Part shown: positions 1 through 64,000 of the stretch, piece by piece
Layout: each line of letters starts with the position of its first letter
How positions within the stretch are numbered: position 1 is the first letter of the stretch
Assembly (NCBI GenBank): GCA_965279525.1
Contig: CBDIIB010000005.1
Location: 1,280,001-1,344,000 of the forward strand
Reading direction: 5' to 3'
Length of the DNA: 64,000 nt
Origin: Tagaea sp.
GTDB lineage: Bacteria > Pseudomonadota > Alphaproteobacteria > CACIAM-22H2
Program-made: the position numbers and the translations under genes
Notes under the pieces: model-generated
What the model was told of the DNA's origin: nothing
The model's input: the letters and a program-made list of their open reading frames with translations, nothing else
The model's database searches: none

Positions 1-1
1 C

Positions 2-436
2 GAACAGCTTTGCGTCGAGAAGGGCCTGAAGATGACCGGCCAGCGCCGGGTCATCGCACGGGTCCTTTCCGAAGCGATGGACCATCCGGATGTCGAGCAG
101 GTCTATCGGCGTGCGGCAGCGATCGATCCGCGCATTTCGATCGCGACGGTCTACCGGACCGTCAAGCTGTTCGAGGAGGCGAACATCCTCGCCCGACTCG
201 ATTTCGGCGACGGGCGCGCACGCTACGAAGAAGCGCCCGAAGAGCATCACGATCACCTGATCGACGTGAAGAGCGGCACGGTGATCGAATTCCACAACGA
301 AGAAATCGAACGCCTCCAGCGCGAGGTGGCCCGTCGGCTCGGCTACGAGCTTGTCGGCCACCGCCTCGAACTGTTCGGCGTTCCGCTTGGTGCCCGCGAG
401 TCCGATCCTCCAGACAAGAAGGAACGATCGCAATGA
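2..436 (+). CDS. fur: Fur-family transcriptional regulator (5' end outside window)
   Basis: Frame open from position 2 (EQLCVEKGLKMTGQRR); ISIATVYRTVKLF HTH and HHDHLID metal motif. Confidence 0.92.
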   Translation, partial: EQLCVEKGLKMTGQRRVIARVLSEAMDHPDVEQVYRRAAAIDPRISIATVYRTVKLFEEANILARLDFGDGRARYEEAPEEHHDHLIDVKSGTVIEFHNEEIERLQREVARRLGYELVGHRLELFGVPLGARESDPPDKKERSQ

Positions 437-1302
437 ACGCTCAGGCACTTCCCAAGACGCAGGCCCAGGATCTCCTGGGCTTCGGCGATGCCCTGCGCTC
501 CGGCAATCTCGAGGTGCGCCTGGCGCGCGACGCCGCCGACATCGATGCGGCCCAGGCGCTGCGCTACCGGGTGTTCTACGACGAACTCGGCGCCCGCCCG
601 TCGGCCGCCGCGAGTGCCACGCGCCGCGACGCGGACCGGTTCGACGCCTATTGCGACCACCTGCTCGTCATCGACCATGCGAAGGGCGAAGGGCCGGATT
701 CGATCGTCGGAACCTACAGGCTGCTGCGCCGGTCGGTCGCCGAGCGCCATGACGGATTCTATACCGCGACGGAATTCGATATCGCCCGCCTGCTTGCCAT
801 ACCGGGCGAGCATCTCGAGCTTGGCCGGTCGTGCGTGGACGCCGAGCACCGCAATCGCCCGACGATGCAGCTCCTGTGGAAGGGCATCGCGGCCTATGTC
901 TTCGCCCACGACATCAAGCTGATGTTCGGCTGCGCCAGCCTGCCGGGCACCGATGCGGCGGCACACGCGGCAGCGCTTTCCTACCTGCATCACAACCATC
1001 TGGCGCCTGAAAACCTGCGTGTGCGCGCCCTGCCGGAACATTGCGTGGCGATGGACATCCTGCCCGCGGGTGCGGGCGGCCACGAGGACGCGATCCGGGC
1101 CTTCGACGCGCGGACCGCGATCGCGGCCCTGCCGCCGCTGATCAAGGGCTATCTGCGCCTCGGCGGGTTCGTCGGCGAAGGTGCGGTAATCGACCGCGAG
1201 TTCAACACCATCGACGTCTGCATCCTCGTCGTCACCGACAGCGTGACGGACAAGTACTTCAAGCACTACAGCCGCCAGGTCGGCGGCACGACGACGGACT
1301 AG
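433..1302 (+). CDS. olsB: GNAT-family ornithine N-acyltransferase (ornithine lipid synthesis)
   Basis: ATGA overlap with fur; LRYRVFYDE, DRFDAYCDHLLV, ELGRSCV, PPLIKGYLRLG motifs. Confidence 0.85.
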   Translation: MNAQALPKTQAQDLLGFGDALRSGNLEVRLARDAADIDAAQALRYRVFYDELGARPSAAASATRRDADRFDAYCDHLLVIDHAKGEGPDSIVGTYRLLRRSVAERHDGFYTATEFDIARLLAIPGEHLELGRSCVDAEHRNRPTMQLLWKGIAAYVFAHDIKLMFGCASLPGTDAAAHAAALSYLHHNHLAPENLRVRALPEHCVAMDILPAGAGGHEDAIRAFDARTAIAALPPLIKGYLRLGGFVGEGAVIDREFNTIDVCILVVTDSVTDKYFKHYSRQVGGTTTD

Positions 1303-1307
1303 GCGCG

Positions 1308-2159
1308 TTGGGCGACATCGGGTCGAGTGCGCTGGCTTTCGTCCGTGCCTGCCTCTACGTGGGCCTGACGTTGCCGTTGATGCCGGTGCAGGCCCTGCTC
1401 GTCGCCCTCGACCTGCCGGCGGCGCGCGCTTTGCCGCGCTGGTATCATGCGCGCTGTGCGGCCCTGTTCGGCCTCGAGATCCGCGTGACGGGCGCGCCGG
1501 CCGCCGCGTCGCCCACGCTGTTCGTCGCCAACCATGTCAGCTATCTCGACATCGTCGTGCTCTCCGCACTTGCCGAGGTCAGCTTCGTCGCCAAGACCGA
1601 GATCGCGGGCTGGCCGTTTTTCGGCTGGCTTGCCAAGTTGCAGCGCACGGTCTTCGTCGCAAGACGCGCGCGCGCGGTCGGCCGCGAGGCCGACGCGCTC
1701 CAGCAGCGCCTGGCGGGCGGCGGCAACATCGTGCTGTTCGCCGAAGGGACCACCGGCGACGGCAACCGCGCGCAGCGCTTCAAGAGCGCGCTCTTTGCCG
1801 CGGCCGAGCCTGCCGCCGGCGGCCCGCCGGTCGCCGTCCAGCCGGTCACGATCGCCTATACGCGGCTCGACGGCATGCCGCTGTGCCGGGCCCTGCGGCC
1901 GGCCGTGGCGTGGTATGGCGACATGGAGCTGCTGCCGCATCTGTGGGCCTTCATCGGTCTCGGACGGATCGGGGTCGAGGTGATCTTCCACGCGCCGACG
2001 TCGCTGGCAGCGGCAGGGTCCCGCAAGCATCTGGCGCAGCACTGCGAACGCGTGATCGGCCATTCGCTGGCCGCGGCCAATGCCGGGCGCGAAACGCCGT
2101 CCGTGCCGGCCCTCGAGGCCCCTGGCGGGGGCGGCTTGAAGCTCGCGGGGCCGGGGTGA
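1308..2159 (+). CDS. olsA: PlsC-like acyltransferase (lyso-ornithine lipid O-acyltransferase)
   Basis: NHVSYLD (HX4D) and FAEGTT motifs; directly after olsB; TTG start inferred. Confidence 0.78.
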
Positions 2160-2187
2160 TAGATTCCACCATGGGTCGCCGAACCGC

Positions 2188-3525
2188 GTGAAGAAACTCC
2201 ACATCAAGACTTACGGCTGCCAGATGAACGTCTACGACTCCGCCCGCATGGCGGATGTCCTGGCGCCGCTGGGCTATGCGCCGGTCGACATGCCCGAAGG
2301 CGCCGACCTCGTCATTCTCAACACGTGCCATATCCGCGAGAAGGCCTCCGAAAAGGTGTTCTCCGAGCTTGGCCGGCTGCGCCCGCTCAAGGAGCGCGAC
2401 GGTACGATGCTGGCGGTGGCCGGCTGCGTGGCGCAGGCCGAGGGTGCCGAAATCCTCGCGCGCGCCCCCTATGTCGACGTGGTGCTCGGCCCCCAGGCCT
2501 ATCACCGGCTGCCCGAACTGATCGCGCGCGCGGCGCGGGGTACCGGTACGGCCCTCGATACGGATTTTCCCGTCGACGTGAAGTTCGACCACCTGCCGTC
2601 GCCCTCGTCCAACCAGGGACCGGCGGCGTTCCTGACCGTGCAGGAAGGCTGCGACAAGTTCTGCACCTTCTGCGTCGTGCCCTATACCCGCGGCGCCGAA
2701 TATTCGCGGCCGGCCGACGCGATCGAGCGCGAGGCGCGCACGCTCGTGGAAGGGGGTGCACGCGAGATCACGCTGCTCGGCCAGAACGTCAACGCCTGGC
2801 ACGGCCGCGACGGCGAAGACCTCGGCAGTCTTGTGCGCCGGCTGGCACGCCTCGAAGGGCTCGAACGGCTGCGTTACACGACCTCCCATCCGCGCGACAT
2901 GAATGACGGCCTGATCGAAGCGCATGCCGAGGAACCCAAGCTGATGCCGTTCCTGCACCTGCCCGTGCAGTCCGGCTCCGACACGGTGCTCGACGCGATG
3001 AACCGCGGCCATACCGTCGATCGGTTCCTCGACATCGTCGCGCGGCTGCGTGCGGCGCGGCGCGACCTCGCATTCTCGAGCGATTTCATCGTCGGGTTCC
3101 CGGGCGAGAGCGACGCCGACTTCGCGCGCACGCTCGATCTCGTGCGCGAAGTGAAGTTCGCGCAAGCCTATTCCTTCAAGTATTCCCCGCGCCCCGGCAC
3201 GCCCGCCGCCCTCATCGAGCGCCAGGTTCCCGAGCCGGTCAAGGACGCGCGCCTGGCCGAACTTCAGGCACTGCTGAAGATCCAGCAGGACGAGTTCAAC
3301 GCGGCCACGCTCGGCCGGACCGTTCCGGTCCTCTACGAGCGCGCGGGCCGCAATGCCGGCCAGCTCGTCGGCAAGACGCCCTGGCTTCAGGCCGTGCATG
3401 CGCTGGCACCCGCCGGTTTCGCCGGCCGGGTCCTTGCAACGAAGATCACGACGCTCGCGCCCAACTCGCTGTCGGGGACGATCGTCGATTCGCAACTCGA
3501 CGGCGGCGAAAGGCGGTCGGCTTGA
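2188..3525 (+). CDS. miaB: tRNA i6A37 methylthiotransferase
   Basis: [28 protein letters not shown] radical-SAM motif. Confidence 0.96.
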
Positions 3526-4502
3526 GCGGTCCCATCCTCCTGGCCTTCGACGACACCACGCTTCTGTCCCCGCTCTACGGCGAGCACGACAGGCATCTTG
3601 CGCGCATCGAGCAGCTGCTCGGCGTCAACATCGCCTCGCGGGGCAACCAGGTCCGGATCCAGGGGCCGCATTCGGCCGCCGAGTCGGCGCGCGACGCGCT
3701 GACCTCGCTCTACGGGAAACTGCGCAAGGGCATGACCGTCGATCTTGGCGAAGTGGAGGCGGCCGTGCGTCTTTGCACGCCGGCGACCGGCGAGACCGGG
3801 CTCGACCTGTTCGGCGCCGAGGATCTCGCGATCACGACGCGCAAGCGTCGCGTGGCGCCCCGCACGGCGAACCAGGGCGCCTATCTGAAGGCGCTCAAGA
3901 CCAACGAGCTCGTCTTCGGCATCGGCCCGGCGGGTACGGGCAAGACGTACCTTGCCGTCGCGATGGCGGTCGATGCGCTCACCTCGGGCAAGGTCGACCG
4001 CATCATCCTGTCGCGTCCGGCGGTCGAGGCGGGCGAGCGGCTCGGCTTCCTGCCCGGAGACCTTCGCGAGAAGGTCGATCCCTATCTGCGCCCGCTCTAC
4101 GACGCGCTCTACGACATGCTGCCGGGCGAACAGGTGACCAAGCGCCTCGCCACCGGCGAGATCGAGATCGCCCCGCTTGCCTTCATGCGCGGGCGCACGC
4201 TTGCCAACGCCTTCGCCATCCTCGACGAGGCGCAGAACACCACGCCCATGCAGATGAAGATGTTTCTCACGCGCCTGGGCGAGGGCAGCCGCATGGTCGT
4301 GACGGGCGATCTCAGCCAGATCGATCTGCCGGCGGGCACGCGCTCGGGCCTTGCCGACGCGCTGGAAGCGCTCGACGGCGTGCGGGGCATCGGGCTCGTG
4401 CGCTTCAACAGCGTGGACGTCGTGCGCCATCCGCTCGTCGCCAAGATCGTCGACGCCTACGACGCGCGCGACGGTGCGGGCGTGGACAAGCGCCGGCCAT
4501 GA
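3522..4502 (+). CDS. phoH: PhoH-family ATPase
   Basis: [32 protein letters not shown] motifs; miaB-phoH-ybeY synteny. Confidence 0.95.
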
Positions 4503-4957
4503 ACGCGAACATCCGCGTCGACATCCTCGATCCGCGCTGGCGCCGCCGCCTGCATCAGGCCGAAGCGCTGGTACGCGGCGGTGCACGCGCCGCCCTCGAC
4601 GGCCGTCGCGACGCCGGCACGGTGACGTTCGCTCTGGGCGACGACGCCCTGCTGCGCCAGCTCAACCGCGACTTCCGCGGCAAGGACAAGCCGACAAACG
4701 TGCTGTCGTTCCCGGGCGATGAAGCCGGCGCTCTGGGCGACGTGGCGCTGGCCTTCGAGACCTGCGCGCGAGAAGCGCGAGCACAGCGCAAGGACCTTGG
4801 CGCACACGTGCGCCATCTGGTCGTGCACGGGACGCTGCATCTGCTGGGCTACGACCACGAGACGGACGCCGACGCCTTCGCCATGGAGGCGCGCGAACGA
4901 CGCGTGCTGCGCCGGCTGGGCGTTGCGGATCCCTATCGCGTGCGGGGGGCGGCATGA
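4499..4957 (+). CDS. ybeY: rRNA maturation endoribonuclease YbeY
   Basis: LNRDFRGKDKPTNVLSF and HGTLHLLGYDH motifs; ATGA overlap with phoH. Confidence 0.95.
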   Translation: MNANIRVDILDPRWRRRLHQAEALVRGGARAALDGRRDAGTVTFALGDDALLRQLNRDFRGKDKPTNVLSFPGDEAGALGDVALAFETCAREARAQRKDLGAHVRHLVVHGTLHLLGYDHETDADAFAMEARERRVLRRLGVADPYRVRGAA

Positions 4958-5844
4958 ACGATTCGGACACCACTTTCACCGACAAGCTGCGCGGGCGCCT
5001 GCGCGACATGCTGCGGCCGAAGGGCCGGGCGGCCGAAGAGCAGCTTCGCGACACCATCGAGGAGATCATCGAAGAAGGCGAAGCGCCCGCCGAACCGATG
5101 GGTGCGGCCGAGCGCGCGATCCTCGCCAACGTGCTGCGGCTGCGCGAGGTGTCGGCTGCCGACGTGATGGTGCCGCGCGCCGACATCGTGGCGGTGGACC
5201 AGGGGATCGGGCTCGAGGCGCTGGTCGCGTTTCTCGTGCGCGAGGCCCACAGCCGGGTCCCCGTCTACCGCGATACGCTCGACGAGGTGCAGGGCTTCGT
5301 CCACGTCAAGGACGTGCTGCGCATCCAGCAGTCGGGTACCCCCTTCAAGATCGCCGACATCCTGCGCCGCGTGCTGTTCGTGGCCCCGTCGATGCGCGTG
5401 CTCGACCTGCTGCTCGAGATGCGCAAGAGCCGCACGCACCTCGCCCTCGTCGTGGACGAGTACGGCGGCATCGACGGCCTCGTGACCATCGAGGACGTCG
5501 TCGAGGCGATCGTCGGCGACATCGAGGACGAGCACGACGTCGACGACCGGCCGCGCCTGCAGAAGCTGCCCGACGGCAGCTACCAGATCGACGCGCGCGT
5601 CCCGATCGAGGAGTTCGAGGCGCAGACCGGGATCTCGCTCGAGGACGCCGCCCGCGACGCCGACATCGACACGGTCGGCGGTGCGGTCGTGGCGCTGTCG
5701 GGCCGCGTGCCCGGCCGCGGCGAGATCGTCACGCATCCGGCAGGCTGCGAGTTCGAGGTGATCGACGCCGATCCGCGACGGCTCAAGAAGCTCCGGGCAC
5801 GCCGGGTCGAACCGCGCCGCCCGTCCGACGATCCATCCGGCTAG
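4954..5844 (+). CDS. corC: HlyC/CorC-family CBS-domain protein
   Basis: DVMVPRADI, HSRVPVY, VVDEYGGIDGLVTIED; C-terminal CorC domain. Confidence 0.9.
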   Translation: MNDSDTTFTDKLRGRLRDMLRPKGRAAEEQLRDTIEEIIEEGEAPAEPMGAAERAILANVLRLREVSAADVMVPRADIVAVDQGIGLEALVAFLVREAHSRVPVYRDTLDEVQGFVHVKDVLRIQQSGTPFKIADILRRVLFVAPSMRVLDLLLEMRKSRTHLALVVDEYGGIDGLVTIEDVVEAIVGDIEDEHDVDDRPRLQKLPDGSYQIDARVPIEEFEAQTGISLEDAARDADIDTVGGAVVALSGRVPGRGEIVTHPAGCEFEVIDADPRRLKKLRARRVEPRRPSDDPSG

Positions 5845-5856
5845 GCATCCCGCGCG

Positions 5857-7434
5857 ATGGGCCTTCCTGAAATCGCGGCGCATGTGCGTGCGCTGGCCGG
5901 CCGTCGTCGCGTCGCGGTCGCGATCCTGCTTGGTGCGGGTGCCGCACTTGCCCTTCCGCCGCTTCACCTGCTGCCGCTCGCGGTCGTCGGGTTCTCGGGT
6001 CTCGTCTGGCTGATCGAAGGTGCCGCCACGAGCGCGCGCCGGCCCGGACTGGCCGTTTTTCTCGTCGGCTGGTGGTTCGGCTTCGGGCATTTCTCGGTCG
6101 GGCTCTACTGGGTCGCCAACGCGTTGCTGATCGAATGGCAGCGCGTGGGGTGGATGATCCCGTTCGCGGTGTTCGGCCTGGCGGGCGTGCTTGGCGTGTT
6201 CGCCGGACTGGCGACGCTGGGCGTGCGCGCGAGCCGGTCGCGTGGCGTGACGGGCATCTGCGCGCTGGCCGTCGCCTGGGCGCTGGGGGAATGGCTGCGC
6301 GGACATGTGCTGACCGGATTTCCGTGGAACCTGACGGCGACGATGTGGGTCGAAAGCGCGCCCATGATCCAGGGGGCGGCCCTGTTCGGCGCGTACGGCC
6401 TGTCGGCGCTGAGCGTGCTGGTCTGCGCGCTGCCCGCGACCCTGGCGTCTTCCGACCGGCGCTTGCGCTGGCTGCCGACATCGGCAGCCGCCGTCCTGCT
6501 TGCGGCCGGCTGGGGTGCGGGAAGTTACCGGCTTGCCGGTGCGGGCAGCGAGAATGTCGCCGACGTGCGGCTGCGGCTGGTCCAGCCCAACGTGCCGCAG
6601 GCGCTGAAATGGGATCCCGACGCGCGCGAGGCGAACCTGCGCCGGATCATCGAACTCACGCGCGCACCGGGCTTCGAGACGCGGACCCACACGATCTGGT
6701 CGGAAACGGCGACCGCCTTTCCGATCTGGGGCGACAACGAGACGCTCGCCCGCCGGCGCGCGCAGGTCGCGGCCGCCGTTCCCCCGGGCGGGATGCTCGT
6801 CACCGGGGCACCGCGGTTCGAGCGTGCGGCCGACGGCACGCTAAGGGCATGGAACTCGCTGCATGCGATGGATGGCGACGGCGTCATCCACGCGACGTTC
6901 GACAAGTTCCATCTCGTGCCGTTCGGCGAATACGTGCCGTTCCGCGATTTCCTGCCGATCGACCGGATCGTGCCGGGCGGCATCGATTTCAGCGCCGGTC
7001 CGGGGCCGCAGCTCGTCGCGATCCGCGGCCTGCCGCTTGCCAGTCCGCTGATCTGCTACGAGGTCATCTTCCCTGGCCGGGTCGTTCCGGACGGCGGGCG
7101 CGCCGAGATGCTTCTCAACCTCACGAACGATTCCTGGTTCGGCCAGTCGGCAGGTCCCTACCAGCATTTCGCCGCCGCCCGTCTGCGTGCGGTCGAAGAG
7201 GGGCTCGCACTCGTGCGGTCGGCCGGCGGCGGGATCTCGGCCGTCGTCGATCCCTACGGGCGGACGCGCGCGGCGCTGGCGCTTGGCGACACCGGCGTGC
7301 TCGATGCCGACCTGCCGAGGTCGATTATGCCGACCCCGTTTGCACATCTTGGGAATGTAGCCCTGTTTCTCCTGCTATTGGCGATTGCGGCGATCGGCTT
7401 CATGGTTGCAAGGATTTCGAACCGTCGGACATAA
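5857..7434 (+). CDS. lnt: apolipoprotein N-acyltransferase
   Basis: Multiple TM segments; GFPWN, KFHLVPFGEYVP, ICYEVIF, TNDSWFG. Confidence 0.95.
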   Translation: MGLPEIAAHVRALAGRRRVAVAILLGAGAALALPPLHLLPLAVVGFSGLVWLIEGAATSARRPGLAVFLVGWWFGFGHFSVGLYWVANALLIEWQRVGWMIPFAVFGLAGVLGVFAGLATLGVRASRSRGVTGICALAVAWALGEWLRGHVLTGFPWNLTATMWVESAPMIQGAALFGAYGLSALSVLVCALPATLASSDRRLRWLPTSAAAVLLAAGWGAGSYRLAGAGSENVADVRLRLVQPNVPQALKWDPDAREANLRRIIELTRAPGFETRTHTIWSETATAFPIWGDNETLARRRAQVAAAVPPGGMLVTGAPRFERAADGTLRAWNSLHAMDGDGVIHATFDKFHLVPFGEYVPFRDFLPIDRIVPGGIDFSAGPGPQLVAIRGLPLASPLICYEVIFPGRVVPDGGRAEMLLNLTNDSWFGQSAGPYQHFAAARLRAVEEGLALVRSAGGGISAVVDPYGRTRAALALGDTGVLDADLPRSIMPTPFAHLGNVALFLLLLAIAAIGFMVARISNRRT

Positions 7435-7535
7435 TATCGTATGTAGTCTTGCCGATCGCGGCTTCCCCAAGCGGCAGCGGTTCGATTACAACAAATCGGA
7501 CAGGAACGCGTTTTCCGGATCGGATCATCCACCCC

Positions 7536-8060
7536 ATGGCTGAAAAGCAAAGGGCCAACCCGCCGGGTCGCCGTGGACGACGGGGACGTGCATCTCCGGG
7601 CCCCAATCCCATCGATATCCATGTCGGCAAGCGGCTGCGAGAGCGGCGTACGATGCTGGGACTGTCCCAGCAGGAAATCGGCCAGCTTCTCGGCGTCACG
7701 TTCCAGCAGATCCAGAAGAATGAACGCGGCACCAACCGCATGTCCGCTTCCCGCCTTTTCGAAGCGGCCCGGGTCCTCGACACCAGCGTCCAGTTTTTCT
7801 TCGAGGAAATGCCGGCCGACGTGCTGTCGTACGGCCGCAAGCATGTCCATGGCGTTGCCGAGGGTCCGATCCCGGTTTACCGCGCCGATCCGATGGCGCG
7901 GCGCGAGACGATCGAGCTGGTGCGCGCCTATTACGAGATCCCGGAACGCAAGATCCGCCTCCAGATGGTCAACACGATCCGGGCCGTCGCGCGTGTCCAC
8001 GGGGAGCCGGGCGGTACCGCGCGGCCGCGGCGCGGCCGGCCGCCCAAGCAGAAGTCCTAA
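7536..8060 (+). CDS. XRE-family HTH transcriptional regulator
   Basis: [16 protein letters not shown]...[23 protein letters not shown]; usual lnt-XRE-metK position in alphaproteobacteria. Confidence 0.9.
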
Positions 8061-8083
8061 TTGGCGGCCTGAACCGTTCGATA

Positions 8084-8112
8084 TTGACGGCAGGGGCGAA
8101 CCTTGCCACAAG
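8084..8112 (+). promoter_or_regulatory. candidate sigma70 promoter for metK
   Basis: TTGACG-17 nt-CACAAG (weak -10). Confidence 0.45.
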
Positions 8113-8241
8113 ACCCCCCTCATTCGGGCCTGCCCCGGACGCCCCGAGGAATGGCGGACCGGGCAGGCGCGTTCAAAAAGGCCCACCGTCGGCGGCCGTC
8201 CCCGTTCCGCCCCCAGATGTCCCATTTTCGGAGGTAAGCCC

Positions 8242-9456
8242 ATGCGCAAGGGCGAGTACGTCTTCACCAGCGAGTCCGTGTCCGAAGGCCACCCCGACAA
8301 GGTCTCCGACCGCATTTCCGACGCCGTCGTCGACGCGTTCCTCGGACTCGACCCGTATGCCCGCGTCGCCTGCGAGACGCTGGTGACGACCAACCGGATC
8401 GTCATCGCCGGCGAGGTCCGCCTCGATTCGCGCAAGTGCGGGCCGAAGGCCCCGATGCTCAAGGGCGGCAAGGTCAACGCCAAGGTCGTCGAAGCGCTCG
8501 CGCGCGGCGCCGTGCGCGAGATCGGCTACGAGCAGAAGGGCTTCCACTGGAAGAAGGCAAAGGTCGAAGTGCTGCTGCACGGCCAGTCGGCCGACATCGC
8601 GATGGGCGTCGACGCCAAGGGCAACAAGGACGAAGGCGCCGGCGACCAGGGCATCATGTTCGGCTACGCGACGAACGAGACCGAAGAGCTGATGCCGGCC
8701 CCGCTGCAGTATTCGCACAACATCCTGAAACTGATGGCCGAGGCGCGCCATTCGGGCAAGGAGAAGTATCTCGAGCCCGACGCGAAGAGCCAGGTCTCGC
8801 TGCGTTACGTCAACGGCAAGCCGGTCGAGGCGACCGCAATCGTCGTGTCGACGCAGCATTCGCCGAAGGTCGACCAGGACGACGTGCGCGAGATCGTGCG
8901 CCCCTACGTCCAGAAGGTGCTGCCCAAGGGCTGGCGCATTCCGGAGACCGAGTTCTACGTGAACCCGACCGGCAACTTCGTCATCGGCGGCCCGGACGGC
9001 GATTGCGGCCTCACGGGGCGCAAGATCATCGTCGACACCTACGGCGGTGCCTCGCCGCACGGCGGCGGCGCCTTCTCGGGCAAGGATCCGACGAAGGTCG
9101 ACCGTTCGGCCGCCTATGTGGCTCGCTATCTCGCCAAGAACGTCGTCGCGGCCGGCCTTGCCGACCGCTGCACGATCCAGCTCTCCTACGCCATCGGCGT
9201 GGCGAAGCCCCTCTCGGTCTACGTCAACACCGACAACACCGGCCAGGCGGACGAGAACAAGCTCTCCAAGGTGCTGCAGGAGCTCGTGAACCTCACGCCG
9301 CGCGGCATCCGCGAGCATCTGGGCCTCAACCGCCCGATCTACCGCCGCACTTCCAGCTACGGCCATTTCGGCCGCAAGCCGGAGAAGGACGGCGGCTTCT
9401 CGTGGGAGCGTACGGATCTGGTCAAGGAACTGCGCTCGGCCTTCGGCGCGCGTTGA
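8242..9456 (+). CDS. metK: S-adenosylmethionine synthetase
   Basis: [35 protein letters not shown]; GGAGG SD. Confidence 0.98.
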
Positions 9457-10184
9457 ACGCGCCTTCGGACGAGACCGGAAATGGCGAGGCGCCGGGCGAA
9501 CCCCGGCGCCTTCTCCATTCCTACGGCCGGCGGCGCGGCCGCAAGCTCAAGCCCAACCAGCAGACGCTGATCGAAGGCCGGCTTCCCGGCCTGTCGATCG
9601 CGCGGCCGGCACCGGGTGCAATGTTCGATATCCCGGCGCTGTTCGGCTTTCGCCCGCGCGCCCTCTGGCTCGAGATCGGCTTCGGCGGCGGCGAGCATCT
9701 TGCCCACCAGGCGGCGAACAATCCCGATGTGGCGCTGGTCGGCGCCGAGCCGTTCGTCAACGGGATGGTCTCCGCACTCCAGCACATCGAGGCGCGGGGC
9801 CTTGGCAATGTCCGCCTCTATCAGGGCGACGCGCGCGAGATCATGCCGGCCTTCGCCGACCGATCGCTGGAGAAACTCTTCGTGCTGCATCCCGATCCGT
9901 GGCCCAAGCAGCGCCACCACAAACGCCGGCTGATCCAGGCCGCGTTCCTCGACGAGGCGGCGCGTCTGCTGCTTCCCGGCGGCGAGCTGCGCCTTGCCAC
10001 CGACGACGAGCCCTACCTGCTATGGATGCTCGAACGCGTGCCCGTGCATCCGGCGTTCGAGTGGACCGCGCGCGCGGCCGACGACTGGCGCCTCTATCCG
10101 CCCGACGCGATCGAGACGCGCTATGCCGCCAAGGCGCTGCGCGAAGGCCGCAAGCCGACGATCCTGCGCTTCAGGCGGCGATAG
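9453..10184 (+). CDS. trmB: tRNA (guanine-N7)-methyltransferase
   Basis: [24 protein letters not shown]; start (TTG overlapping metK stop) uncertain. Confidence 0.92.
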
Positions 10185-10188
10185 GCGG

Positions 10189-10908
10189 TCACGCCGACGC
10201 GGCAACGGCCTTGAGCGCGTCGAGCAGTGCGCCGGCCGAGGACAGGTGGTAGCGCGCACCCGCGTGCGCCGTGCCGACAGAAACCCCGAACCCGCCACCC
10301 GCCTCCGCGGCGCGAAAGCCGTCGGTGTCGGGCGTATCGTTGCCAATGTAGACGGGCCGACGGCCCTCGAACGGCTCGAACAGGGCGGCGCCTGTCAGCA
10401 CCTTTCCCTTGCTGACATCGGCCGGCCGCAATTCGACCGCATCGCGCGCAACGACGCAGGCCAGCCTGCCGTCCGAACCGGCAGCCAGGGCATGCATGCC
10501 GGCGAGGAGGGAAGGAAAGTCAGGATGGGCGTGCGGCAGGTGAAGCGCCACGGTGGGGTCCTTTGCCTCGACCAGCGCATCGCCGCAGCGCCGCGCCAGA
10601 TCGGTGCAGCGTGCCAGCAAGGTCGGGTAGTCGGCCACGTCGACGCGCACGTCGTCGAAGTCGGGACTGAGGAAGCGGATTTCTGCGCCGTACTGGCCGG
10701 CGACGGGCAGGCGCAAGGCCAGCGCCTCGTCGATCCGCGCGATCGGACGACCACTGACGATCATCGTGGCGCCGCGCGTTGCGAGCGAGAGCCGGCGCAG
10801 CACGTCGCGCACGCGCGCGTCGGCGCGGGACCCGTCGGGCGCGGGCGTCGTTTCGATCAGCGTTCCATCGAGATCGAGGAAGAACGCGTCGCGATGCGTG
10901 GCATCCAT
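10189..10908 (-). CDS. otsB: trehalose-6-phosphate phosphatase-like HAD hydrolase
   Basis: FLDLDGTL, VSGR, ELRPADVSKG; motif IV reads GNDTPDTDGF. Confidence 0.75.
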   Translation of the reverse strand: MDATHRDAFFLDLDGTLIETTPAPDGSRADARVRDVLRRLSLATRGATMIVSGRPIARIDEALALRLPVAGQYGAEIRFLSPDFDDVRVDVADYPTLLARCTDLARRCGDALVEAKDPTVALHLPHAHPDFPSLLAGMHALAAGSDGRLACVVARDAVELRPADVSKGKVLTGAALFEPFEGRRPVYIGNDTPDTDGFRAAEAGGGFGVSVGTAHAGARYHLSSAGALLDALKAVAASA

Positions 10909-11028
10909 GACTGCCTCCGGGTTCGAAGCCGCGGAAGCGTCCTTGCTGCCGGATGAATGTGACCAGAATGGGGAGCCGTCCGGCGCACGTGCCATACGCG
11001 CGCCGCAATCGAGATTCGCTAAATAGAA

Positions 11029-11910
11029 TCAGTCCTGTTTGGCCGCGACGACGCCGCGGCGGATCCGGCGGGCCTTGGTGAACAGGCGTTCGAGCGTATC
11101 GCCCTCATCGTGGCGGATCGCCTTCTGCATCAGCGCGATGTCCTCGTAGAGGCGGCCGAGCATTTCGAGCACCGCGTCCTTGTTGGCGAGGAAGATGTCG
11201 CGCCACATCACCGGGTGGGACGCCGCCACGCGCGTGAAATCGCGAAAGCCGGAGGCGGAGTAGCGGATCACCTCGGTGCGCAGCGTCGTTTCGAGATCGC
11301 TTGCGGTATTGACGATCGTGTAGGCGATCAGGTGAGGCACATGGCTGGTGATCGCCAGCACGCGATCATGGTGCTGCGGCGTCATGCGCGTCATGCGGCT
11401 GCCCATGCGTCTCCACAGCGCATCGACCTTCGCCGATGCCGCCTTGGGCGTGCGCGGCAGGGGTGTCACGATGCACCAGCGGCCGGCGAAAAGCTCCGCA
11501 AAGCCCGACTCGGGGCCGGAGTTCTCGGTGCCCGCGATCGGGTGGGCGGGCACCAAATGCACGTCCTTGCGCAAGTACGGAGCGAGATCGACGATCGCCG
11601 CGCGCTTGACCGAGCCCGCATCGGTCAGGATGGCCCCCGACTTCATCTTCGGCCCGATCGCGCGCGCGATGCGTGCGTAGGCCGACATCGGCGTGCAGAT
11701 CATCACGACATCCGCACCCGCCACCGCTTCGGCGGGACTGGCCACGACGCTGTCGGCAAGACCGAGACGCTTGATCGTGCGTCGCGCGGCAGCACTCGCG
11801 TCGCATGCGACGATGCGGCGGGCCGCACCGGTCTTGCGCGCGGCGCGCGCGACCGACGAGCCGATCAGCCCGAAGCCGATGATGGCGAGCGTGTTGACGA
11901 CGGGCTTCAC
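11029..11910 (-). CDS. tyrA: prephenate/arogenate (cyclohexadienyl) dehydrogenase
   Basis: IIGFGLIGSS Rossmann motif, HPIAGTENSG, SHVPHLIAY, GFRDFTR; GTG start overlaps hisC stop. Confidence 0.93.
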   Translation of the reverse strand: MKPVVNTLAIIGFGLIGSSVARAARKTGAARRIVACDASAAARRTIKRLGLADSVVASPAEAVAGADVVMICTPMSAYARIARAIGPKMKSGAILTDAGSVKRAAIVDLAPYLRKDVHLVPAHPIAGTENSGPESGFAELFAGRWCIVTPLPRTPKAASAKVDALWRRMGSRMTRMTPQHHDRVLAITSHVPHLIAYTIVNTASDLETTLRTEVIRYSASGFRDFTRVAASHPVMWRDIFLANKDAVLEMLGRLYEDIALMQKAIRHDEGDTLERLFTKARRIRRGVVAAKQD

Positions 11911-12995
11911 TTGAGGAACTCCGCGAGGGCGACGACGACGGCCTTCATCTCGTCTTCCGTCCCGATCGTCACGCGCAGATGGTCCGGCAGGCCGTAATTG
12001 GCAACCGCGCGCGGAATGATCGCGCGGCTCATCAGGAACTCGTTGGCCGCCGCCGCCGTGTGGCGGCCGGTCGCGGGAAATTCGACCATCACGAAGTTCC
12101 CGACCGACGGCAGCGTCTTCAGGCCGAGCTTCGCGACCTCGTCCGCGAACCAGGGCAGCAGGCGGTCGTTGTGCGCGCGGCACTTGTCCTGGAAAGCAAG
12201 GTCTTCGAGTGCCGCGATGCCCGCGGCCTGGGCCGGTGCGGCGACATTGAACGGCCCGCGCACGCGATTGAGGACGTCGACGATCTTCGCCGGCGCATAA
12301 GCCCAGCCAAGCCGCATGCCGCCCAGCGCGAAGATCTTCGAGAAGGTGCGCAGCATGACCGTGTTCTCGCCGGCATCGACCAGTTCGGTGCCGTCGGTGT
12401 AGTCGTTACGGCTGACATATTCGGCATAGGCCGCATCGACGATCAGCAGCACGTGCGGCGGCAGGCCGTCGCGCAGCCGCTTGAGCTCGGTGCCGGTGAC
12501 GTAGGAGCCGGTCGGATTGTTCGGGTTGGCGACGAAGCAGATCTTCGTCTTCGGCCCTGCCTTGGCGATCAGCGCGTCGATGTCGGTGCGATAGCCTTTT
12601 TCGGCCGCCTGCACGGGCACGGCACCCGCACTGTGCGCGGCGATCGGGTACATGACGAAGCCGTACTGGCTGTAGAGCACCTCGTCGCCGGGCCCGGCAT
12701 AGGACTTGACCAGCAGGGCGATCAGCTCGTCCGAGCCGGCACCGCACACGATGCGCTCGGGATCGAGCGAGAAGCGCTTGCCGATCGCCGCGCGCAGGGC
12801 CGACGCGTTGCCGTCGGGATAGCGGTGCATCTCGCCGGCCGCGCGCGTGGCTGCCTCGATCGCCTTGGGCGAGGGGCCGAGCGCGCCTTCGTTCGACGAC
12901 AGCTTGATCGGCTTTTTCCCGCCGGGCACGGCCGACTTGCCGCCGACATAGGGCGAGATTTCGAGGATGCCGGGCTTGGGCACGGGCGACGTCAT
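11907..12995 (-). CDS. hisC: histidinol-phosphate aminotransferase
   Basis: KLSSNE, ANPNNPTG, DAAYAEY, RTFSKIFALGGMRLGW PLP-lysine motif. Confidence 0.95.
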   Translation of the reverse strand: MTSPVPKPGILEISPYVGGKSAVPGGKKPIKLSSNEGALGPSPKAIEAATRAAGEMHRYPDGNASALRAAIGKRFSLDPERIVCGAGSDELIALLVKSYAGPGDEVLYSQYGFVMYPIAAHSAGAVPVQAAEKGYRTDIDALIAKAGPKTKICFVANPNNPTGSYVTGTELKRLRDGLPPHVLLIVDAAYAEYVSRNDYTDGTELVDAGENTVMLRTFSKIFALGGMRLGWAYAPAKIVDVLNRVRGPFNVAAPAQAAGIAALEDLAFQDKCRAHNDRLLPWFADEVAKLGLKTLPSVGNFVMVEFPATGRHTAAAANEFLMSRAIIPRAVANYGLPDHLRVTIGTEDEMKAVVVALAEFLK

Positions 12996-13882
12996 CTGGA
13001 GGCTCCCTTGGAACTTGCCGGGCCGCGCCGGGCCGCCTTCTCGGATGCAAGGCCAAGCGGCACGGCGTAGCCGCCGGCGACCTTCACCGAAAGGCCGACA
13101 TCCGACAGTGCCGCGAGCCGCGCGTCGCCGGGTGCGACATAGGCCTCGGTAACGGCAAGGAAGCATTGGCGGCCACCGCGTTCGGTCTCGGCGATCGTGC
13201 CGGCTAGACCGATGCCGGCCAGTGCGAAGGCGCGACCGAGCTTCGCGCGGCTCGTCTCGGTCTCTGCCACGACGATCAGAAGGCCGCGGTCGACGCCGGA
13301 CTCTTCGAACGCCTGCCGGGCGATCACGAGGGCGCCGGGCTGCGTCTCGGTCCCGTCGACCGGCAGGCGGGCGACGACCTGCAGGCCGGTCGGGTCGAGA
13401 TTGCGCCACCAGTCCAGGTCCGGCGCGTCCTCGGGCGTGGGCAACAGGGCAAGCTGGGCGCGGCCGTCGTCGAGACGCGCGAAGACCTGTGCCGGCGAGG
13501 TCGCCGTCAGCAGCGGCGTCGACTGGCCGTAATGCTGGCGGGCCAATGCCATCACCGACGCGTCGGACTCGTTGCGCAGGACGGCGACCGAGAAGGGGCC
13601 CTGCAGGCGCGTGAAGCTCGTCATGATGTCGCGCCAGAGCCGGACGACCAGATCGGCCGGCAGCGGACCTTTGATGCGGGCCGTCAGGCGGCGCAGGATC
13701 GTGAGCTCGCGCCCCGGCCGCGCAAGACGCAGGTCGGAGCCGCCTTCGGCAGCTTTTGCGGCGCGCACGTCGTCCATCGCGCGCGCGCGCTCGGCCAGCA
13801 GGTCGAGCAGGCGGTCGTCGATCGAATCGAGGCGCCGCCGCAGATCGGCAAGCGCCTGGCTGGATTGGGACGTCTGGGCCAT
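12992..13882 (-). CDS. chorismate mutase with C-terminal prephenate-dehydratase-like region
   Basis: [22 protein letters not shown] AroQ motif, RPGRE; upstream of hisC-tyrA; alternative start 13897. Confidence 0.85.
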
Positions 13883-13958
13883 CGGGTTGGCAGGCATAGC
13901 GCAGCGCGCGCCGCCCGCGCAATGGCCGTCGAGACCCGCCGGGGCCAAAAGGCGGCGC

Positions 13959-13987
13959 TTGAAACCGTCCCGGGCTTGGCCCATGTT
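13959..13987 (+). promoter_or_regulatory. candidate sigma70 promoter for metX
   Basis: TTGAAA-17 nt-CATGTT; favours the GTG start at 14022. Confidence 0.45.
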
Positions 13988-14021
13988 TCGCCGCAACTTG
14001 GACCCGTTCCAGATCGAGCCC

Positions 14022-15197
14022 GTGAGCGCAAATCCCCGCATTGCGGCGGTCGACACGACCGCGCCGGATTTTCCCGGCAGACGCTTCGAAATCCCCGCGG
14101 CGAACCCGCTGCGGCTGGATTCGGGCGTCGAGCTGGGGCCCGTGACGGTCGCCTACCAGAGCTACGGCACGCTCAATGCCGACCGCTCGAACGCGGTTCT
14201 CGTCTGCCACGCGCTGACCGGCGACCAGTTCGTCGCCGACACCCACCCGATCACCGGCAAGCCGGGCTGGTGGGAGACGCTGGTGGGCCCCGGCAAGCTG
14301 CTCGACACCGAGCGCTATTTCATCGTGTGCGCCAACGTGCTGGGCGGCTGCATGGGTTCGACCGGCCCCAAGGACGTCAACCCGGCGAGCGGCAAGCCCT
14401 GGGGACTCGATTTCCCGGTCATCACGATCGGCGACATGGTCAAGGCGCAGGCGCGCCTGATCGACCATCTGGGCATCGAGAAGCTGTTCTGCGTGATCGG
14501 CGGCTCGATGGGCGGCATGCAGGTGCTCGAATGGGTCTCGGCCTATCCCGAGCGCGTGTTCGCGGCCGTCCCCGTCGCCACGTCCTATCGCCACTCGGCG
14601 CAGAACATCGCGTTCAACGAGGTCGGCCGGCAGGCGATCATGGCCGATCCGGACTGGCGCGACGGGGCCTACCAGCCCGCCGGCGTCATGCCCAACCGCG
14701 GACTCGCCGTCGCACGGATGGCGGCGCACATCACCTATCTTTCCGAAACGGCGCTGCATCGCAAGTTCGGCCGCCGGCTGCAGAACCGCGCGCAGCTCTC
14801 CTACGGCTTCGATGCCGACTTCCAGGTCGAAAGCTACCTGCGCCACCAGGGCTCGACCTTCGTCGACCGGTTCGACGCCAACTCGTATCTCTACATCACG
14901 CGCGCGATGGATTATTTCGACCTGCAGGCCGAGCATGGCGGCTCGCTTGCCGAAGCCTTCACCGGAACCAAGACGCGTATCTGCGTGGTCAGCTTCACGT
15001 CCGACTGGCTGTTCCCGACCTCGGAGAGCCGGGCACTCGTGCATGCGCTCAACGCCGCGGCCGCCAACGTGTCGTTCGTCGAGATCGTGTCGGACAAGGG
15101 CCACGACGCCTTCCTGCTCGACGAGCCGGAATTCCACGCCGTGCTCGGCGGCTTCCTCAACGGGGCGGCCGAACATCGCGGCCTGAAGTTCCGATGA
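14022..15197 (+). CDS. metX: homoserine O-acyltransferase
   Basis: [34 protein letters not shown]; alternative ATG 13983. Confidence 0.95.
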
Positions 15198-15850
15198 GCG
15201 ATCCTTCGGCTCCGCCGGCGGCGGCCCAGGGCCGGCCGCGCTCGGCCATCCGCGTCGATCTCCAGGCGATCGCCGAGATGATTGAGCCGGGTACCCGCGT
15301 GCTCGACATCGGCTGCGGCGACGGCGCCCTGCTCGATTATCTGGCGCACGAGAAGAACGTCGACGCGCGCGGCATCGAGATCAGCCAGGCGGGCGTCAAC
15401 GCATGCGTGGCGCAGGGACTGTCGGTCATCCAGGGCGATGCCGACACCGACCTCAAGGACTATCCGACCGGCGGCTTCGACTACGCGATCCTATCGCAGA
15501 CGCTGCAGGCGACTTGGGATCCAAAGGCCGTGCTCGGCCAGCTCGTGCGCATCGCGCGCCGGGCGGTCGTCTCGTTCCCGAATTTCGGCGTGTGGCACGT
15601 GCGCGTGCGCCTGCTCGTGAGCGGGCGCATGCCGGTGACCGATTCGCTGAGTGCGGCCTGGTACGAAACGCCCAACATCCACCTGTGCACGATCGACGAT
15701 TTCGTCGAGCTATGCGAAGCACTCGGCGTCACGATCGAGAGTGCCATGGTGCTGGATGCGGCCGGCCGGCCCAAGGGGCTGCGCGCCCCGGGCCGGCTTG
15801 CCAACCTGCTCGGCGAGCAGGGCCTGTTCGTGCTGAAGCGCGAAGGCTGA
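15194..15850 (+). CDS. metW: methionine biosynthesis protein MetW
   Basis: [35 protein letters not shown]; coupled to metX. Confidence 0.95.
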
Positions 15851-15861
15851 ACGCGGGGCCG

Positions 15862-17550
15862 CTAGGCCGCCGCGACATCGCCAAGGAACCCGTCGATGCG
15901 CTTGCGCAGCGCGCTTGCTTCGCCCGAAAGCGTCCCGGCGGCCTCGCGCACGCTGCCCGCGACCCGCCCGCTCTGATCGGCGGCCGCGTTGACGCCGACG
16001 ATGTTCGACGACACTTCCTGCGTGCCGGCCGACGCCTGCTGGACGTTGCGCGAGATCTCCTGCGTGGCGGCCGCCTGTTCCTCGATGGCCGCCGCGATCG
16101 CCGCGGTGATCTGGTCGATCTCCCGGATGGTGCCGCCGATCGATTCGATCGCCTGGACCGAAGCGCCCGTCTCGGACTGGATCTCGGCGATCTGCTGGCT
16201 GATTTCCTCGGTCGCCTTGGCCGTCTGGTTGGCGAGACTCTTCACTTCCGAAGCGACGACGGCAAAGCCCTTGCCCGCATCGCCCGCGCGCGCGGCCTCG
16301 ATCGTCGCGTTGAGGGCGAGCAGGTTCGTCTGGCTCGCGATGTCGCTGATCAGTTTGACGACGGCACCGATGCGCTGGGCGGCTTCGGCCAGGCCCTGGA
16401 CCTTCGTGTTGGCGAGCGTCGACTGGTCGACCGCCCGGCGTGCGATCTCGGAGGACGAGCTCACCTGCGAGGAGATCTCGCGGATCGACGACGTCAGCTC
16501 TTCGGTCGCCGAGGCCACCGTCTGGACGTTCGTGGACGCCTCTTCCGAGGCCGCCGCGACGGCATTGGCCTGGCGCGCGGTCTCTTCGGCCGTCGTGCTC
16601 ATCGTCGTCGCGGATTCGTTGAGGCCCTCGACCGAGGTGCCCACGGCGGCGAGGCGCTGCGTGACGTCGGTGTTGAACTGGCTGATGAGCTCCATCATGA
16701 GGCGCGCGCGCTTCTCGCGTGCGGCGACGTCGGCACGTTCCTTTTCCTGGGCGTCGCGCTGCGCGATCAGGCCGGCCTTGAAGACTTCGAGCGTCTTCGC
16801 GATGCGGCCGACTTCGTCCTTGCGATCGGCACCTTCGGCGACGATGTCGGTGTCGCCCGCGGCGAGCTTCTCGATCGTGGCGCCAAGCTTCACGAGCGGG
16901 CCGGCGATCAGGCGGTGGGCGACGAGGAGGGCGACGGCAAGTCCGATCGCGATGGCGGCGAGCGATCCGCCGACCAGCAGGGGCAGGCGCGTCGAATAGA
17001 AGGCATGCAGTTCCTGATCGAGGCGCGCGATCTCGGCCTGGTCGCTGGCGGCGACCTGCTGGATGAAGGCGTTGAGCTGCTGGCGGTTCGAGCGGTTGGC
17101 GTCGTTGTCGCCGAACTCGCGGCCCTTGGCAGGGCTCACTTCGCGGCCGAGCCGGGCAAGTTCGGTGCGGAACTCGACGAAGCGCTTGGTTTCGGCCTGC
17201 GCCTTGGCGAAAGTTTCGCGCTGTTCGGGCTTCACCGCGGCGGCCCACTTGGCCATCTCGGCATCGAGCTGCTTGAGCCAGGCGAGGATACCGTTGCCGT
17301 AGCGGGTCGCTTCTTCCGTCGACAGCGACATGTAGACGCCGCGCGAGTCCATCACGACCGCGTTGATCAGGCCGTTGACCTTTTCGGCACTCGTCGAGCG
17401 GCGCGAAGCCGAGACCGTCGCGTCGTTGAAGGCGTTGTAGGAGCGCATCGTGTCGATGGCGAAAATCGTGATCCCGAGGCTGACCAGCGCCATGAAGCTC
17501 GCGACGACTGCGATCTTTGCGGAGATGCGCAGATTGATGAACGAATTCAT
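15862..17550 (-). CDS. methyl-accepting chemotaxis protein
   Basis: Two TM segments around a helical sensor, HAMP (RKDEVGRIA), [34 protein letters not shown]. Confidence 0.95.
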
Positions 17551-17644
17551 GGAGCTTTCCTCGATCATGCCGGCCGTTTGATCGCCTGGGGCGGGGGGTG
17601 GCGTGCCAGCGTCGCCGTCTGCAGTCCAACATGCGTCAACGTGC

Positions 17645-17659
17645 ATAATTTTTGGTTAA
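17645..17659 (-). promoter_or_regulatory. CtrA-like box upstream of the MCP gene
   Basis: Minus strand TTAA-CCAAAAA-TTAT, one mismatch to TTAA-N7-TTAA. Confidence 0.5.
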
Positions 17660-17664
17660 TCAAC

Positions 17665-17684
17665 CGGTATACGTAAGTATACCG
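17665..17684. promoter_or_regulatory. perfect palindrome, putative TF operator
   Basis: CGGTATAC-gtaa-GTATACCG between the divergent MCP and DMT genes. Confidence 0.55.
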
Positions 17685-17736
17685 TCGCCCCGTACCACCG
17701 GCTTGCATCGTGCAAACAACGGCTTAAGGTGCGCGC

Positions 17737-18636
17737 ATGCAGGACTGGTTCTGGCTCTGGATACCCGCCACGCTGCTGGCGGCCGCCGCGCAGACCGCGC
17801 GCAACGCCATGCAGCGGCATCTGACCGAGGCGCTCGGCACCGTCGGTGCCACGCATGTGCGGTTCCTCTACGGCTTTCCCTTCGCCGTCGCGCTGTTCGC
17901 GGCGGGATGCGCTGCCGCCGGCCATCTGCCGCCGATGCCGGATGCCGATTCCGCCGGGTGGATCGCGACAGGCGCGCTCACGCAGGTCCTGGCGACGGCG
18001 TCGATGCTGGCGGCGATGCGCACGCAGTCTTTCGCGCTGGCGGTCGCCTATACGAAGACCGAGCCGGTCCAGGTCGCGATCTTCGCGATGATCGTGCTGG
18101 CAGAACCGGTCACGCCCGCCAGTGCCGTCGCGATCCTGCTTGCCTGCAGTGGCGTCATCGCGATGTCGGGGAATCCGTGGCGCAAGGGCGGACACGACTG
18201 GCGGGCGACGGCACTGGGGATCCTGTCGGGGGGCCTGTTCGCGCTTTCGGCGGTCTTCTATCGCGGCGGCATCCTGAAGCTCGGCGAACCGCTGTTCTGG
18301 CTTGCCGCACTTACGGCACTTGTCCTGGCACTCGGCCTGCAGGCCGCGACGCTGACCGCCTATCTCGTCGTCACCGACCGGCCGGCGCTCAGGCGCGTGA
18401 TCGCCGCGTGGCGGCCATCGCTGTTTGCCGGCGCCATGGGTGCCTTCGCCTCTGCCGGATGGTTCACGGCGTTCTCGCTCGCCACGGCGGCAGCGGTGCG
18501 CACGCTCGGGCTGATCGAGGTGCTGTTCTCGTTCGCGGTGGGGCGGCGGCTGTTCAAGCAGACGGTCAAGCCGAACGAGATCGCGGGGCTGGCACTCGTG
18601 CTTGCCGGCGTGGCGATCCTGATCGTCAGCGCGTAG
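17737..18636 (+). CDS. EamA/DMT-family transporter
   Basis: About 10 hydrophobic segments in two repeats; QTARNAMQR, YTKTEP motifs. Confidence 0.85.
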   Translation: MQDWFWLWIPATLLAAAAQTARNAMQRHLTEALGTVGATHVRFLYGFPFAVALFAAGCAAAGHLPPMPDADSAGWIATGALTQVLATASMLAAMRTQSFALAVAYTKTEPVQVAIFAMIVLAEPVTPASAVAILLACSGVIAMSGNPWRKGGHDWRATALGILSGGLFALSAVFYRGGILKLGEPLFWLAALTALVLALGLQAATLTAYLVVTDRPALRRVIAAWRPSLFAGAMGAFASAGWFTAFSLATAAAVRTLGLIEVLFSFAVGRRLFKQTVKPNEIAGLALVLAGVAILIVSA

Positions 18637-20371
18637 CGGCGGCGGGCACGGCAATCGGCTGCATGCCGTCGCGCAGCTTCTTCTCGATCTCGACCTTGAG
18701 CTCGGGCTCCGGCTTGTTGCGCAACGCACGGTGCCACTGGAACTCCGCCTCGAGCTGCCGACCCACGCGCCACAGCGCATCGCCCAGATGATCGAGGATG
18801 ACGGCATCCTCCGGCAGGAGTTCGACCGCGCGCTCGAGCAGCGGAACCGCTTCTTCGAAGCGCCCGAGCCGGAAAAAGGCCCAACCCAGCGAGTCGACGA
18901 TCTGGCCGGAATTCGGCCGCTGCTCCACGGCGCGACGCAGCATCCGCTCGGCTTCGGCGATGTTCTGGCCCTTGTCGACCCATGTGTAGGCCAGGTAGTT
19001 CAGCACGTCGGGCTGGTCGGGCTGGAGTTCGAGCGCACGCTTGAAGTGGCGTTCGGCCGCCGGCCAGTTCTTGGCGCGCTCGAAGGCGATGCCGCGCATA
19101 TAGAACAGCGTCCAGTGCCGCGGCTCGGGTGCGCCCAGGCGCTCGATCGCGCGCCCGTAGGCCGCCGCCGCTTCGGCGAAGCGCTCTTTCTCGCGCAGCA
19201 CGCTGCCCATCGTCATCAGCGGTTCGATCCGGTCCGGCCGGTCCGTGGCCAGCCGTTCGAGGGCGCGCACGGCACCGTTCGTCTCGCCGGTCTCGTGCAG
19301 GTTCTCGGCGATGCGAAGGCGTGCGGCAAAGCCGTGAATCGACGCCGGATCGACCCGGGCATAGAGCTTGTCGGCCTCCGCGCGCTGGCCGAGCTGGTCG
19401 AGAATATCCGCGACGATCGACAGCGTCGCCGGATCGTCGGGCTTCAGATAGAGCGCCAGGCGTCCGTAGCCGAGTGCGAGGACCACCGTGTTGTCCTGGC
19501 GGAACGCCGCAGCGAGGTTGGCCAGCGCTTCGCTGGCACCCGCAACCGGCGTCGAAGCCGGAATCGGGGGCGGGGCGATGGGCGGCCCGCCGGCAAGCGT
19601 GCGCAGCAGGCCTTGGCGGATCACCGGCGATTCCGGGTTCTGCGGGCGGAAGCGCAGATAGAGTGCCCGCGCCTCCGGTGCCCGGCCGCGGCGCTCGAGA
19701 AACCCGCCGAACGCCTCGATCAGGCGCGGCGGCGCCCCGCCGTCGCCTTCGAGCGCGCGCCGGTATGCTTCCTCGGCATCGGCGAAGCGGCCGGCAAGCT
19801 CGTTGATCAGGCCGACATGATAGTCGTGCAGCGAGCGGAACCCCTGCACTTCCTGAACGGGGCGCAGTGCGATGACCGCGGCGGCGGGGCGGTCGAGCGC
19901 CATCTCGATCCAGCCGAGCATCAGCGGGTGGACGATCCGGTTGATGCCCTGGATCGGGAGCGCCATCAGACGCGCGCGCGCGACATCGTTGAGCCCGGCC
20001 TTGAGTTCGGCGACCGCCAGCGTCAGGTGGGCGGGCGCGAAGCCCGCGTTCACGCGCACGATGCGCCGGGCCAGTGCCGCGGCTTCGTCGACGCGGCCGG
20101 CCTCGATCAGGCTCGAATGCGCGCGCAGCATGAAGTCGAGGCTGTCCGGCTCGGCTTCGAGCGCCCGGGCGCTGTATTCCGCGGCGGCGGCGACGTCCCG
20201 CTGGCGCTGGGCGTGAAGTGCCGCAAGGAAACTGCCCGACGCGGTCGGGGCCGTGCTGTCGCCCGTTTCGGCCGGCAGGGCCTGATTCGCGGGCGGGGAG
20301 GCGCAGCCACCCAGCAAGGCCACCGCCAGTGCCGCGGCCGCTAGGGTACCGATCGCCGACCGTTGTGACAT
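18626..20371 (-). CDS. tetratricopeptide-repeat lipoprotein
   Basis: LLGGC lipobox; TPRs such as VLNYLAYTW, IVDSLGWAFFRLG, ILDHLGDALWRVGR. Confidence 0.88.
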   Translation of the reverse strand: MSQRSAIGTLAAAALAVALLGGCASPPANQALPAETGDSTAPTASGSFLAALHAQRQRDVAAAAEYSARALEAEPDSLDFMLRAHSSLIEAGRVDEAAALARRIVRVNAGFAPAHLTLAVAELKAGLNDVARARLMALPIQGINRIVHPLMLGWIEMALDRPAAAVIALRPVQEVQGFRSLHDYHVGLINELAGRFADAEEAYRRALEGDGGAPPRLIEAFGGFLERRGRAPEARALYLRFRPQNPESPVIRQGLLRTLAGGPPIAPPPIPASTPVAGASEALANLAAAFRQDNTVVLALGYGRLALYLKPDDPATLSIVADILDQLGQRAEADKLYARVDPASIHGFAARLRIAENLHETGETNGAVRALERLATDRPDRIEPLMTMGSVLREKERFAEAAAAYGRAIERLGAPEPRHWTLFYMRGIAFERAKNWPAAERHFKRALELQPDQPDVLNYLAYTWVDKGQNIAEAERMLRRAVEQRPNSGQIVDSLGWAFFRLGRFEEAVPLLERAVELLPEDAVILDHLGDALWRVGRQLEAEFQWHRALRNKPEPELKVEIEKKLRDGMQPIAVPAAATR

Positions 20372-20561
20372 ATGCGTTGCGTATCCATCTGGCACCGCAC
20401 GCAAAGCGCGCGCAGGCGACTCGAACGACAGGACCTGAACTTAGCCCAGTGTCGACGGGCTTCCAATGGCCGTCGCAGCGCATCGGGGGCGGTTTGTACG
20501 GCTTCGGTGCAGGCCGAATTCACTCAAAAAAACCAAAAGGTTGACCGGATGTCTTCAAAGC

Positions 20562-20589
20562 TTGATTCGAACGCAGAAAAGCGTATATT
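20562..20589 (+). promoter_or_regulatory. sigma70 promoter of the rimP-nusA-infB operon
   Basis: TTGATT-16 nt-TATATT with A-rich upstream element. Confidence 0.6.
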
Positions 20590-20610
20590 CCCGCCCGTCA
20601 TAACTCCCGA

Positions 20611-20668
20611 GGTTTGGCTCGGGCATCAATAGGAAGTGCGCCCAAACCGGCGCACTTTTTTATTGCCC
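20611..20668 (+). terminator. rimP leader terminator/attenuator hairpin
   Basis: AAGTGCGCC-caaacc-GGCGCACTT followed by a T run, within the rimP 5' leader. Confidence 0.75.
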
Positions 20669-20742
20669 GCCCGGCTGTGCCGCGGGCGTCCGCGAAACTT
20701 CAACCTCCACGCAACGACAACCGCAGAGTCCGCACGAAGACC

Positions 20743-21249
20743 ATGGAACGCGCGCGCGCCTTGGAAGACATCGTCAGCCCGACCATCGACGGTCTCGGCT
20801 ACGAGCTGGTGCGCGTGGTCGTGACGGGCCGCGACCGGCCGACCCTGCAGATCATGGCGGAGCGCAAGGACCGCAAGGCGATGCGCGTCGAGGATTGCGA
20901 GAACCTGTCGCGCGCGCTGTCGGCCAAGCTCGACGTCGAGGACCCGATCGCCTCGCAGTACGTGCTCGAGGTGAGCTCGCCCGGCATCGACCGCCCGCTC
21001 GTGCGGCCGGTCGATTTCGAGCGCTTCGCCGGGCACGTCGCCAAGGTCGAGACGCGCATCCCCTTCGATGGCCGCAAGCGCTTTTCCGGCCGCCTGATGG
21101 GCGTGGCCGAGGCCCGCGTGCGCATCGACACCAAGGAAGGCCCTGCCGAAGTTCCGCTCGCCGAGATCGCGCGCGCGAAACTTCTGCTGACCGACGAACT
21201 CATTGCCGCGACGAAAGCCGAAGAGAAGGCCGCGGCGACCGCCAACTGA
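20743..21249 (+). CDS. rimP: ribosome maturation factor RimP
   Basis: TLQIMAER, DVEDPI, YVLEVSSPGIDRPL, AKLLLTDEL. Confidence 0.96.
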   Translation: MERARALEDIVSPTIDGLGYELVRVVVTGRDRPTLQIMAERKDRKAMRVEDCENLSRALSAKLDVEDPIASQYVLEVSSPGIDRPLVRPVDFERFAGHVAKVETRIPFDGRKRFSGRLMGVAEARVRIDTKEGPAEVPLAEIARAKLLLTDELIAATKAEEKAAATAN

Positions 21250-21279
21250 CCGAAGACTGAGACCGAGAGAGATCCGATC

Positions 21280-22797
21280 ATGGAACGCACGACCGCCTAT
21301 AACCGCATCGAAATGCTCCAGGTCGCCGACACGGTGGCCCGCGAGAAGGGCATCGAGCGCGAGCAGGTGCTGGAAGCGATGGAGCAGGCCATCCAGAAGG
21401 CCGGCCGCGCGAAGTACGGCATCGAGCACGACATCCGCGCGCATATCGACCGCGACAACGGCGAGATGCAGCTGCTGCGCTATCGCCTGGTCGCCGATCC
21501 GGTGACCAACGATGCGACCGAGATGTCGATCGAGGAAGCCCAGCGCAAGAATCCCGACGCCAAGGTCGGCGACTACCTGACCGACCCGCTGCCGCCGATC
21601 GATTTCGGCCGCATCGCGGCGCAGACCGCCAAGCAGGTCATCGTCCAGCGCGTGCGCGAGGCCGAGCGCCAGCGCCAGTTCGACGAGTACAAGGATCGCG
21701 TGGGCGAGATCGTCAACGGCCTGGTCAAGCGCGTCGAGTTCGGCAACGTCACGGTCGACCTGGGCCGCGCCGAAGCGATCCTGCGGCGCGACGAGACGAT
21801 CCCGCGCGAGAACTTCAAGGCGCAGGAACGCGTGCGCGCCTACATTTACGACGTCCGCCAGGAAGCGCGCGGTCCCCAGATCTTCCTTTCGCGCACGCAT
21901 CCGCAGTTCACCGCCAAGCTGTTCGCGCAGGAAGTGCCGGAAATCTATGACGGCATCATCGAGATCAAGGCGGTCGCCCGCGATCCGGGCAGCCGCGGCA
22001 AGATCGCCGTCGTCAGCCACGACAGCTCGATCGACCCGGTCGGCGCGTGCGTGGGCATGCGCGGCAGCCGCGTGCAGGCCGTCGTCGCCGAGCAGCAGGG
22101 CGAGAAGATCGACATCATCCCGTGGTCGAACGACCCGGCGACGTTCGTCGTCAATGCGCTGGCACCGGCCGAAGTCACCAAGGTCGTGCTCGACGAGGAA
22201 GCCCGCCGCATCGAGGTGGTCGTCCCCGACGAGCAGCTGTCGCTGGCCATCGGCCGCCGCGGCCAGAATGTGCGCCTTGCCTCCATGCTGACCGGCTGGG
22301 CAATCGACATCCTGACCGAGGCCGAGGAATCCGAACGCCGCCAGCAGGAATTCAAGGAGCGCTCGCAGGTGTTCGTCGATGCGCTCGACGTCGACGACGT
22401 CATCGCGGGCCTGCTCGTCACCGAAGGCTTCACGACGGTCGAGGAAGTCGCCGTCGTCGACGCCGACGAACTGGCCGGCATCGAAGGGTTCGACGAAGGC
22501 GTTGCCGCCGAGCTCAAGACGCGCGCGGAGAACTTCGTCGAGAAGGAACACGAGCGCCTCGAGACCGAGCGCAAGCGCCTCGGCGTGGTCGACGAGATCG
22601 CCGGAATGGATGTCTTCACGCCCGCCATGCTGGTCATGCTCGGCGAGAAGGGCGTCAAGACGCTCGACGACCTGGGCGACCTCGCCGGCGACGAGCTGAT
22701 CGAGATCGTCGGCAAGGACGCGATGGACGAAGAGACCGCCAACGCGACCATCATGAAGGCGCGCGAGCACTGGTTCGCGGAAGAAAAACAGAAGTAA
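21280..22797 (+). CDS. nusA: transcription termination factor NusA
   Basis: FGRIAAQTAKQVI, ARDPGSR, VGACVGMRGSRVQ, AIGRRGQNVRLAS. Confidence 0.98.
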   Translation: MERTTAYNRIEMLQVADTVAREKGIEREQVLEAMEQAIQKAGRAKYGIEHDIRAHIDRDNGEMQLLRYRLVADPVTNDATEMSIEEAQRKNPDAKVGDYLTDPLPPIDFGRIAAQTAKQVIVQRVREAERQRQFDEYKDRVGEIVNGLVKRVEFGNVTVDLGRAEAILRRDETIPRENFKAQERVRAYIYDVRQEARGPQIFLSRTHPQFTAKLFAQEVPEIYDGIIEIKAVARDPGSRGKIAVVSHDSSIDPVGACVGMRGSRVQAVVAEQQGEKIDIIPWSNDPATFVVNALAPAEVTKVVLDEEARRIEVVVPDEQLSLAIGRRGQNVRLASMLTGWAIDILTEAEESERRQQEFKERSQVFVDALDVDDVIAGLLVTEGFTTVEEVAVVDADELAGIEGFDEGVAAELKTRAENFVEKEHERLETERKRLGVVDEIAGMDVFTPAMLVMLGEKGVKTLDDLGDLAGDELIEIVGKDAMDEETANATIMKAREHWFAEEKQK

Positions 22798-22814
22798 GGA
22801 ACAGACGGAAGCAC

Positions 22815-23441
22815 GTGACCGAAGCCCTCGCCCTCGATCCGGCCCCCCTGGCCGACGATCTGCCCGACACCGACGGGCCGCTGCGCCGCTGCATCGTCAG
22901 CGGCCGCACGGGTCCGCGCGAGTCGTTCGTGCGCTTCGTCGTCGGGCCGAACGGCGAGGTGTTTCCGGACGTGGCGGGCAAGCTGCCCGGACGCGGCCTG
23001 TGGGTGACGGCGGATTTCGCGTCGGTACGCCAGGCGGTGCAGAAGAACGCCTTTGCCAAGGCGGCACGCCAGCCCGCGAAAGCGGCGGCGGACCTGCCGG
23101 AGCGCGTCGGGCATCTGCTCGCGCGCCGTGCGGTCGAAACGCTGTCGCTGTGCCGGCGCGCCGGCCAGGCCGCGCAGGGTTTCGCCAAGGTGAAGGAAAA
23201 GATCGAGAAAGGCCGCTGCGGGCTGCTCGTGGCGGCATCCGACGGTTCGCACGCCGAGCGCGCGCGGCTGGCCGGTGCGGAAATTCCGGTGGCCACGGGG
23301 CTGACGGCGAACGAGATGGGTGAAGCCTTCGGGCGGGACCATGCGGTGCATGCGGCGATCGCACCGGGTGCGCTCGCCCAACGGCTTGGCGAGGATTTGG
23401 CGCGTTTGGCGGGTTACCGCGCGAACGAAAGCAACGGATGA
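22815..23441 (+). CDS. YlxR/DUF448 RNA-binding protein with L7Ae-like C-terminal domain
   Basis: [23 protein letters not shown]; between nusA and infB; GTG start. Confidence 0.88.
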
Positions 23442-23461
23442 AAGCGAACGACGGTCGAGAT

Positions 23462-26116
23462 ATGACGGACACCAAGGATCAGGAAACTCCCCAGGACGCC
23501 AAGAAGAAGCTCGCTCTCGCCGGCAAGTCCGGCGGTCGGCTGGAACTGCGTTCGCCCGGCGGTGCCGGCGGCGATGCAGGTTCTGTCCGCCAGAGCTTCC
23601 CGCATGGCCGCTCCAAGACCGTGCAGGTCGAGGTCCGCAAGAAGCGCGTGCCGGGTGCGGCACCCGCACCTGCCGCGGGACCCACTCCTGCCGCCGAGGC
23701 GGCCGCGACGAAGGCCGCCGCCGCGTCCGGTCCGGCGCCGACGGCCAAGCCGCAGGTTCTGCGCACGCTGACCGACGAGGAACGCACCGCGCGCCAGCGC
23801 GCGATCCAGAGCGCCATCCGTGCCGACGTCGAGGCCAAGCGCCGCAACGAGGACGAAGCGCGCCTGATCGAAGCCGACATGAAGCGCAAGTCGGAGGACG
23901 ACGCCAAGCGCAAGACCGAGGAAGTCGCCCAGAAGAAGGTCGACAACGTCGTCGCCCAGAAGGCGGACGAAGAGCAGAAGAAGCGCGCCGAAGAAGAGAC
24001 GCTGCGCCTCAACGAAGAAGAGAACAAGCGCCGGCAGGCGACCGAAGTCGCGCGCGCGGCCACGCTGCCGCCGGCCGTCAAGGCCGCGGTCGCCGCGACC
24101 GCCGAAGACGAGGATCGCCCGCGCCGTCCCGGCGCCTTCCGTCCCGGCCAGGGTCCCGGCCGTCCGGGCGCCTTCCGCCCCCCCAACAAGGCCGCACCAG
24201 AAGGCGGGCGCGATCTCAAGGAACGCCGCCAGGGCAAGATCTCGGTCACCCAGGCGCTCGACAGCGAAGAAACGATCCGCGTGCGTTCGCTCGCCGCGAT
24301 GAAGCGCGCGCGCGAAAAGGAACGCGCGCGCATGTTCCAGCAGGGGCCGGCCGCCAAGGTCGTGCGCGACGTCGTCATCCCCGAGGCGATCACGGTCCAG
24401 GAACTCGCCAACCGCATGGCCGAGCGCAGCGTGGACGTCATCAAGTCGCTGATGAAGATGGGCGTCATGGCGACGATCAACGAGCCGGTCGACGCCGACA
24501 CCGCAGAACTGATCGTGGCCGAGTTCGGCCACAAGGTCATCCGCGTGGCCGAAGCCGACGTCGAGATCGGCCTCGAAGGCAACACCGATACCGACGTGGC
24601 GCTCCAGCCGCGCGCCCCGGTCGTCACGATCATGGGTCACGTCGACCACGGCAAGACCTCGCTGCTCGACGCGTTGCGCGAGACGGACGTCGCCAAGCAC
24701 GAGGCCGGCGGCATCACGCAGCATATCGGCGCCTACAAGGTGAAGCTGAAGGGCGGTCAGGCGATCACGTTCCTCGACACCCCGGGCCACGAGGCGTTCA
24801 CCGCCATGCGTGCGCGCGGCGCCAAGGTCACCGACATCGTCGTGCTGGTCGTGGCTGCCGACGACGGCATCCAGCCGCAGACGGTCGAGGCGATCGCGCA
24901 CGCCAAGGCGGCGGGCGTCCCGATGATCGTGGCGATCAACAAGGTCGACAAGCCGGACGCCGACTCCGACCGCGTGCGGCGCGATCTCCTCCAGCACGAC
25001 GTGGCCCTCGAAGGCTACGGCGGCGACACGCTGGGCATCGATGTTTCCGCCAAGGCGCGTACCGGTCTCGACAAGCTCGAGGAAGCGATCCTGCTGCAGG
25101 CCGAAATCCTGGAGCTGCGCGCCAATCCCGAGCGTGCGGCACAAGGTGCCATCGTCGAAGCCAAGCTCGAGCGCGGCCGCGGTCCGGTCGCGACCGTGCT
25201 GGTCCAGAAGGGCACGCTCAAGGTCGGCGACATCTTCGTCGCGGGCGAGGAATGGGGGCGCGTGCGCGCCCTCGTCGACGACCGCGGCCGCCAGATCGAC
25301 GCCGCCGGCCCGTCCACACCGGTCGAGGTCATCGGCCTCAACGGCACGCCGCAGGCGGGCGACGACTTCCAGGTCGTCGACAACGATGCGCGCGCGCGCG
25401 AGGTGACCGAGTTCCGCCAACGCCGTTCGCGCGATGCGACGGCCACGGCGCGGGCACGCGGCACGCTCGAGCAGATGTTCACCAAGATCCAGCAGGGCGA
25501 GGCCAAGGAGCTTGCGGTCGTCGTGAAGACCGACGTGCAGGGCTCGCTCGAGGCGATCGTCGGGGCGCTCACCAAGCTGCGCACCGACGAAGTCGCGGTG
25601 CGCATCCTGCACGGTGCCGTGGGCGGCATCACCGAAGGCGACATCGCGTTGGCCAAGGCAAGCCAGGGCGTGATCATCGGCTTCAACGTGCGTGCCAACC
25701 CGCAGGCCCGCGAGATGGCAAAGCGCGACGGCATCGAGATCCGTTACTACTCGATCATCTACGGCGTGATCGACGAGATCAAGGCGGCCCTCTCGGGCAT
25801 GCTCTCGCCGACGCTGAAGGAGAAGTTCCTCGGCAACGCGGAGATCCGCCAGGTCTTCAACATCACCAAGGTCGGCAAGGTCGCCGGCTGCCGCGTGGTG
25901 GAAGGCATCGTCAAGCGCGGGGCGAAGGTCCGCCTGCTGCGCGACCAGACGGTCATCCACGAAGGCACGCTCAAGACGCTGCGCCGCTTCAAGGAAGAAG
26001 TGCGCGAGGTCCAGGACGGCTACGAGTGCGGCATGGCATTCGAGAACTACGAGGACATCCGCGAGGGTGATCTGATCGAGTGCTTCGAGGTCGAGGAAGT
26101 CGCGCGCACGATCTGA
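23462..26116 (+). CDS. infB: translation initiation factor IF-2
   Basis: [34 protein letters not shown]; alternative start 23438. Confidence 0.98.
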
Positions 26117-26700
26117 TGGGGCACGCGGCCGACGATACCGGGGACGGTGCGGGGAATATCCCGCCCGTCCCCTTCTATTTCCTGCGCCACGGCGAGACCG
26201 ACTGGAACCGCGCGCACCGGCTCCAGGGGAATATCGACGTACCGCTCAACGAGACCGGCGTCGCACAGGCGCAGGCCGCCGCCGCGAGGCTCGCGGGCCT
26301 GCCCATCGCCACGATCGTTTCAAGCCCCCTGTCGCGCGCCTTGCGCACAGCGGAGTTCGCGGCACGCGCACTTGGCTTGCCGGTCGAACTCGATGCCGGG
26401 CTTGCCGAGTGCGCGCTGGGCGTGCGCGAAGGCACGCCCGAAGAGGGATTTCTCGCCCGATGGCAGCGCGGCGAGGAGACACCGGAGGGCGGGGAAAGCT
26501 TCGTCGAGTTCTGCCGGCGCGCGCAGGCCGGTGTGGGTCGGGCACTTGCCCGGCCGGGTCCGGTCCTCGTCGTCGCGCACGGCGGCGTTTTTTCGGCGCT
26601 GCGGCGTGCGCTCGGTCTTGGCCCGTCGATGATGCTCGCCAATGCGGTCCCGATCTACCTGCTGCCGCACGACGGCAGATGGGACATGGCCGAGATCTAG
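26116..26700 (+). CDS. histidine phosphatase (phosphoglycerate mutase-like) family protein
   Basis: FLRHGETDWN, SSPLSRA, VVAHGG; TGATG overlap with infB. Confidence 0.88.
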   Translation: MGHAADDTGDGAGNIPPVPFYFLRHGETDWNRAHRLQGNIDVPLNETGVAQAQAAAARLAGLPIATIVSSPLSRALRTAEFAARALGLPVELDAGLAECALGVREGTPEEGFLARWQRGEETPEGGESFVEFCRRAQAGVGRALARPGPVLVVAHGGVFSALRRALGLGPSMMLANAVPIYLLPHDGRWDMAEI

Positions 26701-28661
26701 CTGCCGGGCCGCATCGCTTCCTTGGCCTTGGCCGCAAGCTGGTCGAGGCTGAAGGGCTTGGGCAGGAAGTGGACATTGTCGAAGCCCGCCAGCGTCTGGC
26801 GGAACTGCTCCTCGGCATAGCCAGAAATGCACACGATCTTCAGCGCCGGGAACAGCTTGCGCGATTCGCGGATCAGCGTCGTGCCGTCCATCTGCGGCAT
26901 CACGACGTCGGTGATCATCAGGTCGATGGTGGCGCCGATCTCGCGCACGATATCGAGGGCCGCATCGCCCGTCTTCGCCTCGACGACCTTGTAGCCCTTG
27001 TTGCGCAGCGCACGTGCTCCGAACAGGCGCACGGCGTCCTCGTCCTCGACCAGCAGCACGGTGCCGGCTCCGGTAAGATCGCGCCGGCGTGCGGGCGAGG
27101 TGTCGGCGCTTTCTTCCTGTGCGGGACCCGTCCAGCGCGGCAGCAGCAACGTGAAGGTCGATCCGCGGCCCGGCGCGCTGTCGACCTGCACGAAGCCGCC
27201 GGTCTGGCGCACGATGCCGTAGACGGTCGAGAGCCCCAGCCCCGTGCCGGACCCCACCGCCTTGGTCGAGAAGAACGGCTCGAAGATGCGCCCGATGATG
27301 TCGGGCGGGATGCCGGTCCCGGTATCCGCCACGTCGACGCGCACGTATTCGCCGGGCGGAATCTCCTCGTCGCCATAGCGCTCCGGCACGGTCTTGGTCG
27401 CGTTCGATGTGCGGATCGTCAGCGTGCCGCCGTTGTGCATCGCGTCGCGCGCGTTGACCGCGAGATTGATGATCACCTGCTCGAGCTGGCCCTGGTCGAC
27501 GCGCACGAGCCACAGGTCGCGCGCGTGCACGACCTTGAGCTCGATCGCGGCACCGATCAGCCGGCGCAGCAGGTGGGAAAGCTCGGTCAGCGCGTCGGTG
27601 ACGTCGAGCACCTTGGGCTGCAACGTCTGCTGGCGCGAAAAGGCGAGGAGCTGGCGCACCAGGTTCGCCGCGCGGTTGGCGTTCTGGCGGATCTGCATGA
27701 TGTCGGCGAAGGACGCGTCGCCGGGCTGGTGGCGCAGCAGCAGCAGGTCGCAGAACCCGATCATCGCGGTCAGCAGGTTGTTGAAGTCGTGGGCGACGCC
27801 GCCTGCGAGCTGGCCGACTGCCTGCATCTTCTGCGACTGGGCGAACTGCTGCTCCAGCCGGCGCTGCTCGCTGATGTCGAGGAAATGCAGGATCGTGGCC
27901 CCGTCCGCGCCGGCCGATTCGTCGAGCGCGCGCGCGAACGTCGCGACGATGCGTTCCTTGCCGTCCGCCCCCACCAGCCGCACGTTGATGTGCTCGGGCG
28001 CTCGCTCGCTGGCACCCTTGCCCGTCGACGCGATGGCGAGCCGACGCAGTTTGCCGATCAGTTCGCCGCGCTCCTCGGGCACCACGAACATCGTCAGGTT
28101 CCGCCCGGCCGCCCCTTCGCGGTCGGCACCGGTCAGGCGCTGGAACGCGCGGTTGGTCTCGGTCAGCCGTCCGTCGGGATCGACAAGGGCGATGCCGACC
28201 GGCGCGTTCTCGAAAAACCGCCGAAAACCCAATTCGCTGCGTGCGAGTGCCGTCGCCATCTCGCGCTCGGGCTCGGCATCGCGCGCCATCGCGCGCACGA
28301 CGATGCCGTCGGGTGCGACCGGATCGCTTGTCTGGGCGATCGAGATGAGCGTCGGCACGCCGCCCAGATGGCGGAACCGAACGTCGCCATTCGACAGGCC
28401 GAGCCCGCCGAACGGATCGTAGGCGGCCGTCCCCGCCGGGATCGGCTCGGCGAGCACGTCGTGCAGGCGCAGGCCGCCGACGATCTCGGCAAGCGGCCGG
28501 CCGATCATCTCGGCGAAAGCGGGATTGGCAAAGACAAAGCGGCCGCCGGCATCGAGCGCGTAGAAGCCGACGGGTGCGGCGGCCAGAAAGGCCCCCGCAC
28601 CCCTGTCGAGTGCCGCTTGCGTCTTGCTTTGGTTGAGGCCGAATAGTTTGCCGAACACCAT
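26697..28661 (-). CDS. cckA: PAS-PAS hybrid histidine kinase/receiver, CckA-like
   Basis: QSQKMQAVGQLAGGVAHDFNNLLT, NLAVNARDAM, GTGLGLSTVYGIV, receiver VEDEDAVR...TDVVMPQMDG. Confidence 0.8.
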   Translation of the reverse strand: MVFGKLFGLNQSKTQAALDRGAGAFLAAAPVGFYALDAGGRFVFANPAFAEMIGRPLAEIVGGLRLHDVLAEPIPAGTAAYDPFGGLGLSNGDVRFRHLGGVPTLISIAQTSDPVAPDGIVVRAMARDAEPEREMATALARSELGFRRFFENAPVGIALVDPDGRLTETNRAFQRLTGADREGAAGRNLTMFVVPEERGELIGKLRRLAIASTGKGASERAPEHINVRLVGADGKERIVATFARALDESAGADGATILHFLDISEQRRLEQQFAQSQKMQAVGQLAGGVAHDFNNLLTAMIGFCDLLLLRHQPGDASFADIMQIRQNANRAANLVRQLLAFSRQQTLQPKVLDVTDALTELSHLLRRLIGAAIELKVVHARDLWLVRVDQGQLEQVIINLAVNARDAMHNGGTLTIRTSNATKTVPERYGDEEIPPGEYVRVDVADTGTGIPPDIIGRIFEPFFSTKAVGSGTGLGLSTVYGIVRQTGGFVQVDSAPGRGSTFTLLLPRWTGPAQEESADTSPARRRDLTGAGTVLLVEDEDAVRLFGARALRNKGYKVVEAKTGDAALDIVREIGATIDLMITDVVMPQMDGTTLIRESRKLFPALKIVCISGYAEEQFRQTLAGFDNVHFLPKPFSLDQLAAKAKEAMRPGS

Positions 28662-28719
28662 GCCGGCCAGATTAGTGCAGAACGCGACCCGGCGTAATCG
28701 GGTTCTGCACCCTGTCGGT

Positions 28720-30057
28720 CTATGCCGCCGCGCGCATCGCAAGGCCTGCCGCGCGCATGGCCCAGGTGCGGTTGACCGGGCTGTGCGGCTTGGCGGCCAG
28801 CCGTTCGGCGGCGAACAGGCGGGCGGCACCGGCCTGGCCGTCGCGGATCGCCGCCTCGACCAGCGTCCACAGCACGATGTCCCGCTGCGCGTGGCTGCCG
28901 CCGAAGCGCGCCGCACGCGCGCGCATCGCCAGCAGATGGTCGATGCAGGCGCCATGGCGGCCCTCGCCGAACGCCAGCATGCCCTCGGCGAAGTCGAGCC
29001 CGCTCATCGCCGACATCGACGCGTTGGTGCCGGCGCCGACGCATGCGGCGCGCAGGGTGGCGATCTGCCGGCGCGCGAGGTCAAGCCGCCCGGCGCCGAC
29101 GAAGGCCATCGTCGCGTGGGCATCGTTGAACGCGTAGAGCCCGTGCTCGACCCGCGTCGCCCAGCGTGCGGCGACCGGCGCAAAGCGCCCGCCGGTCTCG
29201 TGGCCCCGCACGAACAGCCGCCACAGCATCGCGGTCGCATCGATCAGCTCGAGCACCGTATCGCTGTCGGCCGGCCGGACGCGCGTGTCGTAGAGGTCGA
29301 GCACCTGGCCGATCTCCTCGCGGTCGAGGTGGCAAAGCGCCAGATGCCACCAGTTGTGGAACGAGAACATGTTGTCCGGCGCCCAGCCGGCCGAGGTCGA
29401 TTCCAGCCAGTCGATGCCCGCCGCGGCGTCGCCGCGCATCTCCAGCACGTGCGCGACCGCGTGGACGGCCCAGGCGTCCTGCGGATTCGCGGCGACCGAC
29501 GCGCGGCCCGCGCGCTCGGCGGCGTCGAACGCGCCGGTCTCCTCGAGTCCGAAGGCGTGCATGCCGCGCACGAACCCGGCGCGCGGCACGTCGCCTTCGA
29601 ATGCCGGCAGCACGCCGGCGATCCGGTCGCGCAGCATCGCCGACGCGCCGTTGAAGAAGTCGCCCAGATGCGCGAGCTGCAGCGCCAGCGTGTCGCGCGG
29701 GAAGGCGTGCAGGATGCGGCCCCACAGCTCGGTCGCCTGCGCCCAGTCGCCGGCGGCCCAGGAATCGAGGGCGGCAATGTGGCCGCGTTCGCGGTCGTTG
29801 CCATCGGCGGCCAGCGCACGCGCCGCGGCCAGCGTCTTGGCCAGTTCGCTGTCGAACATGCGGTCGGTCGCCGTCGCGATCAGCCCCGCGCGGAAGCAGT
29901 GCGCGAGAAGGAAGTGCGGATGGTGCGCCAGGATCGCGTCGACATCGGCGAAGGGATCGGCGCGGTAGGCAAGAAACTTGTCGGCTGCCGCATCGAGGGC
30001 GGCGACGGCATCGCGGTCGGGATAGGACACGGGATTGCCAAGCAGGTCGAAGGTCAT
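28720..30057 (-). CDS. TTC38-like tetratricopeptide-repeat protein
   Basis: GMHAFGLEE, DAWAVHAVAHVLEM, HNWWHLAL, GGSHAQRD motifs. Confidence 0.8.
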   Translation of the reverse strand: MTFDLLGNPVSYPDRDAVAALDAAADKFLAYRADPFADVDAILAHHPHFLLAHCFRAGLIATATDRMFDSELAKTLAAARALAADGNDRERGHIAALDSWAAGDWAQATELWGRILHAFPRDTLALQLAHLGDFFNGASAMLRDRIAGVLPAFEGDVPRAGFVRGMHAFGLEETGAFDAAERAGRASVAANPQDAWAVHAVAHVLEMRGDAAAGIDWLESTSAGWAPDNMFSFHNWWHLALCHLDREEIGQVLDLYDTRVRPADSDTVLELIDATAMLWRLFVRGHETGGRFAPVAARWATRVEHGLYAFNDAHATMAFVGAGRLDLARRQIATLRAACVGAGTNASMSAMSGLDFAEGMLAFGEGRHGACIDHLLAMRARAARFGGSHAQRDIVLWTLVEAAIRDGQAGAARLFAAERLAAKPHSPVNRTWAMRAAGLAMRAAA

Positions 30058-30207
30058 TTCGCGGTCTCCGGAAAAGTGGGACGCGACTTATCGGCCATGC
30101 GGCCGACCTACACCAGAAGGCGCATGGTGCAGTTCAAGAACCGGTGATAGTCGTTCGAAAACAATATGCTGATCGATGTCCGGCTATCTGTAACCCCGAT
30201 CTTCATC

Positions 30208-30230
30208 GTACAACTGTACCTATGGTATAG
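30208..30230. promoter_or_regulatory. putative TetR operator (overlapping imperfect palindromes)
   Basis: GTACA-ac-TGTAC and CTGTACC-tat-GGTATAG just upstream of the TetR ATG. Confidence 0.5.
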
Positions 30231-30237
30231 GAGCGCG

Positions 30238-30864
30238 ATGCGCGAACCGACCACCCTGCGCCGCGGCGAAGCGCGCGAGCGGCTTCTCGAGCTTGCCGAG
30301 CGGACCGTGCTCGACAAGGGATTCGGCGCCACGTCGATCGAAGAGCTGATCGCCGGCGTCGGCATCACGAAAAGCGCGTTCTTCTATCACTTCAAGGACA
30401 AGAACGCGCTCGCGCAGGCGCTGATCGAGCGTTATCTCGAGAGCGACACCGTGATCCTCGACACGCTGTTCGCGCGCGGCGACGAGCTGTCGGACGATCC
30501 GCTGCAGGGCTTCCTGATCGGACTAAAGCTGTTCGCCGAAACCCTCGGCAACCTGCCGGAAGCGCATCCGGGGTGCCTTGCCGCCTCATTCTGCTATCAG
30601 GAACAGCTTTTCAGCCATGACGTGCGCGAACTGACGCGCTCGTCGGCGCTGCGCTGGCGCGCGCGGTTCCGCACGCGCTTCGAGGCGATCGCGGCCGGGC
30701 ATCCGCCGCGCATCCCGGTGGATTTCGAAGCGCTTGCCGACATGGCGGTGACCGTCGTCGACGGCGGGATCACGATGGGCAAGCTCATGAAGGACCCGGC
30801 GATCCTGCCGGCGCAGGTCCTGCACTTCCGGAATTACGTGCGCCTGCTCTTCGACGACGTCTAG
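30238..30864 (+). CDS. TetR/AcrR-family transcriptional regulator
   Basis: KGFGATSIEELIAGVGITKSAFFYHFKDKNAL HTH; PGCL motif. Confidence 0.92.
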   Translation: MREPTTLRRGEARERLLELAERTVLDKGFGATSIEELIAGVGITKSAFFYHFKDKNALAQALIERYLESDTVILDTLFARGDELSDDPLQGFLIGLKLFAETLGNLPEAHPGCLAASFCYQEQLFSHDVRELTRSSALRWRARFRTRFEAIAAGHPPRIPVDFEALADMAVTVVDGGITMGKLMKDPAILPAQVLHFRNYVRLLFDDV

Positions 30865-32123
30865 CCGTTGGCGCCGAGCACCCGGCCGCACAGATAGAGC
30901 GAGCCGCAGATCAGCACGGGAACCTTGTCGTCGGCACCTGCCGCGAGCGACGCGATCGCGGCCATCTCATTGGCGGCCTCGGCGACGTCGGCGATGCCGA
31001 CCTGGCGCGCGGCAGCGGCGATCTCGCCGGCCGGGCGCGACAGCGGCTCGCCGGAAATCGGGATCGCGCGCACCCGGCGCACGAAGGGTGCCACGTGCCG
31101 CAGGAAGCTTGCCGGATCCTTGGTCGATAGCATCCCGAAGACGAGATCGATCTTCCGCCCGGCGATCCAGCCCGCAAGTGCCTCGCCGGCCGCATCGTTG
31201 TGGCCGCCGTCGAGGAACAGCGCCGTCCCGGCGGGCAGAAGCCCGGCCAGGGGTCCGCGTGTCAGGCGCTGCAGGCGTGCGGGCCATTGCGCCCCAGCCA
31301 CGCCGGCCGCGATGGCAGATGCGCCAAGCCCGAGCAGTTCGGCGCAGGCCACCGCAAGACCGGCATTGTCGAACTGGTGCGGTCCCGGCAGGGCCGGTAC
31401 GGGCAGCTCGCGCACGGCCTTGCCGGCATAGCTGAAGCCGCCCGGCGTGCGCGTGAAATTCCATTCCCGGCCGTGCCGGAACAGCGGCACGCCGAGTTCG
31501 GCGCCGCGCCGGTCGAAGACGGCGGCGGCTTCGGCCGGCTGAACGCCGATCGCCGTGGGCACGCCCGGCTTCATGATCCCGGCCTTTTCGCCCGCGATCA
31601 GCGCCAGCGTGTCGCCCAGATACTGCATGTGGTCGAACGAGATCGGCGTCTGCGCCACCACTGCCGGACGGCGGACAAGGTTCGTCGCGTCGAGCCGCCC
31701 GCCCATGCCGGTTTCCAGCAGCACGTAGTCGGCCGGATGGCGCGCGAAGGCGAGGAAGGCGGCAGCGGTCGTCACCTCGAAGAACGTGATCGGGGCGCCG
31801 GCGTTGATCCGCTCGATCTCCTCGAGGATCGCCGAAAGCTCGCCGTCCGCGATCAGCGATCCGGCCAGCCGGATGCGTTCGTTGAAGCGCACGAGATGCG
31901 GCGACGTATAGACATGGACGCGCTTGCCCGCCGCTTCCAGCATCGCGCGCAGACACGCGATGGTCGATCCCTTGCCGTTGGTGCCGGCGACGTGGACGAC
32001 GGGGGCGAGGGCGTCCTGCGGATCGCCGAGCGCCTTCATCAGCCCGACCACGCGGTCGAGCGACATGTCGATGGCCTTGGGGTGGAGCGTCTTCAGGCGC
32101 TCCAGGATCGGATCGGCGCTCAC
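30861..32123 (-). CDS. folC: folylpolyglutamate synthase/dihydrofolate synthase
   Basis: HVAGTNGKGST, YTSPHLVRFNERI, ETGMGGRLDATN, LDGGHN. Confidence 0.96.
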   Translation of the reverse strand: MSADPILERLKTLHPKAIDMSLDRVVGLMKALGDPQDALAPVVHVAGTNGKGSTIACLRAMLEAAGKRVHVYTSPHLVRFNERIRLAGSLIADGELSAILEEIERINAGAPITFFEVTTAAAFLAFARHPADYVLLETGMGGRLDATNLVRRPAVVAQTPISFDHMQYLGDTLALIAGEKAGIMKPGVPTAIGVQPAEAAAVFDRRGAELGVPLFRHGREWNFTRTPGGFSYAGKAVRELPVPALPGPHQFDNAGLAVACAELLGLGASAIAAGVAGAQWPARLQRLTRGPLAGLLPAGTALFLDGGHNDAAGEALAGWIAGRKIDLVFGMLSTKDPASFLRHVAPFVRRVRAIPISGEPLSRPAGEIAAAARQVGIADVAEAANEMAAIASLAAGADDKVPVLICGSLYLCGRVLGANG

Positions 32124-33031
32124 GCCTTGGCGGACGGGATCTCGAGCTGCGGCTGGGGCAGCTTGACAACGTCGGCGCGCGGCTGCGGCTCGGTCAGCAG
32201 GCCGATCAGCCGCACCAGCATGGCGCGCAGCTCGTGGCGGTGGACGACCATGTCGACCATGCCGTGCTCGAGCAGGTACTCGGCCTTCTGGAATCCCGCC
32301 GGCAGCTTCTCGCGCAGCGTCTCCTCGATGACGCGGGCCCCGGCGAACCCGATCGTGGCACCCGGCTCGGCGATCGCGATGTCGCCGAGCATCGCGAAGG
32401 ATGCCGACACGCCGCCGGTCGTGGGATCCGTCAACACGACGATATAGGGCAGGCCCGCTTCCTTGACCTCCTCGGCCGCAATCACGCTGCGCGGCATCTG
32501 CATCAGCGACAGGATGCCTTCCTGCATGCGCGCCCCGCCCGAGGCCGGAATGACGATCAGCGGCGACTGCTGGAGGACGGCGAGCTTGGCCGCCGCGACG
32601 AGGCCTTCGCCCACCGCAAGCCCCATCGAGCCGCCCTGGAACTCGAAATCGAAGACGGCGACGACCGCACCCATGCCGCCGATGCGCCCGTGCGCCACCA
32701 GGATCGCGTCCTGCTCGCCGGTCTTCTCGCGCGCGGCCTTGAGGCGATCCGTGTATTTCTTCTGGTCGCGGAACTTGAGCGGGTCGAGCGCCACCTTCGG
32801 CAGCTCGATGCGCGCATAGGCCCCGTCGTCGAACAGCGTTTCGAGCCGGCGCTTGGCCGGCAGGCGCATGTGGTGGCCGCAATGCGGGCAGACGCGCTGG
32901 TTGGCCTCCAGGTCGCGGTGGAAGATCATCTTGCTGCAGGCCGGGCACGTGTCCCACAGATTGTCCGGCACCTCGGTCTTGCGCACGAGGGAGCGCAGCT
33001 TCGGGCGGACGAAATTGGTAAGCCAGCTCAT
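32120..33031 (-). CDS. accD: acetyl-CoA carboxylase carboxyltransferase beta subunit
   Basis: CPAC...CPHC zinc finger, GGSMG, SGGARMQEG, PTTGGVSASFA. Confidence 0.97.
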   Translation of the reverse strand: MSWLTNFVRPKLRSLVRKTEVPDNLWDTCPACSKMIFHRDLEANQRVCPHCGHHMRLPAKRRLETLFDDGAYARIELPKVALDPLKFRDQKKYTDRLKAAREKTGEQDAILVAHGRIGGMGAVVAVFDFEFQGGSMGLAVGEGLVAAAKLAVLQQSPLIVIPASGGARMQEGILSLMQMPRSVIAAEEVKEAGLPYIVVLTDPTTGGVSASFAMLGDIAIAEPGATIGFAGARVIEETLREKLPAGFQKAEYLLEHGMVDMVVHRHELRAMLVRLIGLLTEPQPRADVVKLPQPQLEIPSAKA

Positions 33032-33041
33032 CGTCCGGTCC

Positions 33042-33860
33042 TCACGCGCTCTGCTTCTGGCGGGCCGTGCGCACGGCCTTGGAAAGTTCGCGCACCAGGC
33101 CATGCACGCGCGATGCCGCATCGCCCGGCCCCGTCTCGACGACCTTCTGCACCAGCGCCGATCCGACGACGGCGGCATCCGCGTCGCGCGCGATCGCGGC
33201 GGCGTCGGCCGGCGTCTTGATGCCAAACCCGACTGCGACGGGAAGCTTCGTCGACCGGCGGATGTGCGCGACCGCTTCGGCCACCTTCGTACTGACGATC
33301 GCTTTGGTCCCCGTCACGCCCAGCACGGCGACGTAATAGAGGAAACCGGAGGCCCCATCGAGAACGATCGGCAAGCGCTTGTCGTCGGTCGTGGGCGTGG
33401 CGAGGCGCACGAGATCGAGACCGGAAGCCTTCGCGTAGGGACGAAGTTCGGCGTCCTCTTCGGGCGGCAGGTCGACGACGATCAGGCCGTCGGCACCGGC
33501 GGCCGCCGCGTCCTTGCAGAACTTCTCGGGTCCGTAGATGTAGATCGGGTTGTAGTAGCCCATCAGCACGACCGGCGTGGCGGTGTCCTTCGTGCGGAAC
33601 TTCTTGAGCTGGTCGAGCGCCTTGCGGGTCGAGGCGCCGGCCTTCAGCGCACGAAGTGCGGCGGCCTGGATCGCCGGGCCGTCCGCCATCGGGTCGGAAA
33701 AGGGCAGGCCAAGCTCGATCACGTCGGCGCCGGCGGCCGGCAGACCGTCGAGGATCGCCTGTGCGCCTGCCGCATCCGGGTCGCCGGCCATCACGTACGT
33801 GACGAGGCCGGCGCGGCCTTCCCTGGCAAGCTCGGCGAAACGTCCGGCGAGGCGGCTCAC
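33042..33860 (-). CDS. trpA: tryptophan synthase alpha chain
   Basis: [34 protein letters not shown]. Confidence 0.97.
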
Positions 33861-35068
33861 AGCTTCACCCCGAGGCGTTCGCCGATCGTGAAGATGTCCT
33901 TGTCGCCGCGACCGCAGAGATTCATCACGATCAGATAGTCCTTGGGCAGTTTGGGCGCGATGCGCGCGACATGCGCCAGCGCGTGCGCCGGCTCGAGGGC
34001 CGGCAGGATGCCTTCGGTGCGCGACAGCAGCTTGAAGGCCTCGATGGCTTCGTCGTCGGTCGCGGCCACATAGTTCACGCGCTTGATGTCGTGCAGCCAC
34101 GAATGCTCGGGCCCGATGCCCGGATAGTCGAGGCCCGCCGAGATCGAGTGCGCCTCGTCGATCTGGCCATCGTCGTTCATCAGCAGGAAGGTGCGGTTGC
34201 CGTGGAGCACGCCCGGACGCCCGCCCTGCAGCGAGGCCGCATGCTTGCCGCTGTCGAGACCGAGGCCGGCCGCCTCGACCGCGTCCATCGCCACTTCCTT
34301 GTCGTCGAGGAACGGATGGAACAGGCCCATCGCGTTCGAGCCGCCGCCGATGCACGCGACCAGCAGGTCGGGCAGGCGGCCTTCGAAGCCCATGAACTGC
34401 TCGCGCGTCTCGCGGCCGATCACGCTCTGGAAGTCGCGCACCATCATCGGATAGGGATGCGGGCCTGCGACGGTGCCGATGATGTAGTAGGTGTCCTCGA
34501 CATTGGCGACCCAGTCGCGCAGCGCCTCGTTCATCGCGTCCTTGAGCGTGCCCGTGCCCGACGTGACCGGCTTCACTTCGGCACCCAGCAGCTTCATGCG
34601 GAACACGTTGGGTGCTTGCCGCTCGATGTCGGTCGCACCCATGTAGACGGTGCAGGGCATGCCGAACAGCGCGCAGACCGTTGCTGTCGCCACGCCATGC
34701 TGGCCGGCACCGGTCTCGGCGATGATGCGCTTCTTGCCCATGCGCTGGGCCAGCAGGATCTGGCCCATGCAGCTGTTGATCTTGTGGGCACCCGTGTGGT
34801 TGAGCTCGTCGCGCTTCAGATAGATCTTGGCCCCGCCCAGCACCTTGGTCAGCCGCTCGGCCAGCCACAGCGGCGACGGCCGGCCGACATAGTGCGCGAG
34901 GTAATAGTCGAGCTCCTTCTGGAAGGCCGGGTCCTTGCGGGCGGCCGTATAGGCGCGCTCGACCTCCAGGATGAGGGGCATCAGGGTTTCGGAGACGTAG
35001 CGGCCGCCGAAGATGCCGAAATGCCCGGTTTCGTCGGGTCCGGCGCGGAAGGAATTGAGCTGTTTCAT
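33857..35068 (-). CDS. trpB: tryptophan synthase beta chain
   Basis: [40 protein letters not shown]. Confidence 0.98.
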
Positions 35069-35077
35069 GGCCGCGCG

Positions 35078-35106
35078 GTTATAGCCGAGCCGCTGGCCCG
35101 GGCCAA
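35078..35106 (-). promoter_or_regulatory. internal promoter upstream of trpB
   Basis: Minus strand TTGGCC-17 nt-TATAAC, 9 nt before ATG. Confidence 0.55.
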
Positions 35107-35112
35107 GCGACC

Positions 35113-35751
35113 TCAGACCGCCCGGACGGCCGCCAGAAACCGCCGGATCAGGCGCGGGGATTTGTGCCCGGGCCGGTCTTCCACGCCCGACGAGACGTCG
35201 ACGGCCGGTGCCCCGGCCGTGCGGATGGCGGCCGCGACATTCTGCGCTGTCAGGCCCCCGGCCAGCATCCACGGCCGGGTCCATTTCCGGCCGGCCAGCA
35301 GCGTCCAGTCGAAGCTGACGGCGTTGCCGCCGGGCAACGCGTCGTCGCGTTTGGGCGGCTTGGCGTCGAACAACAGCCGGTCGGCCACGTCGAGATACGC
35401 CGTGGCGCCGTCGAGATCGGCCGCTGTCGAGACGCCGAGTACCTTCATGACGGGCAGATTCGTCCGTGCGCGGATCTCGGCCGTGCGTGCCGGCGTCTCG
35501 TGCCCGTGAAGCTGCACGATGTCCGGCCGGAAGGCCGACAGGATCGCGTCGAGGGCGGAATCGTCGAGGTCGACGACGAGCGCCACGCGGCGCACGCGGG
35601 CCGGCAGGTGACCGGCAAGAAACCGCGCCTGTGCTGGCGTGACGCTGCGCGGGCTGCGCGGGAAAAAGTTGAATCCGGCGAAGGCCGCGCGCGCGGCGGC
35701 CTGTGCTGCCGGCACGGAATTGATGCCGCAGATCTTGGTTTCGACCGTCAC
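35113..35751 (-). CDS. trpF: phosphoribosylanthranilate isomerase
   Basis: [31 protein letters not shown]. Confidence 0.95.
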
Positions 35752-36461
35752 GCCGCGATTTCCGCAAGGATGCGCGACAGGGCCGCTTTCGGATCGGCCG
35801 CCTGGGTGATCGGCCGGCCGATCACCAGATGGTCGGCACCAAGCGAAACCGCCTCGCCTGGCGTCATCACGCGCTTCTGGTCGCCGGCGGCGGCCCATTC
35901 GGGCCGGATGCCCGGGACCACGAGCTTGAAGCCGGGGCCGACTTCCTTGCGCAGGCGCGCTATCTCGTGCGCCGAGCAGACCACGCCGTCGATACCCGCT
36001 TCGCGCGCGAGCATCGCGAGGCGCAGGGCCTGTTCGCCGGACGGCCCGCGCTGGCCGACCGCGTCGAGATCGGCGTCGTCGAGACTGGTCAGCACCGTGA
36101 TCGCGAGCAGCAGCGGCCGGTCGGGGCCGGTCTGGGCGGCCGCATCGCGCGCGGCAACCAGCATCGCGCGCCCGCCGCTTGCATGTACCGTCAAGAACCG
36201 CGGCCGGCACAGGGCGGCCGCCTTCACGCCGCCGGCCACGGTATTGGGGATGTCGTGAAGCTTGAGGTCGAGGAAGAGCGGGCGTGCACCGGCAACCTTT
36301 CGCACGCCGTCCGGCCCGTTCGCGACGAAGAACTCGAGCCCGAGCTTCAGCGCGAAGCCGTCCGCTCCCAAACGCACCAGATCGGCGGCGGCGTCGTCCG
36401 TGCGCATCCGGTCGATGGCGACGAAAACGCGCGGCAGGGGGGGGCTGGCCGGCTGGGACAT
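35748..36461 (-). CDS. pyrF: orotidine-5'-phosphate decarboxylase
   Basis: [32 protein letters not shown]. Confidence 0.97.
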
Positions 36462-36541
36462 TGCGGTATCCTTGCTGTTGGGCGATAGAGGCGAAGGACC
36501 GGGCGACTCGATACCCGGCCGAGCGCAGGATTGCCCGCACC

Positions 36542-37738
36542 ATGACCCGATTCAAGACCCTCGGCGATTTCGATTTTTCCGGCAAGCGCGTGCTCGTGCG
36601 CGCCGATCTCAACGTTCCCATGCAGGATGGGGCGGTTAGCGATGCCACGCGCATCGAACGCTTCGCGCCCACGGCTGCGGAACTGGCCGGGAAGGGGGCC
36701 AGGGTTGTCGTGCTGTCGCACTTCGGGCGGCCCAAGGGCCGCGATGAAAGCCAATCTTTGCGCCCGCTCGTCGCCCCGCTCGCCAAGGCGATCGGCCGGC
36801 CGGTCGCCTTCGCGGAAGATTGCATCGGCCCGGCCGCCCGGGCCGCCGTCGAAGCGTTGAAGGACGGCGAGGTCGTGCTGCTCGAGAACCTGCGCTTCCA
36901 CGCAGGCGAGGAGAAAAACGACCCGGCGTTCGTCAAGGCTTTGGCCGGACTTGGCGACATCTACGTCAACGACGCGTTCTCCTGCGCGCACCGCGCGCAT
37001 GCATCGACCGAGGGGATCGCGCACGTCTTGCCGTGTGCGGCCGGCCTTTCCATGCAGGCCGAGCTCGAAGCGCTCGGCAAGGCGCTCGACCATCCGCGCC
37101 GACCCGTGGCGGCCGTGATCGGCGGCTCCAAGATTTCCACCAAGCTCGACCTGATCGGAAACCTCGTCGCACGCGTCGACATCCTGGCGATCGGCGGCGG
37201 CATGGCGAACACGTTCCTGCATGCCAAGGGCATTTCGGTCGGCCGGTCGCTGTGCGAATCGGAAATGGCCGAGACGGCGCGGCGCATCATGGCGGATGCC
37301 GAAACCTCGGGAAAACAGATCGTGCTGCCGGTCGATGCGGTCGTCGCGGGTGCATTGACGGATTCGGCCGGTGCCGAAACCGTGCCGATCGGCCGCATCC
37401 CGGCCGACAAGATGATCCTCGATATCGGTCCGTTATCGGTCGCCGAGACGCTGCGTATTTTCGACGGCGCGCATACGCTGGTCTGGAACGGGCCGGTGGG
37501 CGCTTTCGAGCATGCGCCGTTCGATGCGGGCACGACAGCCCTTGCAAGGGGCGTGGCCGAGCGCACGAAGGCCGGCCGGCTGCTTTCGGTCGCCGGCGGC
37601 GGCGATACGGTCGCGGCCCTGGCGAAGGCCGGTGCCGTCGATTCGTTCAGCTATGTCTCGACGGCCGGCGGGGCGTTCCTTGAATGGCTCGAAGGCAAGG
37701 AGCTGCCGGGCGTGGCGGCACTCGCGGTCCGGCCCTAG
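36542..37738 (+). CDS. pgk: phosphoglycerate kinase
   Basis: [34 protein letters not shown]. Confidence 0.97.
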
Positions 37739-37739
37739 C

Positions 37740-38966
37740 TCAGTTCAGCCGCTTGAGCGGGCTGCGCCGCGGCGTTCCGCCCGCGTGCATCTTGCGCGTC
37801 GGTGCCGGGACCAGTGCCTCGCGGCGCGCTTCGCTGGCGACAATGCTGTCGTCGACTAGCGGTCCGCGCGTCTCGCCGCGCCGCCAGGCGGCGACGCGCG
37901 ATTCGGCGACGCTTTCCTCGACGACATCGAAGAACGACAGCGCGTCGAACAGCTCGCCCGGATTGACCAGGCCGCCCGTCGGTCCGCCGAGTTGGCGCAG
38001 GGCGATGAAAAATTCGGTGAACAGCGGCTTGTCGACATGGCAGCCCTTGCAGGCGACGGCAAGCGCCCGGCCGCCCTGCTCGTAGAGGCAGCGGCGCGCG
38101 GTGGCGACCGACACGCGCGCGAACTTGGCAAACAGCGTTTCCAGCAGCGAGCGTTCGCCCGCGCGCACGAGCGGCAGCAGCATCTGCAGGTCGTGGACAT
38201 CGTCCCGGTCGATCGCGGCGCGGATCTTGAGAAGGACCCCGTTCAGGGCCGCCGCGCGCGCGTGATCGGCGACAACTTCGGACAACGCATCGCCGATCGC
38301 CTTGTCGAGCAGGTAGTGGTCGATCTCGAAATTCTCGATGATGTGCCGGCGTAGCGCCTCGGAAACCCAGCCATACATCCGGCCGGCCAGGCGCGGATCG
38401 AGATCCTCGCGCTTCAGGATCATCTCCTGGAGATCGGCATCGGAGTGCGAGACTTCGACCAGCGTCTCGAACGTATCGGTCGCGATGGTGGCGCCCGTGT
38501 TCTCGAGGACGGCGCGCACGACGTCCTGCTCGCCGGGCCGCACGAGCGCGTCGCTGACCGGGGCCGAGATGTGCTCGCGCCGCGCGATAGCCAGGCGATG
38601 CTGGAACGTGCGCGTGCGGATGACGTTGAGCAGTTCGCCGTCGTCGAGCAGTTCGGATTTCAGCAGGACGGGCCAGGCGACCTCGATCCGGTCGTTGGCG
38701 AGCTGGACGATCAGGCGGCGAGGGGCGACGCCTTCGGCGGCAAGGCGCTCGGCAAGGGCGCGGCGGATCGGCATCTCGAGATCGTGGAGCAGGCGCTGGA
38801 GGATTTCCTCGGCAAGCTCGCGCTCGCGCGCCGACATCGAGCCAAGATCGGTGCCCAGGATCATGTCGCCCATCCGCACCGCCAGATGCGCGCGCGCATC
38901 CGGCCGCTTGTCCTGGGCGAGAATCAGGAGCCCGTGCAACTGCTCGCTGTCGAAAGGAATCGTCAT
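37740..38966 (-). CDS. DUF2336-family protein
   Basis: IRRALAERLA, LANDRIEVAWPVLLKSELL, HRLAIARR, VLENTGA pattern typical of this alphaproteobacterial family. Confidence 0.8.
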   Translation of the reverse strand: MTIPFDSEQLHGLLILAQDKRPDARAHLAVRMGDMILGTDLGSMSARERELAEEILQRLLHDLEMPIRRALAERLAAEGVAPRRLIVQLANDRIEVAWPVLLKSELLDDGELLNVIRTRTFQHRLAIARREHISAPVSDALVRPGEQDVVRAVLENTGATIATDTFETLVEVSHSDADLQEMILKREDLDPRLAGRMYGWVSEALRRHIIENFEIDHYLLDKAIGDALSEVVADHARAAALNGVLLKIRAAIDRDDVHDLQMLLPLVRAGERSLLETLFAKFARVSVATARRCLYEQGGRALAVACKGCHVDKPLFTEFFIALRQLGGPTGGLVNPGELFDALSFFDVVEESVAESRVAAWRRGETRGPLVDDSIVASEARREALVPAPTRKMHAGGTPRRSPLKRLN

Positions 38967-39231
38967 CTAGTCAACGCCACCGAAATTCTTCGACGCGCCG
39001 GATCCGCGTACGTTCTATTAGTAAGTCTAAGTCTGATCGTCATACGAATCCAGTTGGACGCAGTCGTTCCAGGACGAATTCGATTCCGAGCGTGACATCT
39101 TCGCGTGACGATTTGCAATTTGCCAAACCATACAAATTGCGGGGCAATTCGACATGCTTCGCTCGCAATGCGCGTGGCATTTTCATCGCAACTGTTCGCC
39201 CAACAGGCATTCGCGAATGGCAAACTCGAAA

Positions 39232-39246
39232 TTAACGGAGAATTAA
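39232..39246. promoter_or_regulatory. CtrA-binding site
   Basis: Perfect TTAA-CGGAGAA-TTAA in an AT-rich intergenic region. Confidence 0.7.
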
Positions 39247-39268
39247 ATCAAATTTGCTCTTATTGCGG

Positions 39269-39514
39269 ATGATGCAGATTCAAGCTGGCACATCTTCGAT
39301 TGCAAACGGCCTTCCGCGTCCCGATGGCGGGCGCGTCTCGGGTCGGCCCACCCTTTCCGGACGCGGCGGGCAGGCGGCGGATGTCGGTTTCGCGGTTCCG
39401 GCACGCGCCTTCGGCATTCCCGAAGCCCGCGAGGCGATCGCGGCCAACTTCGCCGAAGAAGCGATGCCCGCGCGCGCCTTGCCGCGTGGCTCGTTGGTCG
39501 ACCTGTTGATCTGA
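39269..39514 (+). CDS. small hypothetical protein ending PRGSLVDLLI
   Basis: 81-aa ORF filling the gap between DUF2336 and the desaturase; GC-rich coding-like sequence; follows the CtrA box. Confidence 0.6.
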   Translation: MMQIQAGTSSIANGLPRPDGGRVSGRPTLSGRGGQAADVGFAVPARAFGIPEAREAIAANFAEEAMPARALPRGSLVDLLI

Positions 39515-39526
39515 CCGTTCCGACGG

Positions 39527-40318
39527 CTATCGAAGCCTGCGGAAGGGCTGTATCAGCAGGCGCCACAGGCTTTGGCTTGCGGCATCGCGGTACGTCGGCA
39601 GTCCGATCGTGAGGCCGAGCTGCCCGTCGGCAGGCTCGGCACGGTAGGTCCCGAACAGGCGGTCCCACCACGAGACCGAAAATCCGAAATTGCTGTCGGT
39701 CTCCTCGCGCCGCACCGAATGGTGGATGCGGTGCATGTCCGGCGTGACCAGGACCATCCGCACGCCCCTTTCCAGGGCCGCCGGCATCCGGATATTGGCG
39801 TGATTGAACAGCGAACTGGCGTTGAGTAGCACTTCGAAGGCGAAGACCGCCTCGGGCGGGGCGCCGGTCGCGGCGATCACGGCAAGCTTGATCGCCAGCG
39901 ACAAGCCGATCTCGACCGGATGGAAGCGCACGCCCGTCGTGGTGTCGAACATGGTGTCGGAATGGTGCATGCGGTGCAGTGCCCAGAAGGCGGGGACCGC
40001 GTGGAACACGCGATGCTGGAAATAGATCGCGAGGTCGAGTGCCACAAGCCCGGCGAGGAACGCGGCCCAGGCCGGCAGGCCGGACATTCCGATCAGGCCC
40101 CAACCCTGCGCCTGGGCGTAGACGGCAAACGCGGCCGCCCCGCCAGGGACGGCAACGCGGGCGACCAGACCGCCCAGGATCGCGAAGGCGAGATTCGCCG
40201 GCCAGCGCCGCGCGCGCGAAGGCGCGTCGGGGCGGCGGGGCGCCAGCGCTTCCCACAGCGCCATCAAGGCGAGCACGCCGACGAAGATGCCGAGCCGCAG
40301 GGACGCTTCGTCTTGCAT
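39527..40318 (-). CDS. sterol desaturase/fatty acid hydroxylase family protein
   Basis: His boxes YFQHRVFH, LHRMHHSD, FNHAN, HRIHHS; NFG and WDRLFGTY. Confidence 0.92.
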   Translation of the reverse strand: MQDEASLRLGIFVGVLALMALWEALAPRRPDAPSRARRWPANLAFAILGGLVARVAVPGGAAAFAVYAQAQGWGLIGMSGLPAWAAFLAGLVALDLAIYFQHRVFHAVPAFWALHRMHHSDTMFDTTTGVRFHPVEIGLSLAIKLAVIAATGAPPEAVFAFEVLLNASSLFNHANIRMPAALERGVRMVLVTPDMHRIHHSVRREETDSNFGFSVSWWDRLFGTYRAEPADGQLGLTIGLPTYRDAASQSLWRLLIQPFRRLR

Positions 40319-40323
40319 GTCTT

Positions 40324-41181
40324 TCAGCCGATCCTGAAGTTCATCGCGAGCAGGCCCGCGACCAGCACGAGTGCCGCGACGATCCGCAGCTTTCCGAATT
40401 TTTCGCCGAGCAGGAACGTGCCCATCAGCGTGGCGAACAGCACCGACGTCTCGCGCAGCGCCGAGACATGTGCGATGGCGCCAAGGCTCGACGCCCAGAT
40501 CGCGATGCCATAGCCGATCGTCGCGACGACGCCGCCGGCCGCGCCGCGCCACCAGTACTGGCGCATGTAAGGGTAGATCGAGGGGCCGCGCTTCCACATC
40601 GCGAACACGAAGATCCACGGACCCTCGAGGAGGTTGAGCCACACGATGTAGGACAGCGCGTTGCCCGACAGACGCGCACCCAGGCCATCGAGGACCGTGT
40701 AGGCCGCGATCGTGAAGCCCGTGCATATGGCAAGCCCGATCGCGCGCCGCTCGGCGAAATTCGGGATGCCGCGCGCGAAGGCAAGTCCCGCAATGCCGAG
40801 CGAAACAAGCACCACGCCGACCGATTCGCGGAAATCCAGGAACTCGCCGATCAGCGTGCCCGACATGATCGCGACGAGGGTGGGGCCGAGTCCCCGCGCG
40901 ATCGGGTAGACGAGCGACAGGTCGCCAAGCGCGTAGGCGCGCAGCAAAAACACGTAATAGAAAAGATGGACCGCGAGGGAGCCGAGCAGATAGGGCCAGG
41001 CGGCGGCGTCGGGAAACGGGACGAAAGGCGCCATCGCGAGGCCGATGATGCAGCCGACGAGCATCACGACGCCGAAAGAGGTGAGGCGATCGGGATCCGA
41101 CTTGACGACGGCGTTCCACGACGCGTGCATCAGGGCGGCGAGGAGGACGAGGGCCGCGACGGACGGATCGATCTTTTCCAA
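40324..41181 (-). CDS. EamA/DMT-family transporter
   Basis: AALMHASWNA, GDLSLVYPIARG, ALRETSVLFA; TTG start with GGGAG SD. Confidence 0.9.
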   Translation of the reverse strand: MEKIDPSVAALVLLAALMHASWNAVVKSDPDRLTSFGVVMLVGCIIGLAMAPFVPFPDAAAWPYLLGSLAVHLFYYVFLLRAYALGDLSLVYPIARGLGPTLVAIMSGTLIGEFLDFRESVGVVLVSLGIAGLAFARGIPNFAERRAIGLAICTGFTIAAYTVLDGLGARLSGNALSYIVWLNLLEGPWIFVFAMWKRGPSIYPYMRQYWWRGAAGGVVATIGYGIAIWASSLGAIAHVSALRETSVLFATLMGTFLLGEKFGKLRIVAALVLVAGLLAMNFRIG

Positions 41182-41223
41182 CTGCTCCCGCTCCCGCGTG
41201 CCCGGAAGGCGGATTCTAGCCCC

Positions 41224-41263
41224 AAAACGCAGAAGGGGCGCGGGAGAAGAACCCCCGCGCCCC
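41224..41263 (-). terminator. intrinsic terminator-like hairpin after the micropeptide gene
   Basis: 10-bp GC stem (GGGGCGCGGG/CCCGCGCCCC), extendable by G-U and G-C pairs on the minus strand, followed by TTCTGCGTTTT. Confidence 0.65.
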
Positions 41264-41286
41264 CAAATGCACTGAGCGAAAACCGC

Positions 41287-41337
41287 TTACTTCTTCTTCT
41301 TAGCGGCCTTCTTCTTAGCCTTTTTCTTCGCAGCCAT
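41287..41337 (-). CDS. 16-aa Lys/Ala micropeptide MAAKKKAKKKAAKKKK
   Basis: ATG...TAA, 17 codons; AAGGAG SD 7 nt upstream; hairpin downstream; below ORF-track cutoff. Confidence 0.72.
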   Translation of the reverse strand: MAAKKKAKKKAAKKKK

Positions 41338-41474
41338 GATGTGACTCCTTGTTTCCGATGGTGTCGGACCGGGAAAGGCGCGCCGGAGATCTGAGCGGAG
41401 CTGGGTGTTTAATCCCTGCCCTTTTGACCTACGACGGAGTTGGAGCCCTCCCTGGAGACGATCCGACCGTCGCT

Positions 41475-41504
41475 AGAACATCATTTTGAACAAGGGCATG
41501 TCAA
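41475..41504 (-). promoter_or_regulatory. candidate sigma70 promoter for the leader plus micropeptide transcript
   Basis: Minus strand consensus TTGACA, 18-nt spacer, TGTTCT. Confidence 0.5.
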
Positions 41505-41691
41505 GGAAATTCAATATGAGGGGGGTTGACATCGCCAACCCCACTATCGTTAGGGGGCATCGCATGCTGTTGCGGGAGTCGTCAAACCACCTTCTACAGC
41601 TAGTTAGAGACAGCAAGAAAACCCAAATAAAATCGAGACAATTTGCATGTCGGCATTTTGCGCGCGTGATGAAAATCAACGCGCGATTCCC

Positions 41692-42609
41692 TCACGTATC
41701 GAGGTCGAGAAGGCTCTTTGAAAAACTTTCCGCGTCGAACGATTTCAGGTCGTCGATTCCCTCGCCGACACCGATCAACACCGTCGGAGTCGCGAATCGA
41801 TTCGCGATCGCGACCAGAACGCCGCCCTTGGCGCTGCCGTCGAGCTTGGTGACGACCAGTGCATCGATGTCGACCATGCTCTTGAACGTCTCGACTTGCT
41901 GCAATGCGTTCTGTCCGATCGTCGCATCGAGGACGAGCATCGTGTCGTGCGGTGCAGATGCATCCAGCTTCTTGATCACGCGAACGATTTTCTTGAGCTC
42001 GTCCATCAGGTCGGCCTTGTTGTGGAGCCGGCCTGCGGTATCGACCAGCAGCACGTCGACATCCGCTGCGCGCGCCTTCTCAAGGGCTTCATAGGCGAGG
42101 GCCGCCGGATCGCCGCCCTCGCGCGCGGCGACGACTGTCACGCCGGCGCGTTCGCCCCAGATCTCGAGCTGGCGCACGGCGGCGGCGCGGAAGGTATCGC
42201 CGGCGGCGAGCATCACCGACTTGCCTTCGGCGCGCAGCGACGACGCGATCTTGCCGATCGTCGTCGTCTTGCCGCTGCCGTTGACGCCGACGACCAGCAC
42301 CACGTGCGGCCGACGCGACATATCGGGCGCCCAATTACGCGCGACCGGCGCGAGGATCGCCGCAATTTCGGCGGCGAGGATGCGCCGCACTTCGAGCGAG
42401 GGCGTGTCGCCCGGCAGCTTGCGGGCGCGCACGCGCTCGACCAGCCGGGCCGCGACCGTCGGGCCGAGATCGGCTTCGATCAGCGCTTCCTCGAGCGCAT
42501 CGAGCGATGCGGCGTCGAGCCGGCCGAGATTGAGCGCGCGCCCGATACCGTCGACGAGCTTGCCCGAGGATTTTTTAAGACCTTCCTTGAGGCGGTCGAG
42601 CCAGCTCAC
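41692..42609 (-). CDS. ftsY: SRP receptor FtsY (NG domains only)
   Basis: GVNGSGKTTTIGK, DTFRAAA, DTAGRL, TKLDGSAKGG. Confidence 0.97.
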   Translation of the reverse strand: MSWLDRLKEGLKKSSGKLVDGIGRALNLGRLDAASLDALEEALIEADLGPTVAARLVERVRARKLPGDTPSLEVRRILAAEIAAILAPVARNWAPDMSRRPHVVLVVGVNGSGKTTTIGKIASSLRAEGKSVMLAAGDTFRAAAVRQLEIWGERAGVTVVAAREGGDPAALAYEALEKARAADVDVLLVDTAGRLHNKADLMDELKKIVRVIKKLDASAPHDTMLVLDATIGQNALQQVETFKSMVDIDALVVTKLDGSAKGGVLVAIANRFATPTVLIGVGEGIDDLKSFDAESFSKSLLDLDT

Positions 42610-43844
42610 GCGGGCACCCCGACAAGACCGGCCGGTTCGTGCCCGACGACGCGCACGCGCAGCAGCGTGCCGCGCGGGTGCGCATCGGCAAGGCGCACGC
42701 GCGCCCCTTGCGCATCCAGTCCCTCGCGGCCCGACTTCTCGACCAGCACGTCCGCCTCGCCACCGACCCGGGCGGCCAGATAGCGCTGCCGGGCTGCGGC
42801 GGCAGTCTCGCGCAGCTGGCGCGCGCGGGCGCGCACCGTCGCTTCGGGCAACGGGCGCATGCGCGCGGCCGGCGTGCCGGGGCGGGGCGAATAGGCGAAA
42901 ACGTGCGCGTGGGCGAGACCCATCTCGTCGACGAGGGTGCGCGTGTTCTCGAACGCGGCTTCGCTTTCGGTGGGGAAGCCGGCGATCAGGTCGGCCGCGA
43001 CGGCAATGTCGGGCCGGGCCGCACGCGCGCGCGCGACTGCGGCAAGGACCTGCGCACGGCTGTGCCGGCGCTTCATGCGCTTCAGGATCAGATCGTCGCC
43101 GGCCTGCACGGAAAGGTGCAGGAACGGTGCGAAACGCTGCTCGTGCGCCATCAGATCGAACAGTCGGTCGTCCAGTTCGGCCGGATCGACCGACGACAGG
43201 CGCAGGCGCGCCAGATCCGGAGCGCCGGCAAGAATCGCGGCGCACAGGTCGCCGAGCCGCGGGCGGCCGGGCAAGTCGCCGCCCCATGCGGTGAGGTCGA
43301 CCCCGGTCAGCACGACCTCGCGCCGGCCGGCCGCGACCGCCCGGGCGACGCGCGCCCGCACCCCGTCGATTGCGAGAGAACGCGAGGGACCGCGCGCATA
43401 GGGGATGACGCAGAATGTGCAGCGATGGTCGCAGCCCTGTTGCACTTCGATGAAGGCGCGCGTGCGCCCCTGCGCGAGGCCGATGTCGCTGGCGACGAAG
43501 TCCTGGCGCGCCATGATGTCGGAGACCGCACTTGCGCGCGCGCGCCAGACGGCGGCATCGAGCTTGTCGCGGTTGCCGACCACGGCATCGACTTCGCCAA
43601 GCGCTTCATAGCGCGCCGGATCGAGCTGGGCGGCACAGCCGGTCACGACGATCCGCGCGTCCGGTTTCTCGCGCTTCAGCCGGCGGATGGCGACGAGCGC
43701 ATCGCGCTCGGCTTCCTGCGTCACCGCGCACGTGTTGACGACGAGCGTGTCGCGGTCGCCGGCCTCAGCCAGCAGCGCTTCGATCGTCGCGGCCTCCGCG
43801 GCATTGAGCCGGCAACCGAAATTGACGACGCGGGACGAATTCAT
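42606..43844 (-). CDS. mtaB: tRNA t6A37 methylthiotransferase
   Basis: FGCRLN, NTCAVT, QQGCDHRCTFC; dapF-mtaB-ftsY synteny. Confidence 0.92.
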   Translation of the reverse strand: MNSSRVVNFGCRLNAAEAATIEALLAEAGDRDTLVVNTCAVTQEAERDALVAIRRLKREKPDARIVVTGCAAQLDPARYEALGEVDAVVGNRDKLDAAVWRARASAVSDIMARQDFVASDIGLAQGRTRAFIEVQQGCDHRCTFCVIPYARGPSRSLAIDGVRARVARAVAAGRREVVLTGVDLTAWGGDLPGRPRLGDLCAAILAGAPDLARLRLSSVDPAELDDRLFDLMAHEQRFAPFLHLSVQAGDDLILKRMKRRHSRAQVLAAVARARAARPDIAVAADLIAGFPTESEAAFENTRTLVDEMGLAHAHVFAYSPRPGTPAARMRPLPEATVRARARQLRETAAAARQRYLAARVGGEADVLVEKSGREGLDAQGARVRLADAHPRGTLLRVRVVGHEPAGLVGVPA

Positions 43845-44680
43845 CCCGGCCAGACGCCCGAAAAGGAGAGGGCGACGGGTCCGGCCATCAGCACATGGCC
43901 GTCCGCGCGCCATTCGATCTCGAGCGCGCCGGCATCGCCTTCGCTGCCGTCGACGATCACGCGCGCACGCCGTCCGGCAAGCAGGCCGCGGCGCACGGCC
44001 GCGACGGTCGCAGCACACGCCCCCGATCCGCAGGCAAGCGTGATGCCGGCCCCGCGCTCCCACACGCGCAGGCGCAGCGTGGCGGGATCGAGGATCTGTG
44101 CCACGCCGATATTCGCGCGCTCGGGAAAGATGGCATGATTTTCAAGCTGTGGACCGAGCGCCGCAAGATCGACCGCGGCGGCATCCGGCACGAAGAAGGT
44201 CGCGTGCGGATTGCCCATGCTCGTCGCGACCGGATCGACGAGCACGCCGACCGCGAGCGGGACATGCAGCGTGTCGCAGGCTTGTGCCAGCGGGATCTCG
44301 CGCCAGTCCATGCGCGCCGGGCCCATGTCGACGCTGACGGTGCCGCCCGCTTCGCGCCGCGAGCGGAGCAGCCCTGCGCGCGTCTGGATCGTCAGGTCGG
44401 CGGAGTTCTTCTCGCGCATGACGAGATCGGCCACACAGCGCGTGCCATTGCCGCACGCACCGGCTTCCGAGCCGTCGGAATTGAGAAAGCGGAAGAACAC
44501 GTCGGCCGACTTGTCGGGTGCGGGCTCCAGCACGACGAGCTGGTCGAACCCGACGCCCTTGTGGCGGTCGGCGATGGCGCGCACGCGCTCCGCATCGAGG
44601 GCGAATTTTTGCGTGCGCGAATCGACCACGACGAAGTCGTTGCCGAGGCCGTGCATCTTCAGGAAGGGCAAACCGGACAT
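43841..44680 (-). CDS. dapF: diaminopimelate epimerase
   Basis: KMHGLGNDF, ACGNGTRC, MGNPH, ERGAGITLACGSGAC. Confidence 0.97.
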   Translation of the reverse strand: MSGLPFLKMHGLGNDFVVVDSRTQKFALDAERVRAIADRHKGVGFDQLVVLEPAPDKSADVFFRFLNSDGSEAGACGNGTRCVADLVMREKNSADLTIQTRAGLLRSRREAGGTVSVDMGPARMDWREIPLAQACDTLHVPLAVGVLVDPVATSMGNPHATFFVPDAAAVDLAALGPQLENHAIFPERANIGVAQILDPATLRLRVWERGAGITLACGSGACAATVAAVRRGLLAGRRARVIVDGSEGDAGALEIEWRADGHVLMAGPVALSFSGVWPG

Positions 44681-44859
44681 GGCCGGGGATATAGGACCCG
44701 GCCGCCGCCCTTGTCTAGCCAACGCGACATTGGCGGGTGAGATTTTAGGAAATTTAGCGGATTTCGACGCGGAATCCGTAAATACGTTATAAATCAACGC
44801 ACTAATCGGAATTTCCGGGCCGGTGCCGCACCCCTCTATATACGTGTCGCCCCGGCTTC

Positions 44860-44888
44860 TTGACGCCCCCGGCCTTTGGGCCTAGAAC
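44860..44888 (+). promoter_or_regulatory. sigma70 promoter of the ffh operon
   Basis: TTGACG-17 nt-TAGAAC. Confidence 0.6.
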
Positions 44889-44894
44889 CGCGGC

Positions 44895-45001
44895 CGTTCA
44901 GGGGAAATCTGCGCCCTTGGGCCTTCGGGTCTCCCGCCGTCCGCGAGTTTCGCGCACGGCGGCCGCTCCGTTTTGTGCTTTCGGAAGGTTTTCGGGTCGG
45001 G
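44895..45001 (+). ncRNA. structured ffh 5' leader
   Basis: Hairpin CCGCCGT-c-CGCGA-gtt-TCGCG-c-ACGGCGG; a conserved ffh leader motif is known in alphaproteobacteria. Confidence 0.5.
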
Positions 45002-46351
45002 ATGTTCGAGTCGCTATCCACCAAGCTGGGGTCTGTCTTCGACAAGCTGCGCGGGCGCGGTGCGCTTGGCGAAGCCGATGTCGACGCGGCCCTGCGCGAG
45101 GTGCGCGTGGCGCTGCTCGAGGCCGACGTCGCCCTTTCGGTCGTCAAGGATTTCGTCGCGGGCGTGAAGCTCGAGGCGATCGGCCAGCAGGTCGTGCGCT
45201 CGGTCACGCCGGGCCAGATGGTCGTCAAGATCGTCAACGACAAGCTGGTCGAAACGCTCGGCTCGACGACGAGCGAAATCAACCTGCGCGCCAATCCGCC
45301 GGTCGCGATCCTGATGCTCGGCCTGCAGGGCTCGGGCAAGACCACGACCTCGGCCAAGCTCGCCAAGCGCCTGGTCGAGAAGGAGCGCAAGAAGGTCCTG
45401 CTCGCTTCGCTCGACGTGCGCCGCCCGGCAGCGCAGGAACAGCTCGCCGTCCTGGGCACGCAAGTGTCGGTGCCCACGCTGCCCATCATCGCCGGCCAGG
45501 ATCCCGTCGCGATCGCGAAGCGCGCGATGGAGACCGGCCGCACCGAAGGTTACGACGTCGTCATCCTCGACACCGCCGGCCGCCTTTCGATCGACGACGA
45601 GTTGATGGAAGAAGCAGCATCCGTGCGCGACGCGGTCGGCCCGACCGAATCGCTGCTCGTGGTCGACGCGCTGACGGGCCAGGACGCCGTCAACACCGCC
45701 ACCCAGTTCAACACGCGCCTCGGCATCACCGGCATCGTGATGACGCGCGTGGACGGCGACCAGCGCGGCGGTGCCGCACTCTCGATGCGCGCCGTCACCG
45801 GCAAGCCGATCAAGTTCATCGGCCTTGGCGAAAAGATGGACGCCCTCGACGTCTTCCATCCCGACCGCATCGCCGGCCGCATCCTTGGCATGGGCGACAT
45901 CGTCGGCCTCGTCGAGAAGGCGCAGGAGAACGTCGAGGCCGAAGACGCCGAGAAGCTCGCCCGCAAGATCAAGACCGGCGATTTCGATTTCAACGACATG
46001 CTTTCGCAGCTCGAGCAGCTCAAGAAGATGGGCGGGCTGGGCGGCGTGATGAACATGCTGCCGGGCGTGCAGAAGATGAAGGCACAGCTCGCAAACGCGA
46101 ACGTGGACGAGAAGGTGGTCGGCCGCCAGTCGGCGATCATCCGCTCGATGACGAAGAAGGAACGGCGCGACGCCAAGCTGCTCAACGGCAGCCGCAAGCG
46201 GCGCATCGCGTCGGGATCTGGAACGACGGTCGAGGAGGTCAACCGCCTCGTGAAGCAGTTCATGGAGATGAGCCGCGTCATGAAGCAGATGGGCAAGCTC
46301 GGCCAAAAGGGAATGATGCGGACGGGGATCGGGAACCTCTTCCGCAGATAG
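45002..46351 (+). CDS. ffh: signal recognition particle protein Ffh
   Basis: [25 protein letters not shown], Met-rich M domain with [11 protein letters not shown]. Confidence 0.98.
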
Positions 46352-46397
46352 CGCAACCGAACAGAACGAAGACCTGAACGAAAGGATCGAACCGACA

Positions 46398-46766
46398 ATG
46401 TCCGTCAAGATTCGCATGAGCCGCGGCGGTGCCAAGAACCGCCCGCACTACAAGATCGTCGTCGCCGACAGCCGCATGGCCCGCGACGGCCGCTTCATCG
46501 AGAAGATCGGCTACTACGACCCGATGCTTCCCAAGGGCGACGCCAAGCGCGTCGTGATCGACGTCGAGCGCGCCAAGTACTGGCTGTCGAAGGGCGCCCA
46601 GCCGTCCGAGCGCGTCGCGCACTTCTTCTTCGCCCTGTCGCTGGGGCCGAAGCCGGAGATCCGCGAGACGCCGAAGAAGTCGGCGCCGAAGAAGAAGGCC
46701 CAGGAGCGCCTGAAGGCAGCCGAGGAAGCCGCGGCGAAGACCGCCGAGGCGGCACCGGCGGCCTGA
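46398..46766 (+). CDS. rpsP: 30S ribosomal protein S16
   Basis: [38 protein letters not shown]. Confidence 0.98.
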
Positions 46767-46770
46767 GGCC

Positions 46771-47325
46771 ATGACGTCCGGTGCCGAGGCGAAGCCGATC
46801 CTGGTCGGCGCCGTCGTGGGTCCCCACGGCGTGCGCGGCGAGGTCAAGATCAAGAGCTTCACCGAACGCGCGAAGGACGTCGCGGCCTACGGCCCCGTTT
46901 CGGACGAAAGCGGCAAGCGCCGCTTCACCGTCCGGGTGCGGGGCGAGGTCCGCGGGCTGGTCGTGGCCCGGCTCGAGGGAATCGAGGACCGGAACGCGGC
47001 CGAAGCGCTCAAGGGACTGCGGCTCTACGTCGAGCGCGCGGCCCTGGGAGCGAAGCCCAAGCGGACCAAGGGCAGCGAGACCTGGTTCCACGCCGACCTG
47101 ATCGGCCTTTCGGTCGAAGACACGAAGGGCGTCAGGCTCGGAACGGTAAAGGGGCTCGCGAACTACGGGGCGGGCGACATCGTCGAGGTCGATACGGGAA
47201 GCGGGCCAAGCCTGCTCTACCCGTTCACCAAGAAGGTGGTGCCGACAGTCGATATCGAAGGCGGGCGGATCGTGATCGATCCGCCGGTCGAGGTCGAGGC
47301 GAAGGAAGACGGTAAGGACGAATGA
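46771..47325 (+). CDS. rimM: 16S rRNA processing protein RimM
   Basis: [29 protein letters not shown]; operon position. Confidence 0.95.
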
Positions 47326-48080
47326 GCGCAGTCGCGGACATGGCGGGGAACGGCGGGACGGACGGTGCGAAGGCGCCGTGGCGTGCCGTCGTGCTGACGC
47401 TGTATCCGGGCATGTTCCCGGGTCCGCTGGGCGCGTCCATTCCCGGGCGCGCCATCGCCGACGGCGCATGGTCGCTCGAGACCGTCGATATCCGCGACTT
47501 CGCCGCCGACAGGCATCGCACCGTCGACGACCTGCCGTTCGGCGGCGGGCCGGGAATGGTGATGAAGCCCGACGTGGTCGATGCCGCACTTGGCGTTGCC
47601 ATCGCGAAAGCGCCGGAAGGTGCCGTCGCGATCTGCCTTTCGCCCCGCGGCAAACCCTTCACGCAGGACCGGGCGCGCGAGCTTGCCGCCGGTCCCGGCG
47701 TGGTGCTGCTGTGCGGCCGCTTCGAAGGGATCGACGCGCGCGTGCTCGAGGCGCGCGAGCTGGAAGAGATCTCGATCGGCGATTTCGTGCTGTCGGGCGG
47801 CGAGCCCGCGGCGATGTGCCTGATCGACGCCTGCGTGCGGCTGCTGCCCGGCGTTCTGGGTGCGGCCGAATCGCTGGGCGAGGAGAGTTTCGAGGACGGA
47901 CTTCTGGAATATCCGCACTACACGCGGCCGGCCATCTGGCAGGACCGCGAAGTGCCGGCGGTGCTGACCTCCGGCAATCACGCGAAAATCCGCGCCTGGC
48001 GGCGGGAAGAGGCCGAGCGCCTCACCGCCGAGCGACGCCCCGACATGTGGGCCAAGCGCCAGGCACGTACCCAACACTGA
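47322..48080 (+). CDS. trmD: tRNA (guanine-N1)-methyltransferase
   Basis: [43 protein letters not shown]. Confidence 0.97.
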
Positions 48081-48100
48081 AGATCGAAGAGGAGAAGACC

Positions 48101-48541
48101 ATGTCGCACATCATTGAAACGCTCGAGAAGGAGCAGATCGGCAAGCTCGTCGCCGCCCGCAAGGTGCCCGACTTCGCGCCCGGCGATACGCTGCGCGTGC
48201 AGGTGAAGGTGCTGGAAGGGACGCGCGAGCGCCTGCAGACCTTCGAAGGCGTGTGCATCGCGCGCAAGAACTCGGGCATCAGCTCGAACTTCACGGTGCG
48301 CAAGATCTCGTTCGGCGAAGGCGTCGAGCGCGTGTTCCCGCTCTACTCGCCGCGCCTGGGCGGCATCGAGGTGGTGCGCCGCGGCGACGTGCGCCGCGCC
48401 AAGCTCTATTACCTGCGTGGCCGCACGGGCAAGTCGGCCCGCATTCTCGAGAAGACGGGCGGCATGGCCGCCTCGGCCGCCGACCTGTCGGCAGCCGATC
48501 TCGAGGCCGCCGCGACGGAAACGCCGGCCGAAAAGAAGTAA
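48101..48541 (+). CDS. rplS: 50S ribosomal protein L19
   Basis: [33 protein letters not shown]; GAGGAG SD. Confidence 0.98.
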
Positions 48542-48617
48542 GCCGCCGGCAGCGGGCCGCACTGGGACAGCCCGGGCGGCCCGGCCGGAGGTCGACAAGC
48601 AGTCGGGAGGAGCATCG

Positions 48618-50027
48618 ATGACCAAGCCACGCACGTTGTTCGACAAGATCTGGGACAACCATGTCGTCCACCGCCAGGACGACGGCACCTGCGTGCTCTA
48701 CATCGACCGGCACCTCGTGCACGAGGTGACGAGCCCGCAGGCCTTCGAGGGCCTGCGCATGACTGGCCGCAAGGTCCGTCGCCCCGATGCGACCGTCGCG
48801 GTCGCCGACCACAACGTGCCGACGACGGATCGCTCGAAGGGCATCGCCGATCCGGAAAGCCGCATCCAGGTCGAAACGCTCGAGAAGAACGCGAAGGATT
48901 TCGGCGTCGTCTATTACGGCATGGACGATGTGCGCCAGGGCATCGTGCACATCATCGGGCCGGAGCAGGGCCTGACGCTGCCGGGCACCACGATCGTGTG
49001 CGGCGACAGCCACACCGCCACGCACGGTGCCTTCGGCGCCCTCGCCTTCGGCATCGGCACGTCGGAGGTCGAGCACGTGCTCGCCACCCAGACGCTCGTG
49101 CAGCGCCCGGCCAAGAATATGCGCGTCACGGTCGACGGCACCGTCGGCCCCGGCGTGACCGCCAAGGACGTGATCCTGGCGATCATCGGCAAGATCGGCA
49201 CGGCCGGCGGGACCGGCCACGTGATCGAGTTTGCCGGGTCGGTCATCCGCGAGCTGTCGATGGAAGGCCGCATGACGGTCTGCAACATGACGATCGAGGG
49301 CGGTGCGCGCGCCGGTCTCGTCGCCCCCGACGAGAAGACCTTCGAGTACGTGAAGGGCCGCCCGTCCGCACCCAAGGGTGCCGCATGGGAAGCGGCCGTC
49401 GCCTACTGGAAGACGCTGCCGTCGGACGAAGGCGCCAAGTACGACAAGGAGATCTTCCTCGACGCCAAGGACATCCCGCCGATGGTCACGTGGGGCACCT
49501 CGCCCGAAGACGTGCTGCCGATCGGCGCGGTCGTGCCGGATCCGGCCGACGTGGCGGACGAAGGCAAGCGTGCGGCCATCATCCGCTCGCTCGAATACAT
49601 GGGCCTCAAGCCCGGCATGAAGCTCGCCGAGGTCAAGATCGACAAGGTCTTCATCGGCAGCTGCACGAACGGCCGCATCGAGGACCTGCGCGCGGTCGCC
49701 GCCATCGCCAAGGGCCGCAAGGTCGCGGGCAACGTGCAGGCGATGGTCGTGCCGGGCTCGGGCCTGGTCAAGGAACAGGCCGAGCGCGAAGGCATCGACA
49801 AGGTGCTGATCGAGGCCGGCTTCGAATGGCGCGAGCCGGGCTGCTCGATGTGCCTTGCCATGAACGCCGACAAGCTGGAGCCGGGCGAGCGCTGTGCGTC
49901 CACCTCGAACCGCAACTTCGAGGGGCGCCAGGGCCGAGGCGGGCGCACGCACCTGCTGTCACCGGGCATGGCGGCCGCGGCCGCGGTGACCGGGCGACTG
50001 ACGGACGTGCGCGAGTTCGCGCGTTGA
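48618..50027 (+). CDS. leuC: 3-isopropylmalate dehydratase large subunit
   Basis: [43 protein letters not shown]. Confidence 0.98.
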
Positions 50028-50716
50028 ACTTCCTGCTGGCCGTGCAGCCGGCGCGGGCGACGGCCGACGTCGCCCCGTTCGGCCGCAGGCTGGCGGCATT
50101 GGGACTGGACGCCGCGATTCTCGCGGCCCTCGTCTTCGCGTTGATTTCGACCGCCAACAGCACGAGCCGTTCGAGCATGGGCGATTTCTTCTACCCTTTC
50201 TGGCGCGAAAGCCCGGTCGTCTCGATCGAGCGCACGCCGGCCGCGCGCGAGGACGAACGCCTCGTCGACGGCGGCGGGCATCGCATCATCGATCTGCTGC
50301 GCGAGACGCGCGTGCATGCCGACGGCTCGATCCGCGTCTGGGCGGTCGCCGCGGGCGAGATCCGGCACGACGACGGCCGCATCGAGCCGGTCCATTCCGA
50401 ACTTCTCGTCGCGCGCAACCTGCGCGGCCTCGTGCGGCTTGTGGCCACGCAAGGGCTCGTGGCGCTGCTGCCGTTCGTCTATTTCGCGCTGTTCGAAAGC
50501 TCGCGCTGGCAGGCCTCGCCCGGCAAGCGCGCCTTCGGCGTGCGCGTCGTCGATCTCGAGGGGCGGCGGATCGGCCTCGGCCGCTCGTTCGCGCGCCAGT
50601 TCCTGAAGGTCTGCGAGATCCTGTCGACGGGCATCGGCTACGCACTTGCCGCGATCAATGGCACGGGACAGGCCTTCCACGACATCCTCGTCGGCACGCG
50701 CTGCGTGCGGGCGTAA
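50024..50716 (+). CDS. RDD-family membrane protein
   Basis: [39 protein letters not shown]; TTG start inferred. Confidence 0.82.
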
Positions 50717-50742
50717 ATCCGGGTTACGAAGGGGAGAACGAC

Positions 50743-51360
50743 ATGGACAAGTTCACGGTTCTCACGGGCGTCGCGGCTCCGCTGCCGATGATCAACATCG
50801 ATACCGACATGATCATCCCCAAGCAGCACCTCAAGACGATCAAGCGCACCGGGCTGGGCTCGGCGCTGTTCGAGGAGATGCGCTTCACGCCCGACGGCAA
50901 GGAACGTCCGGAATTCGTGCTCAACAAGCCGGCCTATCGCAAGGCGCAGGTGCTGGTCGCGGGCGACAATTTCGGCTGCGGCTCGTCGCGCGAACATGCT
51001 CCGTGGGCACTGCTCGATTTCGGCATCCGCTGCGTGATCAGCACGTCGTTCGCCGACATCTTCTACAACAACTGCTTCAAGAACGGCATCCTGCCCATCA
51101 AGGTGTCGAAGGAAGATCTCGACAAGCTGATGGACGACGCGCAGCGCGGCTCGAACGCCACGCTGACGGTCGACCTCGAAAAGCAGGAGATCAAGGGGCC
51201 AGACGGCGGTGCCGTGAAGTTCGAGATCGACCCGTTCCGCAAGCACTGCCTGCTCAATGGCCTCGACGACATCGCGCTGACCCTCGAGAAGGCCACGCAC
51301 ATCGACGCCTACGAAGCCAAGCAACGCACGTCGCAGCCCTGGCTCGCGGCTGCCCGCTGA
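50743..51360 (+). CDS. leuD: 3-isopropylmalate dehydratase small subunit
   Basis: [34 protein letters not shown]. Confidence 0.98.
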
Positions 51361-51382
51361 AATCAAGTACCGGAGAGACGAA

Positions 51383-52495
51383 ATGGCATCCAACCGCAAG
51401 CTCCTTGTCCTTCCCGGCGACGGCATCGGCCCCGAGGCGATGCACCAGGTGCGCCGCGTCGTCGACTGGTTCGACAAGCGCCGCACCGTGTCGTTCGACG
51501 TCAAGGAAGGGCTGGTTGGCGGCGCTTCGTACGAGAAGCACGGCACGCCGCTGACCGATGCGACGATGGAGCTGGCGCAGAACTGCGATGCCACGCTGTT
51601 CGGCGCCGTCGGCGGTCCGCAATGGGACAACCTGCCCTTCGACAAGAAGCCCGAGCGCGGCTTGCTGCGCCTGCGCAAGGAGATGGATCTCTTCGCCAAC
51701 CTGCGCCCGGCGATCGTGTTCGAAGCGCTTGCCGACGCCTCGTCGCTGAAGCGCGAGCTGGTCGCCGGTCTCGACATCCTGATCCTGCGCGAGCTGACGG
51801 GCGGGGTCTATTTCGGCGAACCGCGCGGCGTGACGACTTTGCCCGACGGCCAGAAGAAGGCGATCGACACGCAGGTCTATACGACCTCGGAGATCCAGCG
51901 CATCGCGCGCGTGGCCTTCGAACTGGCACGCAAGCGTTCCAACAAGGTGCATTCGGTCGAGAAGGCCAATGTCATGCACACCGGCGTGCTGTGGCGCGAG
52001 GTCGTGACGGCCCTGCACAAGGCCGAGTATCCCGACGTCAAGCTCGAGCACATGTACGCCGACAACTGCGCCATGCAGCTCGTCCGCCAGCCCAAGCAGT
52101 TCGACGTGATCGTCACCGACAACCTGTTCGGCGACATGCTGTCGGACTGTGCGGCGATGCTGACGGGCTCGCTCGGCATGCTGCCGTCGGCCTCGCTGGG
52201 GGCACCCGACCCGACCGGCCGGCGCAAGGCGCTCTACGAGCCCGTGCACGGTTCCGCACCCGACATCGCCGGCAAGGACATGGCCAACCCGCTGGCCACG
52301 CTGCTGTCGTTCGCGATGATGCTGCGCTATTCGTTCGACCTTGCGGCCGATGCCGATCTGGTCGAGCAGGCGGCCAAGAACGTGCTCGCCAAGGGCCTGC
52401 GCACGCGCGACATCGCGTCGCCGGGCAGCAATGTCGTGTCGACCACCCAGATGGGCGACGCGCTCCTCAAGGAACTCGACGCGCTGGCGGCCTGA
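51383..52495 (+). CDS. leuB: 3-isopropylmalate dehydrogenase
   Basis: [36 protein letters not shown]. Confidence 0.98.
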
Positions 52496-52498
52496 GAT

Positions 52499-53086
52499 TC
52501 AGGCCGCTTCGGGCAGATAGCTCCATACCCAGGCCGGCGGAAAGTTCAGCATCGCGATGCCCTTGCGCTGGCCTTTGAGGCCCAGCGGCTTCTCCTTGAT
52601 CGGCGAGGCCAGCGAATAGGTGTACTGCAGGATGTCGCCGCCCGGGGCCATCACCTCGAAAGCGGCGTCGATCAGTGCGCGCTGCACCTCGACCGGCAGC
52701 GGCAGCATCGGGATGCCGGAGATGACGCAGGCGACTTTGCCGACCCATTCTGCCGGCAGCAGATCCTTGAGACGCGTCGCGTCGCCCTGGATGACGTTGA
52801 CCGCGGGAAACTCGCGGCGCAGATGCGCGCACAGGGCCGCATCGATCTCGACGACGAACAGCCGGTCGGCCGGCACGCCGGCGGCGAGCAGCGCCTTCGT
52901 CACGGGGCCGGTTCCCGGCCCGAGTTCGACCACGCACTGGTCGGGACCCGCATGGACCTGGCGCGCGACCAGCCGGGCGAGCGCCGGCGACGACGGCAGC
53001 ACGGCGCCGACCTTCATCGGATTGGCAAGCCAGCGCCGGAAGAACAGGACTTCCTCGGCCGCGGGCTTATCTTCTGTTCGCTTCAT
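52499..53086 (-). CDS. pmtA: phospholipid N-methyltransferase (PmtA-like)
   Basis: GAVLPSSPALA, VVELGPGTG, LQYTY, LNFPPAWVW; alternative start 53098. Confidence 0.8.
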   Translation of the reverse strand: MKRTEDKPAAEEVLFFRRWLANPMKVGAVLPSSPALARLVARQVHAGPDQCVVELGPGTGPVTKALLAAGVPADRLFVVEIDAALCAHLRREFPAVNVIQGDATRLKDLLPAEWVGKVACVISGIPMLPLPVEVQRALIDAAFEVMAPGGDILQYTYSLASPIKEKPLGLKGQRKGIAMLNFPPAWVWSYLPEAA

Positions 53087-53243
53087 GGCATGCCTCATGT
53101 CGGATCGGTGACGCGGCCGGGCAAATTTAGGACGATGGTCGGGTGTTTCCAAGTCCTTGAGGAATATTAAAAATTTGTGACAAACATCCGCCACGCCGTC
53201 GTGGCATAAGGTTGCGGCGGCACGGCTGACAAGCGGGGAATAG

Positions 53244-54257
53244 ATGGCAAAGCGAATTGCGGTGGTGGGTGCGACCGGCACGATCGGGCGCGAGATCCTT
53301 CAGGAACTCGCCGCGCGCGGCGTGGACGCGGGCGAAGTGGCGGCCCTGGCTTCCGAACGCTCGGTCGGCGTGACGCTTTCCTTCGGCGAGAATGCCGACG
53401 TGAAGACCGACGAACTGGCGACATACGATTTCTCGGGCACCCAGGTCGCGATCTTCTGCACCGCACCCGCCGTCTCGGCCGCCAACGTGCCGCGTGCGGC
53501 CAAGGCGGGCGCCTGGGTCATCGACACGTCGTCGCATTTCCGCATGGATGTCGACGTGCCGCTGATCGTCGCCGGCGTGAACGACGACGCGGCCACGCTG
53601 GCACGCGCCAAGCGGCGCATCGTGTCGGTGCCCGGTGCGTGCGTGACGATGCTCACCCAGGTGCTGGCACCGCTACACCGGGCGGCGACGGCACGGCGCA
53701 TGATCGTCTCGACCTACCAGTGCGTCTCGGAAGCCGGGCGTGCCGCGATGGACGAGTTGTTCAGCCAGACGCGCAACGTCTATGTCAACCAGCCGCTCGA
53801 GCGGGCCAACTTCGCCAAGCAGATCGCGTTCAACGTGATCCCCCAGTGCGGCAGCTTCGAGGCCGACGGGCGGACGACCGAGGAGCGGGCGCTGGCGATG
53901 GAGCCACGCAAGATCCTTGCCGGCGACATCGGCACGATCGCCACGTGCGTACGCGTCCCGTCTTTCGTGGGCCACGGCATCGCGGCGGTCGTCGAGTTCG
54001 TCGAACCGATGGGAATAGCGCAGGCCCGCTCGATGCTGATGCGTACCGACGGGATCGCCGTTACCGACCATCGCGCCGAGGAAGCCTTCGTGACGCCGCT
54101 GGAAACGCAGGGCGAGCAGAAGGTCTATGTCAGCCGCCTTCGCGACGATCCGTCGGTGCCAAACGGCCTCGCCATGTGGATTGCCGCCGACAATCTTCGC
54201 ACTGCCTCGTCGGCGCCGATCGTGGTCCTTGCCCTGGCGCTTGCCGAGCAGGAATGA
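53244..54257 (+). CDS. aspartate-semialdehyde dehydrogenase-like protein with degenerate active site
   Basis: VVGATG, STYQ, IAFNVIP, TCVRVP, DNLR present; NPNC replaced by VPGA. Confidence 0.8.
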   Translation: MAKRIAVVGATGTIGREILQELAARGVDAGEVAALASERSVGVTLSFGENADVKTDELATYDFSGTQVAIFCTAPAVSAANVPRAAKAGAWVIDTSSHFRMDVDVPLIVAGVNDDAATLARAKRRIVSVPGACVTMLTQVLAPLHRAATARRMIVSTYQCVSEAGRAAMDELFSQTRNVYVNQPLERANFAKQIAFNVIPQCGSFEADGRTTEERALAMEPRKILAGDIGTIATCVRVPSFVGHGIAAVVEFVEPMGIAQARSMLMRTDGIAVTDHRAEEAFVTPLETQGEQKVYVSRLRDDPSVPNGLAMWIAADNLRTASSAPIVVLALALAEQE

Positions 54258-54973
54258 AGGCGCTCGTCGCCCTACTTCTCCTGTTGGCGTCGCCTGCCGG
54301 CGCGCAATCGCCGGCGCTTGCCGAGCTCGACCGGCTCTATGCCACCGGACAATATCGTGAAGTCACCCAGCGCATGTTCGCCGCACGCGACAACGCCGAA
54401 GCGCGCGCGATCCTCGGCTGGGCGCAGGCGCGCGTGCAGTCGGCCGCCCCGCACGTCATCGCGGTCGCCTATGCCGATCTTCTCTGGCAGATCGGCGAAG
54501 GGCAGGGGAGCGACGCATTGCGCGAGGAGTCCGGCCTTGTCCTGATCTATTCGGTCCTGGCCATCGGCGTGGACGGCGCCAAGTGTGCCGACGCGACTGC
54601 CCCTGATGCGCGCGTGCGCCAGATCCTGTCGACGCGACAGGCCTGGCTGGAGTTCGCGCGCGGCCGGCCGGCCGACCGGCGCGCCTACATGCGCAACTCC
54701 GCCGTGGCGCTGGAGCAGTCGACCGCCGCCCGCCGGCCCGAGGATCGCGACATCTGTGCGGCCGGCGACGACGAGATCGCCCGCCAGCTCGCCACACCCG
54801 GCACGGTCGCGCGCGAACAGCCGCTGAAGCCCGGCGAGGCCCGCCGCACGATCGACATCGAGCCGGGGCCGACCTATCGGCCGCGTTTCCTGGGTCCGGA
54901 AAGCTGGCATCCGCGCCAGGCGCAGGTGCGCGCGCGCTTCTGGCGGCTTCTCGACCAGCTGGTTCCGGCCTAA
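54254..54973 (+). CDS. hypothetical secreted protein
   Basis: Signal peptide MKALVALLLLLASPAGA; ATGA overlap with the asd-like gene. Confidence 0.75.
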   Translation: MKALVALLLLLASPAGAQSPALAELDRLYATGQYREVTQRMFAARDNAEARAILGWAQARVQSAAPHVIAVAYADLLWQIGEGQGSDALREESGLVLIYSVLAIGVDGAKCADATAPDARVRQILSTRQAWLEFARGRPADRRAYMRNSAVALEQSTAARRPEDRDICAAGDDEIARQLATPGTVAREQPLKPGEARRTIDIEPGPTYRPRFLGPESWHPRQAQVRARFWRLLDQLVPA

Positions 54974-55605
54974 AGGATCTTGAAGACCCGCAGCACGGCT
55001 TCGCCGGCGACGGCCGCCGCGAAGACGAGGATGACGATCGCCGCGATCCGGTTGGCCCAGGTGAGCCCGGTCGTCGTGAAGCGGTCGCGGAACAGGCACA
55101 CGGCCTCGACGACGATGAGCCACCACGCCGAAGCGCCGGCCATCACGCCGGCCAGCAGCAGCCAGTCATCCATGCTGATCTGCCCGTCCGCCCGCACGCC
55201 GAAAGCGGCGAAGATCGCAAGGAAAGACAGGACCGTGATCGGGTTGGTCAGCGTCAAGAACAGCGTCGACGTGAAATCGGCGAACAGGCTGGTCGGATCC
55301 TGGCCCGCGGCGATCGTCGGCGCCGGCCGGCGGAGCAGCCGCACGCCCATCACGAGAAGGACGCCGGCGCCGACGAGCGACAGGATCTGGCGCTCCTGCT
55401 CGAGGAACGACTGCAGCATCGAGATGCCGAACGCGGCGATGGCGCCGAAGATCGTGTCGGCGACGGCTGCCCCGAGGCCGGAGGCGAATCCCGCCAGCCG
55501 TCCGTGAACAAGCGTGCGCCGGATCACCAGCACGTTGATCGGCCCGACGGGTGCCGCGATCAGCATGCCGACAATCGCACCCTTGAGGAAGATCCACTCG
55601 AACAT
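54970..55605 (-). CDS. LysE-family transporter
   Basis: IAAPVGPIN, GLGAAVAD, LTLTNPIT. Confidence 0.9.
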   Translation of the reverse strand: MFEWIFLKGAIVGMLIAAPVGPINVLVIRRTLVHGRLAGFASGLGAAVADTIFGAIAAFGISMLQSFLEQERQILSLVGAGVLLVMGVRLLRRPAPTIAAGQDPTSLFADFTSTLFLTLTNPITVLSFLAIFAAFGVRADGQISMDDWLLLAGVMAGASAWWLIVVEAVCLFRDRFTTTGLTWANRIAAIVILVFAAAVAGEAVLRVFKIL

Positions 55606-55618
55606 GCAGACGGGTCCC

Positions 55619-56461
55619 TCAGCGCGCCAGGCGTTCGGCCGGGAAAACGGTCGGCGGGGCCGCCAGCGCCTGCTGGCACGCGACGAGGGCAAGATCGATG
55701 GCACCCTTCACGGCCGTCGCGGCGACGACGGCATGCACCGACGATGTCGCCATCGATAGGGCGCCGGCCACGTCGCGCGTGGCGAGATAGCGGGCCAGGA
55801 ACAGGGCGGCGAAGCTGTCACCGGCCCCGAAGGCAGGATGGTCGATCGGCGGGACGCGCACGATGAAGTCGCCGTCGCGATCGCAGGCCAGCGTCCCGAG
55901 CCGGCCGGAATCGGGAACCGACGTGACGATCACGATCCTGTCTGGCGTGCCGCCGGCGCGCAAGGTGTCGGCGGCGGCGCGCACCTCGGCGAGCGTGCCG
56001 GTCGGCCGGCCGGTCAGCAGCCCCAGCTCGAAGACGTTCGGGAACAGGATGTCGGCGAGCGGTGCCAGGGCGCGGATCGCGTCAACCACGTCCGGGCGCA
56101 CGAACACGCGGCCGCGATCGCCCATCACCGGATCGAGCGCATAGAGGCACCCTGTCCGGGCGCTTCGGGCACGCGCCACCGCGTCGGCGACGACCGCCCC
56201 CTGTTCGCCGGCTCCCAGATATCCCGACAGCACGCAGTCGGTTCCCGCGAGCAAGCCGCGCGCGTCGAGCCCCTCGACCAGCCGGGCAAGCTCGCCCGGC
56301 TCGGCCGGTCCGCCGACGAAGCCGCCATGGCCCGGATGGTTGGAGAAGCGCACGGTGTCGAGCCGCACGACGTCGATGCCGAGGCGCTGGAGGCAGAAGA
56401 CTGCCGCCGAATTGCCCACGGCACCGGCGGCGACGGAAGACTGGATCGACAGGACGCGCAT
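55619..56461 (-). CDS. pdxY: pyridoxal kinase
   Basis: LSIQSSV..G.VGNSAA, FSNHPG, DPVMGD, PNVFEL, GAGD; alternative start 56473. Confidence 0.9.
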   Translation of the reverse strand: MRVLSIQSSVAAGAVGNSAAVFCLQRLGIDVVRLDTVRFSNHPGHGGFVGGPAEPGELARLVEGLDARGLLAGTDCVLSGYLGAGEQGAVVADAVARARSARTGCLYALDPVMGDRGRVFVRPDVVDAIRALAPLADILFPNVFELGLLTGRPTGTLAEVRAAADTLRAGGTPDRIVIVTSVPDSGRLGTLACDRDGDFIVRVPPIDHPAFGAGDSFAALFLARYLATRDVAGALSMATSSVHAVVAATAVKGAIDLALVACQQALAAPPTVFPAERLAR

Positions 56462-56588
56462 GCCGCCCCTCATATCGGGAATCGCCTTTTGGCGATAGGG
56501 CTTCGGGGGCGTTCGCGGCGCCGAATCCCTTGGCAAACCGCCCGGCAGGCTGACAGGATGGGCGGTCCAGGGGAGGCAGTCGAAACGA

Positions 56589-57476
56589 ATGGCCGAATTC
56601 CGTACCGTCGCGCGCCGCTCGGCGCTCTACATTCCGGGCTCGAACACGCGCGCGCTCGAAAAGGCGCGCACGCTCGACGCCGACGTGCTGATTTTCGACC
56701 TCGAGGACGCCGTCCATCCCGACCGCAAGGACGCCGCCCGCGACCAGACGATGGCGGCCCTGCGCCAGGGCGGCTATCGCGCCGAGACGGTCGTACGCAT
56801 CAACCCGCTGTCCGACAAGCTGGGCGCCGCCGATATCAAGGCCGCCGCGCGTTCGGGCTGCCAGGCGGTCCTGCTGCCCAAGGTCGAGAGCGCCAAGGAA
56901 GTGCGCGACGCGGCACTTCGCCTCGCGGCGGCCGGCGCGCCCGAGAACGTCATGCTGTGGGCGATGATCGAGACGCCGCTTGGCGTGCTGCGCGCCCAGG
57001 AAATCGCGCTGTCGAGCCCGCATCTGGGCTGCCTCGTGATGGGGACATCCGATCTCGTCAAGGATCTGCGCGCGCGCCATTCGGAAGCACGCCTGGCGAT
57101 CATGCCGTCGCTCGGCCTGTGCCTGCTGGCCGCGCGCGCGGCCGGCCTGCCGATCCTCGACGGCGTGCATCTCGACCTCAACGACGAGGCCGGCTTTCTG
57201 GCGGCCTGCCGGCAGGGTGCCGACATGGGGTTCGACGGCAAGACGCTGATCCATCCCAAGACGATTGCCGCCTGCAACGCCGCGTTCGGACCGTCGGCCG
57301 ACGACGTCGACTGGTCGCGCAAGGTGATCGCGGCGTTCGAAGTCGCGTCGGCGAAGAAGGAAGGCGTGATCGTCGTCGACGGCAAGCTCGTCGAGCAGCT
57401 CCATGTCGACAGCGCCAAGCGCACCGTCGCGATGGCCGAGGCCATCCTCAAGAAGGGTGCCGCGAAGGTCGCCTGA
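56589..57476 (+). CDS. CitE/HpcH-family CoA-ester lyase (malyl-CoA thioesterase-like)
   Basis: RRSALYIPGSN, DLEDAV, MIETP, GFDGKTLIHP. Confidence 0.9.
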   Translation: MAEFRTVARRSALYIPGSNTRALEKARTLDADVLIFDLEDAVHPDRKDAARDQTMAALRQGGYRAETVVRINPLSDKLGAADIKAAARSGCQAVLLPKVESAKEVRDAALRLAAAGAPENVMLWAMIETPLGVLRAQEIALSSPHLGCLVMGTSDLVKDLRARHSEARLAIMPSLGLCLLAARAAGLPILDGVHLDLNDEAGFLAACRQGADMGFDGKTLIHPKTIAACNAAFGPSADDVDWSRKVIAAFEVASAKKEGVIVVDGKLVEQLHVDSAKRTVAMAEAILKKGAAKVA

Positions 57477-57479
57477 CGC

Positions 57480-59003
57480 CTATTTGTCGGCGACGATCTT
57501 GACGCGGCGTCCCGGCGTCAGCGCCTCGCCCGGCTTCAGCCCGTTGTAGATCCGGAACCGGTCCAGATCGAGCCCGTCCTGCGTGGCCATGCGGCGTGCC
57601 ATCGATTCCTGCGTGTCGCCCGCGCGCACCTGGACGATGCGGATGCGCATCGGCTCGGCGCTGCGGGCCTCCGCTTCGGTCAGCGCGCGGAACGAATAGG
57701 TCGCGCGGCGGAATGCCTCGGTGTATTTCCCGGCGACTTGCGTGGGCGCGGCCAGCACCATCCGGTAGAACGTGCCGTCGGGATGGCGGATCACGACCAG
57801 ACGCAGATCGGCCGTGCCGCTCTGCCCGCGAAAGCGAGGCAACGCGCCAGTGGCGGCCTGCATGCCGTTGATCGTGATGCGCTCGACGTTCTGCAATGGC
57901 GCTCCCTTGGCCCAGACGCCGGTCAGATACGCCGACGGATCGGTCCCGGCCCTGGCCGGTGCGGAATCGAGCTTGATCGAAGCGCCCTCGGGCCCGATCG
58001 CGCGCACGGCATCCTCGCCGTTCGCGATGCGGAAGCCGGCCGGCGCCTCGAAGCGGATGCGCAGCTTGGGATGGACGAACGTGTTGGCGCGCGTGAACCC
58101 GGAATCCGCATCGCCGCCGTAAGCCATGCCGTCAATCGCGGCGAGATACTCGTTTTCGCCAAGGCGCGGGTTGGCGGCCACCTTCATGCCTTGGTCGCGC
58201 GCCGTGTCGGTCGCCGCGACGACACGGTCGGCGGTGCGCGGGTGGGACTGCAGGATGCTGAACTGGTCGGCCGCTTCCGCCGGCCGGCCGAGCGCCTTGG
58301 CCTCCAGCGTGGAAGCTTCGCCGAGCTTGGCGAGCATGTCGGCGGCTTCGCGCGGGTCGTAGCCCTCGGCCGCCATGTAGCGCACGCCGAGCTTGTCGGC
58401 CTCGAACTCCTGCTCGCGCGAGAAGCCGGCAAGCCAGACGGCCGACCCGCCTTCGCCGGCCTGCGTGGCGAGGTTGCCCGCATCCGCCGACCCGGTCAGC
58501 ACGGCCACGCCCATGCCCAGGATGCCGGTGAAGATGCTTGCCGCCTGCCCGCGGCTGACGCGCTCGGCCGTGTGGCGCGCGGTGACGTGGCCGATCTCGT
58601 GGCCGACCACCGAGGCGAACTCCGCCTCGTTCGACATCAGCGCCAACAGGCCCCGCGTGACGTAGACATAGCCGCCCGGCAGGGCGAAGGCGTTGTAGAT
58701 GTCGCTGTTGATGACCGTGAAGACGAAGGGCTGCCCGGCGTTCTCGCTGCGCGCCACGAGGGCTTCGCCGAGCTTCTGGACATAGGCCTTGAGCCGGGGA
58801 CTGTCGTAGGCGCCGCCGAACTCGGCCAGCACCTGCGGATGCTGCTCGCGGCCGATCTTGGCCTCTTCCTCGGGCGGGACGAAGGCGGTGAACTGGCTGC
58901 GGCCGGTTGCCGCGTTCTGGGCGCAGGCGGCAAGGCCGATCGCCGCGAACACGCCGACAAAAGCGGCAAAAAGACCAGCACGCAGACGGGGTTTTTCGAT
59001 CAT
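57480..59003 (-). CDS. M48-family zinc metalloprotease lipoprotein with C-terminal LysM-like region
   Basis: LAAC lipobox, NAFALPGG, HEIGH, SREQEFEAD, SHP; terminal VRAGDT...NGL. Confidence 0.9.
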   Translation of the reverse strand: MIEKPRLRAGLFAAFVGVFAAIGLAACAQNAATGRSQFTAFVPPEEEAKIGREQHPQVLAEFGGAYDSPRLKAYVQKLGEALVARSENAGQPFVFTVINSDIYNAFALPGGYVYVTRGLLALMSNEAEFASVVGHEIGHVTARHTAERVSRGQAASIFTGILGMGVAVLTGSADAGNLATQAGEGGSAVWLAGFSREQEFEADKLGVRYMAAEGYDPREAADMLAKLGEASTLEAKALGRPAEAADQFSILQSHPRTADRVVAATDTARDQGMKVAANPRLGENEYLAAIDGMAYGGDADSGFTRANTFVHPKLRIRFEAPAGFRIANGEDAVRAIGPEGASIKLDSAPARAGTDPSAYLTGVWAKGAPLQNVERITINGMQAATGALPRFRGQSGTADLRLVVIRHPDGTFYRMVLAAPTQVAGKYTEAFRRATYSFRALTEAEARSAEPMRIRIVQVRAGDTQESMARRMATQDGLDLDRFRIYNGLKPGEALTPGRRVKIVADK

Positions 59004-59106
59004 GTCCGGACTCTTGCCCCCGCCGGGCGGGCCGGTCAAGATTCGGAATCTACCCGGTCCCAGCATGCCATTGACGGAACGCCCGGCGTTACGCGATTGT
59101 CCCGTC

Positions 59107-60072
59107 ATGCCCGCCCCCGATGCTGCCCCCCGCACCGACCTTTACCCGCCGATCGAGCCCTACGGCTCGGGCATGTTGACCCTGGACTCCGTCCACCGGA
59201 TGTACTGGGAGCAGAGCGGCAATCCGCGTGGTGCGCCGGTGGTGTTCCTGCACGGCGGTCCGGGTGCCGGCGCCACACCCGCACACCGGCGTTTCTTCGA
59301 TCCGCAGCACTATCGCATCGTGATTTTCGACCAGCGCGGCTCCGGCCGGTCGACGCCGCATGGCGAGACGCGCGACAACACCACGCCCCATCTTGTCGAC
59401 GACATGGAGCGGTTGCGCACCCATCTCGGGATCGACGCGTGGCACGTGTTCGGCGGGTCGTGGGGCTCCACGCTCGCCCTTGCCTATGCGCAGGCGTATC
59501 CGGCCCATGTGCGTTCGCTGGCGCTGCGCGGCATCTTCCTTGGCCGCAAGGTCGAGATCGACTGGTTCCTCTACGGAATCGCGCACGTCTTTCCGGAAGC
59601 CTGGCATGCGTTCTCCAGGTTCCTGCCGGAATCCGAGCGCGGTGACCTGCTTGCCAGCTACTGGCGCCGTCTCGTCGACCCGGACCCGGCCGTCCATCTG
59701 CCGGCCGCACGCGCCTGGAGTGCGTATGAAGGTTCGTGCTCGACCCTGATGCCGAGCCCGGAGACCGTTTCGGCCTTCTCGGAAGACCGCATGGCGCTGG
59801 GCCTCGCGCGCATCGAGGCGCACTATTTCAGGAACGCGATCTTCCTTGGCGAGAACCAGCTGCTCGACGGCGTCGAGCGCGTGCGCCACGTGCCGACGAC
59901 GATCGTGCAGGGGCGCTACGACATGGTGTGCCCGATCCTGACGGCCGACCGGCTGGCCGCGACGTGGCAGGAAGCCCGCTATGTCATCGTCCCCGATGCC
60001 GGCCATTCGGCGATGGAGCCGGGCATCCGCTCGCACCTCGTCGCGGCGATGGAACGCGCCAAGCGCCTCTAG
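59107..60072 (+). CDS. pip: proline iminopeptidase
   Basis: LHGGPG, FDQRGSGRS, FGGSWGSTL, QGRYD, AGHS. Confidence 0.95.
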   Translation: MPAPDAAPRTDLYPPIEPYGSGMLTLDSVHRMYWEQSGNPRGAPVVFLHGGPGAGATPAHRRFFDPQHYRIVIFDQRGSGRSTPHGETRDNTTPHLVDDMERLRTHLGIDAWHVFGGSWGSTLALAYAQAYPAHVRSLALRGIFLGRKVEIDWFLYGIAHVFPEAWHAFSRFLPESERGDLLASYWRRLVDPDPAVHLPAARAWSAYEGSCSTLMPSPETVSAFSEDRMALGLARIEAHYFRNAIFLGENQLLDGVERVRHVPTTIVQGRYDMVCPILTADRLAATWQEARYVIVPDAGHSAMEPGIRSHLVAAMERAKRL

Positions 60073-60105
60073 CGCGCCTTTCCGGCGCCAGTCAGGAATC
60101 CCGAG

Positions 60106-61371
60106 ATGGTCTCCGAGCAACACACGGCTGCCGCTGTCCCGCCGGACAGTCCCGATATCCGGCGGCGCGATACCGCCGTCATCGGTTCGATCGGGCTGGC
60201 GCATTCGACCAGCCACATTTTCCAGTATTGCCTGCCGCCGATGTTTCCGCTGCTGCAGGCCGAGTTCGGCATGGGCTTCGCGGCTCTCGGCAGCGTCGTG
60301 GCGGCATTCTTCCTCGCGTCGGGGATCGGCCAGACCTTCGTGGGCGTGGCGGTCGACCGTTGGGGCGGCCGGCGCGTGCTCGCGGCGGGGATGACGGCGC
60401 TGTCGCTGGCGACCGGCGCACTCGCCTTCGTGCCGGCCTTCTGGATGTTCCTGCCGCTTGCGATCGTCGCCGGGCTCGGGAACTCGGTGTTCCATCCGGC
60501 CGATTTCGCGATCCTGGCCACGCGCGTGCACCCCAGCCGCACGGGCCGCGCCTTCTCGATCCACGCCTTCGGCGGAACGCTCGGCTACGTCGTCTCGCCG
60601 CTGCTGCTGTCGCTGCTCGGCTTCACGATCGGCTGGCGGGCGGCTTTGATCGTCGCCGGGCTTTACGGGCTGATGCAGGCGGCGTTCGTGTTCCTCGCCC
60701 GGGATCTGCTGGGCGAAGGTGCCGCATCGGCCGCCGCCGCCAAGGAAGGTATCGGCGAGATCGTCTCGAGCTTCGCGAAGATGTTCGTCATGCCGTCGAT
60801 GCTGGCGGCGTTCGTCTATCTGACGATGACGGCGATGGCCGGTGCGGGCGTGCAGTCTTTCGCGGCCGCCAGCCTTTCCCTGATCCATGCGGTCGATTTC
60901 CGCGTCGCGACGCAGGTGGTGACGGCCTATCTGGTCGGCAACGCGATCGGCATCCTGGCGGGCGGCTTCGTCGCCGACGCGACCGACCGCCACGAACGGG
61001 TCGCCGCGGTAGGCCTGCTGGGCGGCGCCTTCCTGCTCGCGGCGTCGGTCGCCGCGTCGCCGCCCTTCGCGGTGGCGATGGCCCTGTTCGCGCTTGCCGG
61101 GATTTCGGTGGGCATCACGTCGGCCGCGCGCGACATCCTGATCAAGAAGCTGGCACCGCGCGGTGCGACGGGGCGCACGTTCGGCCTCGTCTATTCGGGT
61201 CTCGACATCGGCTCGATGCTCGCCCCGCTCGCCCTCGGCTGGTTCCTCGACCACGGCATGCCGGAAGGGACGATCTACGGCATCGCGCTGGTGCTCGCCT
61301 CGACCGTGCTGGCGCTGCGCTTCGTCAACGGCTACGCGCGCGCGAACACCGCCCGGCCGGTGCAGGCCTGA
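60106..61371 (+). CDS. MFS transporter (Fsr-like)
   Basis: About 12 TM segments; VDRWGGRR motif A, GLGNSVFHP. Confidence 0.9.
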   Translation: MVSEQHTAAAVPPDSPDIRRRDTAVIGSIGLAHSTSHIFQYCLPPMFPLLQAEFGMGFAALGSVVAAFFLASGIGQTFVGVAVDRWGGRRVLAAGMTALSLATGALAFVPAFWMFLPLAIVAGLGNSVFHPADFAILATRVHPSRTGRAFSIHAFGGTLGYVVSPLLLSLLGFTIGWRAALIVAGLYGLMQAAFVFLARDLLGEGAASAAAAKEGIGEIVSSFAKMFVMPSMLAAFVYLTMTAMAGAGVQSFAAASLSLIHAVDFRVATQVVTAYLVGNAIGILAGGFVADATDRHERVAAVGLLGGAFLLAASVAASPPFAVAMALFALAGISVGITSAARDILIKKLAPRGATGRTFGLVYSGLDIGSMLAPLALGWFLDHGMPEGTIYGIALVLASTVLALRFVNGYARANTARPVQA

Positions 61372-61417
61372 GCGCGCTGGCAAGCCCGCCATCGCCCGGC
61401 TATTCTCCCTGAAACGC

Positions 61418-61494
61418 GTCCCCGTAGCTCAGCAGGATAGAGCGGCAGTTTCCTAAACTGTAGGTCGGAGGTTCGATTCCTCTCGGGGACGCCA
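61418..61494 (+). tRNA. tRNA-Arg (anticodon CCT)
   Basis: Acceptor GTCCCCG/CGGGGAC, anticodon arm GCAGT-TTCCTAA-ACTGT, GTTCGA T-loop, encoded CCA; TGGCAA-17 nt-TATTCT upstream. Confidence 0.97.
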
Positions 61495-61528
61495 ACAACT
61501 TCCAAAAAATCACCTGAAGGAAACCCCG

Positions 61529-62392
61529 ATGACGCCTCCCGAACGCATGCGTGCCCATCTTGCCGAACCCGGTCTCGTCGTCATGCCGGCGGTCTGGGAC
61601 GGGCTCAGCGCCAAGCTCTCCGCGAAAGCCGGCTTCAAGACCGCGTTCCTTTCCGGTTCGTGCGTGGCGGCTAGCCGGCTCGGCGGACCCGATCTCGATC
61701 TCGTGTCGTTCGGCGAGATGTTCGACTCGTTCACCATGGTCCACAACGCGGCGCCGGAAACGCTCGTGCTGGCCGACGGGGATCACGGGTACGGCAACCC
61801 GATGAACGTCCAGCGCACGGTGCGTGCCTATGGCCGTGCCGGTGCCGCCGCGATCCTGATCGAGGACAAGATCACGCCGCGCGCGATGACGGCTGCCGGC
61901 AAGCCCTGCCTGCCGCGCGACGAGGCGCGCATCAAGATCCGCGCGGCGATCGAGGCGGCGAAGGAATCGGGCATCCTCGTCCTCGCGCGGACCGACTGCC
62001 GGCCGACCCAGGGCATCGACGAGGCGGTCGCGCGCATCGAGATGTTCGTCGCCGAAGGTGCCGACATCCTGTTCCTCGATTCCCCGGCCGACGACGCCGA
62101 GATCCGCCGCGCCACGGCGGCGGCGAAGGGCCGGCCGTCCTTCACGGTGCTGTCGCCGGGTGCGGGGCGGGCCTACCCGTCGCAGGCCGATGCGCTTGCC
62201 GCCGGCTACAAGATCGGGACCTATCCCACCGGCATGCTGTCGCCGGCCGTCGCCGGCATGAAAGCCGGACTTGCCGCACTGGTCGCAGGCAAGGCTGAGG
62301 CGGCAAGTGCCCTGCCGGGGGCCGAGCTGCGCGAAACGCTCGGCTATGACGATTACGACCGCGAAGCGAAGCGCATCGCGCCTGGCGGCTGA
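61529..62392 (+). CDS. isocitrate lyase/PEP mutase family protein
   Basis: WDGLSA, GPDLDL, ADGDHGYG, IEDK, ARTD; AAGGA SD. Confidence 0.88.
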   Translation: MTPPERMRAHLAEPGLVVMPAVWDGLSAKLSAKAGFKTAFLSGSCVAASRLGGPDLDLVSFGEMFDSFTMVHNAAPETLVLADGDHGYGNPMNVQRTVRAYGRAGAAAILIEDKITPRAMTAAGKPCLPRDEARIKIRAAIEAAKESGILVLARTDCRPTQGIDEAVARIEMFVAEGADILFLDSPADDAEIRRATAAAKGRPSFTVLSPGAGRAYPSQADALAAGYKIGTYPTGMLSPAVAGMKAGLAALVAGKAEAASALPGAELRETLGYDDYDREAKRIAPGG

Positions 62393-62402
62393 TCCCGGCG
62401 GT

Positions 62403-62849
62403 CTATTCGCGGCGCAGGAAGTCGACGACCGCAAACAGGATGTCGACTTCCTGCCCGTCGGACGACAGCGGCATGATCAGGTCCTGCACGCGCAGGAAAT
62501 CCTTGTGCGGTCCGACATAGGGCACGTTCGTCAGGATCGGCGTGCGCTCGCGCATCACCGTCTCGAAATTCGACCAGATGATGCTCGGTGCGCGCTGGTG
62601 CGGCACGTCACTCATGCGCAGGCCGGTATAGTAGCGCGTCATGTGCGCGTCGACGGCCGTGCCCATCAGGCGATAGTGGAAGTCGAGCGGTTCGCGCAGG
62701 ACGTCGAGCAGCACGATGTGCGACAGGAACGGGACCATCTCGACGGGATCGATGTCGGCGCGCGCCGGCATCTTCCGTCCGGCCCGCTTCAGGTCCCAAT
62801 ACCGGTAGGCCGATTGCAGCTTTGGCGTCGCCCGATCGAGATCCAGCAT
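62403..62849 (-). CDS. single PAS-domain protein
   Basis: YW..KR...MPARADIDP, YRLMGT, MPLS pattern; GGAGG SD. Confidence 0.82.
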   Translation of the reverse strand: MLDLDRATPKLQSAYRYWDLKRAGRKMPARADIDPVEMVPFLSHIVLLDVLREPLDFHYRLMGTAVDAHMTRYYTGLRMSDVPHQRAPSIIWSNFETVMRERTPILTNVPYVGPHKDFLRVQDLIMPLSSDGQEVDILFAVVDFLRRE

Positions 62850-62961
62850 GCCCCTCCGGGGGCCCGGCGCGGTTGCCGAAGCTTCGGTTTTCCGAACTGG
62901 AGCATACTGCAATCGATAAATTGCGGCTACTGTCCCGCACGACATACAACTATATGACGTG

Positions 62962-63450
62962 TCAGACGCGCAGGTGTTTCAGTGCCGCTGCCGCGATGGC
63001 TTCGGGCGTATCGCCGACATCGACCGCGATCGCGTCCGCAGGCTCTTCCAGCGTGGCGAACTGGCTGGCGAGCAGCGAGGGCGGCATGAAATGGTCGCGC
63101 CGGCGGCCGATCCGGTCGGCGATCGTGGCTTGGCTGCCGCGCAGGAAGACGAAGCGCACGCCGGCCGACCCGCCGGCGAGGATGTCGCGGTAGTGCTGGC
63201 GCAATGCCGAGCAGGCCAGCACGGTCGGCTTGTCTTTCGTCTGCCATTCGCGGATCGCGTCGGCCATCGCCGCCAGCCACGGCATGCGGTCGGAATCGTC
63301 GAGCGGCTCGCCGCGGCTCATCTTCGCGACGTTCGCCGGCGGATGGAACATGTCGCCTTCGGCAAAGTCCGCGCCCAACGCCCGGGCGATGAGCGGACCG
63401 ACGGTGCTCTTGCCGCAGCCGGCCACGCCCATGACGACGACGACCATCAC
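62962..63450 (-). CDS. gntK: gluconokinase
   Basis: MGVAGCGKST, GDMFHP..N..KM..G.PL.D.DR.PWL, CSALR, HFMPPSLLASQFATLE. Confidence 0.93.
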   Translation of the reverse strand: MMVVVVMGVAGCGKSTVGPLIARALGADFAEGDMFHPPANVAKMSRGEPLDDSDRMPWLAAMADAIREWQTKDKPTVLACSALRQHYRDILAGGSAGVRFVFLRGSQATIADRIGRRRDHFMPPSLLASQFATLEEPADAIAVDVGDTPEAIAAAALKHLRV

Positions 63451-64000
63451 GATGCTGCCCAGTCCGCATGGTGCCGGCCGGGCCGGTCCATGCGTCCGAA
63501 GCCGTGCGCGCCGAACAGGTCGCGCTGGCCTTCGATCATGTTCGCCCATAGCCGACCTGTGCGGTACGCGTCGGCATAGGCAAGTGCCGACATCAAGGCC
63601 GGTGCCGGCGATCCGTGCGTGACGGCCGCGATTGCCACACGCCGCCACGCGCCATCGCGGTCGGCGACCAGCTTCCATATCTCGGGATCGCGCAGCAGGT
63701 TGCCGAGCGACGGGTCTCGTCCATAAGCGGCGGCAATTCCGGTCAACAGGCGCGAGCGGATGATGCACCCGCCGCGCCAGATACGCGCGATCGCGGCAAG
63801 GTCGAGCGGCCAGTTCTTTTCCTTCGCCGCCGCGGCCAACGTCGCGAAGCCCTGCGCGTGCACCGCGACGTTTGCCGCGAGCAAGGCCGCGCCCAGATCG
63901 GCGATGAATGCGGCGCGATCGCCGGCAAACGGCACCATCGGATGGCCGAGTGCGGACTGCGCCGAAACCCGCTCCGGCCTCAACGCCGACATGCAGCGCG
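63447..64000 (-). CDS. gnd: 6-phosphogluconate dehydrogenase, C-terminal part (truncated by window)
   Basis: IWRGGCIIRS and QRDLFGAHGF motifs; GTGA overlap with gntK. Confidence 0.88.
   Translation of the reverse strand, partial: RCMSALRPERVSAQSALGHPMVPFAGDRAAFIADLGAALLAANVAVHAQGFATLAAAAKEKNWPLDLAAIARIWRGGCIIRSRLLTGIAAAYGRDPSLGNLLRDPEIWKLVADRDGAWRRVAIAAVTHGSPAPALMSALAYADAYRTGRLWANMIEGQRDLFGAHGFGRMDRPGRHHADWAAS

What the first reader, a model, noticed from the sequence alone, without database searches (positions are those of the whole stretch)
41224..41504. Self-contained transcription unit for a 16-aa poly-Lys/Ala micropeptide (MAAKKKAKKKAAKKKK)
Seen: on the minus strand, a consensus TTGACA -35, a ~130-nt leader, a strong SD (AAGGAG, 7 nt before ATG), the 17-codon ORF ATG GCT GCG AAG AAA AAG GCT AAG AAG AAG GCC GCT AAG AAG AAG AAG TAA, then a GC-rich terminator-like hairpin. 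The peptide has 10 Lys, 5 Ala and 1 Met. Three of its five Ala codons are GCT, uncommon in this GC3-rich window. It is too short for standard annotation. Inference: a dedicated, probably highly expressed polycation. It could condense nucleoid DNA or RNA (histone-H1-tail or protamine-like), bind polyphosphate, or associate with ribosomes. It is the best candidate here for an undescribed system.
Basis: partly seen in the sequence, partly recalled or inferred. Interest (0 to 1): 0.8.

Follow-up and report, generated by a model that had tools for sequence, protein, structure and literature searches.

The report
Conserved gene for oligolysine micropeptide
A tiny stand-alone gene next to ftsY, kept throughout one order of Alphaproteobacteria and present as a short RNA in environmental RNA libraries, encodes a 12 to 29 residue peptide made almost only of lysine and alanine; no such gene has been described and its cellular target is unknown.

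Summary
On the minus strand, a perfect -35 hexamer (41504-41499), a ~125-130 nt leader, a strong SD (41350-41345, 7 nt spacer), a 16-codon ORF (41337-41287, 10 Lys, 5 Ala, 1 Met) and a 13-bp terminator hairpin (41264-41234) form one unit between ftsY and an EamA gene. It is the only such ORF in the 4.35 Mb genome. A Lys-rich micro-ORF of 12-29 codons lies in the same place, 278-365 nt after ftsY, in 49 of 50 genomes of the order; start, SD, frame, stop and terminator are kept. Within the genus all differences are synonymous. Codon 2 (GCT/GCA) and the stop (TAA in 37 of 45, against 8% genome-wide) are biased the way a strongly expressed gene would be. RNA-library contigs from four studies, 189-198 nt with no differences, cover 41260-41460. 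The downstream gene varies and is often convergent, so this is not an attenuator. No Rfam, Pfam or NCBIfam family fits, and no paper was found. Best reading: an abundant small mRNA with a 5'-end-closing stem, translated into a polycation that binds a polyanion, most likely rRNA. The target is inferred, not shown.

The parts
41499..41519 (-). Promoter-like box: an A/T-rich upstream element followed by a perfect -35 hexamer (41504-41499)
   Evidence: The hexamer is invariant in all 25 non-redundant loci of the order that carry the standard leader, and in genus g30. It lies 153-169 nt (183 nt in g30) before the ATG. The 21-nt box occurs nowhere else in the genome, even allowing up to 5 mismatches. 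One search did not call a full sigma-70 promoter here.
41474..41483 (-). Partly conserved block where a -10 element would be expected; not a canonical hexamer
   Evidence: Conserved columns in the 10-locus alignment across 5 genera. Its role as a -10 element is inferred only.
41260..41460 (-). Minimum extent of the RNA seen in RNA libraries (strand not shown by contigs)
   Evidence: Whole contigs of 198, 197, 189 and 190 nt with 0 differences, from four RNA-library runs of four studies, lie on 41261-41458, 41264-41460, 41260-41448 and 41270-41459.
41363..41467 (-). Structured 5' domain of the leader. It is closed by two stacked long-range helices: P1 (41466-41459 with 41371-41364) and P2 (41452-41445 with 41379-41372). 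Its interior is variable.
   Evidence: Minimum-free-energy fold of the 243-nt RNA: z = -3.3, 0 of 200 shuffles as stable. RNAalifold on 20 leaders finds P1 (7 pairs) and a P2 core (5 pairs) unaided, with 4 of 12 pairs compensatory. Pair counts on 26 leaders: 78.1% of cells paired, against 29-56% when slid; 14 of 500 shuffles reach the covariation score. A duplex-energy test was not significant.
41338..41362 (-). Single-stranded A-rich linker holding a conserved ten-base block (41360-41351), the SD (41350-41345) and the 7-nt spacer
   Evidence: Nine plus six invariant columns in the 5-genus alignment; the same block precedes paralogous copies in G021. Unpaired in the predicted fold except for a weak 5-bp hairpin over the start codon.
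41287..41337 (-). Micro-ORF: 16 codons (1 Met, 5 Ala, 10 Lys) plus TAA
   Evidence: Identical peptide in 20 of 20 genus loci, with only synonymous third-position differences at codons 5, 7, 10 and 12. In-frame variants of 12-29 codons in the other genera.
41278..41311 (-). Predicted hairpin with the last four Lys codons and most of the stop codon in its loop; its 3' arm (41287-41278) abuts the conserved post-stop box (41278-41269)
   Evidence: Predicted in both the MFE and centroid structures. Post-stop sequence is conserved across genera. Covariation was not tested.
41224..41264 (-). Intrinsic terminator: 13-bp G+C-rich hairpin and T-rich tail
   Evidence: Every orthologous and paralogous copy read is followed by a hairpin plus T-run, although its sequence and distance from the stop differ between genera.
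41692..43287 (-). ftsY (SRP receptor), the constant upstream neighbour on the same strand
   Evidence: Pfam SRP54 242 bits and SRP54_N. It ends 278-365 nt before the micro-ORF's ATG in 29 of 29 canonical loci examined, and also in the six loci reached through ftsY.
40324..41181 (-). EamA-family transporter gene, the downstream neighbour here but not a constant one
   Evidence: Pfam EamA 60 bits. Present downstream in 14 of the 20 genus loci, adjacent in L022, more than 1 kb away in L021 and L023, and not found in L011-L015 (L018 is cut by the end of its contig) or in L024.

Best explanation
This is a stand-alone gene, not a leader of a neighbouring gene.

1. A promoter with a perfect -35 hexamer and an A/T-rich upstream element drives a small RNA of about 240 nt that ends at an intrinsic terminator.
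2. The first ~105 nt fold into a domain whose closing stem pairs the very 5' end with the stretch just before the ribosome-binding site. This would shield the 5' end from decay and leave the A-rich linker, the strong SD and the start codon open.
3. The RNA is translated efficiently into a 16-residue peptide, probably 15 after removal of Met before Ala (net charge about +10). It has no hydrophobic segment and no export signal, so it stays in the cytoplasm.
4. The peptide acts as a gene-encoded polycation that binds a polyanion by charge. The most likely target is ribosomal RNA or the ribosome, by analogy with the tiny, 55-65% basic, lineage-restricted ribosomal proteins bS22/eL41, bL37 and bTHX. 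Nucleoid DNA is the second candidate.

Shown: the anatomy, its conservation, the coding signature, the expression-type codon biases, and the presence of the RNA in RNA libraries.
Inferred: the exact RNA ends and strand, translation itself, the stabilising role of the 5' stem, and above all the target.
For: Anatomy.

Uniqueness: it is the only such ORF in the genome.

Conservation found without reference to coding. A BLAST search with the 501-nt intergenic region matched 20 of 20 genomes of the genus and 4 of 4 other genera of the family. The stretch retained between genera is the 35 nt before the ATG plus the ORF.

Coding signature in that unbiased set. 20 of 20 genus loci encode the identical peptide. 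The only variable ORF sites are third positions of codons 5, 7, 10 and 12, all synonymous. The four other genera keep ATG, frame and stop, with one 3-nt deletion and changes of Ala to Thr or Gly and of the last residue.

Order-wide. 43 of 50 genomes (13 of 15 genera) match the degenerate ORF pattern; the reversed control gives 0. Of the 7 that do not match, 6 were reached through ftsY and carry the unit with a drifted but still Lys-rich peptide: Ala7 to Ser or Thr, a 12-residue form, and a 29-residue form. That gives 49 of 50.

No Lys codon is replaced by Asn, Arg or Ser codons in any copy read.

Specificity. A composition-only scan of the ~900 nt after ftsY finds it in 17 of 18 genus-level public records (the miss has only 202 nt of flank) and in 0 of 61 records of other lineages.

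Expression-type biases. GCT is 3.2% of Ala codons genome-wide but 3 of 5 here. Codon 2 is GCT (22) or GCA (20) in 42 of 45 copies. The stop is TAA in 37 of 45, against 8.3% of 2,454 genome frames.

RNA. Whole contigs of 189-198 nt with 0 differences, in RNA libraries of four studies, cover 41260-41460. They stop within 12 nt of each other at both ends without loose ends, which the tool itself rates as only a weak hint of real RNA ends. One run also holds a relative's copy whose flank matches the L051-type leader.

Structure.

Stand-alone nature. Paralogous copies at other loci (G021, G053, family f105) have their own SD and terminator or hairpin.

Analogy. bS22 is 33 residues. bS22 and eL41 are 55-65% basic, and bS22 and bL37 were recognised only as unassigned cryo-EM density (passages of PMC10085706). 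This peptide is 62.5% basic.
Against: There is no direct evidence of translation: no Ribo-seq or mass spectrometry data exist for these organisms in the tools I had. Contigs show neither the strand nor the level of an RNA, and DNA can be present in RNA libraries.

One search called no sigma-70 promoter on this strand, and the -10 region is not canonical.

The energy test for long-range leader pairing was negative (mean z -0.67; 1 of 26 below -2), and covariation support is moderate only.

The runs of AAG/AAA triplets also fit the A-R-N repeat that Hfq binds (recalled knowledge, from no call). So part of the three-base periodicity could be an RNA-level constraint. Three-base indels are also what slippage in a triplet repeat would give.

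Loci found with the pattern (L033-L065) are fixed at codon positions 1 and 2 by construction, so the 0/1/9 variable-site split is only partly independent.

Nothing links the gene to the translation apparatus. The promoter box is unique in the genome, the gene is not in a ribosomal-protein operon, and the longer variants match no ribosomal family.

The peptide is shorter and simpler than any known ribosomal protein.
Confidence: 0.6

Rival explanations
1. The RNA is the main product. It would be an abundant, structured regulatory small RNA (or a dual-function RNA) whose purine-triplet tract binds Hfq or pyrimidine-rich targets. The short ORF would be translated only incidentally, or to stabilise the RNA.
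For: The RNA is found in RNA libraries as a discrete short species. The whole RNA is more structured than its shuffles (z -3.3). Non-coding parts are conserved as strongly as the ORF: the 5' stem, the ten-base block before the SD and the post-stop box. The Lys-codon runs fit the A-R-N motif of Hfq binding (recalled, from no call). Dual-function RNAs with very short peptides are known in Alphaproteobacteria, for example the trp attenuator RNA and its 14-residue peptide in Sinorhizobium (recalled, from no call).
Against: ATG, a strong SD at optimal spacing and an in-frame stop are kept in all 49 genomes. Spacer codons vary freely at the third position but stay within small residues. Lys codons never become AAC/AAT or AGN, which an A-R-N motif would allow. 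The 29-residue g30 form breaks the triplet runs into pairs yet stays Lys-rich. The preferences for codon 2 and for the TAA stop are features of translation. No Rfam family matches (best E 0.18).
Confidence: 0.2
2. The peptide is a nucleoid protein: a minimal histone-H1-tail or protamine-like DNA condenser, rather than a ribosome or RNA binder.
For: Composition. The 29-residue variant gives the only database signal, a sub-threshold match to Pfam HC2, the histone H1-like nucleoprotein (E 0.026), plus weak matches to the NCBIfam Rv3852 family (E 6.7) and to a histone H2B chain (E 9.7). Another family of the class has a longer protein that starts with a similar Lys/Ala/Thr repeat (L029).
Against: All these matches are below threshold and compositional. 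16 residues is far shorter than any known DNA-condensing protein. RNA is the more abundant polyanion in a growing cell (general knowledge). Nothing in the gene's context points to DNA.
Confidence: 0.12
3. It is a lysine-sensing leader peptide. Ribosome stalling at the ten Lys codons would control read-through of the terminator into the downstream gene (classical attenuation), here an EamA transporter.
For: A short ORF with a run of one codon type, followed by a terminator and then a co-oriented gene, is the layout of his, trp and thr attenuators.
Against: The downstream gene is not conserved. It is EamA in most of the genus; a fatty-acid hydroxylase in L011 (no EamA was found in L011-L015); and PfkB kinase in 9 loci. 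It is on the opposite, convergent strand in 5 loci: SMR in L041, NUDIX in L048, L051 and L067, and GSDH in L071. No alternative antiterminator pairing appears in the predicted fold. Only 23 nt separate the stop from the terminator stem. Paralogous copies elsewhere in a genome have the same layout.
Confidence: 0.03
4. It is an exported or released cationic antimicrobial peptide.
For: Short polycations are antimicrobial. Free bS22 and bL37 inhibit growth of other bacteria in disk assays (passages of PMC10085706). Bacteria also make non-ribosomal polycationic poly-amino acids such as epsilon-poly-lysine (abstract of PMC9606270 in the listing).
Against: There is no signal peptide, no hydrophobic or amphipathic face, and no conserved transporter, immunity or maturation gene nearby. 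The only constant neighbour is ftsY.
Confidence: 0.03

Closest known systems
bS22 / eL41 / mS38 (COX24_C, PF08213): tiny basic proteins buried in the small-subunit rRNA
   Same: Very short and 55-65% positively charged. Restricted to particular lineages, missed or mislabelled by annotation, and recognised only from unassigned cryo-EM density (passages of PMC10085706). The peptide here is 62.5% basic and is encoded by a strongly expression-adapted gene.
   Different: bS22 is 33 residues, rich in Arg, and has hydrophobic positions. This peptide is 16 residues of Lys and Ala only. No COX24_C match in this genome at E up to 1, and none for the longer variants. Ribosome binding is untested.
bL37 (Actinobacteria), bL38 (Bacteroidia), bTHX (Thermus): other lineage-specific mini ribosomal proteins
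   Same: They show that small, basic, lineage-restricted additions to the bacterial ribosome are a recurring theme (listing and abstracts; passages of PMC10085706; the abstract of PMC11851116 gives bL38 as 5.6 kDa and encoded in a ribosomal-protein operon).
   Different: All are longer, have specific folds or contacts, and at least bL38 sits in a ribosomal-protein operon. This gene is monocistronic and lies next to ftsY.
Histone H1-like bacterial nucleoproteins (Pfam HC2, PF07382)
   Same: Lys/Ala/Pro/Thr repeat composition. The 29-residue g30 variant gives a weak hit (E 0.026).
   Different: The score (15.1 bits) is far below the 40-bit cut-off. HC2-type proteins are about ten times longer. 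The 16-residue form and the 20-, 21- and second 29-residue forms give no hit.
Amino-acid leader peptides and the Sinorhizobium trp attenuator RNA with its 14-residue peptide (recalled, from no call); the SEP5 Thr/Lys leader candidate of S. meliloti (passage of PMC10117765)
   Same: A very short ORF on a small, terminated RNA in an alphaproteobacterium, with a run of one codon type.
   Different: Those lie in the 5' leader of a biosynthetic gene whose pathway matches the codons. Here the downstream gene varies and is convergent in 5 loci.
Epsilon-poly-L-lysine and related bacterial polycationic homopoly(amino acid)s
   Same: Bacterial oligo- or poly-lysine products (abstract of PMC9606270 in the listing).
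   Different: Those have isopeptide backbones (abstract of PMC9606270, listing) and, from recall, are made without ribosomes and secreted. This one is an ordinary alpha-peptide read from an mRNA and has no export signal.

Membership tests
Classical amino-acid attenuator (leader peptide plus terminator) | Short ORF enriched in codons of the sensed amino acid | tested here: met
   10 of 16 codons are Lys.
Classical amino-acid attenuator (leader peptide plus terminator) | The terminator is followed by a co-oriented operon of the matching pathway, conserved among relatives | tested here: not met
   Six different downstream gene families; convergent orientation in L041, L048, L051, L067 and L071.
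Classical amino-acid attenuator (leader peptide plus terminator) | An alternative antiterminator structure overlaps the terminator's 5' arm | tested here: inconclusive
   None appears in the MFE or centroid fold. Suboptimal folds were not explored.
bS22/eL41/mS38 (PF08213 COX24_C) | Sequence match to the family profile | tested here: not met
   No match in the six-frame genome at E up to 1, while the control genome of Corynebacterium matched. The 20-29 residue variants have no hit. The 16-residue peptide itself is below the scanner's 20-residue minimum.
bS22/eL41/mS38 (PF08213 COX24_C) | 55-65% basic residues and very small size | tested here: met
   62.5% Lys, 16 residues; the range is taken from PMC10085706.
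bS22/eL41/mS38 (PF08213 COX24_C) | Bound in the rRNA cavity between h27, h44 and h45 of the small subunit | not testable with these tools
   Needs ribosome purification and cryo-EM.
Histone H1-like nucleoprotein HC2 (PF07382) | Score above the Pfam gathering threshold | tested here: not met
   Best 15.1 bits against a cut-off of 40, in 1 of 4 variants scanned.
Any Rfam RNA family | Covariance-model score at or above the gathering score | tested here: not met
   Five matches at E up to 10 on 40900-41900. The best is sX6, at 15.1 bits against 40 (E 0.18); all are far below threshold.
Type I toxin-antitoxin small toxin | Hydrophobic, membrane-inserting peptide | tested here: not met
   The peptide contains only Met, Ala and Lys.
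Dual-function small RNA | A base-pairing or protein-titrating activity of the RNA, separable from the peptide | not testable with these tools
   Needs genetics (recoded against start-codon mutants) or target capture.

The most novel reading that the evidence does not exclude
The order has evolved a gene-encoded oligolysine that is made in ribosome-like amounts and lodges in ribosomal RNA. It would be the smallest and simplest ribosomal protein known: 15-16 residues with effectively two amino-acid types, taking over charge neutralisation that Mg2+ and polyamines provide elsewhere. Its own structured leader may serve as the autoregulatory mimic of its rRNA site. Because the whole peptide is shorter than the exit tunnel, it might even act from inside the ribosome that makes it.
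Probability: 0.25. Interest if true: 0.85.

Novelty: new variant of a known kind. Interest (0 to 1): 0.68.

Why it matters
Small-protein genes below about 30 codons are invisible to gene callers. A peptide that is 62% Lys is also destroyed by the trypsin or Lys-C digests used in proteomics. The S. meliloti small-proteome study, which used trypsin, Lys-C or no digest, detected nothing shorter than 20 residues by mass spectrometry (passages of PMC10117765).

Here comparative genomics alone gives a very clean case. The unit is complete and monocistronic. It is conserved in 49 of 50 genomes of an order, with a coding signature and expression-type codon bias, and it is seen as a discrete RNA in environmental RNA libraries.

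Selection acts on charge and size rather than on sequence (12-29 residues, always Lys-rich). That points to a purely electrostatic role, a class of function that is little explored for gene-encoded bacterial peptides.

If the target is the ribosome, this extends the growing list of lineage-specific mini ribosomal proteins to Alphaproteobacteria and to a new lower size limit. If it is the nucleoid or RNA in general, it is a minimal protamine-like factor. Either way the hypothesis is directly testable in any cultured member of the order.

The composition-only detector used here gave 0 hits in 61 control loci, so it could be applied genome-wide to find analogous genes in other lineages. One such gene, of 21 codons, already turned up in an unrelated family of the class.

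Tried and rejected
Rfam scan of 40900-41900 at E up to 10: nothing near threshold.

RNAalifold on all 26 leaders found only a 5-pair helix, because MAFFT put the g22 and g30 leaders out of register.

Duplex energy between the leader's 5' 48 nt and the segment before the RBS, against 200 mononucleotide shuffles of the 3' segment and against partners from other genera: not significant (mean z -0.67; 1 of 26 below -2; cross-genus partners pair as well as true partners). Energy therefore gives no support for the leader stem. Only pair counts and the unguided consensus fold do.

Idea that the peptide replaces missing polyamines: not supported. The genome has a spermidine-synthase domain (199 bits), two Orn/Arg/DAP-decarboxylase-fold genes, and a saccharopine-dehydrogenase-type gene next to one of them.

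Idea that the promoter box is shared with translation-apparatus genes: the 21-nt box is unique in the genome.

Search for a bS22/COX24-type gene: none.

Scans of the 20-, 21- and two 29-residue variants against NCBIfam, Pfam and PDB sequences: only sub-threshold compositional matches.

My ribosomal-protein-region codon count used too lax an ORF filter (113 frames, many spurious), so I draw nothing from it (GCT 6.4% there).

In one search my ORF finder started one g30 copy (L066) at an internal Met. It appears as a 14-residue row with codon 2 GCG; that row is kept in the 45 but is not comparable.

Literature, searched in full text of the held library:
- The first six letters of the peptide, matched anywhere: 0 papers.
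- Lysine-rich + small protein + alphaproteobacteria + ribosome: 0 papers.
- Polylysine / small ORF / bacteria / Ribo-seq: nothing relevant among the 15 listed.
- bL37 / bS22 / bTHX: 16 papers, used for comparison only.
- Lysine-rich / small protein / sORF / nucleoid: nothing relevant among the 12 listed.
- Leader peptide / lysine codons / attenuation / terminator: nothing comparable among the 10 listed.
- The genus name: 11 papers, the 10 listed being taxonomy or ecology by title and abstract.
- Polycationic / microprotein / ribosome / bacterial / lysine: nothing comparable among the 10 listed.

Sequencing runs. In the four runs laid, 40900-41227 had no cover. Apart from two short 90-95% pieces of X5 contigs within ftsY (41821-41852 and 42025-42059), neither had 41474-42100. 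No listed contig joins the unit to ftsY or to the EamA gene. Eleven further RNA runs hold a share of 0.14 and three guessed-RNA runs hold 0.30-0.42 of the sampled words. None of these was laid, so they are no evidence of expression or of habitat.

Full report
WHAT IS THERE

- a perfect -35 hexamer at 41504-41499, preceded by an A/T-rich stretch;
- a six-base SD at 41350-41345, a 7-nt spacer, and an ATG at 41337;
- sixteen sense codons (1 Met, 5 Ala, 10 Lys) and TAA ending at 41287;
- a 13-pair, 11-G-C hairpin at 41264-41234 with a T-rich tail.

Two corrections apply. The hexamer starts 167 nt before the ATG. The simple sigma-70 scan did not call a promoter on this strand, because there is no good -10 hexamer at the usual spacing.

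IS IT MORE THAN CHANCE?

Yes. The genome is 4.35 Mb with 66% G+C. This is its only ORF of M plus 9-40 residues with at least 40% Lys. Only two 12-residue windows in all six frames have eight or more Lys.

CONSERVATION

A BLAST search with the 501-nt intergenic region, which knows nothing about coding, matched all 20 other genomes of the genus and all 4 other genera of the family sampled. It matched only 1 of 16 other families, and that match was weak. Between genera, the retained part is the 35 nt before the ATG plus the ORF.

In the 20 genus loci the peptide is identical. The only variable ORF sites are third positions of codons 5, 7, 10 and 12, all synonymous. The four other genera keep ATG, frame and stop, with one codon deleted, Ala replaced by Thr or Gly, and a variable last residue.

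A degenerate pattern for the first ten codons hit 43 of 50 genomes of the order (13 of 15 genera); the reversed control hit none. Every hit read is a 12-17 codon ORF followed by a hairpin and T-run.

That pattern fixes codon positions 1 and 2, so I reached the seven non-matching genomes through ftsY instead. Six of them carry the unit in the same place, with drifted peptides: Ala7 changed to Ser or to Thr; a 12-residue form; and, in the three small genomes of genus g30, a 29-residue form in which Lys pairs alternate with Ala, Pro and Thr. In the seventh (G041; 93% complete, 8% contamination) ftsY was not found at E 1e-30.

So 49 of 50 genomes have a Lys-rich micro-ORF. Its ATG lies 278-365 nt after ftsY in the 29 canonical loci measured. 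The -35 hexamer is 153-169 nt (183 nt in g30) before the ATG.

Outside the order:
- The pattern hit 2 of 398 sampled genomes of the class, both in one genus of family f105. There it begins a 21-codon ORF that is not next to ftsY. In that family ftsY is followed directly by an open frame that shows no micro-ORF unit and reads like a membrane protein; its identity as EamA was not scanned.
- A composition-only scan of the ~900 nt after ftsY in 79 public records found the ORF in 17 of 18 genus-level records; the miss has only 202 nt of flank. It found none in 61 records of other lineages, about 13 of them other Alphaproteobacteria.
- The public records file the genus under Tagaea, and all of them are metagenome-assembled genomes.

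CODING OR RNA?

Arguments for translation:
- Start codon, strong SD, spacing and in-frame stop are kept in all 49 genomes.
- Spacer codons vary freely at the third position but only among small residues.
- Lys codons are only AAG or AAA (350 and 36 in 39 copies). They never become Asn, Arg or Ser codons in any copy, including the copies found without the pattern.
- The g30 form keeps charge but not the triplet runs.
- Biases typical of strongly translated genes are present. GCT, which is 3.2% of Ala codons genome-wide, fills 3 of 5 positions here. Codon 2 is GCT or GCA in 42 of 45 copies. TAA ends 37 of 45 copies, against 8.3% of genome frames.

Arguments against over-reading this:
- Part of the third-position statistic is circular for pattern-found loci.
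- Triplet repeats slip by three bases.
- The Lys-codon runs also fit the A-R-N motif bound by Hfq (recalled, from no call).

I put translation at about 85%.

IT IS NOT AN ATTENUATOR

The upstream neighbour is constant, but the downstream one is not:
- EamA in 14 of the 20 genus loci;
- a fatty-acid hydroxylase in L011, a locus where no EamA was found;
- PfkB kinase in 9 loci of several genera;
- on the opposite strand, an SMR gene (L041), NUDIX genes (L048, L051, L067) and a GSDH-type gene (L071).

A leader peptide cannot control a gene that converges on it. Paralogous copies elsewhere in G021 (20 and 29 codons) and G053 (12 codons) have their own SD and terminator.

THE RNA

A search of public runs with 40900-42100 returned RNA libraries that hold a small, equal share of the stretch. 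I laid four of them, from four studies labelled metagenome, bioreactor, freshwater and mine drainage.

Each holds one whole contig of 198, 197, 189 or 190 nt with no differences, lying on 41261-41458, 41264-41460, 41260-41448 or 41270-41459. That span runs from about 40 nt after the -35 hexamer, through leader and ORF, to the foot of the terminator hairpin. The contigs stop within 12 nt of each other at both ends without loose ends, which the tool rates as a weak hint of real ends.

Contigs show neither strand nor level, and DNA can be present in RNA libraries. What was not covered is reported under Tried and rejected, as the tool requires.

Over this span only one other species of the genus (G012, locus L002) is identical to the window; all others differ by two or more bases. 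So the contigs come from this species or a very close one. One run also holds, at higher depth, a contig whose flank matches the leader type of another genus (L051-like). Relatives' copies are therefore present in RNA libraries too.

LEADER STRUCTURE

The 243-nt RNA from 41468 to 41226 folds more stably than all 200 shuffles (z -3.3). In the predicted fold:
- Two stacked long-range helices close a 105-nt 5' domain: P1 (41466-41459 with 41371-41364) and P2 (41452-41445 with 41379-41372). The very 5' end is therefore base-paired.
- The A-rich linker carrying the SD is open.
- A hairpin (41311-41278) holds the last Lys codons and most of the stop codon in its loop.
- The terminator follows.

RNAalifold on 20 leaders of 12 genera recovers P1 (7 pairs) and the core of P2 (5 pairs) unaided, with compensatory changes in 4 of 12 pairs. 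On 26 leaders, 78% of cells pair in register against 29-56% when slid by 1-3 columns, and 14 of 500 shuffles reach the covariation score. An energy test was negative.

I rate the closing stem as moderately supported. Its role, 5'-end protection and hence abundance, is inference. The interior of the domain varies in sequence while its length is kept. Apart from a G-rich box and the block before the SD, there are few conserved unpaired bases. That does not look like a metabolite riboswitch. A protein- or peptide-binding site (autoregulation) remains possible.

WHAT IT MOST LIKELY DOES

The peptide has a net charge near +10 and a pI of 10.95. It has no hydrophobic stretch and no export signal, so it is a cytoplasmic polycation. 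Across the order, selection keeps its charge and small size but not its sequence or exact length. That fits electrostatic binding to a polyanion.

The closest functional analogues are the mini ribosomal proteins bS22/eL41/mS38, bL37, bL38 and bTHX. bS22 is 33 residues. bS22 and eL41 are 55-65% basic and buried in rRNA. bS22 and bL37 were found only as unassigned cryo-EM density (passages of PMC10085706; listing). This genome has no COX24/bS22-type gene.

I therefore favour rRNA or the ribosome as target, with nucleoid DNA second. Nothing tested here links the gene to ribosomes directly, and the promoter box is unique in the genome. The idea that it substitutes for absent polyamines found no support, because polyamine genes are present.

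KNOWN OR NEW?

No Rfam family, no Pfam or NCBIfam family and no solved structure covers it. Eight full-text literature searches found no description of a ribosomally encoded oligolysine peptide gene.

Small basic proteins and small mRNAs are known kinds. A monocistronic, order-wide conserved gene for a 16-residue Lys/Ala peptide is, as far as these searches reach, a new variant at the extreme of size and simplicity.

VERDICT

The stand-alone expressed unit is very likely (about 0.9), translation is likely (about 0.85), and the target is open. Overall confidence in the stated explanation is 0.6, and interest is 0.68.

Noticed in passing
L073 and L075 (family f105, genomes G315 and G153), downstream of ftsY: In this unrelated family of the class, ftsY is followed directly by a long open frame with no micro-ORF unit in between. 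Its hydrophobic composition suggests a membrane protein like the EamA gene here. If so, ftsY-EamA would be the older arrangement, with the unit sitting in that junction in Tagaea. These genomes carry a 21-codon Lys-rich ORF at another locus (L064, L065).
   Followed up: partly
L026 and L027 (genome G021); L044 (genome G053): These genomes hold extra, unlinked copies of Lys-rich micro-ORFs (20, 29 and 12 codons). The G021 copies have a similar block before the SD, and all three have their own terminator, so this is a small gene family that can expand.
   Followed up: partly
L029 (genome G035, another family of the class): A longer protein starts with a similar Ala/Lys/Thr repeat and continues for many residues. 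It resembles a histone-H1-like Lys/Ala-rich protein. This was the only weak BLAST hit outside the family.
   Followed up: no
window 41286-41338, run X5 (tables 7 and 8): The bioreactor RNA library holds several other contigs that match only the Lys-codon tract at 90-95% and then run on into unrelated leaders with strong SD sequences. Other organisms in that sample therefore also appear to have RNAs for genes that start with Lys-rich stretches.
   Followed up: no
window 41692-43287 (-): FtsY here is 531 residues. The SRP54-type N and GTPase domains start only at residue 244, so there is a long N-terminal extension whose composition I did not examine. Whether an acidic extension could relate to the neighbouring polycation is an open thought.
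   Followed up: no
window 41605-41633 (+): The only sigma-70-like promoter match in the region lies on the plus strand (9 of 12 positions), pointing towards ftsY from the intergenic gap. There is no obvious gene to serve.
   Followed up: no
genome contig C5, plus-strand position about 558,073 (outside the window): This is the only other 12-residue window in the genome with eight or more Lys in any frame. It was not examined.
   Followed up: no
G009 contigs C9:1-136 and C19:726602-726920: The unit appears twice in this genome, once at the very start of a contig. This may be an assembly duplicate rather than a second copy.
   Followed up: no
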